Virus record (IMG/VR): IMGVR_UViG_2909298281_000006
Span: 1-37,935 of that record
DNA from: a virus
Lineage: Duplodnaviria > Heunggongvirae > Uroviricota > Caudoviricetes
Strand: one strand, 5' to 3'
Length of the DNA stretch: 37,935 nucleotides
Positions 1-37,935 of the stretch are shown one piece after another. The notes below the pieces were generated by a model. That model searched no databases. It was not told the origin of the DNA and saw only the letters and a program-made list of their open reading frames with translations. Each line of letters opens with the position of its first letter. Within the stretch, counting starts at the first letter, position 1. A program made the translations under genes and the position numbers.

Positions 1-1005
1 TTAATCCCCCGTGGACACTGCGTGGACACTCACGCCACCTTTCAGCGGATTAAGGGCCACCGCATCCTGCAGGTAATCCGGTGCAAAATGTGCATATGCC
101 ATTGTTTGCTGAATGGTTGCGTGACCAAGAATCTTCTGAAGTGCAATAATGTTTCCTCCGTTCATCACAAAATGGCTGGCGAACGTATGCCGCAGCACAT
201 GTGCAGCCTGGCCTTTTGGTAAATCGGGCTTAACTCTTTTCAGCGCCAAGCAGAATTCCCGGTACTTCACCTCAAACAAGCCGCCTGTTTCTCTGGTTTT
301 GATCGCCTCACAAACTGCCTGCGAAATTGGCACTGTTCTTTTTCGGCCATTTTTGGTTTCAAGAAACGTTACACGGTTATGAACTATCTGTTCACCACGA
401 AGCTTACAAGCTTCACTCCAGCGCGCCCCTGTGCTTAAACACAAAAGCGCAACACGCCAGTAGTCGCCCTCCAGTGTATCGAGCAATAGCGCTACTTCCT
501 TCTGGGACAGGAAAGCCATTTCTCGTGGAGATACATAAAGAATAGAAATCCCCCTTACCGGATGCTCTGCATCCCAGAGGCCTATTTTCTTCAGTACGGT
601 AAACATTCCGGATAACCGATTCATGTATCTGTTAGCAGATGACGGTTTCAATCCATCAGCTATCTTTTGAGAACGCCACGCGATAATTTTCAGCTTATCA
701 AGATCCACAGCCTGCATATCAGCGCCAAGCTCATTGATTATGTTGCGCAGTTGTTTTCGATCTTCTTCAGCCTTACGCCTGTGCTGGCCGTGATACATCC
801 ACCACAACTCAAGCAAATCATTTAGCGTTCGACGATCACGGTAGCCCTGTATATATTCCCGCTTTTCAGCGTTCGCCATGATGTAGCGTTCAGTGGCCAC
901 CGCTACCGATTTTTTGTCAAATACCTTACGCACGCGCTTTCCCTTGCGTCCGTTCGGCCTGATGTCCAGCAAATAACGACCATCTTCGAGCTTCTTAATC
1001 GACAT
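1..1005 (-). CDS. int: P2-family tyrosine integrase
   Basis: ORF track 1..1020 starts at TTG; the ATG at 1005-1003 gives MSIKKLEDGRYLLDIRPNGRKGKR, closely matching the remembered P2 Int N-terminus. C-terminal LCLSTGARW...HVLRHTFASHF...LGH...YAHF catalytic region. Window begins exactly at the stop codon. Confidence 0.9.
   Translation of the reverse strand: MSIKKLEDGRYLLDIRPNGRKGKRVRKVFDKKSVAVATERYIMANAEKREYIQGYRDRRTLNDLLELWWMYHGQHRRKAEEDRKQLRNIINELGADMQAVDLDKLKIIAWRSQKIADGLKPSSANRYMNRLSGMFTVLKKIGLWDAEHPVRGISILYVSPREMAFLSQKEVALLLDTLEGDYWRVALLCLSTGARWSEACKLRGEQIVHNRVTFLETKNGRKRTVPISQAVCEAIKTRETGGLFEVKYREFCLALKRVKPDLPKGQAAHVLRHTFASHFVMNGGNIIALQKILGHATIQQTMAYAHFAPDYLQDAVALNPLKGGVSVHAVSTGD
11..28. 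repeat. Left copy of an 18-bp direct repeat GTGGACACTGCGTGGACA (partner at 36755..36772), inside the int 3-prime end
   Basis: Read directly: 11..28 GTGGACACTGCGTGGACA versus 36755..36772 GTGGTCACTGCGTGGACA, 17 of 18 identical. Confidence 0.5.
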
Positions 1006-1101
1006 CGCGAAGCCCTCCAATGAACCGCTCTACAATTTCTCCAGCCTCTTTCCAGCAATAATCAGACCAGACAAAAAGCAGGTCTAACCAGTTTTCTGGC
1101 C

Positions 1102-1422
1102 TCAGCGGGGTGATTTTTGGTTTGTTTCGGTTGAAACCTGATCGCCCTCCGAATCGAAGAAGCCATCAAGAGAGAGAGGCGGAGCAATCTGCCCCGTCGC
1201 AGCATTAGTTTGATTAAACATCACCCAATCCGAATACTTCCGAAAACGAGGATGATTCAAAATCAGGAGTAACGTTTCTCCAGGTATCATTCTTCCCAAT
1301 ATTTCATAATTTTTGAGATTGTTTTGAGATACCCCTGTCACCTCTTCCATCTCTCTACGTGACAATCCCTCTGCCTCTCGAATCAGGCGAAGTTTTTCTC
1401 CAAGGCTTGATTTATGGATCAT
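1102..1422 (-). CDS. C: Immunity repressor, P2 C-like (HTH)
   Basis: Track ORF starts at GTG 1440; ATG at 1422 gives MIHKSSLGEKLRLIREAEGLSRREMEEVTGVSQNNL (XRE-type HTH) with TGQIAP and KYSDWVMFNQ resembling remembered P2 C. Divergent from cox. Confidence 0.8.
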   Translation of the reverse strand: MIHKSSLGEKLRLIREAEGLSRREMEEVTGVSQNNLKNYEILGRMIPGETLLLILNHPRFRKYSDWVMFNQTNAATGQIAPPLSLDGFFDSEGDQVSTETNQKSPR

Positions 1423-1469
1423 ATGTGATCTAAACTCCACGCTATTGGGTTACATGTAATACAAAACAT

Positions 1470-1520
1470 TTAAATAGCCAAAATAAGCCTATATAAGCCA
1501 TTTTGGGCCATTTGGACGAA
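1470..1520. promoter_or_regulatory. Putative C/cox switch operator-promoter region
   Basis: In the 97-bp gap between divergent C and cox: inverted pair GCCAAAAT (1477-1484) / ATTTTGGG (1500-1507) flanking TATATAA, plus direct repeat GCCATTTTGG / GCCATTTGG (1498-1516). Confidence 0.4.
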
Positions 1521-1537
1521 TTAAGGAGATTACCACA

Positions 1538-1825
1538 ATGAGCGAATCAGAGCTTGAGGGGTTCATTCAGGTAGCACCATATCCACTTGAAGCGGTGCCA
1601 TATCAACTATTTGCCAAGATGATTGGTCGCAAAGAATCAACCGTCAGAACCATGATTGACGCTGCAAAGTTACCAACGATTGACTTTGTGAAACCAGGTT
1701 CAGTGAAGACGCGAGCATCAGAAAACTGGGTATATCTGCCAGCATTTAACGCAGGTATGCGCAAAGCATTTTTTGATCAGCCGAAAGAGCGCCGCGACGC
1801 ATGGTTGCTCTGGCTGGGTCTTTGA
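1538..1825 (+). CDS. cox: Cox excisionase / early regulator
   Basis: 95 aa; AVPYQLFAKMIGRKESTVRTMIDAAKLP...NWVYLPAFNAG...RRDAWLLWLGL matches the remembered P2 Cox pattern. AAGGAGA SD before the ATG. Confidence 0.85.
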   Translation: MSESELEGFIQVAPYPLEAVPYQLFAKMIGRKESTVRTMIDAAKLPTIDFVKPGSVKTRASENWVYLPAFNAGMRKAFFDQPKERRDAWLLWLGL

Positions 1826-1836
1826 CGAGGATTTTT

Positions 1837-2178
1837 ATGAGACAACAACGTAATTCACGCTTTCGTAATGGTGCTGAACGCCACGCTAACCGTTTCGCTA
1901 CCAGTGCATCACGCAGCAACATCCGCTACAGCCTGAGCGATACACACGCAACGCCGGATGGCTACCCTGTAAAACAAATCGGCGAGCACACCTGGCTGAT
2001 TGAGAAAGCTGGAATTGTGGTCCACAAATGCCCACGCAATCCGTTTACCGGAAACCGCATTTTTGCATTGAGCTGCGGCGACAATCAGTTTGGACAGGAT
2101 TTCACATTATACGAAGCTCTTCGCACGGTTGATCGTCTGCTTCGTGGGCAAAGTTTTATTAAACAGGCTGACTTATAA
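1837..2178 (+). CDS. Hypothetical early protein
   Basis: ATG at 1837 preceded by GAGGA; 113 aa; position equivalent to the P2 small early ORFs. Confidence 0.5.
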   Translation: MRQQRNSRFRNGAERHANRFATSASRSNIRYSLSDTHATPDGYPVKQIGEHTWLIEKAGIVVHKCPRNPFTGNRIFALSCGDNQFGQDFTLYEALRTVDRLLRGQSFIKQADL

Positions 2179-2188
2179 CAGGTGCTTT

Positions 2189-2467
2189 ATGACCAAAGAG
2201 TATGCACAAGGTGTATTTATCCGTTTTATTGATTTTCGCGGTGAACTGTTATTACGTGCATCAGCTATTGATGCTGTAGCCCAGGCAGAAAAAAAAGCAG
2301 TTACTCACGTTTATGCGAACAACGCACAACTGATCGTGGAGCTTCCGTACCAGGCTGTACGTGAAGCCATTAGCGAAGCTGAAAAGGCACGTCAGATTAA
2401 TAGCGATGAACCATACATCGAAATTATCTGCATGGATTCAAAAGCAGAAATCCAGAAGGCAGATTAA
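2189..2467 (+). CDS. Hypothetical early protein
   Basis: ATG at 2189 (internal Met of track ORF 2090..2467) preceded by AGGTG; 92 aa. Confidence 0.5.
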   Translation: MTKEYAQGVFIRFIDFRGELLLRASAIDAVAQAEKKAVTHVYANNAQLIVELPYQAVREAISEAEKARQINSDEPYIEIICMDSKAEIQKAD

Positions 2468-2478
2468 AGGGCGTTGCA

Positions 2479-2583
2479 ATGGACCAGGAATACAAAACTC
2501 TCGTTAATAAAGCACTTGAGCGCTTTCATTTTCGCTTAAACACGTCAGGCCCCACGCTGAACACGCAGCCCATGATTCATTAG
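2479..2583 (+). CDS. Small early ORF (34 aa), possibly the 5-prime part of a frame-disrupted gene continuing to 2720
   Basis: ATG 2479, stop TAG 2581-2583; a start-less ORF in the -1 frame continues from about 2520 to stop TGA 2718-2720. Confidence 0.3.
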   Translation: MDQEYKTLVNKALERFHFRLNTSGPTLNTQPMIH

Positions 2584-2716
2584 CGAGGGCTATCAGAAGT
2601 CTTTATGACGTAGCTTTTTACGCTGACGATTTGGATGCGATTAACGAGCTTTCCGAACTCGTCTGCGCCGCAGAATGCGGAGAGCGCATTGAACCGTATA
2701 AGCTGGGGAATATCGC

Positions 2717-2830
2717 ATGAGTATATTTATCTCATGGCTTGTTCTGATTATTTCGGTGGCCTGCGCCATTGGGATTATGCGAATTATTCATTCAGTAAAA
2801 AAGATTGAACGCTTTTTCACTGACGAATAA
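2717..2830 (+). CDS. Small hydrophobic protein (37 aa)
   Basis: ATG 2717 overlaps the preceding TGA (ATGA); MSIFISWLVLIISVACAIGIMRIIHSVKK has one predicted TM helix. Confidence 0.35.
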   Translation: MSIFISWLVLIISVACAIGIMRIIHSVKKIERFFTDE

Positions 2831-2922
2831 CAGCTTAAATAAAACACCAGATTAAACCCGAAAACCTGAAAACCATCCGCATTCGCGGAGGTATTCGCAC
2901 ACATAAATAACGGAGATATAAA

Positions 2923-3333
2923 ATGAACGCAAAAGAAGAAGGTATTATCAGAGCACTGAAAGAAATTTCAAAGACAGAAAACGAAGTAGCGAAAAAAGCC
3001 GTGGCAAATGCACATATGGACGTCGCAATCCACACACTGATAGTCGCAAGAGTCACGGCAGAAGCAGCCGAAATTATCGCAAAACAGGATGCTGAACTGG
3101 TGGTTCTCAGAACACAACCAGTCACCGGACTGGATTTATCTAACACCGGACGCCTTATTTACACAATTGGCTCGGAGCTACAGCGATACACCATTATCGC
3201 CGGATTACAGGATAAATACCTGATCACTCCGCACCCCATAAGGGAGTCAGAGATTCTGACAAATCTCCGCCTGATAGAGCGCTCTCAAGTTGCATTCATT
3301 GATGACGCCCAACACACCGTATTTAACGCATAG
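2923..3333 (+). CDS. Hypothetical early protein (136 aa)
   Basis: ORF with GGAGA SD 8 nt upstream of the ATG. Confidence 0.55.
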   Translation: MNAKEEGIIRALKEISKTENEVAKKAVANAHMDVAIHTLIVARVTAEAAEIIAKQDAELVVLRTQPVTGLDLSNTGRLIYTIGSELQRYTIIAGLQDKYLITPHPIRESEILTNLRLIERSQVAFIDDAQHTVFNA

Positions 3334-3356
3334 GGTTACTGGACAAAGGGGGCGCA

Positions 3357-3560
3357 ATGGCAATTAAGCGTTTTTCCGTCATTCGTTTCACCTCCAGAGG
3401 GCGTGAATACGAAGTTGACGAACGGCTGATTAAAACGCTCGACCGTCACCGTTCGCAACCTGACGCGCATCACATTTATCTCACTGACGACACTTACTTC
3501 TGCGCCACCAACGTGGTGCAGGTGAATCTTATCAGACTGGTACAGGAGCCACGCAGATGA
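3357..3560 (+). CDS. Hypothetical protein (67 aa)
   Basis: ORF with AGGGGG SD; stop overlaps the next start. Confidence 0.5.
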   Translation: MAIKRFSVIRFTSRGREYEVDERLIKTLDRHRSQPDAHHIYLTDDTYFCATNVVQVNLIRLVQEPRR

Positions 3561-3823
3561 CCATTCTGGACTACATCGCTACTCATCCGGGGTGTAGCGG
3601 CGGAGAGATCGCCGCAGCACTGAATACTCCAACCACAGCCATTAATGCTGAGTTACGCCAACTTTGGCGCGGCGGCTTAGTCATCAGAACAAACCGCAGC
3701 ACAGGTGGTCGCGCTCGCAAAACAGGAGGCCAGGCTTCTTACCACGTAAACCCGATGCCGTTCGGGTGTAGCAATCCACTTACTCACATGTTTAACCAGC
3801 TACTGAAGGAAGCCAGAGCATGA
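3557..3823 (+). CDS. Putative winged-helix DNA-binding protein (88 aa)
   Basis: ILDYIATHPGCSGGEIAAALNTPTTAINAELRQL resembles wHTH regulators; overlapping stop/start coupling with neighbours. Confidence 0.5.
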   Translation: MTILDYIATHPGCSGGEIAAALNTPTTAINAELRQLWRGGLVIRTNRSTGGRARKTGGQASYHVNPMPFGCSNPLTHMFNQLLKEARA

Positions 3824-4119
3824 GCACCATCAACCACCAGAAGCTACGCGAACTGGCATTTGCCCTGCAACGAATGGCAACGCCTCAAAAATTACTGGCA
3901 TTTCGCGCAATGCTCTCGCCGTCTGCTGTGCTGGCACTGCTGAATGAGCTGGAGCACGCCAGAACCACAGCTCCTGCCATTCGCCTGACACTCCATCATG
4001 AAATCGCTGATTTCTGCGCACCACTGGGTTCGCCCGGTGAACCAGAAACGCCGGAAGCAATGCAACGAGAGCTACTGCAACGCATCGACAAGGTTTTTGA
4101 TTTTTTCCTTAACCAGTAA
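3820..4119 (+). CDS. Hypothetical protein (99 aa)
   Basis: ORF translationally coupled to the upstream gene. Confidence 0.5.
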   Translation: MSTINHQKLRELAFALQRMATPQKLLAFRAMLSPSAVLALLNELEHARTTAPAIRLTLHHEIADFCAPLGSPGEPETPEAMQRELLQRIDKVFDFFLNQ

Positions 4120-4130
4120 AGGACCGCGAT

Positions 4131-4223
4131 ATGAACAAAAAGACCTGGTTTCGCGCATACATGTGGGCGCTGGTATGCGTCCTCATCTCTATCATTCTGT
4201 ATGCAGGACTGCTCCCCGAATGA
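4131..4223 (+). CDS. Tiny hydrophobic protein (30 aa)
   Basis: ATG 4131 after AAGGA; MNKKTWFRAYMWALVCVLISIILYAGLLPE, single TM. Confidence 0.3.
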   Translation: MNKKTWFRAYMWALVCVLISIILYAGLLPE

Positions 4224-4333
4224 TCTCATCAGACAGCTCCTTCCTGGTATTGCTGGGCATTTTCATTGCCATGCTGTACCCGGCAGGCGTTGTTCGCCTT
4301 TTCAGTAAGTACATCAAGGAAATCAAACAATGA
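4220..4333 (+). CDS. Tiny hydrophobic protein (37 aa)
   Basis: ATG 4220 overlaps the upstream stop; MISSDSSFLVLLGIFIAMLYPAGVVRLF; stop overlaps the SPFH gene start (ATGA). Confidence 0.35.
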   Translation: MISSDSSFLVLLGIFIAMLYPAGVVRLFSKYIKEIKQ

Positions 4334-5160
4334 AGAAATTCAAACTCTTTCAGATTCTCCCGCTTTTTGCCGCCATCCTGCTGGTTGGCTGCGATCGCGT
4401 TGAGCCAGGTAATGTGGGCATTAAAGTCAACAAACTGGGCGACGATAAAGGCGTCGGTGAAGTGGTTGGCGTTGGCCGCTACTGGACAGGCTGGAATACC
4501 GAGGTTTACATCTTCCCGACCTTCAAACAAATGAAGACCTACGATGAGCCGTTCAGCTTTCAGATGAGTGACGGCACAACCATCGGCTATCACATCGGTG
4601 TGGCCTACAAGGTTGATCCATCCAAAGTTACCACAGTGTTTCAGACCTACCGCAAAGGCGTGGATGACATTACCGACACTGACCTGCGCCAGAAGATCGC
4701 CGATGCACTCAACCGACTGGCCAGCAAAATGACCACCGATAAGTTTATCGACGGTGGCAAGTCTGAACTGCTGGATTCAGCACTTAAAGATATTCAGGAA
4801 GAGATGACCCCCATCGGTATTCAGGTCATGAGCCTCTCCTATGTCGGTAAACCGGAATATCCGCCAACCGTTATCGACAGCATTAATGCCAAAGTCACGG
4901 CAAACCAGAAAACCCTGCAACGCGAGCAGGAAGTCAAGCAACGCGAAGCAGAAGCCAACATGTTGCGCGCAGAAGCTGCCGGACAGGCTGATGCCATTCG
5001 CACAAAAGCCCAGGCTGAAGCCGACGCCATTCGTTTACGCGGTGAAGCTCTGCGCCAGAATCCCGGCGTTATGGAGCTGGAAGCGATTAACAAATGGAAC
5101 GGCACGCTGCCGCAATACATGACCAGCAATACCGCTGTTCCGTTCGTTCCCGTGAAGTAA
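4330..5160 (+). CDS. SPFH/band-7 (HflC/stomatin-like) lipoprotein
   Basis: 276 aa; signal peptide with lipobox LLVGC; SPFH-like core (GNVGIKVNKLG...YIFPTF...VAYKVDP) and Ala/Glu-rich C-terminal coiled-coil tail (REAEANMLRAEAAGQADAIRTKAQAEADAIRLRGEA). Confidence 0.75.
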   Translation: MKKFKLFQILPLFAAILLVGCDRVEPGNVGIKVNKLGDDKGVGEVVGVGRYWTGWNTEVYIFPTFKQMKTYDEPFSFQMSDGTTIGYHIGVAYKVDPSKVTTVFQTYRKGVDDITDTDLRQKIADALNRLASKMTTDKFIDGGKSELLDSALKDIQEEMTPIGIQVMSLSYVGKPEYPPTVIDSINAKVTANQKTLQREQEVKQREAEANMLRAEAAGQADAIRTKAQAEADAIRLRGEALRQNPGVMELEAINKWNGTLPQYMTSNTAVPFVPVK

Positions 5161-5166
5161 TTAAAT

Positions 5167-5210
5167 CCGGCCAGTGAAAACCGCTGGCCGGAGCAGTATC
5201 AGGATTTTTT
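5167..5210 (+). terminator. Putative rho-independent terminator after the SPFH gene
   Basis: Hairpin CCGGCCAG-(9 nt)-CTGGCCGG at 5167-5191, T-run at 5205-5210. Confidence 0.45.
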
Positions 5211-5327
5211 AGTATGCCGTTCTCACAAAAAAACCGCTTGCCATGCCGCAATCAGTCAGGTTACATTTCCGCTGCACCTCACAAAACGGGTGCCGGGTTT
5301 CGCAGCCTGCTGACTACACAAGCGCAC

Positions 5328-5348
5328 AACCGCGCCAGCGGTTTTTTT
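5328..5348 (+). terminator. Putative rho-independent terminator
   Basis: AACCGC-GCCA-GCGGTT hairpin immediately followed by TTTTT. Confidence 0.5.
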
Positions 5349-5527
5349 GTGCGTACTGTATTGCCACGTTTTTTTCGCATCAGAATTATGGCGGGGCGTA
5401 CGGGGCCGACTTCGGTCGGGCCGGGTTCTTGTGTAGCCGGTACTGCGAACCTCGTACGTCTCGCCACCCACAGTTTCGCAGCTCTGGATGGTGAGTTTTC
5501 ACAACTTACTACACAAGGGGCCACACC

Positions 5528-5758
5528 ATGGCAAACCGCAAACCACACCGCGCTATCGCGGAGCGTCGTCACATCCAGACTGAAATCAACCGCAGGCTTT
5601 CCCGCGCATCACGCGTCGCGCAAATCATGCACATCAATATGTTGCATGAGCGCAGCCACGCACTATCAAACATTTATTCCGCCTCTGTTTTCAGCTATCT
5701 GGCGGATGATCTGCACGAGCTTCAACAGCTCATCCAGCAGCAAAACAAACTCCATTAA
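5528..5758 (+). CDS. Hypothetical protein (76 aa)
   Basis: ORF with AAGGGG about 9 nt upstream; no recognisable motif. Confidence 0.4.
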   Translation: MANRKPHRAIAERRHIQTEINRRLSRASRVAQIMHINMLHERSHALSNIYSASVFSYLADDLHELQQLIQQQNKLH

Positions 5759-5830
5759 TTCCTGTTCCGGGCCTTTCCTGCACCTTGCGGCGGGAGGCCT
5801 TCGCACATCTGTAACAAGAGGATTGCCGCA

Positions 5831-6196
5831 ATGATTCTCGCCAACGACTTTCTTGAATACCTGCTCAACACAGAGCGTGATCTTGCCGCTCGCGTGCGTG
5901 ATCGTTATGACATGTACCTGAAATCCCTGCCTGTACCACAGCTCGCTGACGGAAAGATTGTTATTGATGGTCGCTACATGATTGACAGCCACGAGGGAAA
6001 TTACAGGCTTTACCGCATTGAAGGTGGCACCCCGTCCGTTATTGGCATTTACCAGCGCCCATCCTCTGCAATCGTCGATGTGATTGCCGACAGCATCCGC
6101 ATCACACATCGCCATGCCGACACAGAAGACACCGTGCTGGAAATTCAGCGGCTGGCTACAGTCTGCCGCGACACCCTGAATGGCATGACGAAGTAA
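5831..6196 (+). CDS. Hypothetical protein (121 aa) immediately upstream of A
   Basis: AGAGGA SD; sits in the operon position just before replication gene A. Confidence 0.55.
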   Translation: MILANDFLEYLLNTERDLAARVRDRYDMYLKSLPVPQLADGKIVIDGRYMIDSHEGNYRLYRIEGGTPSVIGIYQRPSSAIVDVIADSIRITHRHADTEDTVLEIQRLATVCRDTLNGMTK

Positions 6197-6202
6197 ATCA
6201 CT

Positions 6203-8350
6203 ATGACGGCAGAGTACATCAGGGACTGGCAACAACCGCGCCACGCAGTGGGGCGTGAAGGAACGGGGATCCCCGCTCCTGAATCCGCGCTTTCCTCCTG
6301 GCTGGATGCCTACCGGGCAGAGAACGAGCGCCGCCAGGAAATGGCTGATGCGGCGTTCTCCGCCACGCCGCTGGGCAACCTGATTAATAAAAGCCTGGAC
6401 GCACAGGAAAAACAGGACAAAACCATCACACTGGCAGGAGACGCCAGAAAGCAGGCACGCGGCGCGGTGGATGAAGCCATGGCCTCGCTGCGCCTGCTGC
6501 CGTCCTATCTGCGCGATCCGCTTATTCGCCACCTCTCCTTCCTGCGCAAAAAACAGGAATCTGACCGCCAGAAAGGTAAAAAGAACCAGCAGGCTGAACG
6601 CTACGCGCGCGGGACCCTGCGCAAAATATTCGAACGTCTGGACCGCACCGACCACCGCTGGCTGACACCGGGTTATCGCGCCCTTGCCGGACGCGAACGC
6701 CTGGATGATTTGCTTTACCTCCCGCAGCTCAACAAGCACCAGATACAGACGCTGGCCACCATGACGGCGGCGATGTTCAGCAGCACCTTCGAAAAACTCT
6801 GCGATGGCTTTGGCGCAACCGATGGCGAGCTGACCATGGATGTAACCCTGAAGGCGTATCAGATGCTGGCCCGCATGGCGTTACACCTGCACGCCATGCC
6901 TCCACATTATGACGCACTGACAACAGACAAAGACCGGAGGAACGAACCGGACACGGAGCTGCTGCCGGGCGCAATCCTTCGCCTGACCTGTGCGGAATGG
7001 TGGAAACGCAAACTGTGGCTGTTACGTTGCGAGTGGAGAGAAGAACAACTCCGCGCCGCCTGTCTGGTTTCCAGAAAAACATCGCCCTATCTGAGCCAGG
7101 ACGCGTTAAGCGAGTTTCGCGCACAGCGCGAGAAGACACGCGATTTCCTGAAAAGTTTCATGCTGGAAAACGAAGACGGGTTCACGATTGATCTCGAGAC
7201 AGTGTATTACGCGGGAGTAAGTAACCCGGTTCACCGTAAGGCAGAAATGATGGCCACCATGAAGGGACTGGAACTTCTGGCCGAAGCCCGTGGCGACAGA
7301 GCGGTGTTTCTGACTGTCACCTGCCCGTCAAAATACCACGCCACAACAGAGAACGGTCATCCGAATCCCAAATGGAACGGGGCCACCATGCGCGACTCCA
7401 GCGATTACCTGGTTAACACGTTTTTTGCGGCTGTCCGCAAAAAACTGAACCGCGACGGTCTGCGCTGGTATGGCATCCGCACGGTGGAGCCTCACCATGA
7501 CGGCACCGTGCACTGGCATATGATGGTCTTTGCTCATCCGGAAGAAATCGACACCATTGTGTCCCACACCCGCGATATTGCCATTCAGGAAGACCGCCAC
7601 GAGCTGGGCGATGACATAACTCCGCGCTTTAAGGCGGAGTACGTCGACGGCTCAAAAGGCACACCAACCAGCTACATCGCCACCTACATCGGAAAGAACC
7701 TGGACAGCCACGCCGTGGATGGCATCGACCCGAAAACGGGCAAGCCACGCGTTGACCACGAAACCGGAAAATCAATGGCCGAGAGCGTGGAGCGCGCCAT
7801 CGGCTGGGCGCGCCTTCACCGGGTCCGCCAGTTCCAGTTCTTTGGCATCCCCTCCCGTCAGGTGTGGCGTGAACTGCGCCGCCTTGCCAGCCAGATGGCA
7901 CGCAACCCGGAAGGCCCGCAACGACTGAAGGACGACGCAATGGATGCGGTACTCGCTGCCGCTGATGCCGGGTGTTTTGCCTCCTACATTGAAAAACAGG
8001 GTGGCGTACTTGTTCCACGCAAAGACTACCTGATTCGCACCGCCTACGACCTCGCCGATGAGCTGAACGATTACGGCGAACAGAGCGTACAGATTTACGG
8101 GATCTGGTCACCACTCATCGGGGAATCCTCCCGTGTGTGCACGCATCCGGATAACTGGAAGCTGGTAAGACGTAAACCGGAAGCGGAAGACAGCGCCCGC
8201 GAAAATGGTTTTGACCTTCAGGGCGGCCCTGCCGCCCTTGGACTCGTGGCAATAACTGTCCCCGTGTACAGGAAACGGACAACAACGGGACAGAACAGCC
8301 GGAGGAACGGCCAGCACCGTGGCCGCAGCTTCCTGAAGGCGTTGACGTGA
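6203..8350 (+). CDS. A: Replication initiator A (rolling-circle initiator/endonuclease)
   Basis: 715 aa, matching the size and position of P2 gpA; contains a Tyr-containing YIATYIGKNLD motif consistent with rolling-circle initiator active sites. Confidence 0.85.
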   Translation: MTAEYIRDWQQPRHAVGREGTGIPAPESALSSWLDAYRAENERRQEMADAAFSATPLGNLINKSLDAQEKQDKTITLAGDARKQARGAVDEAMASLRLLPSYLRDPLIRHLSFLRKKQESDRQKGKKNQQAERYARGTLRKIFERLDRTDHRWLTPGYRALAGRERLDDLLYLPQLNKHQIQTLATMTAAMFSSTFEKLCDGFGATDGELTMDVTLKAYQMLARMALHLHAMPPHYDALTTDKDRRNEPDTELLPGAILRLTCAEWWKRKLWLLRCEWREEQLRAACLVSRKTSPYLSQDALSEFRAQREKTRDFLKSFMLENEDGFTIDLETVYYAGVSNPVHRKAEMMATMKGLELLAEARGDRAVFLTVTCPSKYHATTENGHPNPKWNGATMRDSSDYLVNTFFAAVRKKLNRDGLRWYGIRTVEPHHDGTVHWHMMVFAHPEEIDTIVSHTRDIAIQEDRHELGDDITPRFKAEYVDGSKGTPTSYIATYIGKNLDSHAVDGIDPKTGKPRVDHETGKSMAESVERAIGWARLHRVRQFQFFGIPSRQVWRELRRLASQMARNPEGPQRLKDDAMDAVLAAADAGCFASYIEKQGGVLVPRKDYLIRTAYDLADELNDYGEQSVQIYGIWSPLIGESSRVCTHPDNWKLVRRKPEAEDSARENGFDLQGGPAALGLVAITVPVYRKRTTTGQNSRRNGQHRGRSFLKALT

Positions 8351-8949
8351 ATGAATGGATGCGCTCACTGAAACGGCACGAACGCCGGGCACTGATGCGT
8401 TCGCTGCGTGACAAACAGGCAAAAAACAGCAGTGATGAAATGCAGAACTGGACACAGAGCCGCAAACAGCCACAGCCTTTGCCTGATAACCACGAGTTAC
8501 TCGCTAAAGAATGGCGGGAGTCTGCTGAATCTCTCGGCCTGCATATCGGTGAACAGCAGATGCAGCACCTGTTACGGGGCGGCAGTCTGTACGTTGGCGG
8601 CAGCATCATTACACCGCAGGGATTTGAAATTGTACGCAAACCGGATACCCGCCCGGACAGCCGAATCACGCAGCTCTGGCAACGCCTGAGTCGTAATCAC
8701 GGCGTAAGCAGCACGGAGATCCGCCATAACCCGGTCGCCAGCTATCTGGAACAACTAGAGGCATCAGACCCTGAAGCCGCCGCACGCCTGGCATCCACAC
8801 TTCAGCAAGACCAGAACACCATGAAAACACCAGTTACCGTACTTTCTGACATGCTGCGCGCCATCCGCGACGCAGAGCACGCACAGAGAATCAATGAAAC
8901 CACTAAACATGCTCGCAAAAAAATCAGTTTATTGCATCGAACACGATAG
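8347..8949 (+). CDS. Hypothetical protein (200 aa), translationally coupled to A
   Basis: Start overlaps the A stop (ATGA); position of the small post-A ORF in P2. Confidence 0.55.
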   Translation: MNEWMRSLKRHERRALMRSLRDKQAKNSSDEMQNWTQSRKQPQPLPDNHELLAKEWRESAESLGLHIGEQQMQHLLRGGSLYVGGSIITPQGFEIVRKPDTRPDSRITQLWQRLSRNHGVSSTEIRHNPVASYLEQLEASDPEAAARLASTLQQDQNTMKTPVTVLSDMLRAIRDAEHAQRINETTKHARKKISLLHRTR

Positions 8950-8961
8950 AAATATAGAGCT

Positions 8962-8989
8962 AAGGCCGCCCTAGGAATAAGGAGGCCTT
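8962..8989. terminator. Hairpin between convergent A operon and cargo operon
   Basis: AAGGCC...GGCCTT inverted repeat at the convergence point. Confidence 0.35.
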
Positions 8990-8994
8990 GAAAA

Positions 8995-9804
8995 TCAACC
9001 TATCTTCTTATGAAGTAAAATTAATTTCTGTATTAATTTGGAATGAAACATAGATATATCAGAAATTCTTATTTCATTAGGCGAGTCTATATGATTGGAA
9101 ACTTCTTCCTCCAAGGAGTCACAAATACTTTCTAGATTTTCAATATCTGCATTTAATTCTGGAAAACTATTAAACAAATATAATGAATCCCGTAACTCTC
9201 CTAGTTTTGGTAAAAGAGTATTACTGAATACACTAAGAAACTCCTCTTCTGATAATGCCATGGAGTTTTTAAAACTTTGCACAACATCGAATGCCAACCC
9301 ATTAATTTTAGGCATAATTACTTCTCTTACCCAATATCCTTCATTAATAGCTTCTTTACGTTCTTTTCTATGTTGAACATAAGGAATAACAAAGGATGAA
9401 ACTAAGGCAAATAAAGAGATGCCAATAGAAATCCACTCTGGACCATTTTCCGGAACCTTTACAATATTATATATATCATGGGAATTTGGAACATCTTTGA
9501 AATAATTAGCAAATAAATCTTTTTTGTTATCCCTTGCCAGAGATAACTTATGAAAGGTGTCGTTTGCCTTTTCACAAAACATCAAGCCATCATTCGGGTT
9601 TCCGGATAACAAAAACGGTGATGATATACCACTAAGTCCTGAATCGGAAATATAAAAAGGCGTGTTTGGATAAAGTGACTCATTACATTCAATGTTTTCT
9701 TTATTGGAAAAATCTGTCACAGAGCAAGCTGCGGGGAATATAAAAAAAATGACAGACAGCGCTGTCATTTTGATTTGAAAAATATTTTTAAAAGAAGGGA
9801 ACAT
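8995..9804 (-). CDS. Cargo gene 3: bitopic membrane protein (N-terminal signal/anchor plus one central TM), candidate effector
   Basis: 269 aa; hydrophobic N-terminus MTALSVIFFIFPAACS, central TM WISIGISLFALVSSFVIPYV, acidic C-terminal domain; AGGAGAGG upstream; start overlaps the upstream gene by 17 nt; AT-rich. Confidence 0.7.
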   Translation of the reverse strand: MFPSFKNIFQIKMTALSVIFFIFPAACSVTDFSNKENIECNESLYPNTPFYISDSGLSGISSPFLLSGNPNDGLMFCEKANDTFHKLSLARDNKKDLFANYFKDVPNSHDIYNIVKVPENGPEWISIGISLFALVSSFVIPYVQHRKERKEAINEGYWVREVIMPKINGLAFDVVQSFKNSMALSEEEFLSVFSNTLLPKLGELRDSLYLFNSFPELNADIENLESICDSLEEEVSNHIDSPNEIRISDISMFHSKLIQKLILLHKKIG

Positions 9805-10132
9805 TTTTATGTAAGCCTCTCCTTACAGCTCTATCTAATTCAGAAAGCATACCTTCTTTATATTCACGACCATCAAGTACAGTGCGACTATAAAATTCGC
9901 TAGGCGAAGAAAATTTCGGCAAAACCGTTTCAAGCATACCTAGAAAGTATGAGCTTGATACAACAATTCCCTTGGGGATCAATAGATATAATCTATCATT
10001 ACTGGTTGTGCAAAATTTCCCTATATTAAAGTAATCATAGGCCTGGCGCCCATTAGAACGTCCAGCAAAAAGTTTCTTGTTACTATCTTTTACTAACTTA
10101 TTGAAATCTATGGTGATGTCAGCCATTTTCAT
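9788..10132 (-). CDS. Cargo gene 2: small STAS-like / anti-sigma-factor-antagonist-like protein (tentative)
   Basis: 114 aa; ITIDFNKLVKDS and GIVVSSSYFLGML resemble the STAS/SpoIIAA DSSG region (from memory); 10-nt gap to the upstream GHKL gene stop. Confidence 0.6.
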   Translation of the reverse strand: MKMADITIDFNKLVKDSNKKLFAGRSNGRQAYDYFNIGKFCTTSNDRLYLLIPKGIVVSSSYFLGMLETVLPKFSSPSEFYSRTVLDGREYKEGMLSELDRAVRRGLHKNVPFF

Positions 10133-10142
10133 GTACCTGTCC

Positions 10143-11522
10143 TCAAGTTCGCTGGGTGGCGTTTTCTGGTAGAGGAAAACGAATATTGATCATAACTCCA
10201 GGAAATCGAGCATCCTTCATACGCTTAAGATAGTTGCGATCCGGTTCAGATTCAAGCCCTACATCATTAAAAGGGTAAGTAAAAATGTCACTTTCCTCGT
10301 CATTAACCAACCTTTGCTTTAATTTATATGATCCATCAAAGTTAATATGAGTACTACCAGATATTAAAGTCATTTTTATCCCACCTTTAATATCTCTTCC
10401 CATTTTTTTAAGATTATCATGCATATCTTGAAATAACTTCAATAATTCAATTGTTCCGGTGCCAGAACTGTCAGTTTCTTTCTCGTTTTTACAACTCACC
10501 CGCCCTTGCAAGGCCGCTACTGTTGTTAATCCTTCCTTAAACATACCCTTTTTCTTAATATGCTTATTTATGTATGGATTAACTTGTTGACTTAATGAAA
10601 AATGATCCTCAGGTAAATTATCAAAAGTTTCGCTGATAGTTTTCCCAAAATTGAAAACAGCCAACTCACATATGGGGTTTCGTACGTTATTATTAACAAA
10701 ACCTCTCAAATACCAGCGTGGGCGTTGCTCTAACCCACAATGCCGCTCCGCATTATCAAGGAGTTCCCCCATGCAGGAAGTTAAATGCTTTTCTGCCTCA
10801 TGTACAAGTTTTAAATTATGATCATTTAAGCATTCGTTTATGTATGCGGTAAATTTTTCAGCAGTGACATTTTTTCTGTCATGGGCAAAGGCAGAAGCAT
10901 TCTCCTTTCCGATACTATCAGCAGAGAAGATTCGTTTCTTCGGATTCGCTTTTTTCGATGCTTCAGTAGAGTCCAGAACTTTACCTGGTGCAGCATTACT
11001 AATCTCTTTTACAAGCCCGACATCCCTGATAATTTCAAGATACTGTTCATCTTTAGGGTAGATACCATTAATCTGAATCATCGTATCTTTGAAATTTATA
11101 TTACTTTGCCTTGCTGCTGTAAGAGCAACACCTAATAGACACTCAAGACCAAGACAGTGTTTTTTGTTTTTCTTGTAATCAAAAATATATGATTTCCATT
11201 TACCTCTTGCAATTAATTTTGTGGCTGCACTAATAAATAGCAGAGATTTCTCTGGATTGTCATATAAGTCAAAATATTTAGGTATTAATATCTTCTCTGC
11301 GTCACGACGAAGAATTGATGAGTCATACTCTTTTATAATCGATATATTTTCAATGAACGTAGCGACTTGGTTTTGGACAGGAGTTGTTTCATCGGAAAAA
11401 CGAAGACTACCATTTTTCTCTTGCGCAGGCTTTTTTTTCTTAGCTCTCTCAACGCTACGAAGAAATCGCAACCATCCACGTAAAAAGGTTCTTTTAGAAT
11501 CTTCTTTATTGATTTTTTTCAT
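10143..11522 (-). CDS. Cargo gene 1: GHKL-superfamily ATPase / putative protein kinase
   Basis: Track ORF runs to TTG 11618; ATG at 11522 (MKKINKED) preferred. N-box-like ELLDNAERH and G2-like SSGTGTIELL; the N-terminal ~230 aa have no motif I recognise. Confidence 0.65.
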   Translation of the reverse strand: MKKINKEDSKRTFLRGWLRFLRSVERAKKKKPAQEKNGSLRFSDETTPVQNQVATFIENISIIKEYDSSILRRDAEKILIPKYFDLYDNPEKSLLFISAATKLIARGKWKSYIFDYKKNKKHCLGLECLLGVALTAARQSNINFKDTMIQINGIYPKDEQYLEIIRDVGLVKEISNAAPGKVLDSTEASKKANPKKRIFSADSIGKENASAFAHDRKNVTAEKFTAYINECLNDHNLKLVHEAEKHLTSCMGELLDNAERHCGLEQRPRWYLRGFVNNNVRNPICELAVFNFGKTISETFDNLPEDHFSLSQQVNPYINKHIKKKGMFKEGLTTVAALQGRVSCKNEKETDSSGTGTIELLKLFQDMHDNLKKMGRDIKGGIKMTLISGSTHINFDGSYKLKQRLVNDEESDIFTYPFNDVGLESEPDRNYLKRMKDARFPGVMINIRFPLPENATQRT

Positions 11523-11601
11523 TTCCAAATGTTCCTGCAAAGTTAACGTAGCCCACAAGGCGCTAAGTATACTTTCTGCTATATTTTTTTCACTATACAA
11601 A

Positions 11602-11628
11602 TGCACAATAGTGCACAAATTTGCACAA
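11602..11628. repeat. Three direct TGCACAA repeats with exact 10-bp phasing upstream of the cargo operon (fourth copy at 11694-11700)
   Basis: Read directly: TGCACAA at 11602-11608, 11612-11618, 11622-11628. Confidence 0.6.
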
Positions 11629-11639
11629 TTTTTTTGAAC

Positions 11640-11720
11640 GACTTTTTGCCCTTCTGGCCCGCGTGGCGGCTGGATCCGTCAAGGATCCGTGCGTGCACAA
11701 AAAAACGCGCTTTTTCTGCG
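11640..11720. other. Candidate cos region
   Basis: P2-family cos lies between the old/tin locus and Q; GCGTGGCGG (11661-11669) resembles the start of the 186/P2 cohesive end as I recall it; adjacent direct repeat GGATCCGT x2. Confidence 0.3.
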
Positions 11721-12001
11721 CGCAGGTGACGGGGGAACAGCCCGCGTTTCAGGGGGTAAATAGCATTCCCTGAACGATGTCGCAGAGATAGAACAGAATG
11801 GCTGTATTTCTCACGCTGAGCGTGAAAAAGACGTGAGGGCTTTTGATTTGATGGGGTGAAAGGTAAGGCCGTCAAAATCGCACTGAGACGGCGAGAACAT
11901 GCAGTCAACGCGGTGGGATTGCGTAAGAGTCTGACTGTCGATGATGGCAATCAGCAGGAAAGCGTCGTGAAATTATCTGACTGATACAGGAGCTGGAGAG
12001 T

Positions 12002-12026
12002 CGGGGCATAAATTTTTTATGCCCCG
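12002..12026. terminator. Perfect 11-bp-stem hairpin downstream of Q
   Basis: CGGGGCATAAA-TTT-TTTATGCCCCG, 27 nt beyond the Q stop. Confidence 0.45.
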
Positions 12027-12052
12027 GCGAAGCAGCAGACAAGCGAAGCGCG

Positions 12053-13099
12053 TCAGGATGTGGGCTGGGTGTCTAACAGTGCGTAAGGGTTAAAGCGGAT
12101 CACCTCTTCGCCAAGCCAGTCATTGATGTGCTTCATGGCCTCCATGACGGGCATCAGCTCGTTAATTGCGTAAACCCGCGCGGCTTTCTCCACATCACCA
12201 AACGCACTTTTTTCGCCCGGCATCGCCCCCATCAGTTGCGGCGGAACGCGGTGCGCAGCCAGCACATCATCACGGGATGCCGCCTTAACATTCATGAACT
12301 CATCCTTTGCGGTGATCTGCTGGAACGGCAAAATTTGCACCCCTTCTTTGCCCCCGTTGGGCGCATGAATGAGCACGTTTTTAAATGCACCACCACCACG
12401 CGCACCCTGTAACGTTTCTTTCAGGGAGTCCATGCTTTCGCGGTTTACCTGCGCTGCACCGATGTAGATGATGCACCCGGCGTGGGATCCGTTGTCGTAG
12501 TACAGTTTTCTGAACATGTCCGCCGAATGAGAAAGGCTGGCCGAGAGTAATGCGCCAAGATATTCCGGCATGCCGTAGATTTCCTGGTTAATATCCGGAT
12601 TCATCAGGTGGCACACTTTGCCAGGGCGAAGCTGGAACGCGTCCTTGCCATCCTGCACATACCACCATGATTCAAGATCGCTTCCGCGTCGCATGTATTT
12701 CGCCAGGGCGTGCCGTAATTTAAGCGGTTCGCCGAGCATATTGCTCCGAAGCTCAAGGAATGCGTTACCGAACACAAACCAGTCCAGCGCCAGCGCCGAG
12801 AAATCCTGCCGGGAAAGCAGCGGGTGCGGGATGTAGCACCCGAGCAATACATTACGCTTAAAGTAAAGCGCAGACTGATGCCAGGACGTTTGCCGGGCGG
12901 CTCTTGCCAGACCGTACCAGTCCACCGGGGTTTCATACCACCGCCCGTTATCAGCACAGTACATATTGTCCAGCAGGTCATGCCCGGTCAGGCGATAAGG
13001 ACCATCAAATGTGAATGCACTGAGCGATGATTCTTTCCTGAGCGCATCAGCGAGATCAATGCGTGAACTCATGCGCACTTTTTTATTTTTTCTGCTCAT
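12053..13099 (-). CDS. Q: Portal protein
   Basis: 348 aa; size, position and orientation match P2 gpQ; start overlaps the P stop. Confidence 0.9.
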   Translation of the reverse strand: MSRKNKKVRMSSRIDLADALRKESSLSAFTFDGPYRLTGHDLLDNMYCADNGRWYETPVDWYGLARAARQTSWHQSALYFKRNVLLGCYIPHPLLSRQDFSALALDWFVFGNAFLELRSNMLGEPLKLRHALAKYMRRGSDLESWWYVQDGKDAFQLRPGKVCHLMNPDINQEIYGMPEYLGALLSASLSHSADMFRKLYYDNGSHAGCIIYIGAAQVNRESMDSLKETLQGARGGGAFKNVLIHAPNGGKEGVQILPFQQITAKDEFMNVKAASRDDVLAAHRVPPQLMGAMPGEKSAFGDVEKAARVYAINELMPVMEAMKHINDWLGEEVIRFNPYALLDTQPTS

Positions 13100-14850
13100 C
13101 AGAACTCCATAACCGTAAAACGCTCGTTTTCCCCTTCGCCGCCAATCGGTTCGTTAATGACAGCAAGCATGGTTGCCCACGCAAGGTCGCCGTGGCTGAT
13201 CCCCCTCGCACGGTCCGTTTCGTAAGTGATAAAGCCGCCCGGTGTTTTCACCTTACGCACGGCGTTAAAGGCTGCGACCAGCTCGCGTTCGGCGCGATCA
13301 TATTCCCACCGCCCGGCACGCATTATTTGCAGCATTTTCAGTACCAGCGACCGTTTTGATGACAGCGTGAAGGTGTACGGAATAGCAGCAGGGAAAAACC
13401 GTTTCACTATCTGATAAACAGCCTCCCCGTTCCCGCCCGTCACATCAATGCCGATGTGTTCCACGTTGTAGCGACACGTGAACTCTTCAATGACTCTGGC
13501 CTGTTCTTCAAACTCCAGCCCCTGAACGCGTCGCGTCTCCACCGTTCGAAAACGGCCTCCAGGAACAGCCGGAGGAACCACCACGGACACAGCGCCGCTG
13601 TCGCCGTTTCCACTGCTGCCGTTTGCGTCATACCCAATCCATACCGGACGATTCCCCATCGGGCGGGGAGCAAAAGGTTTCCAGTCTTTCCAGTCGTCGT
13701 ATCCGTCAACACCGCAGCCAATCAGGATATTCAGGTTAAATGCCGATTCCCCTTCGCGGACAAACTCACACATATAGAGATTGCGGAACTCGTCTTCGGT
13801 GTTTTCATCACGAATTTCGTCAATATCGGTGTGTTTCCAGCCGTGATTAACCACATCTTCCAGCGTGACAATTTGCCGCCACGTCCGGTCAGGGCAGATA
13901 AGCCCGTTATGCAGCGTTTTCCAGTCCACAGAAAAACGCTGGCGTTTATGCGTGGCCTTTTTCTCGTTCCAGCGGTCGCCATTCCAGTAGGCGTATGCCT
14001 CGTGCGTTTCGGTGGATGGCGTGGAGAAGTAGGTGCGCCGCAGTCCGCTGAGGGTTGCCATAGCGCCAGCCACCTTGCGCAGTTCAGCAAAGCGACTGAC
14101 CCAGAAAAATTCATCAAAATAAAAATTGCCCGTGTAGGACTGTGCCGTCGCAGCAGAAGTACCAAGAAAATGCAGCTCTGCGCCGTTGGAGAGGATGATT
14201 TTATCGCCCCCTTTCAGCTCCACATCAACTTCAGCCGCAGCCTTCTGAATAATGCTTTTAAACTGGAACGCCTGACGACGCGACGCAGACAAAAAAATCT
14301 GGTTACGCTGGTAAGGTTGTGCCACATCGTCACGCAGCGCCATCAGCAGTGCTTCCTGTGCAAAATACCAGGTCGCCCCAATCTGTCGGGATTTCAGGAT
14401 CATCCTGTTACGTATCCCGGCTTCCCTGCAAAGGGTCAGGGAGTCAAACCAGCCCCGCTGATGCCACTCCAGCCTGCTGATGATTTTTTCCCGCAGTGCG
14501 GCAATCTGTTCCGGCGTGAAATGATTTTTGAGTTTTTTCGCCCGGCCTTTCTTTCCTGCGGCCATCACATCCGGCTGGCCATCATGCAGCTTTTTAAGCT
14601 GCCGGGTCAGCAGGTCTATTTCCTTGAAGTCACCACCTGTTTTATTCTGTTTTTCAGTAAGCTGGATGAGGCGCGCATCGATGGACTGCGTGACACGCTG
14701 CACGGGTGGCGTTTCATCCCACTGGTCGCGTTTTTTCCACGCATAAATCGTGTTCGGGTTTATTCCCATCAGACGTGATATTTCTGCGGGCGGATAACCC
14801 TGCCAGTAAAGTTGCCGCGCACGCTGGCGCACAAAAGCGTCCTGAATCAT
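13099..14850 (-). CDS. P: Terminase large (ATPase) subunit
   Basis: 583 aa; size and position match P2 gpP. Confidence 0.9.
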   Translation of the reverse strand: MIQDAFVRQRARQLYWQGYPPAEISRLMGINPNTIYAWKKRDQWDETPPVQRVTQSIDARLIQLTEKQNKTGGDFKEIDLLTRQLKKLHDGQPDVMAAGKKGRAKKLKNHFTPEQIAALREKIISRLEWHQRGWFDSLTLCREAGIRNRMILKSRQIGATWYFAQEALLMALRDDVAQPYQRNQIFLSASRRQAFQFKSIIQKAAAEVDVELKGGDKIILSNGAELHFLGTSAATAQSYTGNFYFDEFFWVSRFAELRKVAGAMATLSGLRRTYFSTPSTETHEAYAYWNGDRWNEKKATHKRQRFSVDWKTLHNGLICPDRTWRQIVTLEDVVNHGWKHTDIDEIRDENTEDEFRNLYMCEFVREGESAFNLNILIGCGVDGYDDWKDWKPFAPRPMGNRPVWIGYDANGSSGNGDSGAVSVVVPPAVPGGRFRTVETRRVQGLEFEEQARVIEEFTCRYNVEHIGIDVTGGNGEAVYQIVKRFFPAAIPYTFTLSSKRSLVLKMLQIMRAGRWEYDRAERELVAAFNAVRKVKTPGGFITYETDRARGISHGDLAWATMLAVINEPIGGEGENERFTVMEF

Positions 14851-15004
14851 TGCTCCCCCTGAGTAATTACAGGAAGATTACCCGCGCGCGAAACCGTTCT
14901 CCTTAACCCCCTGTTCTGACTGTTTTCTTACAACAAAAGCCCTTTGTATCAGCCTGTTACGCTTTGCCATCATGACTGAAGAACCAGTCAGAGGGGCAAA
15001 AACT

Positions 15005-15841
15005 ATGACTAATGAAAAAAAGACATCCCGCAAAAAGTTTCGCGTGGCTGTCTCCGGTGTGACGGCAGACGGGCGCGAAATCAACGGCGACATGCTGAAA
15101 GCTGCCGCCACCAGTTATAACCCGTCCGTTTATGGTGCACGTGTGAATATTGAGCACATCCTGTCACCACTCCCCGGTAGCGAGTTTTCCGCTATGGGCG
15201 ATGTTGTGGGGTTGAGCACCGAAGACATAACCGATGGCCCGCTGGCAGGCCGCACGGCACTGTATGCCGAAATTGAGCCGACCGCTCGCATGATGTCCCT
15301 GCTTAACGATGGTAAAAAAATTTACTCCAGTATTGAGCTGGAACCACAGTCAACCATCACGGGAGGCCCTTACCTGCGCGGGCTGGCAATGACCGACACC
15401 CCCGCCAGCCTGGGCACGGAACGTCTGGCCTTTGCGGCACAACAACGTATGCAACTGATGACATTCAACTGTCAGCAGGGAGACGTGGCGATGTTCACCG
15501 CCGCTATGGAGTCAGAACTTATCGAACTCACCGAACAACGTCAGGAAGAAGGCACCCAGTGGTTTAACCGCGTTATGGGGATTATTGGCCGTGGCCGCAA
15601 AGCGGATGACGCCAGTTTCTCCCGTATTCAGGAAGCGGTGGAAGGTGTCGCAACGTCACAGGCCGATATTATCGACCGTTTTAATGCACTGGAAACCCGC
15701 CATCAGCAGGACAGCCAGAAAATCACTTCGCTGACCACAGAGCTGACAGCACTGAAGGAAAAGCTGCGCACGCAGGACGGCGATCCGCAGAACCGGTTCA
15801 CCGCAACGGGCGCAGCCTCCGACCAGCTGGCTGACTTCTGA
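15005..15841 (+). CDS. O: Capsid scaffolding protein
   Basis: ATG 15005 after GAGGGG; KKFRVAVSGVTADGREINGDM...YGARVNIEHI matches the remembered P2 gpO N-terminal pattern. Confidence 0.85.
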   Translation: MTNEKKTSRKKFRVAVSGVTADGREINGDMLKAAATSYNPSVYGARVNIEHILSPLPGSEFSAMGDVVGLSTEDITDGPLAGRTALYAEIEPTARMMSLLNDGKKIYSSIELEPQSTITGGPYLRGLAMTDTPASLGTERLAFAAQQRMQLMTFNCQQGDVAMFTAAMESELIELTEQRQEEGTQWFNRVMGIIGRGRKADDASFSRIQEAVEGVATSQADIIDRFNALETRHQQDSQKITSLTTELTALKEKLRTQDGDPQNRFTATGAASDQLADF

Positions 15842-15864
15842 TAAGACAAAGGAGCAAATTTTTT

Positions 15865-16917
15865 ATGAATCTGGTGATGTCAGATAATGCCCGTAACAAG
15901 CTGGGCTGCTACATGACGCGACAGGCGTCGATTAACAATATCCCGGTTTCTGGGCTGGTATCGCGATTTACCGTGGAACCCTCGGTGCAGCAGCGTTTTG
16001 AAAACGCCTCAAAGGATAGCACCGAACTTACAAAAAAAATTAACGTGATCGGTGTGACCGACCAGAAAGGCGAAAAAGTCCTCATGGACACCACCGGGCC
16101 GATTGCGCGCACAAATACCAGTTATGACGGCACAGATCGCCGCAACCCGATTAACGCTGTCGACCTGAAGTCCCGTCAGTACCAGTGTGAGCAGGTGAAC
16201 TACGACACGTTTATTTCGTATCCGCAGCTTGATGCCTGGGCGGCGCACAATGACTTCCAGACCCGCATCAGCGCACAGATTGCCCGACAGGTGGCGCTTG
16301 ACCGCATCATGATCGGCTTTAACGGCACGTCACACGCGGAAAAATCCAACTTCAGCACCAACAAGCTGCTTCAGGACGTTAACGTGGGGTGGCTGAAGCA
16401 CATCAGAACCAATGCCAGCGCGCGCGTAATGAATGACGTGACGCTGACCTCCCGCAACATGGACAACACCGTGGCGCACGCGGGTAAGTATGCGAACGCT
16501 GATGCACTGGTTCAGGACGCACGCTCATCCCTGCTGGATGAATGGCACAAGGAAGCTGACGACCTCGTGGTGATTATGGGGCGCAACCTGTTTAACTCGC
16601 TGCGTCTGCCCGTGCTGAACAGCATCAGCGGCCAGAATCCCAATGCGGAATTACTCGCCGGACAGCTCATCCTGTCATCGCGCACCATTGGCGGGCTGGG
16701 TGTGTTCCTTGCGCCGTTCTTCCCGGATGCAACGATGCTGATCACCTCGTTCAACAACCTGTCGATTTACTGGCAGAAAGGTTCAATGCGTCGTCTGATG
16801 AAAGACGAACCGGAATACAACCGCATCGCCACCTACCAGTCCATCAATGACGCTTATGTCGTTGAAGACTATGGCAAGTGCGCGATGGTCACTGGCCTGA
16901 AGTTCGCCGACAGCTAA
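15865..16917 (+). CDS. N: Major capsid protein
   Basis: 350 aa; FTVEPSV, GFNG, NLSIYW and YVVEDY motifs match remembered P2 gpN. Confidence 0.9.
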   Translation: MNLVMSDNARNKLGCYMTRQASINNIPVSGLVSRFTVEPSVQQRFENASKDSTELTKKINVIGVTDQKGEKVLMDTTGPIARTNTSYDGTDRRNPINAVDLKSRQYQCEQVNYDTFISYPQLDAWAAHNDFQTRISAQIARQVALDRIMIGFNGTSHAEKSNFSTNKLLQDVNVGWLKHIRTNASARVMNDVTLTSRNMDNTVAHAGKYANADALVQDARSSLLDEWHKEADDLVVIMGRNLFNSLRLPVLNSISGQNPNAELLAGQLILSSRTIGGLGVFLAPFFPDATMLITSFNNLSIYWQKGSMRRLMKDEPEYNRIATYQSINDAYVVEDYGKCAMVTGLKFADS

Positions 16918-16962
16918 TCAACTCACAGCGGGCATCATGCCCGCCTGTAACGGAGAGAAAAA

Positions 16963-17763
16963 ATGATTACTCCTGCACAGCAACACTGGCAGAACGTGAT
17001 GGCACAGCGCGCAGGCCGGGCGAATGAAGGCGTGGACCACGCCGCGCGTACCGCGCATGAAGAGGTGCTGTATCGTCTGCGTCTGGCACAGGCCCGGCTT
17101 AAGGGCGTACAGGCCAGAAGCGCGAAAGCCGCCATCAAAAAAGAGTTGTTGCCGGACTTTTCCGGCTGGATTGAGGGAACGCTGGAGGCTGACGGCGGGC
17201 AGCAGGATGAAGTGATTGCCACGCTGATGGTGTGGGCGATTGACTGCGGCGATCTTCCGCTGGCGTTGCGTATTGGTGCGTATGTGGTCCGTCATAACCT
17301 CATTATGCCGGATAACTTTGGCCGTACTGCTGCCACAGTGCTGACCGAAGAAATCTGCAACCCGGTACTGACGCAGGCCGGGACGGATGCCGACGCGGAT
17401 TTGTCCGCCTTTATCGAACCACTGGATACCCTCCGGGAGATTGTCACCGACCAGGACATGCCGGACGAAGTGCGCGCCAAATTATGCAAGGCGTGCGCCT
17501 TTGCCCGTCGTGGCCTGAGTGATGCGGACAGCATGGCCCTGTCACTGAAGCTGCTGCGCGAAGCAATGCACCTGAACCCGAATGCAGGTGTGAAACGCGA
17601 GATTGCAACCCTTTCCCGCGCCCTGAAAAAAGCCGATTCCGCAGCCGCACCAGAAGATGCCAGCACACCGCAGGCGCAGGACGAAAGCAGCAAAAGTAAA
17701 AAGACAACGCGGAAGCCTGCAACACGAAAAACCACCGCGACGCAGAAGGCGAAGCGCGGTTAA
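16963..17763 (+). CDS. M: Terminase small / endonuclease subunit
   Basis: 266 aa; position after N and similarity to P2 gpM. Confidence 0.85.
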   Translation: MITPAQQHWQNVMAQRAGRANEGVDHAARTAHEEVLYRLRLAQARLKGVQARSAKAAIKKELLPDFSGWIEGTLEADGGQQDEVIATLMVWAIDCGDLPLALRIGAYVVRHNLIMPDNFGRTAATVLTEEICNPVLTQAGTDADADLSAFIEPLDTLREIVTDQDMPDEVRAKLCKACAFARRGLSDADSMALSLKLLREAMHLNPNAGVKREIATLSRALKKADSAAAPEDASTPQAQDESSKSKKTTRKPATRKTTATQKAKRG

Positions 17764-17780
17764 CGACTGACCCCGTCAGC

Positions 17781-17850
17781 GGGCGGCGTGCGCGGTGTTC
17801 CGGTTTGACTCCGTGACCGTTTACACCGCGCACCCACCGCCCGATTTTTT
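17781..17850 (+). terminator. Stem-loop plus T-run between M and L (terminator or attenuator)
   Basis: GGGCGGCGTGCGCGGTG pairs with CACCGCGCACCCACCGCCC, followed by GATTTTTT. Confidence 0.4.
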
Positions 17851-17864
17851 CAGGAGTGAACCCC

Positions 17865-18359
17865 ATGAGTATGGTTGCCAGAACCAACCCCGGACCCGCA
17901 GAGGACGACATCACCGATACCGATGATGGTGATACCCGTATTTCAGCGGGCGCATTCTGGCCGGATATTGTGCTGCGTGAGCTGCGTCTGGCGATACGAC
18001 TGCCGGGCCGTGTGACCACCTCCCGCCTGCTGCATACCGCCACCGGGGCCGTGGCACACGTTACCCGCGAGCTGGAAGCGTGGCAGAAGGAACAGCAGGC
18101 GGCTGGCCATCAGACGCTGGCCGATGTTCCGGCACCCGTAATTAACGGAGAAAGCGTCAATCTCTGGCACTGGCGCAATGCCGTTTATACCGCCACACGC
18201 GCCCTGATTCTGGAGCGTTACCGCGATGCGGACACAACGGATAAGGGCGACCGCCGGGCGGACGCACTGGATATACAGACATCGGATTTGTGGCGCGATG
18301 TGAGCTGGGCCATCTCTGACATTCTGCGCCGCCCGCGAATTTTTGCGGAGCTGTGCTGA
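17865..18359 (+). CDS. L: Head completion/stabilisation protein
   Basis: ATG 17865 after AGGAG (track ORF begins at GTG 17856); size and position of P2 gpL. Confidence 0.8.
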   Translation: MSMVARTNPGPAEDDITDTDDGDTRISAGAFWPDIVLRELRLAIRLPGRVTTSRLLHTATGAVAHVTRELEAWQKEQQAAGHQTLADVPAPVINGESVNLWHWRNAVYTATRALILERYRDADTTDKGDRRADALDIQTSDLWRDVSWAISDILRRPRIFAELC

Positions 18360-18559
18360 TGAAAGTGAAGGCACTGGAAGGCGACACCGTGGATTCGCTC
18401 TGTTTCCGGTACTACGGCACGACGCAGGGCGTCACCGAAAAGGTGCTGGATGCCAACCCCGGACTCTGTCAGCAGGTATTTCTGGACGCCGGGCAGGACG
18501 TGGAGATGCCGGAGCCGGAGAAGAAGAAACGAGAAATGATTCAGTTGTGGGGGGAGTAG
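18359..18559 (+). CDS. X: Tail protein X
   Basis: ATG overlaps the L stop (TGATG); about 66 aa, matching the size and position of P2 gpX. Confidence 0.75.
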   Translation: MKVKALEGDTVDSLCFRYYGTTQGVTEKVLDANPGLCQQVFLDAGQDVEMPEPEKKKREMIQLWGE

Positions 18560-18561
18560 CA

Positions 18562-18885
18562 GTGAGCACCATTCAAACAGGGATCACAGAGCAGGTTATT
18601 GCGTGGCTCTTTGACCACCTGCCAACGGTGTATGCAGTAGGCGCGGCGGTCAGCATTTCCGCGCTGATGAGTCTTTATGACGGACGAACACTGGTTCAGA
18701 CCGTAACGGGATCGCTGGCGTGCGGCGTTCTTGCCATGGCCGTGGCCGGGTCGTTGCGCTTCTTCGGGTTTCCTGAAGATGCCGTGACGTTTATCGGCGC
18801 ATCAATCGGTTTTATGGGCGCAGAGAAAGCACGCGACAAGGTTATTGCGGCCTTTAATCGCAGGGTGAAGGAGAAGGACGAATGA
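18562..18885 (+). CDS. Putative holin
   Basis: GTG start at 18562 after GGGGGGAG; 107 aa with 2-3 hydrophobic helices and a charged C-terminus; first gene of the lysis cassette. Confidence 0.6.
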   Translation: MSTIQTGITEQVIAWLFDHLPTVYAVGAAVSISALMSLYDGRTLVQTVTGSLACGVLAMAVAGSLRFFGFPEDAVTFIGASIGFMGAEKARDKVIAAFNRRVKEKDE

Positions 18886-19274
18886 GCAACACATTTAAAT
18901 TCAGCAGCCGGAGCGAAAAGAATTTGCAGGGCGTAAATCCTGATCTGGTGAAAGTGACCCGACGGGCACTGGAAATCTCGGAAGTGGATTTTGGTATCAC
19001 CGAAGGGTTGCGCAGCCGTTACCGCCAGAAACAACTTGTGGCCACAGGTAAGAGCCAGACCATGAACAGCCGCCACCTTACGGGGCATGCCGTGGATGTT
19101 GTGGCTTATATCGGCAGCCAGGTGTCATGGGAATGGCCGCTGTACGAAAAAATCGCAGCAGCATTCAGACAGGCCAGCCGGGAACTGAATATTCCGGTGG
19201 AATGGGGCGGCGACTGGAAGCCCCTGAAAGACGGACCGCATTTTCAGTTACCACACGGAGCCTATCCGGCATGA
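18882..19274 (+). CDS. Endolysin, zinc peptidase M15-type (L-Ala-D-Glu peptidase-like)
   Basis: 130 aa; SRHLTGHAVDV resembles the H-x6-D zinc-binding motif of M15/VanY-type phage endolysins. Confidence 0.7.
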   Translation: MSNTFKFSSRSEKNLQGVNPDLVKVTRRALEISEVDFGITEGLRSRYRQKQLVATGKSQTMNSRHLTGHAVDVVAYIGSQVSWEWPLYEKIAAAFRQASRELNIPVEWGGDWKPLKDGPHFQLPHGAYPA

Positions 19275-19678
19275 AGCTCTGGCCCACGCTGGGCGTCGCT
19301 TTCCTTCTGATTGCCGCATGGGGAACATCCATGCGTCTGTCGTGGTCGCTGGGCTGGGAGAACGCCAGAAACGAAGCGCAGGCCAGCGCTCTGAAAAGTA
19401 CCGTCGACACCCTGAATATCATCAGCGCCGGGGTACAGGATATGCAGCAGGTGCTGGCACAGCTCCGCGCGGAAAATCAGCAACGCAATCAGGACGGAGA
19501 GGCCAGACGTGAACAGCTACGCAACGATATTGCAAAAGATGAATGCGCCCACGCTTTGCCTGACGCTCGTTTTACTGACAGGTTGCGCAGGCACGCAGAA
19601 CGCGCCACGGCCAGCGCCGTCAGTCCGGCTTATACCGCAGACGCTGACCATACCGGTAACGCCTCCCCCCTTCCCTGA
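19271..19678 (+). CDS. lysB: i-spanin (Rz / LysB-like)
   Basis: ATG overlaps the endolysin stop; N-terminal TM MKLWPTLGVAFLLIAAW followed by a coiled-coil-like region. Confidence 0.65.
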   Translation: MKLWPTLGVAFLLIAAWGTSMRLSWSLGWENARNEAQASALKSTVDTLNIISAGVQDMQQVLAQLRAENQQRNQDGEARREQLRNDIAKDECAHALPDARFTDRLRRHAERATASAVSPAYTADADHTGNASPLP

Positions 19679-19829
19679 CACTCCCACATGGGGAAATCTC
19701 GGTATATGGGGCGACCGCCTTCTGGATGCACTGGAAACCTGTAACGCGGATAAACGGGCCATTGAATTACTGGAACAGCGCAGGCTGCAAAGACTGAACA
19801 ACGAGGACAACAACCATGCTGAAAACTGA
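19539..19829 (+). CDS. lysC: o-spanin lipoprotein (Rz1 / LysC-like), overlapping lysB out of frame
   Basis: MNAPTLCLTLVLLTGCAG lipobox followed by a Pro-rich segment; begins inside lysB in another frame. Confidence 0.6.
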   Translation: MNAPTLCLTLVLLTGCAGTQNAPRPAPSVRLIPQTLTIPVTPPPFPDTPTWGNLGIWGDRLLDALETCNADKRAIELLEQRRLQRLNNEDNNHAEN

Positions 19830-20283
19830 TTCCCTGCGTGAAGCCATGACCCGTTCATGCCGATGGTGTCAGGCTAACCCGGAAAAATTCACCATTTTCG
19901 TGGAGAGCGGCAACATTGAAACGACAGGAGAAACCCCATCGTTTGTTTACCGCTATCAGATGGTGATGTTTGTCATGGATTACGCCGGGGAGCTGGACGA
20001 CCTCACGCTGCCGCTGCTGGCGTGGTTATCAGAAAATCAGCCACAGTTGTTGCTCAATCCGGAGCGTAATCAGGACATCAAATTCTCCGCCGTTATCAAT
20101 GACGATGACAGCGCCGATCTCCTGTTTACGCTCCCTCTGCGGGAACGCGTTCGCATCACGCGCAGCAGTCAGGGCACGCCGCAGGCAGAACACCTGCCGG
20201 AGCCAAAACCCCGCCTGCCATCTTCCGAAGGCGACTGGTCGCATGTATTCCAGGATGTGACGTGGGGTGAAAGCGATGGATAA
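19816..20283 (+). CDS. R: Tail completion protein R
   Basis: 155 aa; size and position of P2 gpR. Confidence 0.8.
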   Translation: MLKTDSLREAMTRSCRWCQANPEKFTIFVESGNIETTGETPSFVYRYQMVMFVMDYAGELDDLTLPLLAWLSENQPQLLLNPERNQDIKFSAVINDDDSADLLFTLPLRERVRITRSSQGTPQAEHLPEPKPRLPSSEGDWSHVFQDVTWGESDG

Positions 20284-20911
20284 GGCATTCACCCGCGTGG
20301 ATGAAACCTTTGAGGCCATCCGCGACAGCCTGAATCAGCAGGCCATCAATAACATTGCCAGAAAGCTGGCACAGGATTTACGCCGCGCCCAGCAGGCGCG
20401 CATCCGGTCACAGAAAGCGCCGGACGGGACCGCGTGGACACCACGCAGACGCCGCGTAACCCGGATACAGGAACGCATTCGCTTTATCTGGAATAACGAA
20501 GCACGCACGCTGAAAAACTGGCATCACGACACGGGGAAATACGGGCGAACCATTACCGGGTGGGATGAGGATAAAAATAATATCCGCACGTTTTACCGGG
20601 ATGACATCGACCGTTTTCTGGAAATACGCACCCGGCGCATCAACCAGGACAGCACAAAGCACGTCCCCATGTTCGTAAAACTGCGCACCTCCCGCTACCT
20701 GAAAGCCCGTGCGGATGCTTCCGGTGTGACGGTGGGTTACAGCGGCGTGGCCGCACGTATTGCACGCGTTCATCAGTTCGGTGAGCGCGATCAGGTTGCG
20801 CCGGGCATTTTCACCGATTACCCGGTACGTGAGCTGTTGGGCATCAGTCAGGCAGATGAACGCCTGATTTATAACACGGTGCTGGGCCGGATTGCGGAGG
20901 CTGTACGGTGA
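20267..20911 (+). CDS. S: Tail completion / virion morphogenesis protein S
   Basis: 214 aa; follows R with overlap. Confidence 0.75.
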   Translation: MKAMDKAFTRVDETFEAIRDSLNQQAINNIARKLAQDLRRAQQARIRSQKAPDGTAWTPRRRRVTRIQERIRFIWNNEARTLKNWHHDTGKYGRTITGWDEDKNNIRTFYRDDIDRFLEIRTRRINQDSTKHVPMFVKLRTSRYLKARADASGVTVGYSGVAARIARVHQFGERDQVAPGIFTDYPVRELLGISQADERLIYNTVLGRIAEAVR

Positions 20912-21489
20912 GCGCAGAACTCATGCGACTGCTGAGCAATATCATCCGCACCGGGATCATCTCTGAAGTTGATGAGAAGTCCTGGCGCGTGCGCGTTCGC
21001 AGCGGCGAACTGGAAACAGGCTGGCTGCGCTGGAACACCACGCGCGCGGGAGCCTTCAATGTGTGGCTGCCGCCATCACCAGGCGAACAGGTGGTAATTG
21101 CCTGCATTGGCGGCAATCCGGAAACCGCCATGATAATTGGCAGCCTGTGGAGTGATGCCAATCCGGCCCCCGGCAAAAGCCTGAAAGAAATCGTGATCAG
21201 CGCGCCGGACGGCGCGGTGTTCCGCTACGACGCGGACGCAGGCGCACTGAGCGCCAGCGGCATGAAAACAGCCACCCTGCAGGCATCCGTCAGCGTGACA
21301 CTGGATACGCCCGTCGTGGAATGCACAGACCTTCTGAGAACAGCGACGATTGACGTCACAAAAGGAGGAAAGATGAGCGGCAATATCACGCACAGCGGCG
21401 GCGATTTCACCTCAAACGGCATCACAGTGCATACGCATAAACACGGTGGCGTTAAAGGTGGCAGCGATTCGACGGGAGGCCCGCAGTGA
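20908..21489 (+). CDS. V: Baseplate spike protein V
   Basis: 193 aa; position and size of P2 gpV. Confidence 0.85.
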   Translation: MSAELMRLLSNIIRTGIISEVDEKSWRVRVRSGELETGWLRWNTTRAGAFNVWLPPSPGEQVVIACIGGNPETAMIIGSLWSDANPAPGKSLKEIVISAPDGAVFRYDADAGALSASGMKTATLQASVSVTLDTPVVECTDLLRTATIDVTKGGKMSGNITHSGGDFTSNGITVHTHKHGGVKGGSDSTGGPQ

Positions 21490-21836
21490 CAACCCGCTAC
21501 ACAGGAATGAATCCGGACGGAACGGGAAACCTGAACGATATGGAGCACCTGAAACAGTCAGTCAGGGACATCCTGACCACCCCGCTGGCAAGCCGGGTTA
21601 TGCGACGGGAATATGGCAGCCTTGTGCCCGATTTAATTGACGAACCCATGAATAACACCACACGTCTGCAATGCATGAGTGCTGCCGTGATTGCGCTGAC
21701 ACGATGGGAACCCCGCATTGCCCTGGATGCCATCGACGTTGTCTGGAAGGCAGGAGGCCGCGCCAGGGTGACGCTGTCGGGTACTGTCATGCAGACCATG
21801 CAGAATGTTGAATTAACCATCACGCTGAGAGAGTAA
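21486..21836 (+). CDS. W: Baseplate protein W (gp25-like)
   Basis: 116 aa; position between V and J. Confidence 0.85.
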   Translation: MTTRYTGMNPDGTGNLNDMEHLKQSVRDILTTPLASRVMRREYGSLVPDLIDEPMNNTTRLQCMSAAVIALTRWEPRIALDAIDVVWKAGGRARVTLSGTVMQTMQNVELTITLRE

Positions 21837-21839
21837 ATC

Positions 21840-22736
21840 ATGCCCGCCGTTGACCTTTCACAGTTACCGGACCCCGCCATCATCGCGGAGCCTGACTTTG
21901 AGGCAATTCTGGCTGACACAAAGGCCATGATGATTGCGGCTTATCCCGCCGAACAACGTGAAGCCGTCTCCGCCGCGCTGGAGCTGGAATCGGAACCTCT
22001 GAACGTTATCGCCCAGACAACAGCGTTTCGTGAAATGCTGTTACGCCAGCGGGTCAATGAGGGTGCACGCGCCTGCATGTTAAGCCACAGCGCCGGGACA
22101 GACCTGGACAACCTCGCAGGCAATATGAACACAAAGCGCCTGGTTATCACTCCGGCAACGGATACCACCGACGCGGTGATGGAAAGCGACACCTCGCTGA
22201 GACTGCGGGCGCAACGGGCGTACGACGGCCTGAGTGTTGCTGGCCCGTCAGGTGCATACGAGTATTTTGCCCGCAGCGCCAGCGGTCTGGTGCGTGATGC
22301 GCGGGCTATCAGTCCGTCTCCGGCAAATGTGACGGTTTCCATCCTGTCCACTGAAGGCGACGGCACAGCAACGGAGGCGTTGCTTAATACCGTTCGCGCC
22401 GTTCTGAATGCAGAGGATACCCGCCCGGTGGCCGACCGCCTGACCGTACAGAGTGCCAGAATCGTGACATGGCGGCTGAATGCAAAACTGTACTTTTACC
22501 CCGGCCCGGAATCCGAACCTATTCTGGCTGCGGCGGAATCGTCGTTCAGGAAGTGGCTGGCTGACCAGGGGCTTATCGGTCAGGACGTGGCGTTGTCCGC
22601 CATTGCTGCCGCACTGCATGTGCACGGTGTGCAACGCGTGGAGATAACCGAACCCACACAGAATATGGCCATCAGCGACATACAGGCGGCGCGCTGTGAG
22701 TCGTTCACCATCAGCGAAGGTGGGCGCAATGAGTAA
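21840..22736 (+). CDS. J: Baseplate protein J
   Basis: 298 aa; position and size of P2 gpJ. Confidence 0.85.
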   Translation: MPAVDLSQLPDPAIIAEPDFEAILADTKAMMIAAYPAEQREAVSAALELESEPLNVIAQTTAFREMLLRQRVNEGARACMLSHSAGTDLDNLAGNMNTKRLVITPATDTTDAVMESDTSLRLRAQRAYDGLSVAGPSGAYEYFARSASGLVRDARAISPSPANVTVSILSTEGDGTATEALLNTVRAVLNAEDTRPVADRLTVQSARIVTWRLNAKLYFYPGPESEPILAAAESSFRKWLADQGLIGQDVALSAIAAALHVHGVQRVEITEPTQNMAISDIQAARCESFTISEGGRNE

Positions 22737-23259
22737 TTCGCTGTTACCACCATCAGCCAGCAATTTCATGCGTTGCGCCGAAGCTGTCGGAGCGCGCATT
22801 ACAAACATCCCGGTAGACCTCAACACACTGTGGTCACCAGATACCTGCCCGGTGCATCTGCTGCCTTATCTCGCCTGGGCATTTTCCGTTGACCGCTGGG
22901 ATCGCAACTGGCCGGAAGAGACAAAGCGACAGGTTATTCGTGATGCATGGCTGATACACCGACACAAAGGGACCATCAGCGCACTGCGCCGGGCCATTGA
23001 GCCGCTGGGATACCTCATTCGCGTGTCTGAGTGGTGGGAGTTCGGCGGAGAACCGGGAACATTTACCGTTGAAGTCGGCACGCTGGACAGTGGCGTGACG
23101 GAGGAAATGTATCTGGAAATGGAGCGGTTGATTGCTGATGCCCGCCCGGTCAGCCGCCACATGACAGGGCTGAATATCATTCAGGAAATTCCGGGGGATA
23201 TTTTCGCAGCGGCGGCAACTTATGACGGTGAAGTCATTACCATTTATCCGGACGATTAA
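22729..23259 (+). CDS. I: Baseplate/tail protein I
   Basis: ATG 22729 overlaps the J stop (ATGAGTAA); 176 aa. Confidence 0.8.
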
Positions 23260-23261
23260 GC

Positions 23262-25811
23262 ATGAGTACCACAACACGTAAATTTAAAACCGTTATCACC
23301 GATACGGGTGCAAAAAAATTAGCTCAGGCAGCCGCGCCAGATGGTAAGCCTGTCCGCCTGACTCATATGGCCGTGGGCGACGGTGGCGGCACGTTGCCCA
23401 CACCAGACAGTAAGCAGACCCGTCTGGTGCATGAGGTGTGGCGACATACTGTTAATCGCGTCATCCTGGACGCAACACATCAGAACCGCATTATTGCGGA
23501 GCTGGTTATTCCTCCTGAAACGGGCGGATTCTGGATCCGGGAAATTGGTGTATTTGATGAGCACGGCGATTTAATCGCGGTGGGCAATACTGCCGAAAGT
23601 TACAAGCCAGCCGTTGCCGAAGGGTCCGGTCGTGCACAAACATTTCGCACCATTCTGACCGTATCCAGCACTGCCACCGTGGCGCTTACCGTGGATAACA
23701 CCATGGTGATGGCCACAGTGGATTACGTGGATGACAAACTGAAAGAGCATGAACAGTCACGACGTCACCCGGACGCCTCGCTGACCGCAAAAGGCTTTGT
23801 TCAACTCAGTAGCGCCACTAACAGCGTGTCTGAAACGCAGGCTGCAACGCCGAAAGCAGTAAAGGCCGCGTATGATCTTGCTAACGGTAAATATACTGCG
23901 CAGGATGCCACCACAGCGCGAAAAGGCCTTGTCCAGCTCAGTAGCGCCACCAACAGCACGTCTGAAACGCTGGCGGCAACGCCAAAGGCAGTAAAATCAG
24001 CCTATGACAATGCAGAGAAACGTCTGCAGAAAGACCAGAACGGCGCTGATATACCCGATAAGGGACGCTTCCTGAACAACATTAACGCGGTCAGTAAAAC
24101 AGACTTTGCTGATAAGCGTGGTATGCGTTATGTGCGGGTTAACGCTCCTGCAGGTGCAACATCTGGAAAATATTACCCTGTTGTTGTTATGCGTTCTGCT
24201 GGCTCAGTAAGCGAACTGGCATCAAGGGTCATTATCACCACGGCAACGCGAACCGCAGGCGATCCGATGAATAACTGCGAGTTTAACGGATTTGTTATGC
24301 CTGGTGGCTGGACTGACAGGGGGCGTTATGCTTATGGAATGTTCTGGCAATATCAAAACAATGAACGAGCCATCCACTCAATAATGATGAGTAATAAGGG
24401 CGATGATTTGCGCTCTGTGTTCTATGTTGATGGCGCTGCTTTCCCTGTTTTTGCGTTTATCGAAGATGGCCTGTCAATATCCGCACCTGGTACTGATCTC
24501 GTTGTTAATGATACGACCTATAAGTTTGGGGCAACAAATCCGGCGACTGAATGTATCGCGGCGGACGTTATCCTTGATTTTAAGAGTGGGCGTGGTTTTT
24601 ATGAGTCTCATTCGTTAATCGTTAACGATAACTTGTCGTGCAAAAAACTTTTTGCCACAGACGAAATTGTAGCGCGTGGTGGTAATCAGATTCGAATGAT
24701 AGGTGGGGAGTATGGGGCATTATGGCGTAATGATGGCGCTAAAACTTACCTGCTGCTTACCAATCAAGGTGATGTTTATGGTGGCTGGAATACATTAAGA
24801 CCGTTTGCTATTGATAACGCAACCGGCGAACTGGTTATTGGAACCAAACTGTCCGCAAGTCTGAACGGTAATGCATTAACAGCAACAAAGCTGCAAACGC
24901 CAAGACGGGTTTCTGGTGTTGAGTTTGATGGTTCCAAAGATATTACTTTAACCGCCGCGCATGTGGCTGCTTTTGCCAGAAGGGCAACGGATACATATGC
25001 CGATGCGGATGGTGGCGTTCCCTGGAATGCCGAATCAGGCGCTTATAATGTCACCCGCTCTGGCGACAGCTATATTCTGGTTAACTTCTATACCGGAGTC
25101 GGAAGTTGCCGGACCTTGCAGATGAAGGCGCATTACAGAAATGGTGGTCTGTTCTACCGTTCTTCAAGAGACGGTTATGGTTTTGAGGAAGACTGGGCAG
25201 AAATTTATACCTCGAAAAGTCTTCCACCGGAAAGCTACCCAGTCGGCGCACCAATCCCGTGGCCATCAGATACCGTTCCGTCTCGTTATGTCCTGATGCA
25301 GGGGCAGACTTTTGACAAATCTGCCTACCCGAAACTTGCAGTGGCTTATCCGTCAGGCGTTATTCCTGATATGCGTGGCTGGACGATTAAGGGCAAGCCC
25401 GCCAGTGGTCGTGCCGTATTGTCTCAGGAACAGGACGGCATTAAATCGCACACCCACAGCGCCAGCGCATCCAGTACTAATTTGGGGACGAAAACCACAT
25501 CGTCGTTTGATTACGGAACTAAATCCACAAATAACACCGGAGCACATACACACAACTTTGCTTACAACAATACTTCAGCATACGCAGAAACTCCCGGTAC
25601 CGGTGGTGGAATGCATGCAAGTAACACAAGCAAGACAGCAAGTAATCGTGTATTAAGCGCAGGAGCTCATGCTCACACAGTAGCAATAGGTGCGCATACA
25701 CATACGCTCGCTATTGGTTCGCATACACACACCATTACCATTGCCGCTTATGGCAACGCGGAAAACACCGTAAAAAACATCGCATTTAACTATATTGTGA
25801 GGCTTGCATAA
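23262..25811 (+). CDS. H: Tail fibre protein H
   Basis: 849 aa; two copies of [24 protein letters not shown]; C-terminal tail-collar-like PDMRG segment and HTH-triplet His-rich tip. Confidence 0.85.
23793..24007 (+). repeat. Two ~83-bp direct repeats (period 132 bp) inside H encoding the tail-fibre repeat
   Basis: Read directly: 23793-23875 and 23925-24007 are highly similar. Confidence 0.6.
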
Positions 25812-26410
25812 TGGCATTCAGAATGAGTGAACAACCACGAACCATAAAAATTTATAATCTGCTGGCCGGAACCAATGAATTTATTGGTGAAGGTGATACA
25901 TACATTCCACCTCATACAGGTCTACCTGCAAATAGTACTGATATTGCTCCGCCAGATATTCCAGCTGGCTTCGTGGCTATTTTCAACAGTGATGAGGCGT
26001 CCTGGCATCTCGTTGAAGATCATCGTGGTAAAACGGTTTATGACGTGGCTTCCGGCGACGCGTTATTTATTTCTGAACTGGGTCCGTTACCGGAAAATGT
26101 TACCTGGTTGTCGCCGGAAGGGGAATATCAGAAGTGGAACGGCATAGCCTGGGTGAAGGATACGGAAGCAGAAAAACTGTTCCGGAAACGGGAGGCGGAA
26201 GAAACAAAAAACAGCCTCATGCAGGTAGCCAGTGAGCATATTGCGCCGCTTCAGGATGCTGCAGATCTGGAAATTGCAACGGAGGAAGAAATCTCGTTGC
26301 TGGAAGCATGGAAAAAGTATCGGGTATTGCTGAACCGTGTTGATACATCAAGTGCACCGGATATTGAGTGGCCTGCTTCCCCAGTGGAATCAAGGAGTAA
26401 ACAAGCATAA
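25811..26410 (+). CDS. G: Tail fibre assembly chaperone
   Basis: 199 aa immediately after H with ATGA-type overlap; typical tail fibre assembly protein position. Confidence 0.8.
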
Positions 26411-26503
26411 GGCTTTCATTTCAAACCATTGTAGTCCAGTTTTTTGTATAGTACCCTGCTCATTTCGAATGACATGAGTGATTTGGAATTTCAGGGTGCC
26501 ATT

Positions 26504-27682
26504 ATGAATGTTATTTCATCATTAAAACAGCTTAACAGACAGCGAAATATTAAAACAAAAAAGATAAAGACGAAGGCCAGACTGGCATTTCTAAAAATGC
26601 GATACAGAAGGAAAACATCATTACAGCCGGATAGTTATAAAACAGTGTGCATTTTCATGCACATGCAGGCCATTGGTGACGGCATCGTTACCTCAGGGTT
26701 TATTAAACAACTTCAAGAATCCGGCATGGTGGTATATGTGATAGCACCTCCAAGAGTATCATTCCTCTTTACTGATATTGTTGGCGTGGATGCCTTTATT
26801 TCTTACGAGAAAAATAAATTTAACGAACTAAAAGCAAAGATAAAAAAACTGAATGTAGATCTTGTTGTTGACTTCTCAAATTTTGATAACACAGCGATAA
26901 CCAGATTGCAAACACTACATTTACTTAAACCTAAACACTCTATCTGTTTTAATCATCCTGCCGTAACTATTTTTGATACAAATATAATCGATAATCGTTC
27001 CATTCACTCATCTGAAAGAATGAAAAAAGTTTTATCTTTACTAAAGATAAAAAATAATGATTACGCTGCAGCGCTTAATTTTGACAACAAAATATATGAA
27101 CCAGCAAATATTGTTGCAAATGAATTCAGGAAGAAAAACAAAAAATTAGTTATATTTAACCCTTATGGCTCTCAGAATAGCAGAACCTTGTCTGATGAAC
27201 AGATAAACAAAGTACTAGCTTACCTTAACAACCTTAAGGGATATCACACAATAGTTTTTAACATGGGAAAACAGATTAATCACAATGGATTGGATAATGT
27301 GTCTCTATCTCCATTTTCTGATGCAGGATGTTCATTTGCATTGGTTCGCCATGCTGATTTTGTTATAACTGTAGATACTGCTATTGTACATTTAGCCAGT
27401 GCATTAAACATTAGACAATACTGTATATATAATAACAGAATGCATGAAGGAAAATTCGAAAATAATATAGTGTGGGGGCCAAACAGCAAATTAGCGACTC
27501 AACTCACCACATCCGAACATCTAAGGTCTGAAGGGGGCGACGATATGCATAAATTCGACATAATGCTTTTAATTAATGCTATCAAACAAGATTTGACAAA
27601 CGATATACCGAATTACCACTCGGATTTAGGTTGTAAAAATAGCTCCAGAAACCCAGAATTAGAAAGTAGCAAATCTTTATAA
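26504..27682 (+). CDS. Glycosyltransferase family 9-like (heptosyltransferase-like) cargo gene
   Basis: Track ORF starts at TTG 26444; ATG 26504 preferred. AIGDGIVTSGFIKQL and VDTAIVHLASALN resemble GT9 N- and C-terminal motifs (WaaC/WaaF-like D-S-G-x-x-HLAAAL); AT-rich. Confidence 0.65.
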   Translation: MNVISSLKQLNRQRNIKTKKIKTKARLAFLKMRYRRKTSLQPDSYKTVCIFMHMQAIGDGIVTSGFIKQLQESGMVVYVIAPPRVSFLFTDIVGVDAFISYEKNKFNELKAKIKKLNVDLVVDFSNFDNTAITRLQTLHLLKPKHSICFNHPAVTIFDTNIIDNRSIHSSERMKKVLSLLKIKNNDYAAALNFDNKIYEPANIVANEFRKKNKKLVIFNPYGSQNSRTLSDEQINKVLAYLNNLKGYHTIVFNMGKQINHNGLDNVSLSPFSDAGCSFALVRHADFVITVDTAIVHLASALNIRQYCIYNNRMHEGKFENNIVWGPNSKLATQLTTSEHLRSEGGDDMHKFDIMLLINAIKQDLTNDIPNYHSDLGCKNSSRNPELESSKSL

Positions 27683-27735
27683 CGTAGAAACCTCAACTGT
27701 TTTATCAGGACCTACGATATATTATATAACAACAA

Positions 27736-27769
27736 GCCGCCCATTACCCAATATGAGGGTATTGGCGGC
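27736..27769. terminator. Hairpin between convergent GT9 gene and U
   Basis: GCCGCCCATTACCC-AATATGA-GGGTATTGGCGGC imperfect inverted repeat. Confidence 0.4.
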
Positions 27770-27778
27770 AATATAAAA

Positions 27779-28273
27779 TCAGAACAGCCCTTTAACTGAA
27801 CTGGCCGCGCTGTTAAGAGATGATGTCACCTTATCTTTGAAGCCGGACAACATATCGCTGAACGATGAGGATTGCAGGCGCTCCCGCAAATCCTCATCAC
27901 AGCGTTCAAGAGTCAGTGAAAATTCTATCTTTTTCGCCTTACCGTAGCGATCAAACTCGGAACGGGTCGTATTCGTTTCAGTCAGCACATACATGCCGTA
28001 AATCTGCCCGACACCATCAATCAGAGGCCAGGGGCGTCCTGTATACGCCTGCGTGGTCAGCAGCGACAGGGACACTTCGCCACCTGTAATTTCAGGATAA
28101 AGCACACCAGAAAGAACGATGCGATCATCACCTGCACCGATATACTGCCAGCTTGCTGAACGGTTAACGCGTTCATTTTTCACATGCCGCCAGCTTTTGT
28201 TTTGCTGTAACTGTTGATGCGGCAATGTACGCAGCTCAAAAACAAACATGCCATAGATCATCATCATGGCCAT
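27779..28273 (-). CDS. U: Tail protein U
   Basis: 164 aa; similarity to remembered P2 gpU; downstream of T on the same strand. Confidence 0.8.
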   Translation of the reverse strand: MAMMMIYGMFVFELRTLPHQQLQQNKSWRHVKNERVNRSASWQYIGAGDDRIVLSGVLYPEITGGEVSLSLLTTQAYTGRPWPLIDGVGQIYGMYVLTETNTTRSEFDRYGKAKKIEFSLTLERCDEDLRERLQSSSFSDMLSGFKDKVTSSLNSAASSVKGLF

Positions 28274-28279
28274 GACTCC

Positions 28280-31096
28280 TCAATCTTTATCGTAAAAACT
28301 GCCACGTCCGGCACGGGCGCGCCGTTCCATCTCTGCCCTGACCATTTCGCCGACCAGTTTCGCCAGTTCGCGGGGATTCTGTGTAACAACGTTATGCAGA
28401 TGAACATGAATTTCACCACCAAATCCGGAGGCAACAGGCTCCCGGTTACGGGAAGTTACAGGAACTGATGCCACTGGAGATCGTATAGCCTCCGCCACCG
28501 GGCGGGAGCTGGCCGCAACAACAGGGACCAGCGCCGGAGGCAGCGGAGCCGGGACCACGGGTGTGATATTAATTGCGGGGGCAGGCTTACTGACCTGCGC
28601 AATCTTCCGCTCCTGCCACTCCCCACGAACAGCAAGTGCTCGGGGCAGGTTTTTAAAGACAATATCGCCGGGGCCAATGCGTTTTTTCGTCTCCTCAACC
28701 AGCTTACCTGTGTTATCAGCAATTTTGCTGAGTCTGCGCAGCGTACCGGTATTGCTGTCTGTGAGCGGTTTATTGTCTTTGGGGTTATCACCTCCGGTGC
28801 CATTGCCATTTTCCACAGGCTTCGGCGGATTGATTTTCGCCAGGTCCCCCTGAAGCAAGGCAACCTTGTCCTGAAGAATGGCCGCACGCTGTGCGTCTTC
28901 GATTTTCTTGCGCGCCCTTTCCGCTTCATCCGGAAGCACACCAAGCTTTTCAAGTATCCACGCCAGCGTATCCAGCAACATTTTTGCAGGTGTCAGAACA
29001 AGTTGTAACGCACCGCCAAGAACGTTACCGAATATCTCGCCAGCACTGGTACATTTATCCAGAGTTTCCTTGCTGGACTCCATCGGTGACAGCAGCGATT
29101 TAAACCAGTTAAACATCTGGCTGATCCCACTCCCGATTGCGTCAAAAACAGGACCAAACCGTTCAAAGGTTTCGCGCAACGGGGTCAGCCTTTCCATAAT
29201 CCCGCTGAACACCCCGGCAAAAAATGCCCTGATGGGATCCCAGTATTTCCAGATAAGAACGGCAGCTCCGGCAAGCGCAGCCACGATAAGACCAACCGGA
29301 CTGAACAGCGCCCCGATAGCGCCTCCCAGTAAAGAAACGGAACCCGTCACCATTCCCCATAGTGCTGGCAGAACCCTGACAGCATTCATTGATCCGGTCA
29401 GGAGGGAAAAACCAAGACGCAGTTTTGCCAGCGGGCCAGCAAGCACACCAATAGCCAACGACAACGAGCCGACCGTTGCAGTCATCGCCAGCAATGCCCC
29501 ACCTGCAATCAGTAGCTGGCGCGTCAGTGCCGGATGGGCCTGCGCCAGCGCCGTCACCTTTGATACCACCCGCGTGAGCCACTGCGTGACAGAACGCAGC
29601 GGACCGTCAATCAGATCTGCAATGCGGATGCGCAACCCTTCCCATGCACTGCCGAGTGATTTCAGATCGCCGTCAAGGTTGTTGGCCATAACCTTTGCTG
29701 TGCGTTCAGCCTCACCGCGCGCGCCTTCAAGTTCTTTTCTCAGTTTGGGTAAGGAGCCGTCACCCGCTGCATCAACGAGCGCCATAAACGATGTGAAAGC
29801 CTCTTCTCCGGCAATGTCCTTAAAGAACGATACCCGGTCAACTTCCCCGTATTTGCGGGTGGCTTTATAAAGGTCGGCCAGTACATCCTCCATCGGGCGC
29901 ATTTTGCCGTTCGCGTCAGAGACAGCCACACCCAGCTCTTTCAGCGCCTCTGCTGCCGCCTTTGGCGGTGATGCCAGACGAGCCAGGCTGGCACGCATTG
30001 CCGTCCCGGCATCACTCCCTCTGATGCCCATATTTGCCAGCACGCCCGCCATCGCAGCGGCCTGCTCCAGCGATATTCCCAGCTTACCCGCCACCGGACC
30101 TGCATATTTCATGGTTTCGCCCAGCGCGCGAAGGTCAGTGTTGGTACGGGTAAACGCCGCTGTAAGCGTGTCGCCAACCCGGTCCATCTGGTCAGCAGAG
30201 AGGCCGAACTGCGTCAGGATATTTGAGCCAATATCCGCCGTCTCGCCGAGATCCATACCGCCAGCCGTTGCCATGCTCAGCACGCCGGGAAGCGCAGCCT
30301 GAATGGCCTGCGGAGTAAAACCAGCCATTGCAAGAAATGCCTGTCCACTGGCGGCATCTCCAGCGGTGAACTGCGTTTCAGAGCCAAGTTTTAACGCCTG
30401 CTCACGCAGCGCCTTAAACTGTGGGCTGTTTTTGTCGATTCGCGTCAGTGCCTGAACGCGGGACATCTCTTTCCCGAACCCAATCGCGGGCTGCAAAAAA
30501 CGCCCGGCAGCATAGCCGCCCGCCGCTGCCGCACCTGTTGCCAGTGCACCACCTGTTTTCAGTTTTCCCGCGGTTTCCTGCGCGCGCGAATACCGCTCAC
30601 GCGCCCGCGTTACACGCGCAAGCGCCTGCCGTTCGCGTTCAAGCTGGTTGTTGTACTGTTCGGTGCGTCTGATGGCCTGTTGAATGGTGTTATCGCTGCC
30701 TGTCAGGGAAATGCCGTGGCGTTTCAGCTCTCCGCCAAGTTCCCGCATTTTCTGAATCTCCCGTGTGCGCGATTCATTCAGGCGTTCAAGCCGGGTGCTT
30801 AACTGCTGCATCAGCTTTTGTTGTTTTTCGCTGAGCACTGTACCCGTGTGTTGTAACTGATTAAGGGCGTTAAGCTGGCGTCGTGCTTTCAATATGCCAG
30901 CATCCGCTTTACTGACAGCGTCACGGGCGCGCTCAAATGAACGCGCCTGACGCTCGAGATTTTTGATCGCCCCCTGCGTTCGCTGGATGGAGTCACCAAA
31001 CTGCCCCATCAGGCGGCGGGCGTTTTCGGCAGGCCGGGTCAGCCTGTCAACGGCGCTGAAAGCGACCCGGATATCAAGAGTCTTCATTATCTGCAT
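28280..31096 (-). CDS. T: Tail tape measure protein
   Basis: 938 aa, Ala/Gly-rich with coiled-coil-like N-terminal half; position after E/E-prime. Confidence 0.85.
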   Translation of the reverse strand: MQIMKTLDIRVAFSAVDRLTRPAENARRLMGQFGDSIQRTQGAIKNLERQARSFERARDAVSKADAGILKARRQLNALNQLQHTGTVLSEKQQKLMQQLSTRLERLNESRTREIQKMRELGGELKRHGISLTGSDNTIQQAIRRTEQYNNQLERERQALARVTRARERYSRAQETAGKLKTGGALATGAAAAGGYAAGRFLQPAIGFGKEMSRVQALTRIDKNSPQFKALREQALKLGSETQFTAGDAASGQAFLAMAGFTPQAIQAALPGVLSMATAGGMDLGETADIGSNILTQFGLSADQMDRVGDTLTAAFTRTNTDLRALGETMKYAGPVAGKLGISLEQAAAMAGVLANMGIRGSDAGTAMRASLARLASPPKAAAEALKELGVAVSDANGKMRPMEDVLADLYKATRKYGEVDRVSFFKDIAGEEAFTSFMALVDAAGDGSLPKLRKELEGARGEAERTAKVMANNLDGDLKSLGSAWEGLRIRIADLIDGPLRSVTQWLTRVVSKVTALAQAHPALTRQLLIAGGALLAMTATVGSLSLAIGVLAGPLAKLRLGFSLLTGSMNAVRVLPALWGMVTGSVSLLGGAIGALFSPVGLIVAALAGAAVLIWKYWDPIRAFFAGVFSGIMERLTPLRETFERFGPVFDAIGSGISQMFNWFKSLLSPMESSKETLDKCTSAGEIFGNVLGGALQLVLTPAKMLLDTLAWILEKLGVLPDEAERARKKIEDAQRAAILQDKVALLQGDLAKINPPKPVENGNGTGGDNPKDNKPLTDSNTGTLRRLSKIADNTGKLVEETKKRIGPGDIVFKNLPRALAVRGEWQERKIAQVSKPAPAINITPVVPAPLPPALVPVVAASSRPVAEAIRSPVASVPVTSRNREPVASGFGGEIHVHLHNVVTQNPRELAKLVGEMVRAEMERRARAGRGSFYDKD

Positions 31097-31310
31097 TCCC
31101 GCTGCGAAGTGCCGCCCGCTCGCGCCAGCTAACCACTTCGCCGGGCGTCATCATGAAGATTTCGGCGGGCGACCAGTTAAAAATGGCGGCAATATCCGCC
31201 ACCAGATCTTCGATGTGCTCAAAGCACACCAGGGTGATTACGCTGCCGTCTCCTGCACGCTCTTCGCGCCAGAGTCTGGCTCGCTCATAAAATTTACAGC
31301 CACAGCGCAC
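31074..31310 (-). CDS. E-prime frame: C-terminal extension of the tail assembly chaperone, reached by -1 frameshift from E
   Basis: ORF in the -1 frame overlapping the E 3-prime end and the T 5-prime end; no independent ATG/SD. Confidence 0.55.
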   Translation of the reverse strand: MRCGCKFYERARLWREERAGDGSVITLVCFEHIEDLVADIAAIFNWSPAEIFMMTPGEVVSWRERAALRSGNADNEDS

Positions 31311-31612
31311 AACTGAATAAAATCGCGTGACGACATTTTTTTAATCATCACTTCATCCAGTCGTGGCGAGGTCACGCGAGGCAACAGCGTAAACATGGTA
31401 TCCGCTTTCAGATTCAGCACATCAGACAGCGACAGACCACGCAGGGATCCAGCCTGCTCAATAGCCCCGGTGATCTCCACATACGTGATTTTTTCGCCAC
31501 CACGCTCAATTGGTCGGGTCAGTTTTACGCCATGTTCGACAGCCATATCCTCACCTGCCGTCACATCATCCGCCACGGTGTTATTCCGGGTTTCAGTATC
31601 GATGTCTTTCAT
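31238..31612 (-). CDS. E: Tail assembly chaperone E
   Basis: 124 aa with a good SD (AAAGGAGAAAACTG ATG); position between FII and T. Confidence 0.7.
   Translation of the reverse strand: MKDIDTETRNNTVADDVTAGEDMAVEHGVKLTRPIERGGEKITYVEITGAIEQAGSLRGLSLSDVLNLKADTMFTLLPRVTSPRLDEVMIKKMSSRDFIQLCAVAVNFMSEPDSGAKSVQETAA
31289..31295 (-). other. Candidate -1 programmed frameshift heptamer A_AAU_UUU
   Basis: On the minus strand AAATTTT sits in the E frame as A AAT TTT and reads AAA TTT T in the E-prime frame, inside the E/E-prime overlap. Confidence 0.45.
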
Positions 31613-31667
31613 CAGTTTTCTCCTTTTCAGTCAGAGGCGACGCACTGCGCCGCCTGCATATTACTTA

Positions 31668-32180
31668 TCAGCCAAGCTCGAGCGCGGAACGGATACGGTC
31701 AGGCACAATGTCCTTGCCGTCCTTCCGGTAAATGAAGTTCAGCAGGTCAATCTCCCACAACGGGCGATCGTTAACACTCAGCTTGTAGTAGGTGTTTTTA
31801 ATGGCGTAAGTGTGTGATGTGGCTTCGCCCTGTTTGGCTTCCCCCATATCAATTTCCGTCACACGTCCGCGCATTGCGACTTCATACAGGTCGCTTTCTG
31901 CATCGGTGTAGTATTCACCCGCAAAACGCAGCAGCGTGCCGTCAATCGTGCCGCCATACTTAAGGAACAGCTCACGAACTGCGCCCCCCATGACAAAGCT
32001 CGCATCAAGCGCGGAGTCGTCCAGACCGAGATCAATACTTACCGCACCCATCATGCCACCACCCCGGTAGCTGTCGGTTTTGCGCGTCAGCTTAGGTAGA
32101 GTGACGGACGTCACCTTACCCACTTCGTTTTCACCATCCACAAACAGCGTAAAAAAGCGAAGATGTTTTGGTACAGCCAT
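31668..32180 (-). CDS. FII: Tail tube protein
   Basis: 170 aa; follows the sheath gene with a 1-nt overlap. Confidence 0.85.
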   Translation of the reverse strand: MAVPKHLRFFTLFVDGENEVGKVTSVTLPKLTRKTDSYRGGGMMGAVSIDLGLDDSALDASFVMGGAVRELFLKYGGTIDGTLLRFAGEYYTDAESDLYEVAMRGRVTEIDMGEAKQGEATSHTYAIKNTYYKLSVNDRPLWEIDLLNFIYRKDGKDIVPDRIRSALELG

Positions 32181-33364
32181 CAGGCACCTCCCAGCACCGC
32201 AAATGCGGGACCAAAGAATTCATCAGTAAACGACTGGTAAAGCTCCATGTCTTCCAGCGGGGGAACGGGCGTATATTTGTAGCGAATACGCACGCGCCCC
32301 TGACGTAAATTCGTGGTGCCGTTATCCACCACGTCATACCAGCACGACGCCCCAATCAGTTTCCCGGCAGTAACCAGTGAATCCAGTTTTGCCCTGATGG
32401 CACTGATAACATCCTTCACGTTCGCAGGCGTCAGTGGACTGTCGATGGTTTCAAACTGCGCTTCCGCAATTGAATCAGCCAGCACCTGTGCGGTTCGGGT
32501 ATACACCTCAAAGATGTAGGCGTTCGTTTCCGGTGTGCGGTTGCCCCAGAAGCGGAACCCGTTGCGACGAATAATGGTCGTGATTTCTTTGTTGTTGAGG
32601 CTGTTGGCATCACTGTCTTCGGCCTGCAACGACCAGAACACATGCCTGGACATCCCCAGCACATTTTTAACCGGAACGTTGGACAGCGATTTGTGCCAGC
32701 CCTGTTCATGGTCAATGTACGCACGAAGGCCGCACGCATAGGCAGGCGCGGGGAACGTTTCGTTTTTGCCACTTTTCGGGTTGTAGGCGATGAAGTCCGG
32801 CCATAAGAGCATCACCTCACGTTCGTTGAATTTCTGGCGGTAGGTAATCGCCTCAGCCATCGTGTTACAGCCGTGACATGAGGCATACACAAACGCGCGC
32901 AGTTTACCTGCAATCACGCACAGGGATTTTGTTACAGCCTCCGTGTCCAGCTCCGGCGCGGCCAGAATACGCGGACGGTATCCGATGCTTTCATCCTGCT
33001 CTGCAACAAGCAGCGCATACATCCCCGTATAGCTGCCGTCATCCTCAGAACCACCGATAACCAGTTGATCCTGCGTCTTTCCGTCTTCTTCTTTGTGTTC
33101 AGCCACGCGAACGACGATCACCTTTGTGCTCACCTGGTCTGCGATGGCCTTAAGCGCACGATAAAGCGTCCCCGTTGTTCCGCATTTTCCCAGCACGTCA
33201 TTGACGCGGGTCAGCAGTGTGGGCTTGTTCAGCGGGAACAGCTTCGCGTCCGCATCATCCGCCGTTGCCACGATACCGATAACGCTGGAATCAACATCGT
33301 TAATCGCTGTTACCAGGTCGGTATTTTCCGTAACACGGGCACCATGAAAACGAGTTTCACTCAT
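32180..33364 (-). CDS. FI: Contractile tail sheath protein
   Basis: 394 aa; FPLNKP, GWHK, IRRNGFRFWGNRT and YKYTPVPPLE match remembered P2 gpFI. Confidence 0.9.
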   Translation of the reverse strand: MSETRFHGARVTENTDLVTAINDVDSSVIGIVATADDADAKLFPLNKPTLLTRVNDVLGKCGTTGTLYRALKAIADQVSTKVIVVRVAEHKEEDGKTQDQLVIGGSEDDGSYTGMYALLVAEQDESIGYRPRILAAPELDTEAVTKSLCVIAGKLRAFVYASCHGCNTMAEAITYRQKFNEREVMLLWPDFIAYNPKSGKNETFPAPAYACGLRAYIDHEQGWHKSLSNVPVKNVLGMSRHVFWSLQAEDSDANSLNNKEITTIIRRNGFRFWGNRTPETNAYIFEVYTRTAQVLADSIAEAQFETIDSPLTPANVKDVISAIRAKLDSLVTAGKLIGASCWYDVVDNGTTNLRQGRVRIRYKYTPVPPLEDMELYQSFTDEFFGPAFAVLGGA

Positions 33365-33520
33365 AGCTTCAGCCCCTTGTATCCGTTAAATGATTCGGCA
33401 ACAATCATCACCCACCACGCGCGTAATCTCACCCCTGCGCCGTTCTCCCGACCCGGCGACAACAAAAAGCAGTAACCCCCTCCGCACGCACATGCGACCA
33501 TGCCGCACAGGGAGGGAAAG

Positions 33521-34630
33521 ATGACCGACACCACCATGCAATTGCTCAGTCAGAGCACAGACCCCGTGAAAATGCCGGATTTTGATATTCTCGCGGAGGG
33601 TAAAACGCTGTCAGGCGTGGCAGAGCGCCTGATGAGCCTGTCACTGACCGACAACCGGGGATTTGAAGCGGACCAGCTCACCATCACGCTGGATGATGCG
33701 GATGGTCAGTTGCAGCTACCGCCACGGGGCGCGCGCCTGACGGTTCTCATTGGCTGGAAAGGCGAACCGCTGACAGAAAAAGGCTCTTACATTGTCGATG
33801 AAATCGCACACGAAGGACCGCCGGACAGGCTGACTGTTTCAGCCAGAAGCGCAGATTTTCGGGATGAATTTAACGTTAAACGTGAGGTGTCCTGGCATGA
33901 TGTGACCGTTGAGCGTGTGGTATCCGCCATCGCTCATCGGTACGGTCTGAAACCGCAAATCAGCGAAATGCTGATGCATATCGAAATCGACCACGCCGAC
34001 CAGACCGAAGAAAGTGACATGTCCTTCCTTACGCGCATGGCGGAAATGCTGGGCGCAATCACCACGGTAAAAAGCGGTAATCTGTTATTCATCATGCCCG
34101 GCGGTGGCGTGAACGCACAGGGCCAGCCGTTGCCATCGTTCGCCATCACACGCAGCAGCGGCGATCGCCATCAGTTCCGCATTGCTGACCGCGAGGCGTA
34201 TACGGGGGTACGCGCTTACTGGCTTGATCTTAATTACGGGAAAAAGAAAAAAGTCAGCGTGAAACGCCGCAAACCGCCAAAACCGAAAAAAGAGAAAAGC
34301 AGCAGCCGTGAAGGTGATTATATGGAAGGCGCGGAAGGCAATGTGTTTGTGTTACGCAAGACTTATCAGAACGAGCAGGCAGCAAGACGCGCAGCGGCGG
34401 CAAAGTGGCAACAACTACAACGCGGAGCCGCATCATTCTCCATCACACTGGCACGCGGACGCGCAGGACTCTACCCCGAAATGCATGGCACGGTAACAGG
34501 ATTTAAAAGCGAGATTGATAATCAGGACTGGATTATTGCAAAAGCCGAGCACACCATTGATAACAGCGGCTTTACCACTCAGCTTGAGCTTGAAGCAAAA
34601 ATCCCGGAATGGATAGCGGAAACAGAGTGA
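33521..34630 (+). CDS. D: Tail protein D (late control D family)
   Basis: ATG 33521 after GGAGGG; RGFEAD, EGPPDRLT, SADFR, SWHD, GDRHQF, GDY and ASFSITLA motifs match remembered P2 gpD. Confidence 0.85.
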   Translation: MTDTTMQLLSQSTDPVKMPDFDILAEGKTLSGVAERLMSLSLTDNRGFEADQLTITLDDADGQLQLPPRGARLTVLIGWKGEPLTEKGSYIVDEIAHEGPPDRLTVSARSADFRDEFNVKREVSWHDVTVERVVSAIAHRYGLKPQISEMLMHIEIDHADQTEESDMSFLTRMAEMLGAITTVKSGNLLFIMPGGGVNAQGQPLPSFAITRSSGDRHQFRIADREAYTGVRAYWLDLNYGKKKKVSVKRRKPPKPKKEKSSSREGDYMEGAEGNVFVLRKTYQNEQAARRAAAAKWQQLQRGAASFSITLARGRAGLYPEMHGTVTGFKSEIDNQDWIIAKAEHTIDNSGFTTQLELEAKIPEWIAETE

Positions 34631-34672
34631 GCAACTTAGAATAGCGACAGCACCACGTTAAGGGAGGTCGCT

Positions 34673-34933
34673 ATGTTCCGTTGTCCGCTTTGTGGCGCAT
34701 CTGCCCGTATCCGCACCAGTCGTCCGGAAAATGATTCAAACACCGTGCGGCAAAAGTATTACCAGTGTAACAATCTGGAATGCGGCGTATGCTTCTCAAC
34801 ACTGGAAGCTTTCCATAAATTCACATCAAAACACGCCTCCGGCGTTCACTCTTCAGAAGATATCCCGTGGCATGATCTGCCAGCTTCACACAGGGGAAAC
34901 AATCAGATGAGTTTGCCTTTATCTCAGAATTAA
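34673..34933 (+). CDS. ogr: Late gene transcriptional activator, zinc-finger Ogr/Delta family
   Basis: MFRCPLCGASARIRTSR...YYQCNNLECGVCF resembles P2 Ogr (MFHCPLC...HQCQNVNC); AGGGAGG SD. Confidence 0.85.
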   Translation: MFRCPLCGASARIRTSRPENDSNTVRQKYYQCNNLECGVCFSTLEAFHKFTSKHASGVHSSEDIPWHDLPASHRGNNQMSLPLSQN

Positions 34934-34993
34934 CAGGCAGAATTGCCGGAGTAACAAAAAAGCGATAGATTACGCGCGGGTGCCTTTCGGCTG

Positions 34994-35206
34994 ATGGTCG
35001 GAGGGAATACCCGAAGGCCAGATGTGGAAAGGCCCCGGAAAACATCCCTGTTTAACCGAGGCCCTAACCGCATTACCTTGACAAGTGAAAGGTTAGCGCC
35101 TCTCCGAAAAAGGAGCAAGTGCTATGTCGCAAAAATCGCTTACGGCCATCACGTTCTGCGTGACGGCAATCCTCATCATCTGGATGCTGCACGGTTCGCT
35201 GTGTGA
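34994..35206 (+). CDS. mok-like overlapping reading frame (70 codons) upstream of and overlapping the hok-like gene
   Basis: ATG 34994; 70-codon ORF ending inside the hok-like gene in another frame, mirroring the mok/hok arrangement. Confidence 0.3.
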   Translation: MVGGNTRRPDVERPRKTSLFNRGPNRITLTSERLAPLRKRSKCYVAKIAYGHHVLRDGNPHHLDAARFAV

Positions 35207-35263
35207 AATACGGATGAGTTTCTGGGGAGCGGAGTTTGCGGCGTTCTTACAGTGTAAGCAGTA
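35123..35263 (+). CDS. Hok/Gef-family type I toxin (46 aa)
   Basis: MSQKSLTAITFCVTAILIIWMLHGSLCEIRMSFWGAEFAAFLQCKQ: N-terminal TM then SLCEIR and EFAAF, the Hok signature (cf. Hok ...KSLCEIRYRDGHREVAAF...); GGAG 8 nt upstream. Confidence 0.65.
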
Positions 35264-35441
35264 AGGAAACCGCGACGGGGAGCAATCCCCCGGTCAATCA
35301 GTTGCCAGAGTAAGGTCGATAAGGCATCCTGTCTCATTCTATACCAGCTAATCAATTGACACATATCAATAAAAAGCCTGATAAAATCAAAATGTTTTGT
35401 TACAAATGTCAGCTAGTAGAGAGCCAAAGGAGGCAGATTAT

Positions 35442-35774
35442 ATGGCATTAATCAAATGTCCTGAATGCCAGAAAGAGGTGATCGATTCAGTATTGTCTTG
35501 CCCTGCTTGTGGCAAACAACTGAAAAAACTTAAACGTTCATTTTTTGGAGAACTCATTAAGTATTTTTTCATATTATTTAATATTTTTATAATCTACACG
35601 ATTTGTGTTGGGCTAAGAGAGGTTGGTGAAATAATAAACAACGCCACATCCGATGCCGAAAAAGCCGGTACAGTTATTGGTACGGGCTTAGGTTTAATTG
35701 CTATTGGAGGCTTATGGGTTATTGGCAATATCATTATCGGAAATTTAGTATTTCTTACTAAACCAAAGGGATAA
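35442..35774 (+). CDS. Zinc-ribbon membrane protein (110 aa)
   Basis: ATG 35442 after AAAGGAGG; CPEC...CPACG zinc ribbon followed by two hydrophobic helices; AT-rich. Confidence 0.55.
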   Translation: MALIKCPECQKEVIDSVLSCPACGKQLKKLKRSFFGELIKYFFILFNIFIIYTICVGLREVGEIINNATSDAEKAGTVIGTGLGLIAIGGLWVIGNIIIGNLVFLTKPKG

Positions 35775-35778
35775 CAAA

Positions 35779-36672
35779 ATGAAAAATATGATTATTTCTA
35801 TAGGTGCATCATTTATATCAATTAGTGTGCTACCTGCTCACGCAGCAACTGAGCATAATAACTTTAAGTCATCACTCCAGTGCCGAGCAATAGAAAATAA
35901 TAAAGAAAGACTTTCTTGTTATGATAAGTCAATACAACCGACTCGAACGACAGTTGCTGAAAAATTCGAAAGCAGAGATCAATGCCCTGATGAGAAAGAT
36001 GATGACAGACGTTTATCTTGTTATGACCGTTTTTTTTCTCCAACATTTACTCCGCCTGTAAGCTCAAAATCTAAATCGAAACAGCTAGTAACAACAGAGG
36101 CTCAGCAACCAAATCTTTCTGAGATATCTAAATGCCGAGCAGAAACCGATAAAGAAACTAGAGTAAACTGCTACGATAAACTATTTCCACAGGAAAAAGT
36201 TGCGCAATCTAAATCAAAATTAGAGAAAGCCACAGACACAGGAAAATGGCACACATCCATTACTACATCGCCAATTGATGATTCGAAAAATGTAATTTTA
36301 TCGTTAGAAAGTGATGATTATATAAGAACTCCATTTGGAGAAGCGGTTACCCCTACTCTGTTTATAGCTTGCCGAGAAAAGAAAACCGAAGTATTTCTTA
36401 ATTGGGATGTATATTTAGGCCTTGAACAAACCAGCATGCTGTATCGCCTTGATAAACAGAAAGCAGTTGAGCGAAACTGGCTAGTATCTACAGATACAAA
36501 GGCTGTTTTTTATAAAGGCAATGACATTAACTTCATCAGAAAACTAGCCAACTCAAACAAAATGTATGCAAAAATAACCCCTTATAATGAAAGCCCTGTA
36601 AGTGCAACTTTCAATTTAAACGGCCTGTCAACCACGCTAAAACCGCTTCAAGAAGCCTGTAACTGGAAATAG
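35779..36672 (+). CDS. Secreted protein with three Cys-containing repeats
   Basis: Signal peptide MKNMIISIGASFISISVLPAHA; three repeats C-x7/8-R-[LV]-x-C-Y-D-[KR] (RLSCYDK, RLSCYDR, RVNCYDK); AT-rich. Confidence 0.6.
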   Translation: MKNMIISIGASFISISVLPAHAATEHNNFKSSLQCRAIENNKERLSCYDKSIQPTRTTVAEKFESRDQCPDEKDDDRRLSCYDRFFSPTFTPPVSSKSKSKQLVTTEAQQPNLSEISKCRAETDKETRVNCYDKLFPQEKVAQSKSKLEKATDTGKWHTSITTSPIDDSKNVILSLESDDYIRTPFGEAVTPTLFIACREKKTEVFLNWDVYLGLEQTSMLYRLDKQKAVERNWLVSTDTKAVFYKGNDINFIRKLANSNKMYAKITPYNESPVSATFNLNGLSTTLKPLQEACNWK

Positions 36673-36701
36673 TATAAACCATGCGGCTAAGCCACAATCA
36701 C

Positions 36702-36741
36702 AGATAACACAAAGCCCGTGAAAACGGGCTTTGTGTTATCT
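36702..36741. terminator. Perfect 17-bp-stem hairpin after the secreted-protein gene
   Basis: AGATAACACAAAGCCCG-TGAAAA-CGGGCTTTGTGTTATCT. Confidence 0.5.
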
Positions 36742-36754
36742 ATAACTCGAAAAT

Positions 36755-36772
36755 GTGGTCACTGCGTGGACA
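36755..36772. repeat. Right copy of the 18-bp direct repeat GTGGTCACTGCGTGGACA (partner at 11..28)
   Basis: 17 of 18 identical to 11..28; its reverse-strand reading ...VHAVTTFSSYR-stop mimics the Int C-terminus ...VHAVSTGD-stop. Confidence 0.5.
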
Positions 36773-36939
36773 TGCGCCGATACAAATCCTTTTATATCAA
36801 AAAGTTAAATCAACATCTTTTTCATCAACAAGGATTTTCACGTTTGTGTTACCTGTATGAGACGAGAGTTAACCGGACAAGTGTGCCATAATCTCGCGGC
36901 CAGGCATACTTGCGAAGATTTCAGGTATAAGGATACGTA

Positions 36940-37935
36940 ATGATACAACCTATTTCCGGCCCTCCTCCTGGGCAACCACCAGGTCAGGGAGATAACCTGC
37001 CGTCTGGCGCGGGCAATCAGCCTTTATCCAGTCAGCAACGTACTTCGCTGGAAAGCTTAATGACGAAAGTGACCTCACTGACGCAACAGCAAAGAGCAGA
37101 ACTGTGGGCGGGTATCAGGCACGATATTGGTCTGTCGGGAGATTCACCGCTGCTTTCGCGTCACTTCCCTGCCGCTGAGCATAACCTGGCGCAACGTCTG
37201 CTGGCCGCGCAAAAAAGCCATTCTGCCCGCCAGCTTTTAGCGCAATTAGGGGAGTATTTACGTCTGGGGAATAATCGTCAGGCGGTCACGGATTATATCC
37301 GTCATAACTTTGGTCAGACGCCGCTGAATCAGCTCTCACCGGAGCAATTAAAAACCATTCTCACCCTGTTGCAGGAAGGGAAGATGGTTATTCCGCAACC
37401 ACAGCAGCGCGAGGCGACCGACCGTCCTTTATTACCGGCGGAGCACAATGCGCTAAAACAGCTGGTGACCAAACTTGCGGCGGCAACGGGGGAACCCAGC
37501 AAACAGATCTGGCAATCGATGCTGGAACTTTCCGGGGTGAAAGATGGCGAGTTAATTCCAGCGAAACTGTTTAACCATCTGGTGACCTGGCTACAGGCGC
37601 GTCAGACGCTAAGCCAGCAAAATACGCCGACGCTGGAATCACTACAGATGACGCTAAAACAACCTTTAGATGCCAGTGAACTGGCGGCGTTATCGGCATA
37701 TATCCAGCAAAAATATGGTCTTTCTGCGCAATCATCGCTTTCTTCTGCCCAGGCCGAGGATATTCTTAATCAGCTTTATCAACGGCGGGTTAAAGGGATT
37801 GATCCGCGTGTTATGCAACCGCTGCTTAATCCTTTTCCACCGATGATGGACACGTTGCAAAATATGGCAACGCGTCCCGCGCTGTGGATACTGTTAGTCG
37901 CGATTATCCTGATGCTGGTCTGGCTGGTTCGTTAA
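36940..37935 (+). CDS. Hypothetical tail-anchored membrane protein (Pro/Gln-rich N-terminus, C-terminal TM), probably host flank
   Basis: 331 aa; MIQPISGPPPGQPPGQ...; C-terminal TM ALWILLVAIILMLVWLV; AAGGA SD; window ends exactly at its stop. Confidence 0.6.
   Translation: MIQPISGPPPGQPPGQGDNLPSGAGNQPLSSQQRTSLESLMTKVTSLTQQQRAELWAGIRHDIGLSGDSPLLSRHFPAAEHNLAQRLLAAQKSHSARQLLAQLGEYLRLGNNRQAVTDYIRHNFGQTPLNQLSPEQLKTILTLLQEGKMVIPQPQQREATDRPLLPAEHNALKQLVTKLAAATGEPSKQIWQSMLELSGVKDGELIPAKLFNHLVTWLQARQTLSQQNTPTLESLQMTLKQPLDASELAALSAYIQQKYGLSAQSSLSSAQAEDILNQLYQRRVKGIDPRVMQPLLNPFPPMMDTLQNMATRPALWILLVAIILMLVWLVR

Follow-up and report, generated by a model that had tools for sequence, protein, structure and literature searches.

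A zinc-ribbon membrane protein and a three-hairpin VasI/TagO-family protein encoded together at the ogr-attR end of a P2-like Escherichia coli prophage: a candidate module for envelope-level exclusion or defense

Introduction

Superinfection exclusion proteins are small proteins of the membrane or periplasm that are made by the resident phage, often from genes beside those for immunity or integration, and P22 SieA, HK97 gp15, T4 Imm/Sp, and streptococcal TP-J34 Ltp, which stem from temperate and virulent phages, all act at the level of the envelope, where they block DNA entry. P2-like prophages are among the commonest prophages in enterobacteria and form a mapped reservoir of antiphage systems. 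SieA of P22 is described as an exclusion gene (PMC10883804). A functional precedent comes from the SDIC4 system of Serratia, which consists of SDIC4A and SDIC4B or, in subtype II, of SDIC4C-D-E-B. SDIC4B, to which its authors ascribe a VasI-like fold, alone protects E. coli 10- to 200-fold against several phages (bioRxiv 10.1101/2024.01.28.577318). In our own reading, the SDIC4B sequence opens with an apparent signal peptide.

A tagO gene is also carried by the T6SS-2 clusters of E. coli (PMC10562709), and the authors of the phiSM study listed the ortholog of the VasI/TagO-family protein considered here as a virulence factor linked to type VI secretion (PMC6456863). We found no functional data on T6SS VasI in the literature, and a 2026 review lists the role of T6SS VasI/TagO as unknown (PMC13584744), so that this protein offers no mechanism to borrow.

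Here, we describe a prophage gene pair that couples a VasI/TagO-family protein to a zinc-ribbon membrane protein. Both genes are already annotated in databases, while the paired, repeat-variable module appears to be undescribed.

Results

The window, i.e., the whole stretch of DNA analyzed (37,935 nucleotides), is a P2-like prophage of E. coli, integrated in the pdxB-flk interval. It starts at the integrase stop codon, with attL outside it, and a search within the window for attL/attR repeats returned only a 13-nt match, CACTGCGTGGACA, at positions 16 and 36760. Its right end carries the following features.

34673 to 34933, plus strand: ogr, the P2 late-gene activator (Pfam Ogr_Delta, E 5e-14), the core phage gene that borders the accessory end
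35124 to 35264, plus strand: Hok/Gef-like gene, 46 aa (phrog_251, E 1.3e-22; RefSeq, Hok/Gef family protein)
35442 to 35774, plus strand: predicted inner-membrane protein of 110 aa with a zinc ribbon and two transmembrane (TM) helices (phrog_6586, E 1e-33)
35779 to 36672, plus strand: VasI/TagO-family protein of 297 aa, predicted to be secreted (Pfam PF11319; signal peptide, residues 1 to 22)
36819 to 36830, no strand: approximate prophage/host junction on the attR side, where homology to uninterrupted pdxB-flk begins and homology to phage records stops

The ogr gene is annotated as ogr/Delta-like in a near-identical RefSeq record. The gene pair is the final cargo ahead of attR, flanked by flk on the host side and, toward the phage core, by hok, ogr, gpD, and P2 tail genes. 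Homology to the empty pdxB-flk site, which is found in most E. coli genomes, restarts only at about 36819, and this comparison places the pair inside the insert and rules out a host chromosomal pair adjoining flk; the junction is based on query position 2220 in the empty-site comparison and on query position 1531 in the comparison with phage records. The Hok-like gene is also present in P2-like prophages that lack the pair, in which homology to the window stops at about 35330 to 35336. The pair occurs in 240 of 5426 complete E. coli genomes (related gpD-ogr occurs in about 1450) and in P2-like phage genomes, either packaged or annotated, among them the records 500465-2, Shae_phiSM, PhiR44_2, P884B11, and 3LV2017. 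These observations bear out the proposal of the first-pass annotation that two horizontally acquired genes lie to the right of a hok-like gene: the pair varies among related genomes, it does not consist of conserved housekeeping genes of the host chromosome, and the acquired cargo belongs to the P2-like prophage, not to the chromosome. The insertion sites at which the pair is found include flk, yccJ/wrbA, ytfP/tamB, fieF/pfkA, and a P-type ATPase; a tie to one integrase or att type is thereby ruled out.

The two open reading frames are separated by four nucleotides, the stop codon TAA being followed by CAAA and then ATG, and the pair is AT-rich, as had been noticed earlier, with a GC content of 36.4% versus 52.6% for gpD-ogr and 52.3% for flk. 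A program-made list of open reading frames begins the first gene at TTG 35397. We prefer ATG 35442, because an AAGGAGG Shine-Dalgarno sequence lies 8 nt upstream and because every homolog begins MAL[IV]xC[PS]EC, at exactly 110 aa. Three elements around the pair may serve its transcription.

35356 to 35387, plus strand: candidate sigma-70 promoter from our own scan, TTGACA (35356 to 35361), 18 nt, GATAAA
35379 to 35387, plus strand: extended -10 element, TGATAAAAT, overlapping GATAAA, a sequence match only
36703 to 36740, no strand: candidate terminator closing the transcription unit, a perfect 16-bp inverted repeat with a 6-nt loop

The candidate terminator reads GATAACACAAAGCCCG-TGAAAA-CGGGCTTTGTGTTATC. 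Consensus scanning for promoters and terminators around the pair gave nothing convincing: the candidate promoter was absent from the list of the stricter scan, and the terminator was missed because its T-tail is weak. No Ogr-type TGT-N12-ACA site was found upstream of the pair. Both genes are under purifying selection (dN/dS, 0.14 to 0.36), and dS is saturated between the E. coli and Klebsiella copies of the module. We class the pair as a moron, a self-contained accessory unit in the ogr-attR interval of the prophage, in that it is present or absent among relatives, differs in GC content (36% versus 52%), and sits between the core genes and att; its promoter-like and hairpin elements count toward this assignment as matches in sequence alone.

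In the 110-aa protein, residues 1 to 28 hold a CPxC...CPxC zinc ribbon, predicted to be cytoplasmic, which is followed by a basic stretch, TM1 (about residues 37 to 58), an acidic 18-residue loop, REVGEIINNATSDAEKAG, and a glycine-rich TM2 (about residues 77 to 104). Hydrophobic peaks on the Kyte-Doolittle scale fall at residues 38 to 56 and 85 to 103, and AF2 places helices at 34 to 67 and 71 to 106. Our criterion for a zinc ribbon was a CxxC-x(9-12)-CxxC match at gathering score. The CPEC...CPAC segment itself scored 24.4 bits against Pfam Zn_Ribbon_1 (PF13240; E 2.4e-5), for which the cutoff is 25, while the same model matched 11 of 11 members of the 110-aa family (best E 1.1e-7), and the four cysteines are invariant across that family. 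Hydropathy and AF2 agree with the two TM helices that were first read from the sequence, and the Pfam match, just under its cutoff, points to the zinc ribbon noted with them. A Foldseek search of the PDB with the model of this protein returned only generic NZF/RanBP-type zinc fingers at E >1.

The 297-aa protein consists of a signal peptide, three disulfide-type helical hairpins with disordered linkers between them, and a C-terminal beta domain of the IalB fold (about residues 155 to 297). Its N terminus, MKNMIISIGASFISISVLPAHA followed by A, has a hydrophobic segment closing in AHA-A, with the cleavage site read by eye, which is in keeping with the earlier description of a secreted protein. 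The hairpins are located as follows.

35881 to 35928, plus strand: hairpin repeat 1, CRAIENNKERLSCYDK, residues 35 to 50 (AF2 helices 29 to 35 and 41 to 51)
35983 to 36030, plus strand: hairpin repeat 2, CPDEKDDDRRLSCYDR, residues 69 to 84 (AF2 helix 75 to 85)
36133 to 36180, plus strand: hairpin repeat 3, CRAETDKETRVNCYDK, residues 119 to 134 (AF2 helices 113 to 120 and 125 to 135)

The first-pass annotation had counted three copies of a motif that it could not place, C-x7/8-R-[LV]-x-C-Y-D-[KR]; there are indeed three copies, but the spacing is x8 in all of them. The motif C-x8-R-[LV]-x-C-Y-D-[KR] is not a chance occurrence, because it is kept in all full-length homologs, and it is the N-terminal hairpin of the VasI/TagO family (PF11319), here present three times. 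Repeat 3 corresponds to the beginning of the Pfam VasI model, and one-repeat relatives have this copy alone. Residues 118 to 296 match the full PF11319 model (positions 1 to 184; 85.9 bits, cutoff 26.5, E 3.4e-24), and hairpins 1 and 2 give two further partial matches. RefSeq names the gene TagO. Against TIGR03360, whose equivalog cutoff of 124.2 bits implies the same function as T6SS VasI, the protein scored 74.9 bits.

The C-terminal domain had been said to end in a cysteine; it holds two conserved cysteines, C198 and C294, not one, which brings the mature protein to eight cysteines in four candidate pairs. Its fold resembles those of IalB (invasion-associated locus B, PF06776, PDB 3DTD) and of the flagellar-motor LPHT-ring component 8z5n_A, although it scored only 16.0 bits against Pfam IalB (cutoff, 22.1). 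Profile and structure searches thus lead to the VasI/TagO family and an IalB-type fold. As modeled, the fold indicates a periplasmic interaction module and no specific activity, and the suggestion of a periplasmic, disulfide-stabilized binding protein fits the predicted signal peptide, the four conserved cysteine pairs, and the IalB-type beta-sandwich. A PDB sequence search with the family profile found nothing under E 0.3, and a BFVD fold search returned uncharacterized phage proteins only. When the hairpin region alone was searched against 1.84 billion representative proteins, there were few matches; apart from family members, these were three secreted proteins made of hairpin repeats only and a single TPR false positive, with no informative domain partner.

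P2-like phages of Escherichia, Citrobacter, Klebsiella, Enterobacter, Salmonella, Brenneria, and others carry the two genes as a linked pair. Among 67 ogr-positive P2-like IMG/VR loci, 64 have the 110-aa zinc-ribbon gene immediately 5' of the VasI-like gene, with a gap or an overlap of 4 nt, and within a phage collection, full-length zinc-ribbon homologs and the P2-type VasI gene occur in exactly the same 19 records. In one prophage, zinc ribbon, TM, and VasI are fused. The number of hairpins varies from one to three among relatives, and some prophage ends that otherwise look intact still carry a frameshifted VasI copy beside an intact zinc-ribbon gene. The pair is absent altogether from close P2-like relatives that share 95 to 97% identity in gpD-ogr-hok, such as the prophage of NU14, and P2 itself is not known to carry it. 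The VasI-like gene is common in phages of environmental, nonpathogenic hosts such as Roseibium, Pantoea, and Brenneria.

No T6SS cluster was found around the pair at 12 looked-up places and 64 IMG/VR loci, nor were T6SS neighbors found at five distant VasI loci; the pair is therefore not placed as a T6SS accessory gene (Tag) lying in or next to a type VI cluster would be. In unrelated temperate phages, the VasI-domain gene lies just downstream of the repressor, or between repressor and integrase, on the same strand. Relatives carry a RES-domain (toxin-domain) gene inserted next to the pair, one locus (L121) has an AAA_15/AAA_21 ATPase downstream of its VasI-domain gene, and another (L028) has a CAP12/Pycsar-type TIR protein upstream. 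PADLOC v2 gave no match for either protein or for hok.

Discussion

Our results lead us to propose, tentatively, that the pair is a candidate lysogen-expressed module for envelope-level exclusion or defense, and its most likely role would be to protect the envelope of the lysogen against other phages. The location of the pair as prophage cargo, the tight linkage of the module, and the lack of T6SS context argue for this reading, as do the defense-type neighbors (RES, AAA_15/AAA_21 ATPase, and CAP12/Pycsar-type TIR) and the SDIC4B precedent. Expression in the lysogen is suggested by the lack of an Ogr-type site, the sigma-70-like promoter, the strong Shine-Dalgarno sequence, and the closing hairpin, and likewise by the adjacency of VasI-domain genes to repressor and integrase in unrelated temperate phages. 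Against exclusion or defense stand the null result with PADLOC v2 and the lack of any sequence relation to SDIC4, and such an AT-rich unit could be silenced. Furthermore, such strong conservation of one module from genus to genus is less usual for P2 defense cargo, which is swapped fast, and the ogr-attR slot is not among the P2 defense hotspots in a 2026 survey (PMC13586616).

We envisage that the unit would be expressed in the lysogen from its own sigma-70 promoter and that the VasI-like protein would be exported and oxidized in the periplasm, where the acidic periplasmic loop of the zinc-ribbon protein may hold it near the inner membrane. There it could interfere with an incoming envelope-crossing machine, most probably at the tail tip or the DNA-entry step of superinfecting phages. 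The number of hairpins (one to three) would tune reach or avidity, and the cytoplasmic zinc ribbon could anchor, stabilize, or signal.

P2 tails and T6SS are related contractile machines. This kinship, a family named from genes inside T6SS clusters (PF11319, TIGR03360), the T6SS-2 tagO gene of E. coli, and the virulence-factor listing by the phiSM authors would all speak for defense against bacterial contractile injection (T6SS spikes or R-type tailocins) or for modulation of the host's own T6SS, which we nevertheless regard as unlikely given the TIGR03360 score far below the equivalog cutoff and the lack of a T6SS gene near any locus examined. The "type VI secretion" label of the module is probably inherited and misleading. 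A similarly low probability attaches to a conversion factor for host fitness or virulence, in which an IalB-type envelope protein would alter the surface, adhesion or invasion, or envelope stress, since the mechanism of IalB is itself undefined, the similarity (16% identity) does not extend beyond the fold, phages of nonpathogenic hosts commonly carry the gene, and such a role would not explain why the gene is so tightly paired with that of a zinc-ribbon membrane protein facing the cytoplasm.

A role in the lytic cycle or entry of the phage itself, e.g., in lysis timing or in tail crossing of the periplasm, would account for wide conservation in P2-like phages with saturated dS and purifying selection, for the position on the same strand just past the late genes gpD and ogr, and, in our reading of the sequence, for the resemblance of the glycine-rich TM2 to small pore- or holin-type helices. 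We think it less probable still, as the pair is missing from close relatives such as NU14, has no Ogr-type late promoter, and persists in frameshifted copies, and the VasI-domain gene lies in the repressor/integrase operon of other phages. A wider reading, which seems about as improbable, is that VasI-fold periplasmic proteins generally bind the tips of injection machines, whether contractile or tail-like. In T6SS clusters, such a protein would serve the passage of the cluster's own spike; temperate phages would have captured it, multiplied the hairpin, and coupled it to a zinc-ribbon membrane protein. The outcome would be a sentinel spanning two compartments, which would either stop foreign phage tails, tailocins, or T6SS spikes from penetrating or sense their entry and signal it. 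If true, this would provide the first function for TagO/VasI and would establish a new class of immunity acting at the envelope and encoded at the ogr-att end of P2-like phages. Finally, an addiction module in which a small glycine-zipper membrane toxin is checked or triggered by its periplasmic partner, like or together with hok, would suit the adjoining Hok/Gef gene, the RES gene inserted at the same site in relatives, and the GxxxG-type spacing of the two-TM protein, but it is very improbable because the predicted locations of the two products differ for the most part, a fusion such as that of zinc ribbon and VasI would be unusual for a toxin-antitoxin pair, and frameshifted VasI beside an intact zinc-ribbon gene argues against a lethal unopposed toxin.

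Should the pair prove to confer exclusion or defense with a clear phenotype, this would correct the annotation of many RefSeq and GenBank records (including clusters of 846 and 352 sequences), provide an entry point to what the VasI/TagO/IalB-like fold does, and add a periplasm-acting mechanism to prophage-mediated exclusion; without a phenotype, the pair would be an ordinary uncharacterized moron.

Among described systems, SieA, gp15, Imm/Sp, and Ltp have no relation to the pair in sequence or fold, and the likeness to exclusion genes is an analogy of position and compartment alone; TP-J34 Ltp does share with the 297-aa protein an arrangement of repeated small helical units on a tether. The layout of the 110-aa protein recurs in TM2-domain proteins (PF05154) and in DrpB/YedR (NF038392), families without an established phage-related function. 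In one E. coli prophage lineage, a different zinc-ribbon, TM2-domain protein with two TM helices stands in for it beside a two-repeat VasI gene, and only the zinc ribbons of the two align (hhalign probability 79%, 27 residues); the match of the 110-aa protein to DrpB is weak (E 0.004, score 17.5, far under the cutoff of 50). IalB shares its fold with the 297-aa protein but lacks the hairpin repeats and is not phage-borne.

T6SS VasI/TagO (V. cholerae VCA0118) shares its layout with the 297-aa protein: the signal peptide is followed by a C-x8-RLxCYD hairpin and then by a beta domain in which a cysteine pair is conserved. It has one hairpin versus three, and the 297-aa protein differs further from it in its prophage-end location, its zinc-ribbon membrane partner, and the absence of T6SS genes nearby.

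As for SDIC4, blastp found no relation of the pair's proteins to SDIC4A, SDIC4B, or SDIC4E, and hhalign of the 297-aa protein with SDIC4B gave a probability of 2.4%. SDIC4B homologs carry PF27224 and not PF11319, and SDIC4B lacks the hairpin repeats. The VasI/IalB fold was found here in the 297-aa protein, whereas the VasI fold of SDIC4B is a statement of its authors from HHpred and AlphaFold; SDIC4B had no match in our local copy of Pfam, and the authors' HHpred/fold link was not reproduced. The partners also differ, SDIC4A being an unrelated secreted protein of 150 aa and the zinc-ribbon membrane protein resembling neither SDIC4A nor SDIC4E, and so do the locations: SDIC4 lies in chromosomal LptG-YjiA islands beside BrxR, whereas the pair lies in P2 prophages with no BrxR/WYL gene in its neighborhood. 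What SDIC4 and the pair have in common is that both are short operons outside T6SS clusters in Enterobacteria, with one small protein that has a signal-peptide-like N terminus.

Location and composition of the gene pair

The two genes at window 35442-36672 form, with high confidence, an accessory module of P2-like prophages made up of a predicted zinc-ribbon inner-membrane protein and a predicted exported protein of the VasI family. They lie in an E. coli P2-like prophage whose integrase end is at position 1, and tail genes, gpD, ogr and a Hok/Gef-like gene lead up to them in that order:

33500-34630, gpD
34673-34933, ogr
35124-35264, + strand, Hok/Gef-like gene (46 aa; phrog_251, E 1e-22), directly 3' of ogr
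35356-35387, + strand, candidate promoter TTGACA-18-GATAAA with extended -10 TGATAAAAT, a sequence match
35442-35774, + strand, zinc-ribbon gene (110 aa)
35779-36672, + strand, VasI-like gene (297 aa)
36703-36740, perfect 16-bp DNA hairpin, a sequence match and candidate signal

The promoter match and the DNA hairpin are absent from the list returned by a stricter consensus scan. The ATG at 35442 can be taken as the true start of the 110-aa gene, because it is preceded by AAGGAGG and all homologues are 110 aa long and begin MAL[IV]xC[PS]EC. As the first-pass annotation had noted, the two co-directional genes are AT-rich and 4 nt apart, with a GC content of 36.4% versus 52.6% for gpD-ogr and 52.3% for the host gene flk.

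The flk gene (NCBIfam equivalog, E 1e-151) starts at 36940. Most of 5426 complete E. coli genomes have pdxB next to flk, and the window is homologous to this empty site only from about 36819 onward, so the pair lies inside the inserted element as the last cargo before attR. The earlier suggestion of horizontally acquired cargo thus holds in that the pair is within the insert, but it is cargo of a P2-like prophage. Other P2-like prophages match the window at 95 to 97% identity across gpD-ogr-hok, part from it at about 35330 and run on to an attR of their own with no copy of the pair; the NU14 prophage at serS is one of them. The pair occurs in 240 of the 5426 genomes and related gpD-ogr in about 1450. 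The Hok/Gef-like gene is common to many E. coli P2-like prophages with or without the pair. Phage records that carry the pair include Escherichia 500465-2 and PhiR44_2, Citrobacter Shae_phiSM, Xuanwuvirus P884B11, and Klebsiella 3LV2017 and relatives.

Of the 241 E. coli places, 9 lie on plasmids. One plasmid, the 148-kb pTW10722_147 (NZ_CP035842.1; locus L128, 4827-7290), has a prophage remnant in which gpD is truncated and a frameshift splits the TagO gene into two ORFs; ogr, hok and the zinc-ribbon gene are also there. In the window, the 13-nt direct repeat CACTGCGTGGACA occurs at 16-28 (integrase 3' end) and 36760-36772 (between the DNA hairpin and attR); chance alone would give about 0.16 matches of this kind over the regions that were compared.

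The two proteins

The 297-aa protein begins with a typical predicted signal peptide ending AHA|A and matches Pfam PF11319 (E 3.4e-24) over residues 118-296, which span the whole 184-position model. On this evidence it is a member of the VasI/TagO family, although its NCBIfam equivalog score is below the cut-off (74.9 versus 124.2 bits). The repeat that the first-pass annotation could not place is present in three copies, as it had claimed, at residues 35-50, 69-84 and 119-134; the spacing is x8 in all three (C-x8-R-[LV]-x-C-Y-D-[KR]) and not x7/8. Since the two upstream copies rematch the N terminus of the PF11319 model, the motif is the VasI/TagO N-terminal hairpin in triplicate. The C-terminal domain, for which one cysteine had been reported, has two conserved cysteines, C198 and C294.

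Among 87 homologues, proteins of the length classes of about 210 to 220, 250 and 297 aa have one, two and three hairpins, respectively. A C-x11-C spacing is common to every hairpin, and the C-terminal cysteine pair is found in all homologues. An AlphaFold2 model predicts three short helical hairpins joined by disordered linkers, followed by a confident beta domain (residues 155-297, pLDDT about 90), and sequence searches detected no relative with a solved structure. A 2026 review gives the role of VasI/TagO in T6SS as unknown (PMC13584744). Three other secreted proteins (P0238, P0239 and P0243) are tandem hairpin arrays only, with proline-rich linkers, in which the C-x8-RLxCYD hairpin alternates with a second type, C-RFxKEQDERLxC[YF]N; the hairpin is therefore an independent module.

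The zinc ribbon and two transmembrane helices previously seen in the 110-aa protein are both evident. The CxxC...CxxC ribbon (residues 6-23) is invariant and followed by a basic stretch, and two long hydrophobic helices, the second glycine-rich, flank an acidic 18-residue loop. By the positive-inside rule, we infer a cytoplasmic ribbon and C terminus and a periplasmic loop. Relatives are phage proteins of no assigned function only (phrog_6586, E 1e-33), and zinc-ribbon and DrpB-like matches are sub-threshold.

Conservation and variants of the module

The looked-up contexts of one-, two- and three-hairpin homologues are alike, with the VasI gene directly 3' of ogr where a P2-like prophage ends; the attachment sites vary (flk, yccJ/wrbA, ytfP/tamB, fieF/pfkA and a P-type ATPase gene). 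Of 80 IMG/VR loci, 67 have ogr upstream; in 64 of these 67 the zinc-ribbon gene directly precedes the VasI-like gene, and the two are either 4 nt apart or overlap by 4 nt. The VasI-like gene almost always closes the predicted prophage. The 19 records of the phage collection that have a full-length zinc-ribbon homologue are exactly those with the P2-type VasI gene.

In an E. coli lineage at ytfP/tamB (L008, 6001-7126), the VasI gene has two hairpins and converges with a different gene of the zinc-ribbon and two-TM type, whose 98-aa TM2-domain product (PF05154) replaces the 110-aa protein. In another P2-like prophage, a gene right after ogr (L004, 8001-8732; protein P0051) fuses a zinc ribbon (residues 1-30) to a single TM segment and a VasI domain with one hairpin; it was seen on one contig, where a deletion may have joined the genes or the assembly may be at fault. 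Frameshifted copies of the VasI-like gene exist, and in six IMG/VR prophage contigs 95 to 99% identical to the window (L066-L069, L071 and L076) it is frameshifted or truncated and the zinc-ribbon gene intact. In some relatives, E. coli EC03 among them (L002, 4081-4908), a RES-domain gene (Pfam RES, E 4e-12) lies between hok and the zinc-ribbon gene, so this interval accepts further cargo; in L059, L061 and L064 the stretch from ogr to the pair is about 1.5 kb longer.

Both genes of the pair are already in databases under names, and one paper has entered an orthologue as cargo; the phiSM orthologue is entered as "T6SS VasI family protein" (PMC6456863). In the surveys of P2 defence hotspots consulted (PMC9122126, PMC13586616), the slots given are gpA-gpQ, int-att, int-primase and tail; the ogr-att slot and the VasI/zinc-ribbon module are absent from them. 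We found no description of the constant pairing, the fixed ogr-attR position or the series of one to three hairpins.

The window has other AT-rich ORFs. Three of them, of 269, 114 and 491 aa (8995-11618, - strand, 31 to 39% GC), fill the interval from the replication gene (6203-8350) to the genes on the portal side, which is the gpA-gpQ defence hotspot known from P2-like phages; they have no Pfam or PADLOC match and are therefore a candidate uncharacterised defence system. A 412-aa ORF (26444-27682, + strand, 32 to 34% GC) after the tail-fibre genes weakly matches Glyco_transf_9 (heptosyltransferase, E 3.7e-6); situated at the tail hotspot, it may be a conversion gene that modifies LPS.

Possible function

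Purifying selection acts on both genes: dN/dS is 0.23 to 0.36 within E. coli and 0.14 for the zinc-ribbon gene against an Enterobacter copy, and dS is saturated against Klebsiella. In Brucella phage BiPBO1 and Klebsiella phage ST11-VIM1phi8.1 a VasI-domain gene directly follows the repressor, and in a Roseibium phage one neighbours CI. In IMG/VR contigs such genes are found between an HTH repressor and integrase on one strand, in one case followed by an AAA_15/AAA_21 ATPase. Judged by these neighbours, VasI-domain genes of unrelated temperate phages occupy positions of lysogen-expressed genes. In a Nevskiales MAG (L028, 4654-6504), a VasI-family gene is 75 nt 3' of, and co-directional with, a CAP12/Pycsar-type TIR protein gene (E 5e-34), a defence-like neighbourhood. 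A small island within the tail region of Pasteurella phage Pmp14 (L016, 997-5040) encodes proteins of 181 and about 172 to 185 aa with signal-peptide-like N termini, a hydrophobic, membrane-like peptide of 39 aa, a VasI-domain protein of 164 aa that lacks the hairpin, and a protein of 652 aa without annotated function.

We tentatively favor superinfection exclusion or defence, in which the pair would be expressed in the lysogen and act at the envelope on incoming phages. The VasI-like protein would be the part that acts, in the periplasm, and the membrane protein would anchor it, stabilise it or serve as its transducer. It seems unlikely that the pair protects the cell from T6SS or tailocin attack or modulates such attack, and no T6SS cluster surrounds any of the VasI-family loci examined. 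An IalB-type factor for host fitness or virulence is just as doubtful. That the pair serves the cycle of the phage itself is less likely still; no Ogr-type TGT-N12-ACA late-promoter element was found upstream of the pair. A membrane-toxin module is very improbable, and the probability left beyond these five readings we do not assign.

Comparison with SDIC4

The closest functional precedent is SDIC4, a short operon of Serratia defence islands whose SDIC4B is VasI-like in fold according to its authors and by itself cuts the plating of several coliphages 10- to 200-fold (bioRxiv 10.1101/2024.01.28.577318). We read an apparent signal peptide at the SDIC4B N terminus. With sequences from the supplement of that preprint, blastp of the pair gave no match, and hhalign of a 23-homologue SDIC4B profile against a 42-sequence VasI-like profile gave a probability of 2.4%. 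SDIC4B belongs to PF27224, a different Pfam family from that of the 297-aa protein, and its secreted partner SDIC4A is unrelated to the zinc-ribbon protein. These results rule out the pair as a member of SDIC4, and at most the two systems share a fold and a compartment.

What the first reader, a model, noticed from the sequence alone, without database searches (positions are those of the whole stretch)
36742..36790. 18-bp near-identical direct repeat at both ends of the window: att core candidate or integrase 3-prime-end relic
GTGGACACTGCGTGGACA (11-28, inside the int 3-prime end) recurs as GTGGTCACTGCGTGGACA at 36755-36772. Read on the minus strand the right copy would encode ...VHAVTTFSSYR-stop, mimicking the Int C-terminus ...VHAVSTGD-stop. 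Either this is the core shared by attL and attR, which would put hok and the two AT-rich genes inside the prophage as a third cargo locus next to att, or it is a relic of another P2-type int 3-prime end from an earlier integration. I could not find the classical P2 core (AAAAAATAAGCCCGTGTAAGGGAGATT, the cyaR terminator) after ogr.
Basis: partly seen in the sequence, partly recalled or inferred. Interest (0 to 1): 0.45.

Follow-up and report, generated by a model that had tools for sequence, protein, structure and literature searches.

The report
P2-type integrase arm-binding sites
The repeat at both ends of this P2-like prophage is real, but it is the pair of "arm" sites where the phage integrase docks on either side of the true attachment core, an ordinary and already described feature of P2-family phages.

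Summary
The repeat exists: GTGGACACTGCGTGGACA at 11-28 and GTGGTCACTGCGTGGACA at 36755-36772, 17 of 18 bases. It is neither the crossover core nor an int relic.

Empty-site E. coli genomes, attL-bearing lysogens and a free phage genome (P88_4B11) place the core at TTTTCATCAACAAGGATTTT, window 36819-36838. This is the 5' end of host pdxB, 47 bp right of the repeat. The same site was determined experimentally for phage phiSM, whose int is about 96% identical. The attL core lies about 180-200 bp left of window position 1.

Each copy is two GTGG(A/T)CA heptamers 11 bp apart, matching the published P2-type Int arm-site consensus tgTGGaCa. Both copies align without gaps to the "Int P arm" and "Int P' arm" features annotated in the phage P2 record. 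The offsets to the IHF box and to the int stop codon are the same as in P2.

In 20 distinct P arms chosen without reference to the repeat, 0 of 14 heptamer positions vary, against 12 of 15 spacer and linker positions.

This is a known kind of element and of low interest. Int binding in this phage is inferred, not shown.

The parts
11..28 (+). P' arm: two arm-type Int sites, GTGGACA at 11-17 and 22-28, with an 11-bp period. They lie inside the last codons of int (minus strand, ...SVHAVSTGD*). In the prophage this is the attL side.
   Evidence: Aligns to the P2 feature 'Int P' arm' (L006 471-497). The first heptamer starts 10 nt from the first base of the stop codon in both phages. Heptamers are invariant in 18 distinct relatives.
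1..1005 (-). int, a P2-type tyrosine integrase of 334 aa. Its N-terminal arm-binding domain has the P2-type residues Y11, D14 and R16.
   Evidence: 50% identical to P2 Int, E 2e-121. Pfam Int_N and Phage_integrase. N-terminal alignment against 186 Int, which has W, E and Y at these positions. The discriminator residues are described in PMC3448106.
36702..36741 (+). Hairpin with an 18-bp perfect stem. It is the terminator of the cargo/late transcript and lies 13 nt before the P arm sites, as the ogr terminator does in P2.
   Evidence: Fold of -35.8 kcal/mol, z = -9.9. P2 layout.
36746..36754 (+). CTCGAAAAT: an invariant 9 nt at the left edge of the conserved attP. Homology between phages with different cargo resumes here.
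   Evidence: 0 of 9 positions vary among 20 distinct P arms, while 51 of 52 positions further left vary. Chuche alignment. Role unknown.
36755..36772 (+). P arm: two arm-type Int sites, GTGGTCA at 36755-36761 and GTGGACA at 36766-36772, with an 11-bp period. In the prophage this is the attR side. This is the finding's right copy.
   Evidence: Ungapped 39/48 alignment to the P2 'Int P arm' plus IHF box. 0 of 14 heptamer positions vary against 12 of 15 spacer and linker positions, Fisher p = 1e-5.
36784..36807 (+). Probable IHF site. The box AAATCCTTTTATATCAA is shared with P2. TATCAAAAAGTTA (36795-36807) matches WATCAANNNNTTR perfectly.
   Evidence: The box starts 29 nt from the first heptamer, as in P2, where this stretch is annotated as an IHF binding site. 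The consensus match alone is weak: 3 matches in the window against 1.6 expected.
36819..36838 (+). True attR core TTTTCATCAACAAGGATTTT, which is codons 2-7 of host pdxB on the minus strand. The crossover happens within it.
   Evidence: Empty-site genomes match only from 36819. attB, attL and attR compared. The attL junction is present in 303 of 5426 genomes. The phiSM attP core ATCCTTGTTGATGAAAA was determined experimentally (PMC6456863).
36797..36841 (-). Stub of the original pdxB 5' end: a GTG start, six native codons, then phage sequence up to a stop. It is left behind at attR.
   Evidence: Read from the sequence against the pdxB start in strain EC11.
35124..36672 (+). Cargo genes inside the prophage, between ogr and the P arm: hok (35124-35264), a zinc-ribbon membrane protein (35442-35774) and a VasI/TagO-like protein (35779-36672).
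   Evidence: Pfam HOK_GEF, Zn_Ribbon_1 and VasI. The zinc-ribbon and VasI/TagO-like homologues are carried next to attP in phage P88_4B11.
36940..37935 (+). Host gene flk, outside the prophage.
   Evidence: Annotated as flk in all matching E. coli genomes.

Best explanation
The two 18-bp copies are the P-arm and P'-arm binding sites for the N-terminal domain of the prophage's P2-type integrase.

In the circular phage, attP reads: terminator hairpin, then the P arm (GTGGTCA-N4-GTGGACA), an IHF site, the 20-bp core TTTTCATCAACAAGGATTTT, about 180 bp that carry a replacement pdxB 5' end and presumably Cox sites, and then the P' arm (GTGGACA-N4-GTGGACA) inside the last codons of int.

Int is heterobivalent. 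Its N-terminal domain holds the arm sites, two per arm and one helical turn apart. Its core-binding and catalytic domains hold the core. IHF bends the P arm so that a single Int can bridge arm and core.

Recombination with attB, in the 5' end of host pdxB, splits attP at the core. The P arm ends up at attR (window 36755-36772) and the P' arm at attL (window 11-28). The sites therefore appear as a direct repeat near both prophage ends.

Shown here: the sequence, the position relative to the real core, collinear homology to the annotated P2 sites, the conservation pattern, and a P2-type Int N-domain. Inferred: that Int of this phage physically binds these sites and needs them.
For: 1. Core location. 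Empty-site genomes align to the window only from 36819 and to attL only up to the core. attB, attL and attR share exactly TTTTCATCAACAAGGATTTT. Phage P88_4B11 has the contiguous attP, with both repeat copies flanking the core. The phiSM attP/attB was determined experimentally as ATCCTTGTTGATGAAAA in pdxB (PMC6456863), and its int is about 96% identical in DNA.

2. P2 record NC_001895. It annotates Int 'P arm', IHF, core, Cox and Int "P' arm", the last inside the int 3' end. The window's P arm aligns without gaps, 39/48, to the P2 P arm plus IHF box. The window's int 3' end aligns to the P2 P' arm. The offsets are identical in the two phages: heptamer to IHF box 29 nt, stop codon to first P' heptamer 10 nt, and an 11-bp period. 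These offsets were read from the sequences.

3. Published consensus. [quoted passage not shown]

4. Conservation. In 46 P arms (20 distinct) selected only by IHF box plus core, 0 of 14 heptamer positions vary. By contrast 4 of 4 spacer, 8 of 11 linker and 51 of 52 upstream positions vary (p = 1e-5).

5. Specificity. The doublet pattern occurs only at these two places in the window and only four times in the reconstructed attP.

6. Int N-terminus. It has the P2-type residues Y11, D14 and R16, whereas 186 Int has W, E and Y.

7. Modularity. The same P-arm plus IHF module is joined to at least five different cores in viral contigs. Other P2-type phages (P2_2H1, D8) have doublets on both arms.

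8. Age of the mismatch. The A/T difference between the copies (GTGGTCA as the first P-arm site) is also present in P2, D8 and P2_2H1. It is therefore old and conserved, not decay.
Against: No binding or mutational data exist for this phage, so Int binding is inferred by homology.

The annotated P2 features are taken from a database record, and I could not read the original footprinting papers.

Conservation of the P' arm cannot be separated from coding constraint. None of the 5 third-codon positions inside the heptamers varies, against 23 of 92 third positions overall, which is not significant.

The P' arm here lies about 190 bp from the core, against about 90 bp in P2.

The attL core and most of the P' arm are outside the window. 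They were read from a related strain (no107, int region 99.2% identical), not from the source genome.
Confidence: 0.9

Rival explanations
1. The 18-mer is the common core (crossover sequence) shared by attL and attR.
For: It is a direct repeat near both ends of the prophage.
Against: Homology with empty-site genomes starts at 36819, 47 bp right of the right copy. It ends about 180 bp left of the left copy. attB contains no copy of the 18-mer. Free-phage attP carries both copies, separated by the real core. The core of a near-identical phage was mapped experimentally elsewhere, in pdxB.
Confidence: 0.01
2. The right copy is a relic of the 3' end of another P2-type int gene, left by an earlier integration.
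For: Read on the minus strand, the right copy gives VHAVTTF, resembling the Int tail VHAVST (tblastn E = 0.078 in a tiny search space).
Against: The similarity stops at the 18 bp at both DNA and protein level. The element is part of virion-borne attP in P88_4B11. It is collinear with P2's P arm plus IHF site, where no int relic exists. Its heptamers are invariant while the spacer and flanks vary, which is the opposite of a decaying pseudogene.
Confidence: 0.02
3. The repeat is a chance match with no function.
For: A direct pair of at least 17/18 occurs somewhere in 24 of 60 random 38-kb sequences. The window holds other short two-copy matches.
Against: It has an internal 11-bp doublet structure found only at these two places. 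It sits symmetrically in attP. It is homologous to annotated P2 sites. The heptamers are invariant across relatives.
Confidence: 0.02
4. The doublets are real protein-binding sites, but for a factor other than Int, such as Cox, the C repressor or a host protein.
For: No binding data exist for this phage. Recombination directionality factors also bind direct repeats one helical turn apart (abstract of PMC7498355).
Against: P2 Cox boxes have a different consensus, TTAAA(G/C)NC(A/C) (PMC3936717), and no match was found. The sequence matches the Int arm consensus and the Int-labelled features of P2. No doublet of the sites lies in the C-cox switch region, where Cox and C must bind.
Confidence: 0.04

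Closest known systems
Phage P2 attP: Int arm-type sites P and P' (record NC_001895; consensus tgTGGaCa, Nilsson et al. 2011, PMC3448106)
   Same: Two direct heptamer/octamer repeats per arm with an 11-bp period. The first P-arm site is TGTGGTCA. A terminator lies just upstream of the P arm. The IHF box AAATCCTTTTAT.TCAA sits at the same 29-nt offset. The P' doublet starts 10 nt into the int 3' end and encodes the Int tail VH(T/A)VST. The Int N-domain is of P2 type.
   Different: The core and host target differ: the pdxB 5' end here, against the intergenic P2 core AAAAAATAAGCCCGTGTAAGGGAGATT. The core-to-P' distance is about 190 bp, against about 90 bp, with the extra DNA carrying a replacement pdxB 5' end. 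No P2-type cox boxes were recognisable. Int is only 50% identical.
Citrobacter/E. coli phage phiSM and phage P88_4B11 (Xuanwuvirus), which integrate into pdxB (Magaziner et al. 2019, PMC6456863)
   Same: The int is about 96-98% identical in DNA. The core, both arm doublets, the P' arm and the cargo (zinc-ribbon and VasI/TagO-like genes) are the same.
   Different: There are a few substitutions in the 4-nt spacer and in the linker. The paper maps the core but has no occurrence of the terms arm, IHF or Cox.
Phage lambda attP arm-type sites (P1, P2, P'1-P'3)
   Same: The principle is the same: a heterobivalent Int bridges arm and core sites with the help of IHF, and an excisionase sets the direction of the reaction (established knowledge).
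   Different: The site sequence, number and arrangement differ. Lambda's arm sites are not inside int.
Phage 186 attP arm sites (consensus YAYCGCCAYTY / tgccGCCActt)
   Same: The phage family (Peduoviridae) and the architecture are the same.
   Different: The arm-site sequence differs, and so do the Int N-domain residues (W, E, Y against Y, D, R). Phage 186 targets a tRNA gene.

Membership tests
P2-type Int arm-binding sites | Sequence matches the consensus tgTGGaCa | tested here: met
   The four sites are TGTGGTCA, cGTGGACA, cGTGGACA and cGTGGACA. The consensus comes from PMC3448106.
P2-type Int arm-binding sites | [quoted passage not shown] | tested here: met
   One doublet per arm, all on the + strand, and no other copies in the 539-bp reconstructed attP.
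P2-type Int arm-binding sites | Position in attP as in P2: the P arm lies between the late terminator and the IHF site, and the P' arm lies in the int 3' end | tested here: met
   The P2 record's annotation and ungapped alignments with identical offsets. The contiguous attP of P88_4B11.
P2-type Int arm-binding sites | The cognate Int has the P2-type N-terminal arm-binding domain | tested here: met
   Y11, D14 and R16 as in P2, against W, E and Y in 186. The N-terminal 41 residues are about 70% identical to P2, against 50% overall (my count).
P2-type Int arm-binding sites | The sites are conserved beyond their surroundings | tested here: met
   P arm: 0 of 14 heptamer positions vary against 12 of 15 in spacer and linker, p = 1e-5. 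The P' arm is inconclusive because it is coding sequence.
P2-type Int arm-binding sites | Int physically binds the sites, and they are required for recombination | not testable with these tools
   Needs EMSA or footprinting and attP mutants.
att common core (crossover site) | The same sequence is present in attB, and homology to the empty site breaks at it | tested here: not met
   attB lacks the 18-mer. The homology breaks lie at the 20-bp core, 36819-36838.
Integrase gene remnant | int-like sequence extends beyond the repeat, and the remnant decays freely | tested here: not met
   No extension was found. The heptamers are invariant while the flanks vary.

The most novel reading that the evidence does not exclude
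Because the P' doublet lies inside the int reading frame, and therefore in the int mRNA, it may have a second role. The phage-supplied pdxB 5' end and its presumed promoter also lie between the core and this doublet. The arm sites could thus serve as an operator for Int autoregulation. P2 Int is cited as a viral protein controlled through binding its own mRNA (Yu et al. 1994, as cited in PMC11789052; I could not read the paper itself). In the lysogen, Int/Cox/IHF assembly on attL could also modulate expression of host pdxB, which is needed for vitamin B6 synthesis. Nothing here tests either idea.
Probability: 0.1. Interest if true: 0.4.

Novelty: already known. Interest (0 to 1): 0.1.

Why it matters
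Mainly as a correction.

- The prophage's right boundary is 36819-36838, in pdxB. Its left boundary lies about 180-200 bp beyond the start of the window.
- The three small cargo genes are phage-borne.
- The 18-bp repeat should be annotated as Int arm sites, not as att cores.

There is also a practical lesson. In P2-family prophages a GTGGACA doublet near each end marks the arms. The true core then lies about 65 bp downstream of the P-arm doublet, and provirus calls that start at the int stop codon cut off attL. No new biology follows from this finding.

Tried and rejected
1. Second doublet downstream of P-arm matches in IMG/VR contigs. Only 1 of 99 had one, because nearly all are integrated forms in which host DNA follows the core. 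The test was uninformative for the P' arm.

2. Codon-level conservation of the P' arm. 0 of 5 third-codon positions vary, against 25% overall, which is not significant.

3. P2 cox boxes in the P' arm and in the C-cox switch region. No match with one mismatch or fewer was found. AGCC boxes with a 10-bp period at 1476-1509 are a lead only.

4. Sigma-70-type promoter for the re-headed pdxB in the P' arm. There was only one weak consensus match, no better than in shuffles.

5. IHF consensus as independent evidence. There are 3 matches in the window against 1.6 expected, so it is weak on its own.

6. Supplement Fig. S4 of PMC3448106 and the papers PMC1482927 and PMC236345 are not held.

7. The record NC_049343 'phage 500465-2' was set aside as evidence for attP, because it contains host flk and yfcJ.

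Full report
**Observation.** The window starts at the stop codon of a minus-strand integrase gene (1-1005). GTGGACACTGCGTGGACA lies at 11-28 and GTGGTCACTGCGTGGACA at 36755-36772, a 17/18 match on the same strand. The similarity does not extend beyond 18 bp.

Length alone is not remarkable. An all-against-all search finds a direct pair of at least 17/18 in 24 of 60 randomised 38-kb sequences. What is unusual is the structure: each copy is a GTGGWCA heptamer repeated after 11 bp. The pattern GTGGWCA-N4-GTGGWCA occurs only at these two places, against 0.07 expected.

**Where the prophage really ends.** Window 36400-37400 was searched against 5,426 complete E. coli genomes. About 5,200 genomes match only from window position 36819 rightwards, and in them pdxB directly abuts flk. 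A lysogen with a 99.2% identical int region (strain no107, L001) shows what lies left of the window: a 180-bp phage segment, then pdxB. An attL probe from that strain matches empty-site genomes only up to L001 3818, and 303 of 5,426 genomes carry the full junction.

The three sites compare as follows:

| Site | Sequence |
|---|---|
| attB | catatTTTCATCAACAAGGATTTTcacg |
| attL | catatTTTCATCAACAAGGATTTTtaac |
| attR | catctTTTTCATCAACAAGGATTTTcacg |

They share the 20-bp core TTTTCATCAACAAGGATTTT, which is window 36819-36838. On the minus strand this is codons 2-7 of pdxB.

The genome record of phage P88_4B11 (NC_049391) carries the uninterrupted attP: VasI/TagO-like gene, hairpin, GTGGTCATTGCGTGGACA, IHF-like box, core, 180 bp, int stop codon, GTGGACACTGCGTGGACA. 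For phage phiSM, whose int is 96.4% identical in DNA, the attP/attB core was determined experimentally as ATCCTTGTTGATGAAAA, 6 bp inside pdxB (PMC6456863). That is the reverse complement of window 36819-36835.

The repeat is therefore not the crossover core. The right copy lies 47 bp left of the core. The left copy lies about 190 bp to the other side of it, and the attL core is outside the window.

**What the repeat is.** The RefSeq record of phage P2 annotates its attP in this order:

- the ogr terminator
- protein_bind Int 'P arm'
- IHF
- Int 'attP core'
- Cox
- Int "P' arm"

The last feature lies inside the 3' end of int. The P2 P arm reads TGTGGTCAatgTGTGGACG and the P2 P' arm TGTGGACActgTGTGGACA.

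The window's right copy and its surroundings align without gaps to P2's P arm plus IHF box, 39 of 48 positions. This alignment includes the shared box AAATCCTTTTAT(A/T)TCAA, which starts 29 nt from the first heptamer in both phages. The window's left copy aligns to P2's P' arm. In both phages the first heptamer starts 10 nt from the first base of the int stop codon, so the sites encode the Int tails SVHTVSTVE* (P2) and SVHAVSTGD* (here).

Nilsson et al. [quoted passage not shown] These are recognised by the Int N-terminal domain. The same paper gives the residues that separate P2-type from 186-type integrases. The Int here has the P2-type residues Y11, D14 and R16, where 186 Int has W, E and Y. 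Int is 50% identical to P2 Int overall.

**Conservation test.** To avoid ascertainment bias, I collected P arms from viral contigs using only the IHF box and the core as the search pattern. This gave 46 loci and 20 distinct sequences.

| Region | Variable positions |
|---|---|
| Two heptamers | 0 of 14 |
| 4-nt spacer | 4 of 4 |
| Linker to the IHF box | 8 of 11 |
| Further upstream (different cargo terminators) | 51 of 52 |

The Fisher test of heptamers against spacer plus linker gives p = 1e-5. Nine bases left of the first heptamer (CTCGAAAAT, 36746-36754) are also invariant and mark the left edge of conserved attP. Phage Chuche, which carries Com and a DNA methyltransferase instead of the zinc-ribbon and TagO-like genes, regains homology exactly there.

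For the P' arm, the heptamers are invariant in 18 distinct relatives. Because they are coding sequence, this is not significant on its own.

A P-arm pattern scan shows the same doublet plus IHF box, at a fixed offset, joined to at least five different cores, including the classical P2 core. Other P2-type phages (P2_2H1, D8) have doublets on both arms. SEN4 and ESSI2 have variant arrangements.

**Mechanism.** This part follows from established knowledge of heterobivalent tyrosine integrases and of P2, applied here by homology. Int's N-domain binds the two sites on each arm. Its other domains bind the core. IHF bends the P arm. Cox acts on the P' side to drive excision (PMC3448106, PMC3936717).

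Integration into pdxB splits attP at the core, which puts the P arm at attR and the P' arm at attL. That is why a reader of the prophage sees a direct repeat near both ends. The single A/T difference (GTGGTCA as the first P-arm site) is shared with P2, D8 and P2_2H1, so it is an old feature of the site and not decay.

The 'int relic' reading is not supported. There is no int-like sequence beyond the repeat, the element is part of virion-borne attP, and its conservation pattern is that of a binding site.

**Limits.** No experiment addresses Int binding in this phage. The P2 site annotations were taken from the database record, and the primary footprint papers are not held. The attL side was read from a related strain, not from the source genome. 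I could not identify Cox boxes or a convincing promoter for the re-headed pdxB.

**Verdict.** This is a real feature that is fully explained as P2-type integrase arm-binding sites flanking a known pdxB attachment core. It is already known in kind and of low interest.

Noticed in passing
window 36797-36841 (minus strand); L001 3819-3842: The prophage interrupts host pdxB after codon 7. The phage P' arm supplies a Shine-Dalgarno sequence, a TTG start and 8 new codons, so pdxB is 385 aa in the lysogen against 378 aa in empty-site strains. A 14-codon stub of the original 5' end stays at attR. This was already described for phiSM (PMC6456863).
   Followed up: yes
window 36746-36754: CTCGAAAAT, immediately left of the first arm heptamer, is invariant in all 20 distinct P arms, although the DNA further left differs completely (at least four different cargo terminators). 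It may be an extension of the arm site or the fixed edge of a cargo-exchange slot. Its role is unknown.
   Followed up: partly
window 35442-36672; L013 247-1189: The slot between hok and the P arm holds different cargo in relatives with the same int and attP. Here it holds a zinc-ribbon protein plus a VasI/TagO-like protein. In phage Chuche it holds Com plus a DNA methyltransferase.
   Followed up: partly
window 1476-1509: Four AGCC/GGCC boxes lie at an exact 10-bp period (1476, 1486, 1496, 1506) in the C-cox intergenic switch region. An AGCC...GGCT inverted pair also lies just before the int stop in the P' arm (L001 about 3955-3990). They are candidate Cox or C operators. The P2 cox-box consensus is absent.
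   Followed up: partly
L007 (Salmonella phage SEN4), int 3' end and Int residue 16: SEN4 Int has W where P2-type integrases have the discriminator R16. The repeats next to its int stop are TGTAGACA twice, with an 11-bp period, instead of TGTGGACA. This could be co-variation between protein and arm site.
   Followed up: no
window 36702-36741: A hairpin with an 18-bp perfect stem (-35.8 kcal/mol, z = -9.9) follows the VasI/TagO-like gene and lies 13 nt before the P arm. The ogr terminator occupies the same position in P2.
   Followed up: yes
L005 (NC_049343.1, 'Escherichia phage 500465-2'): This RefSeq phage record contains the host genes flk and yfcJ to the right of attR. It is a mis-bounded prophage, not a packaged genome.
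   Followed up: partly
L002 572-1660 (strain MB06101): In this otherwise 99.9% identical right end, an IS element (integrase core domain protein) is inserted between ogr and hok.
   Followed up: no
window 1; loci L165-L204: Many IMG/VR proviruses of this clade begin exactly at the int stop codon, as this window does. They therefore lack the P' arm spacer and the attL core, which looks like a systematic boundary-calling artefact.
   Followed up: partly
window 23789-23875 and 23921-24007: An 87-nt internal direct repeat (84% identical, 132 nt apart) lies inside the large tail-fibre ORF (23262-25811).
   Followed up: no
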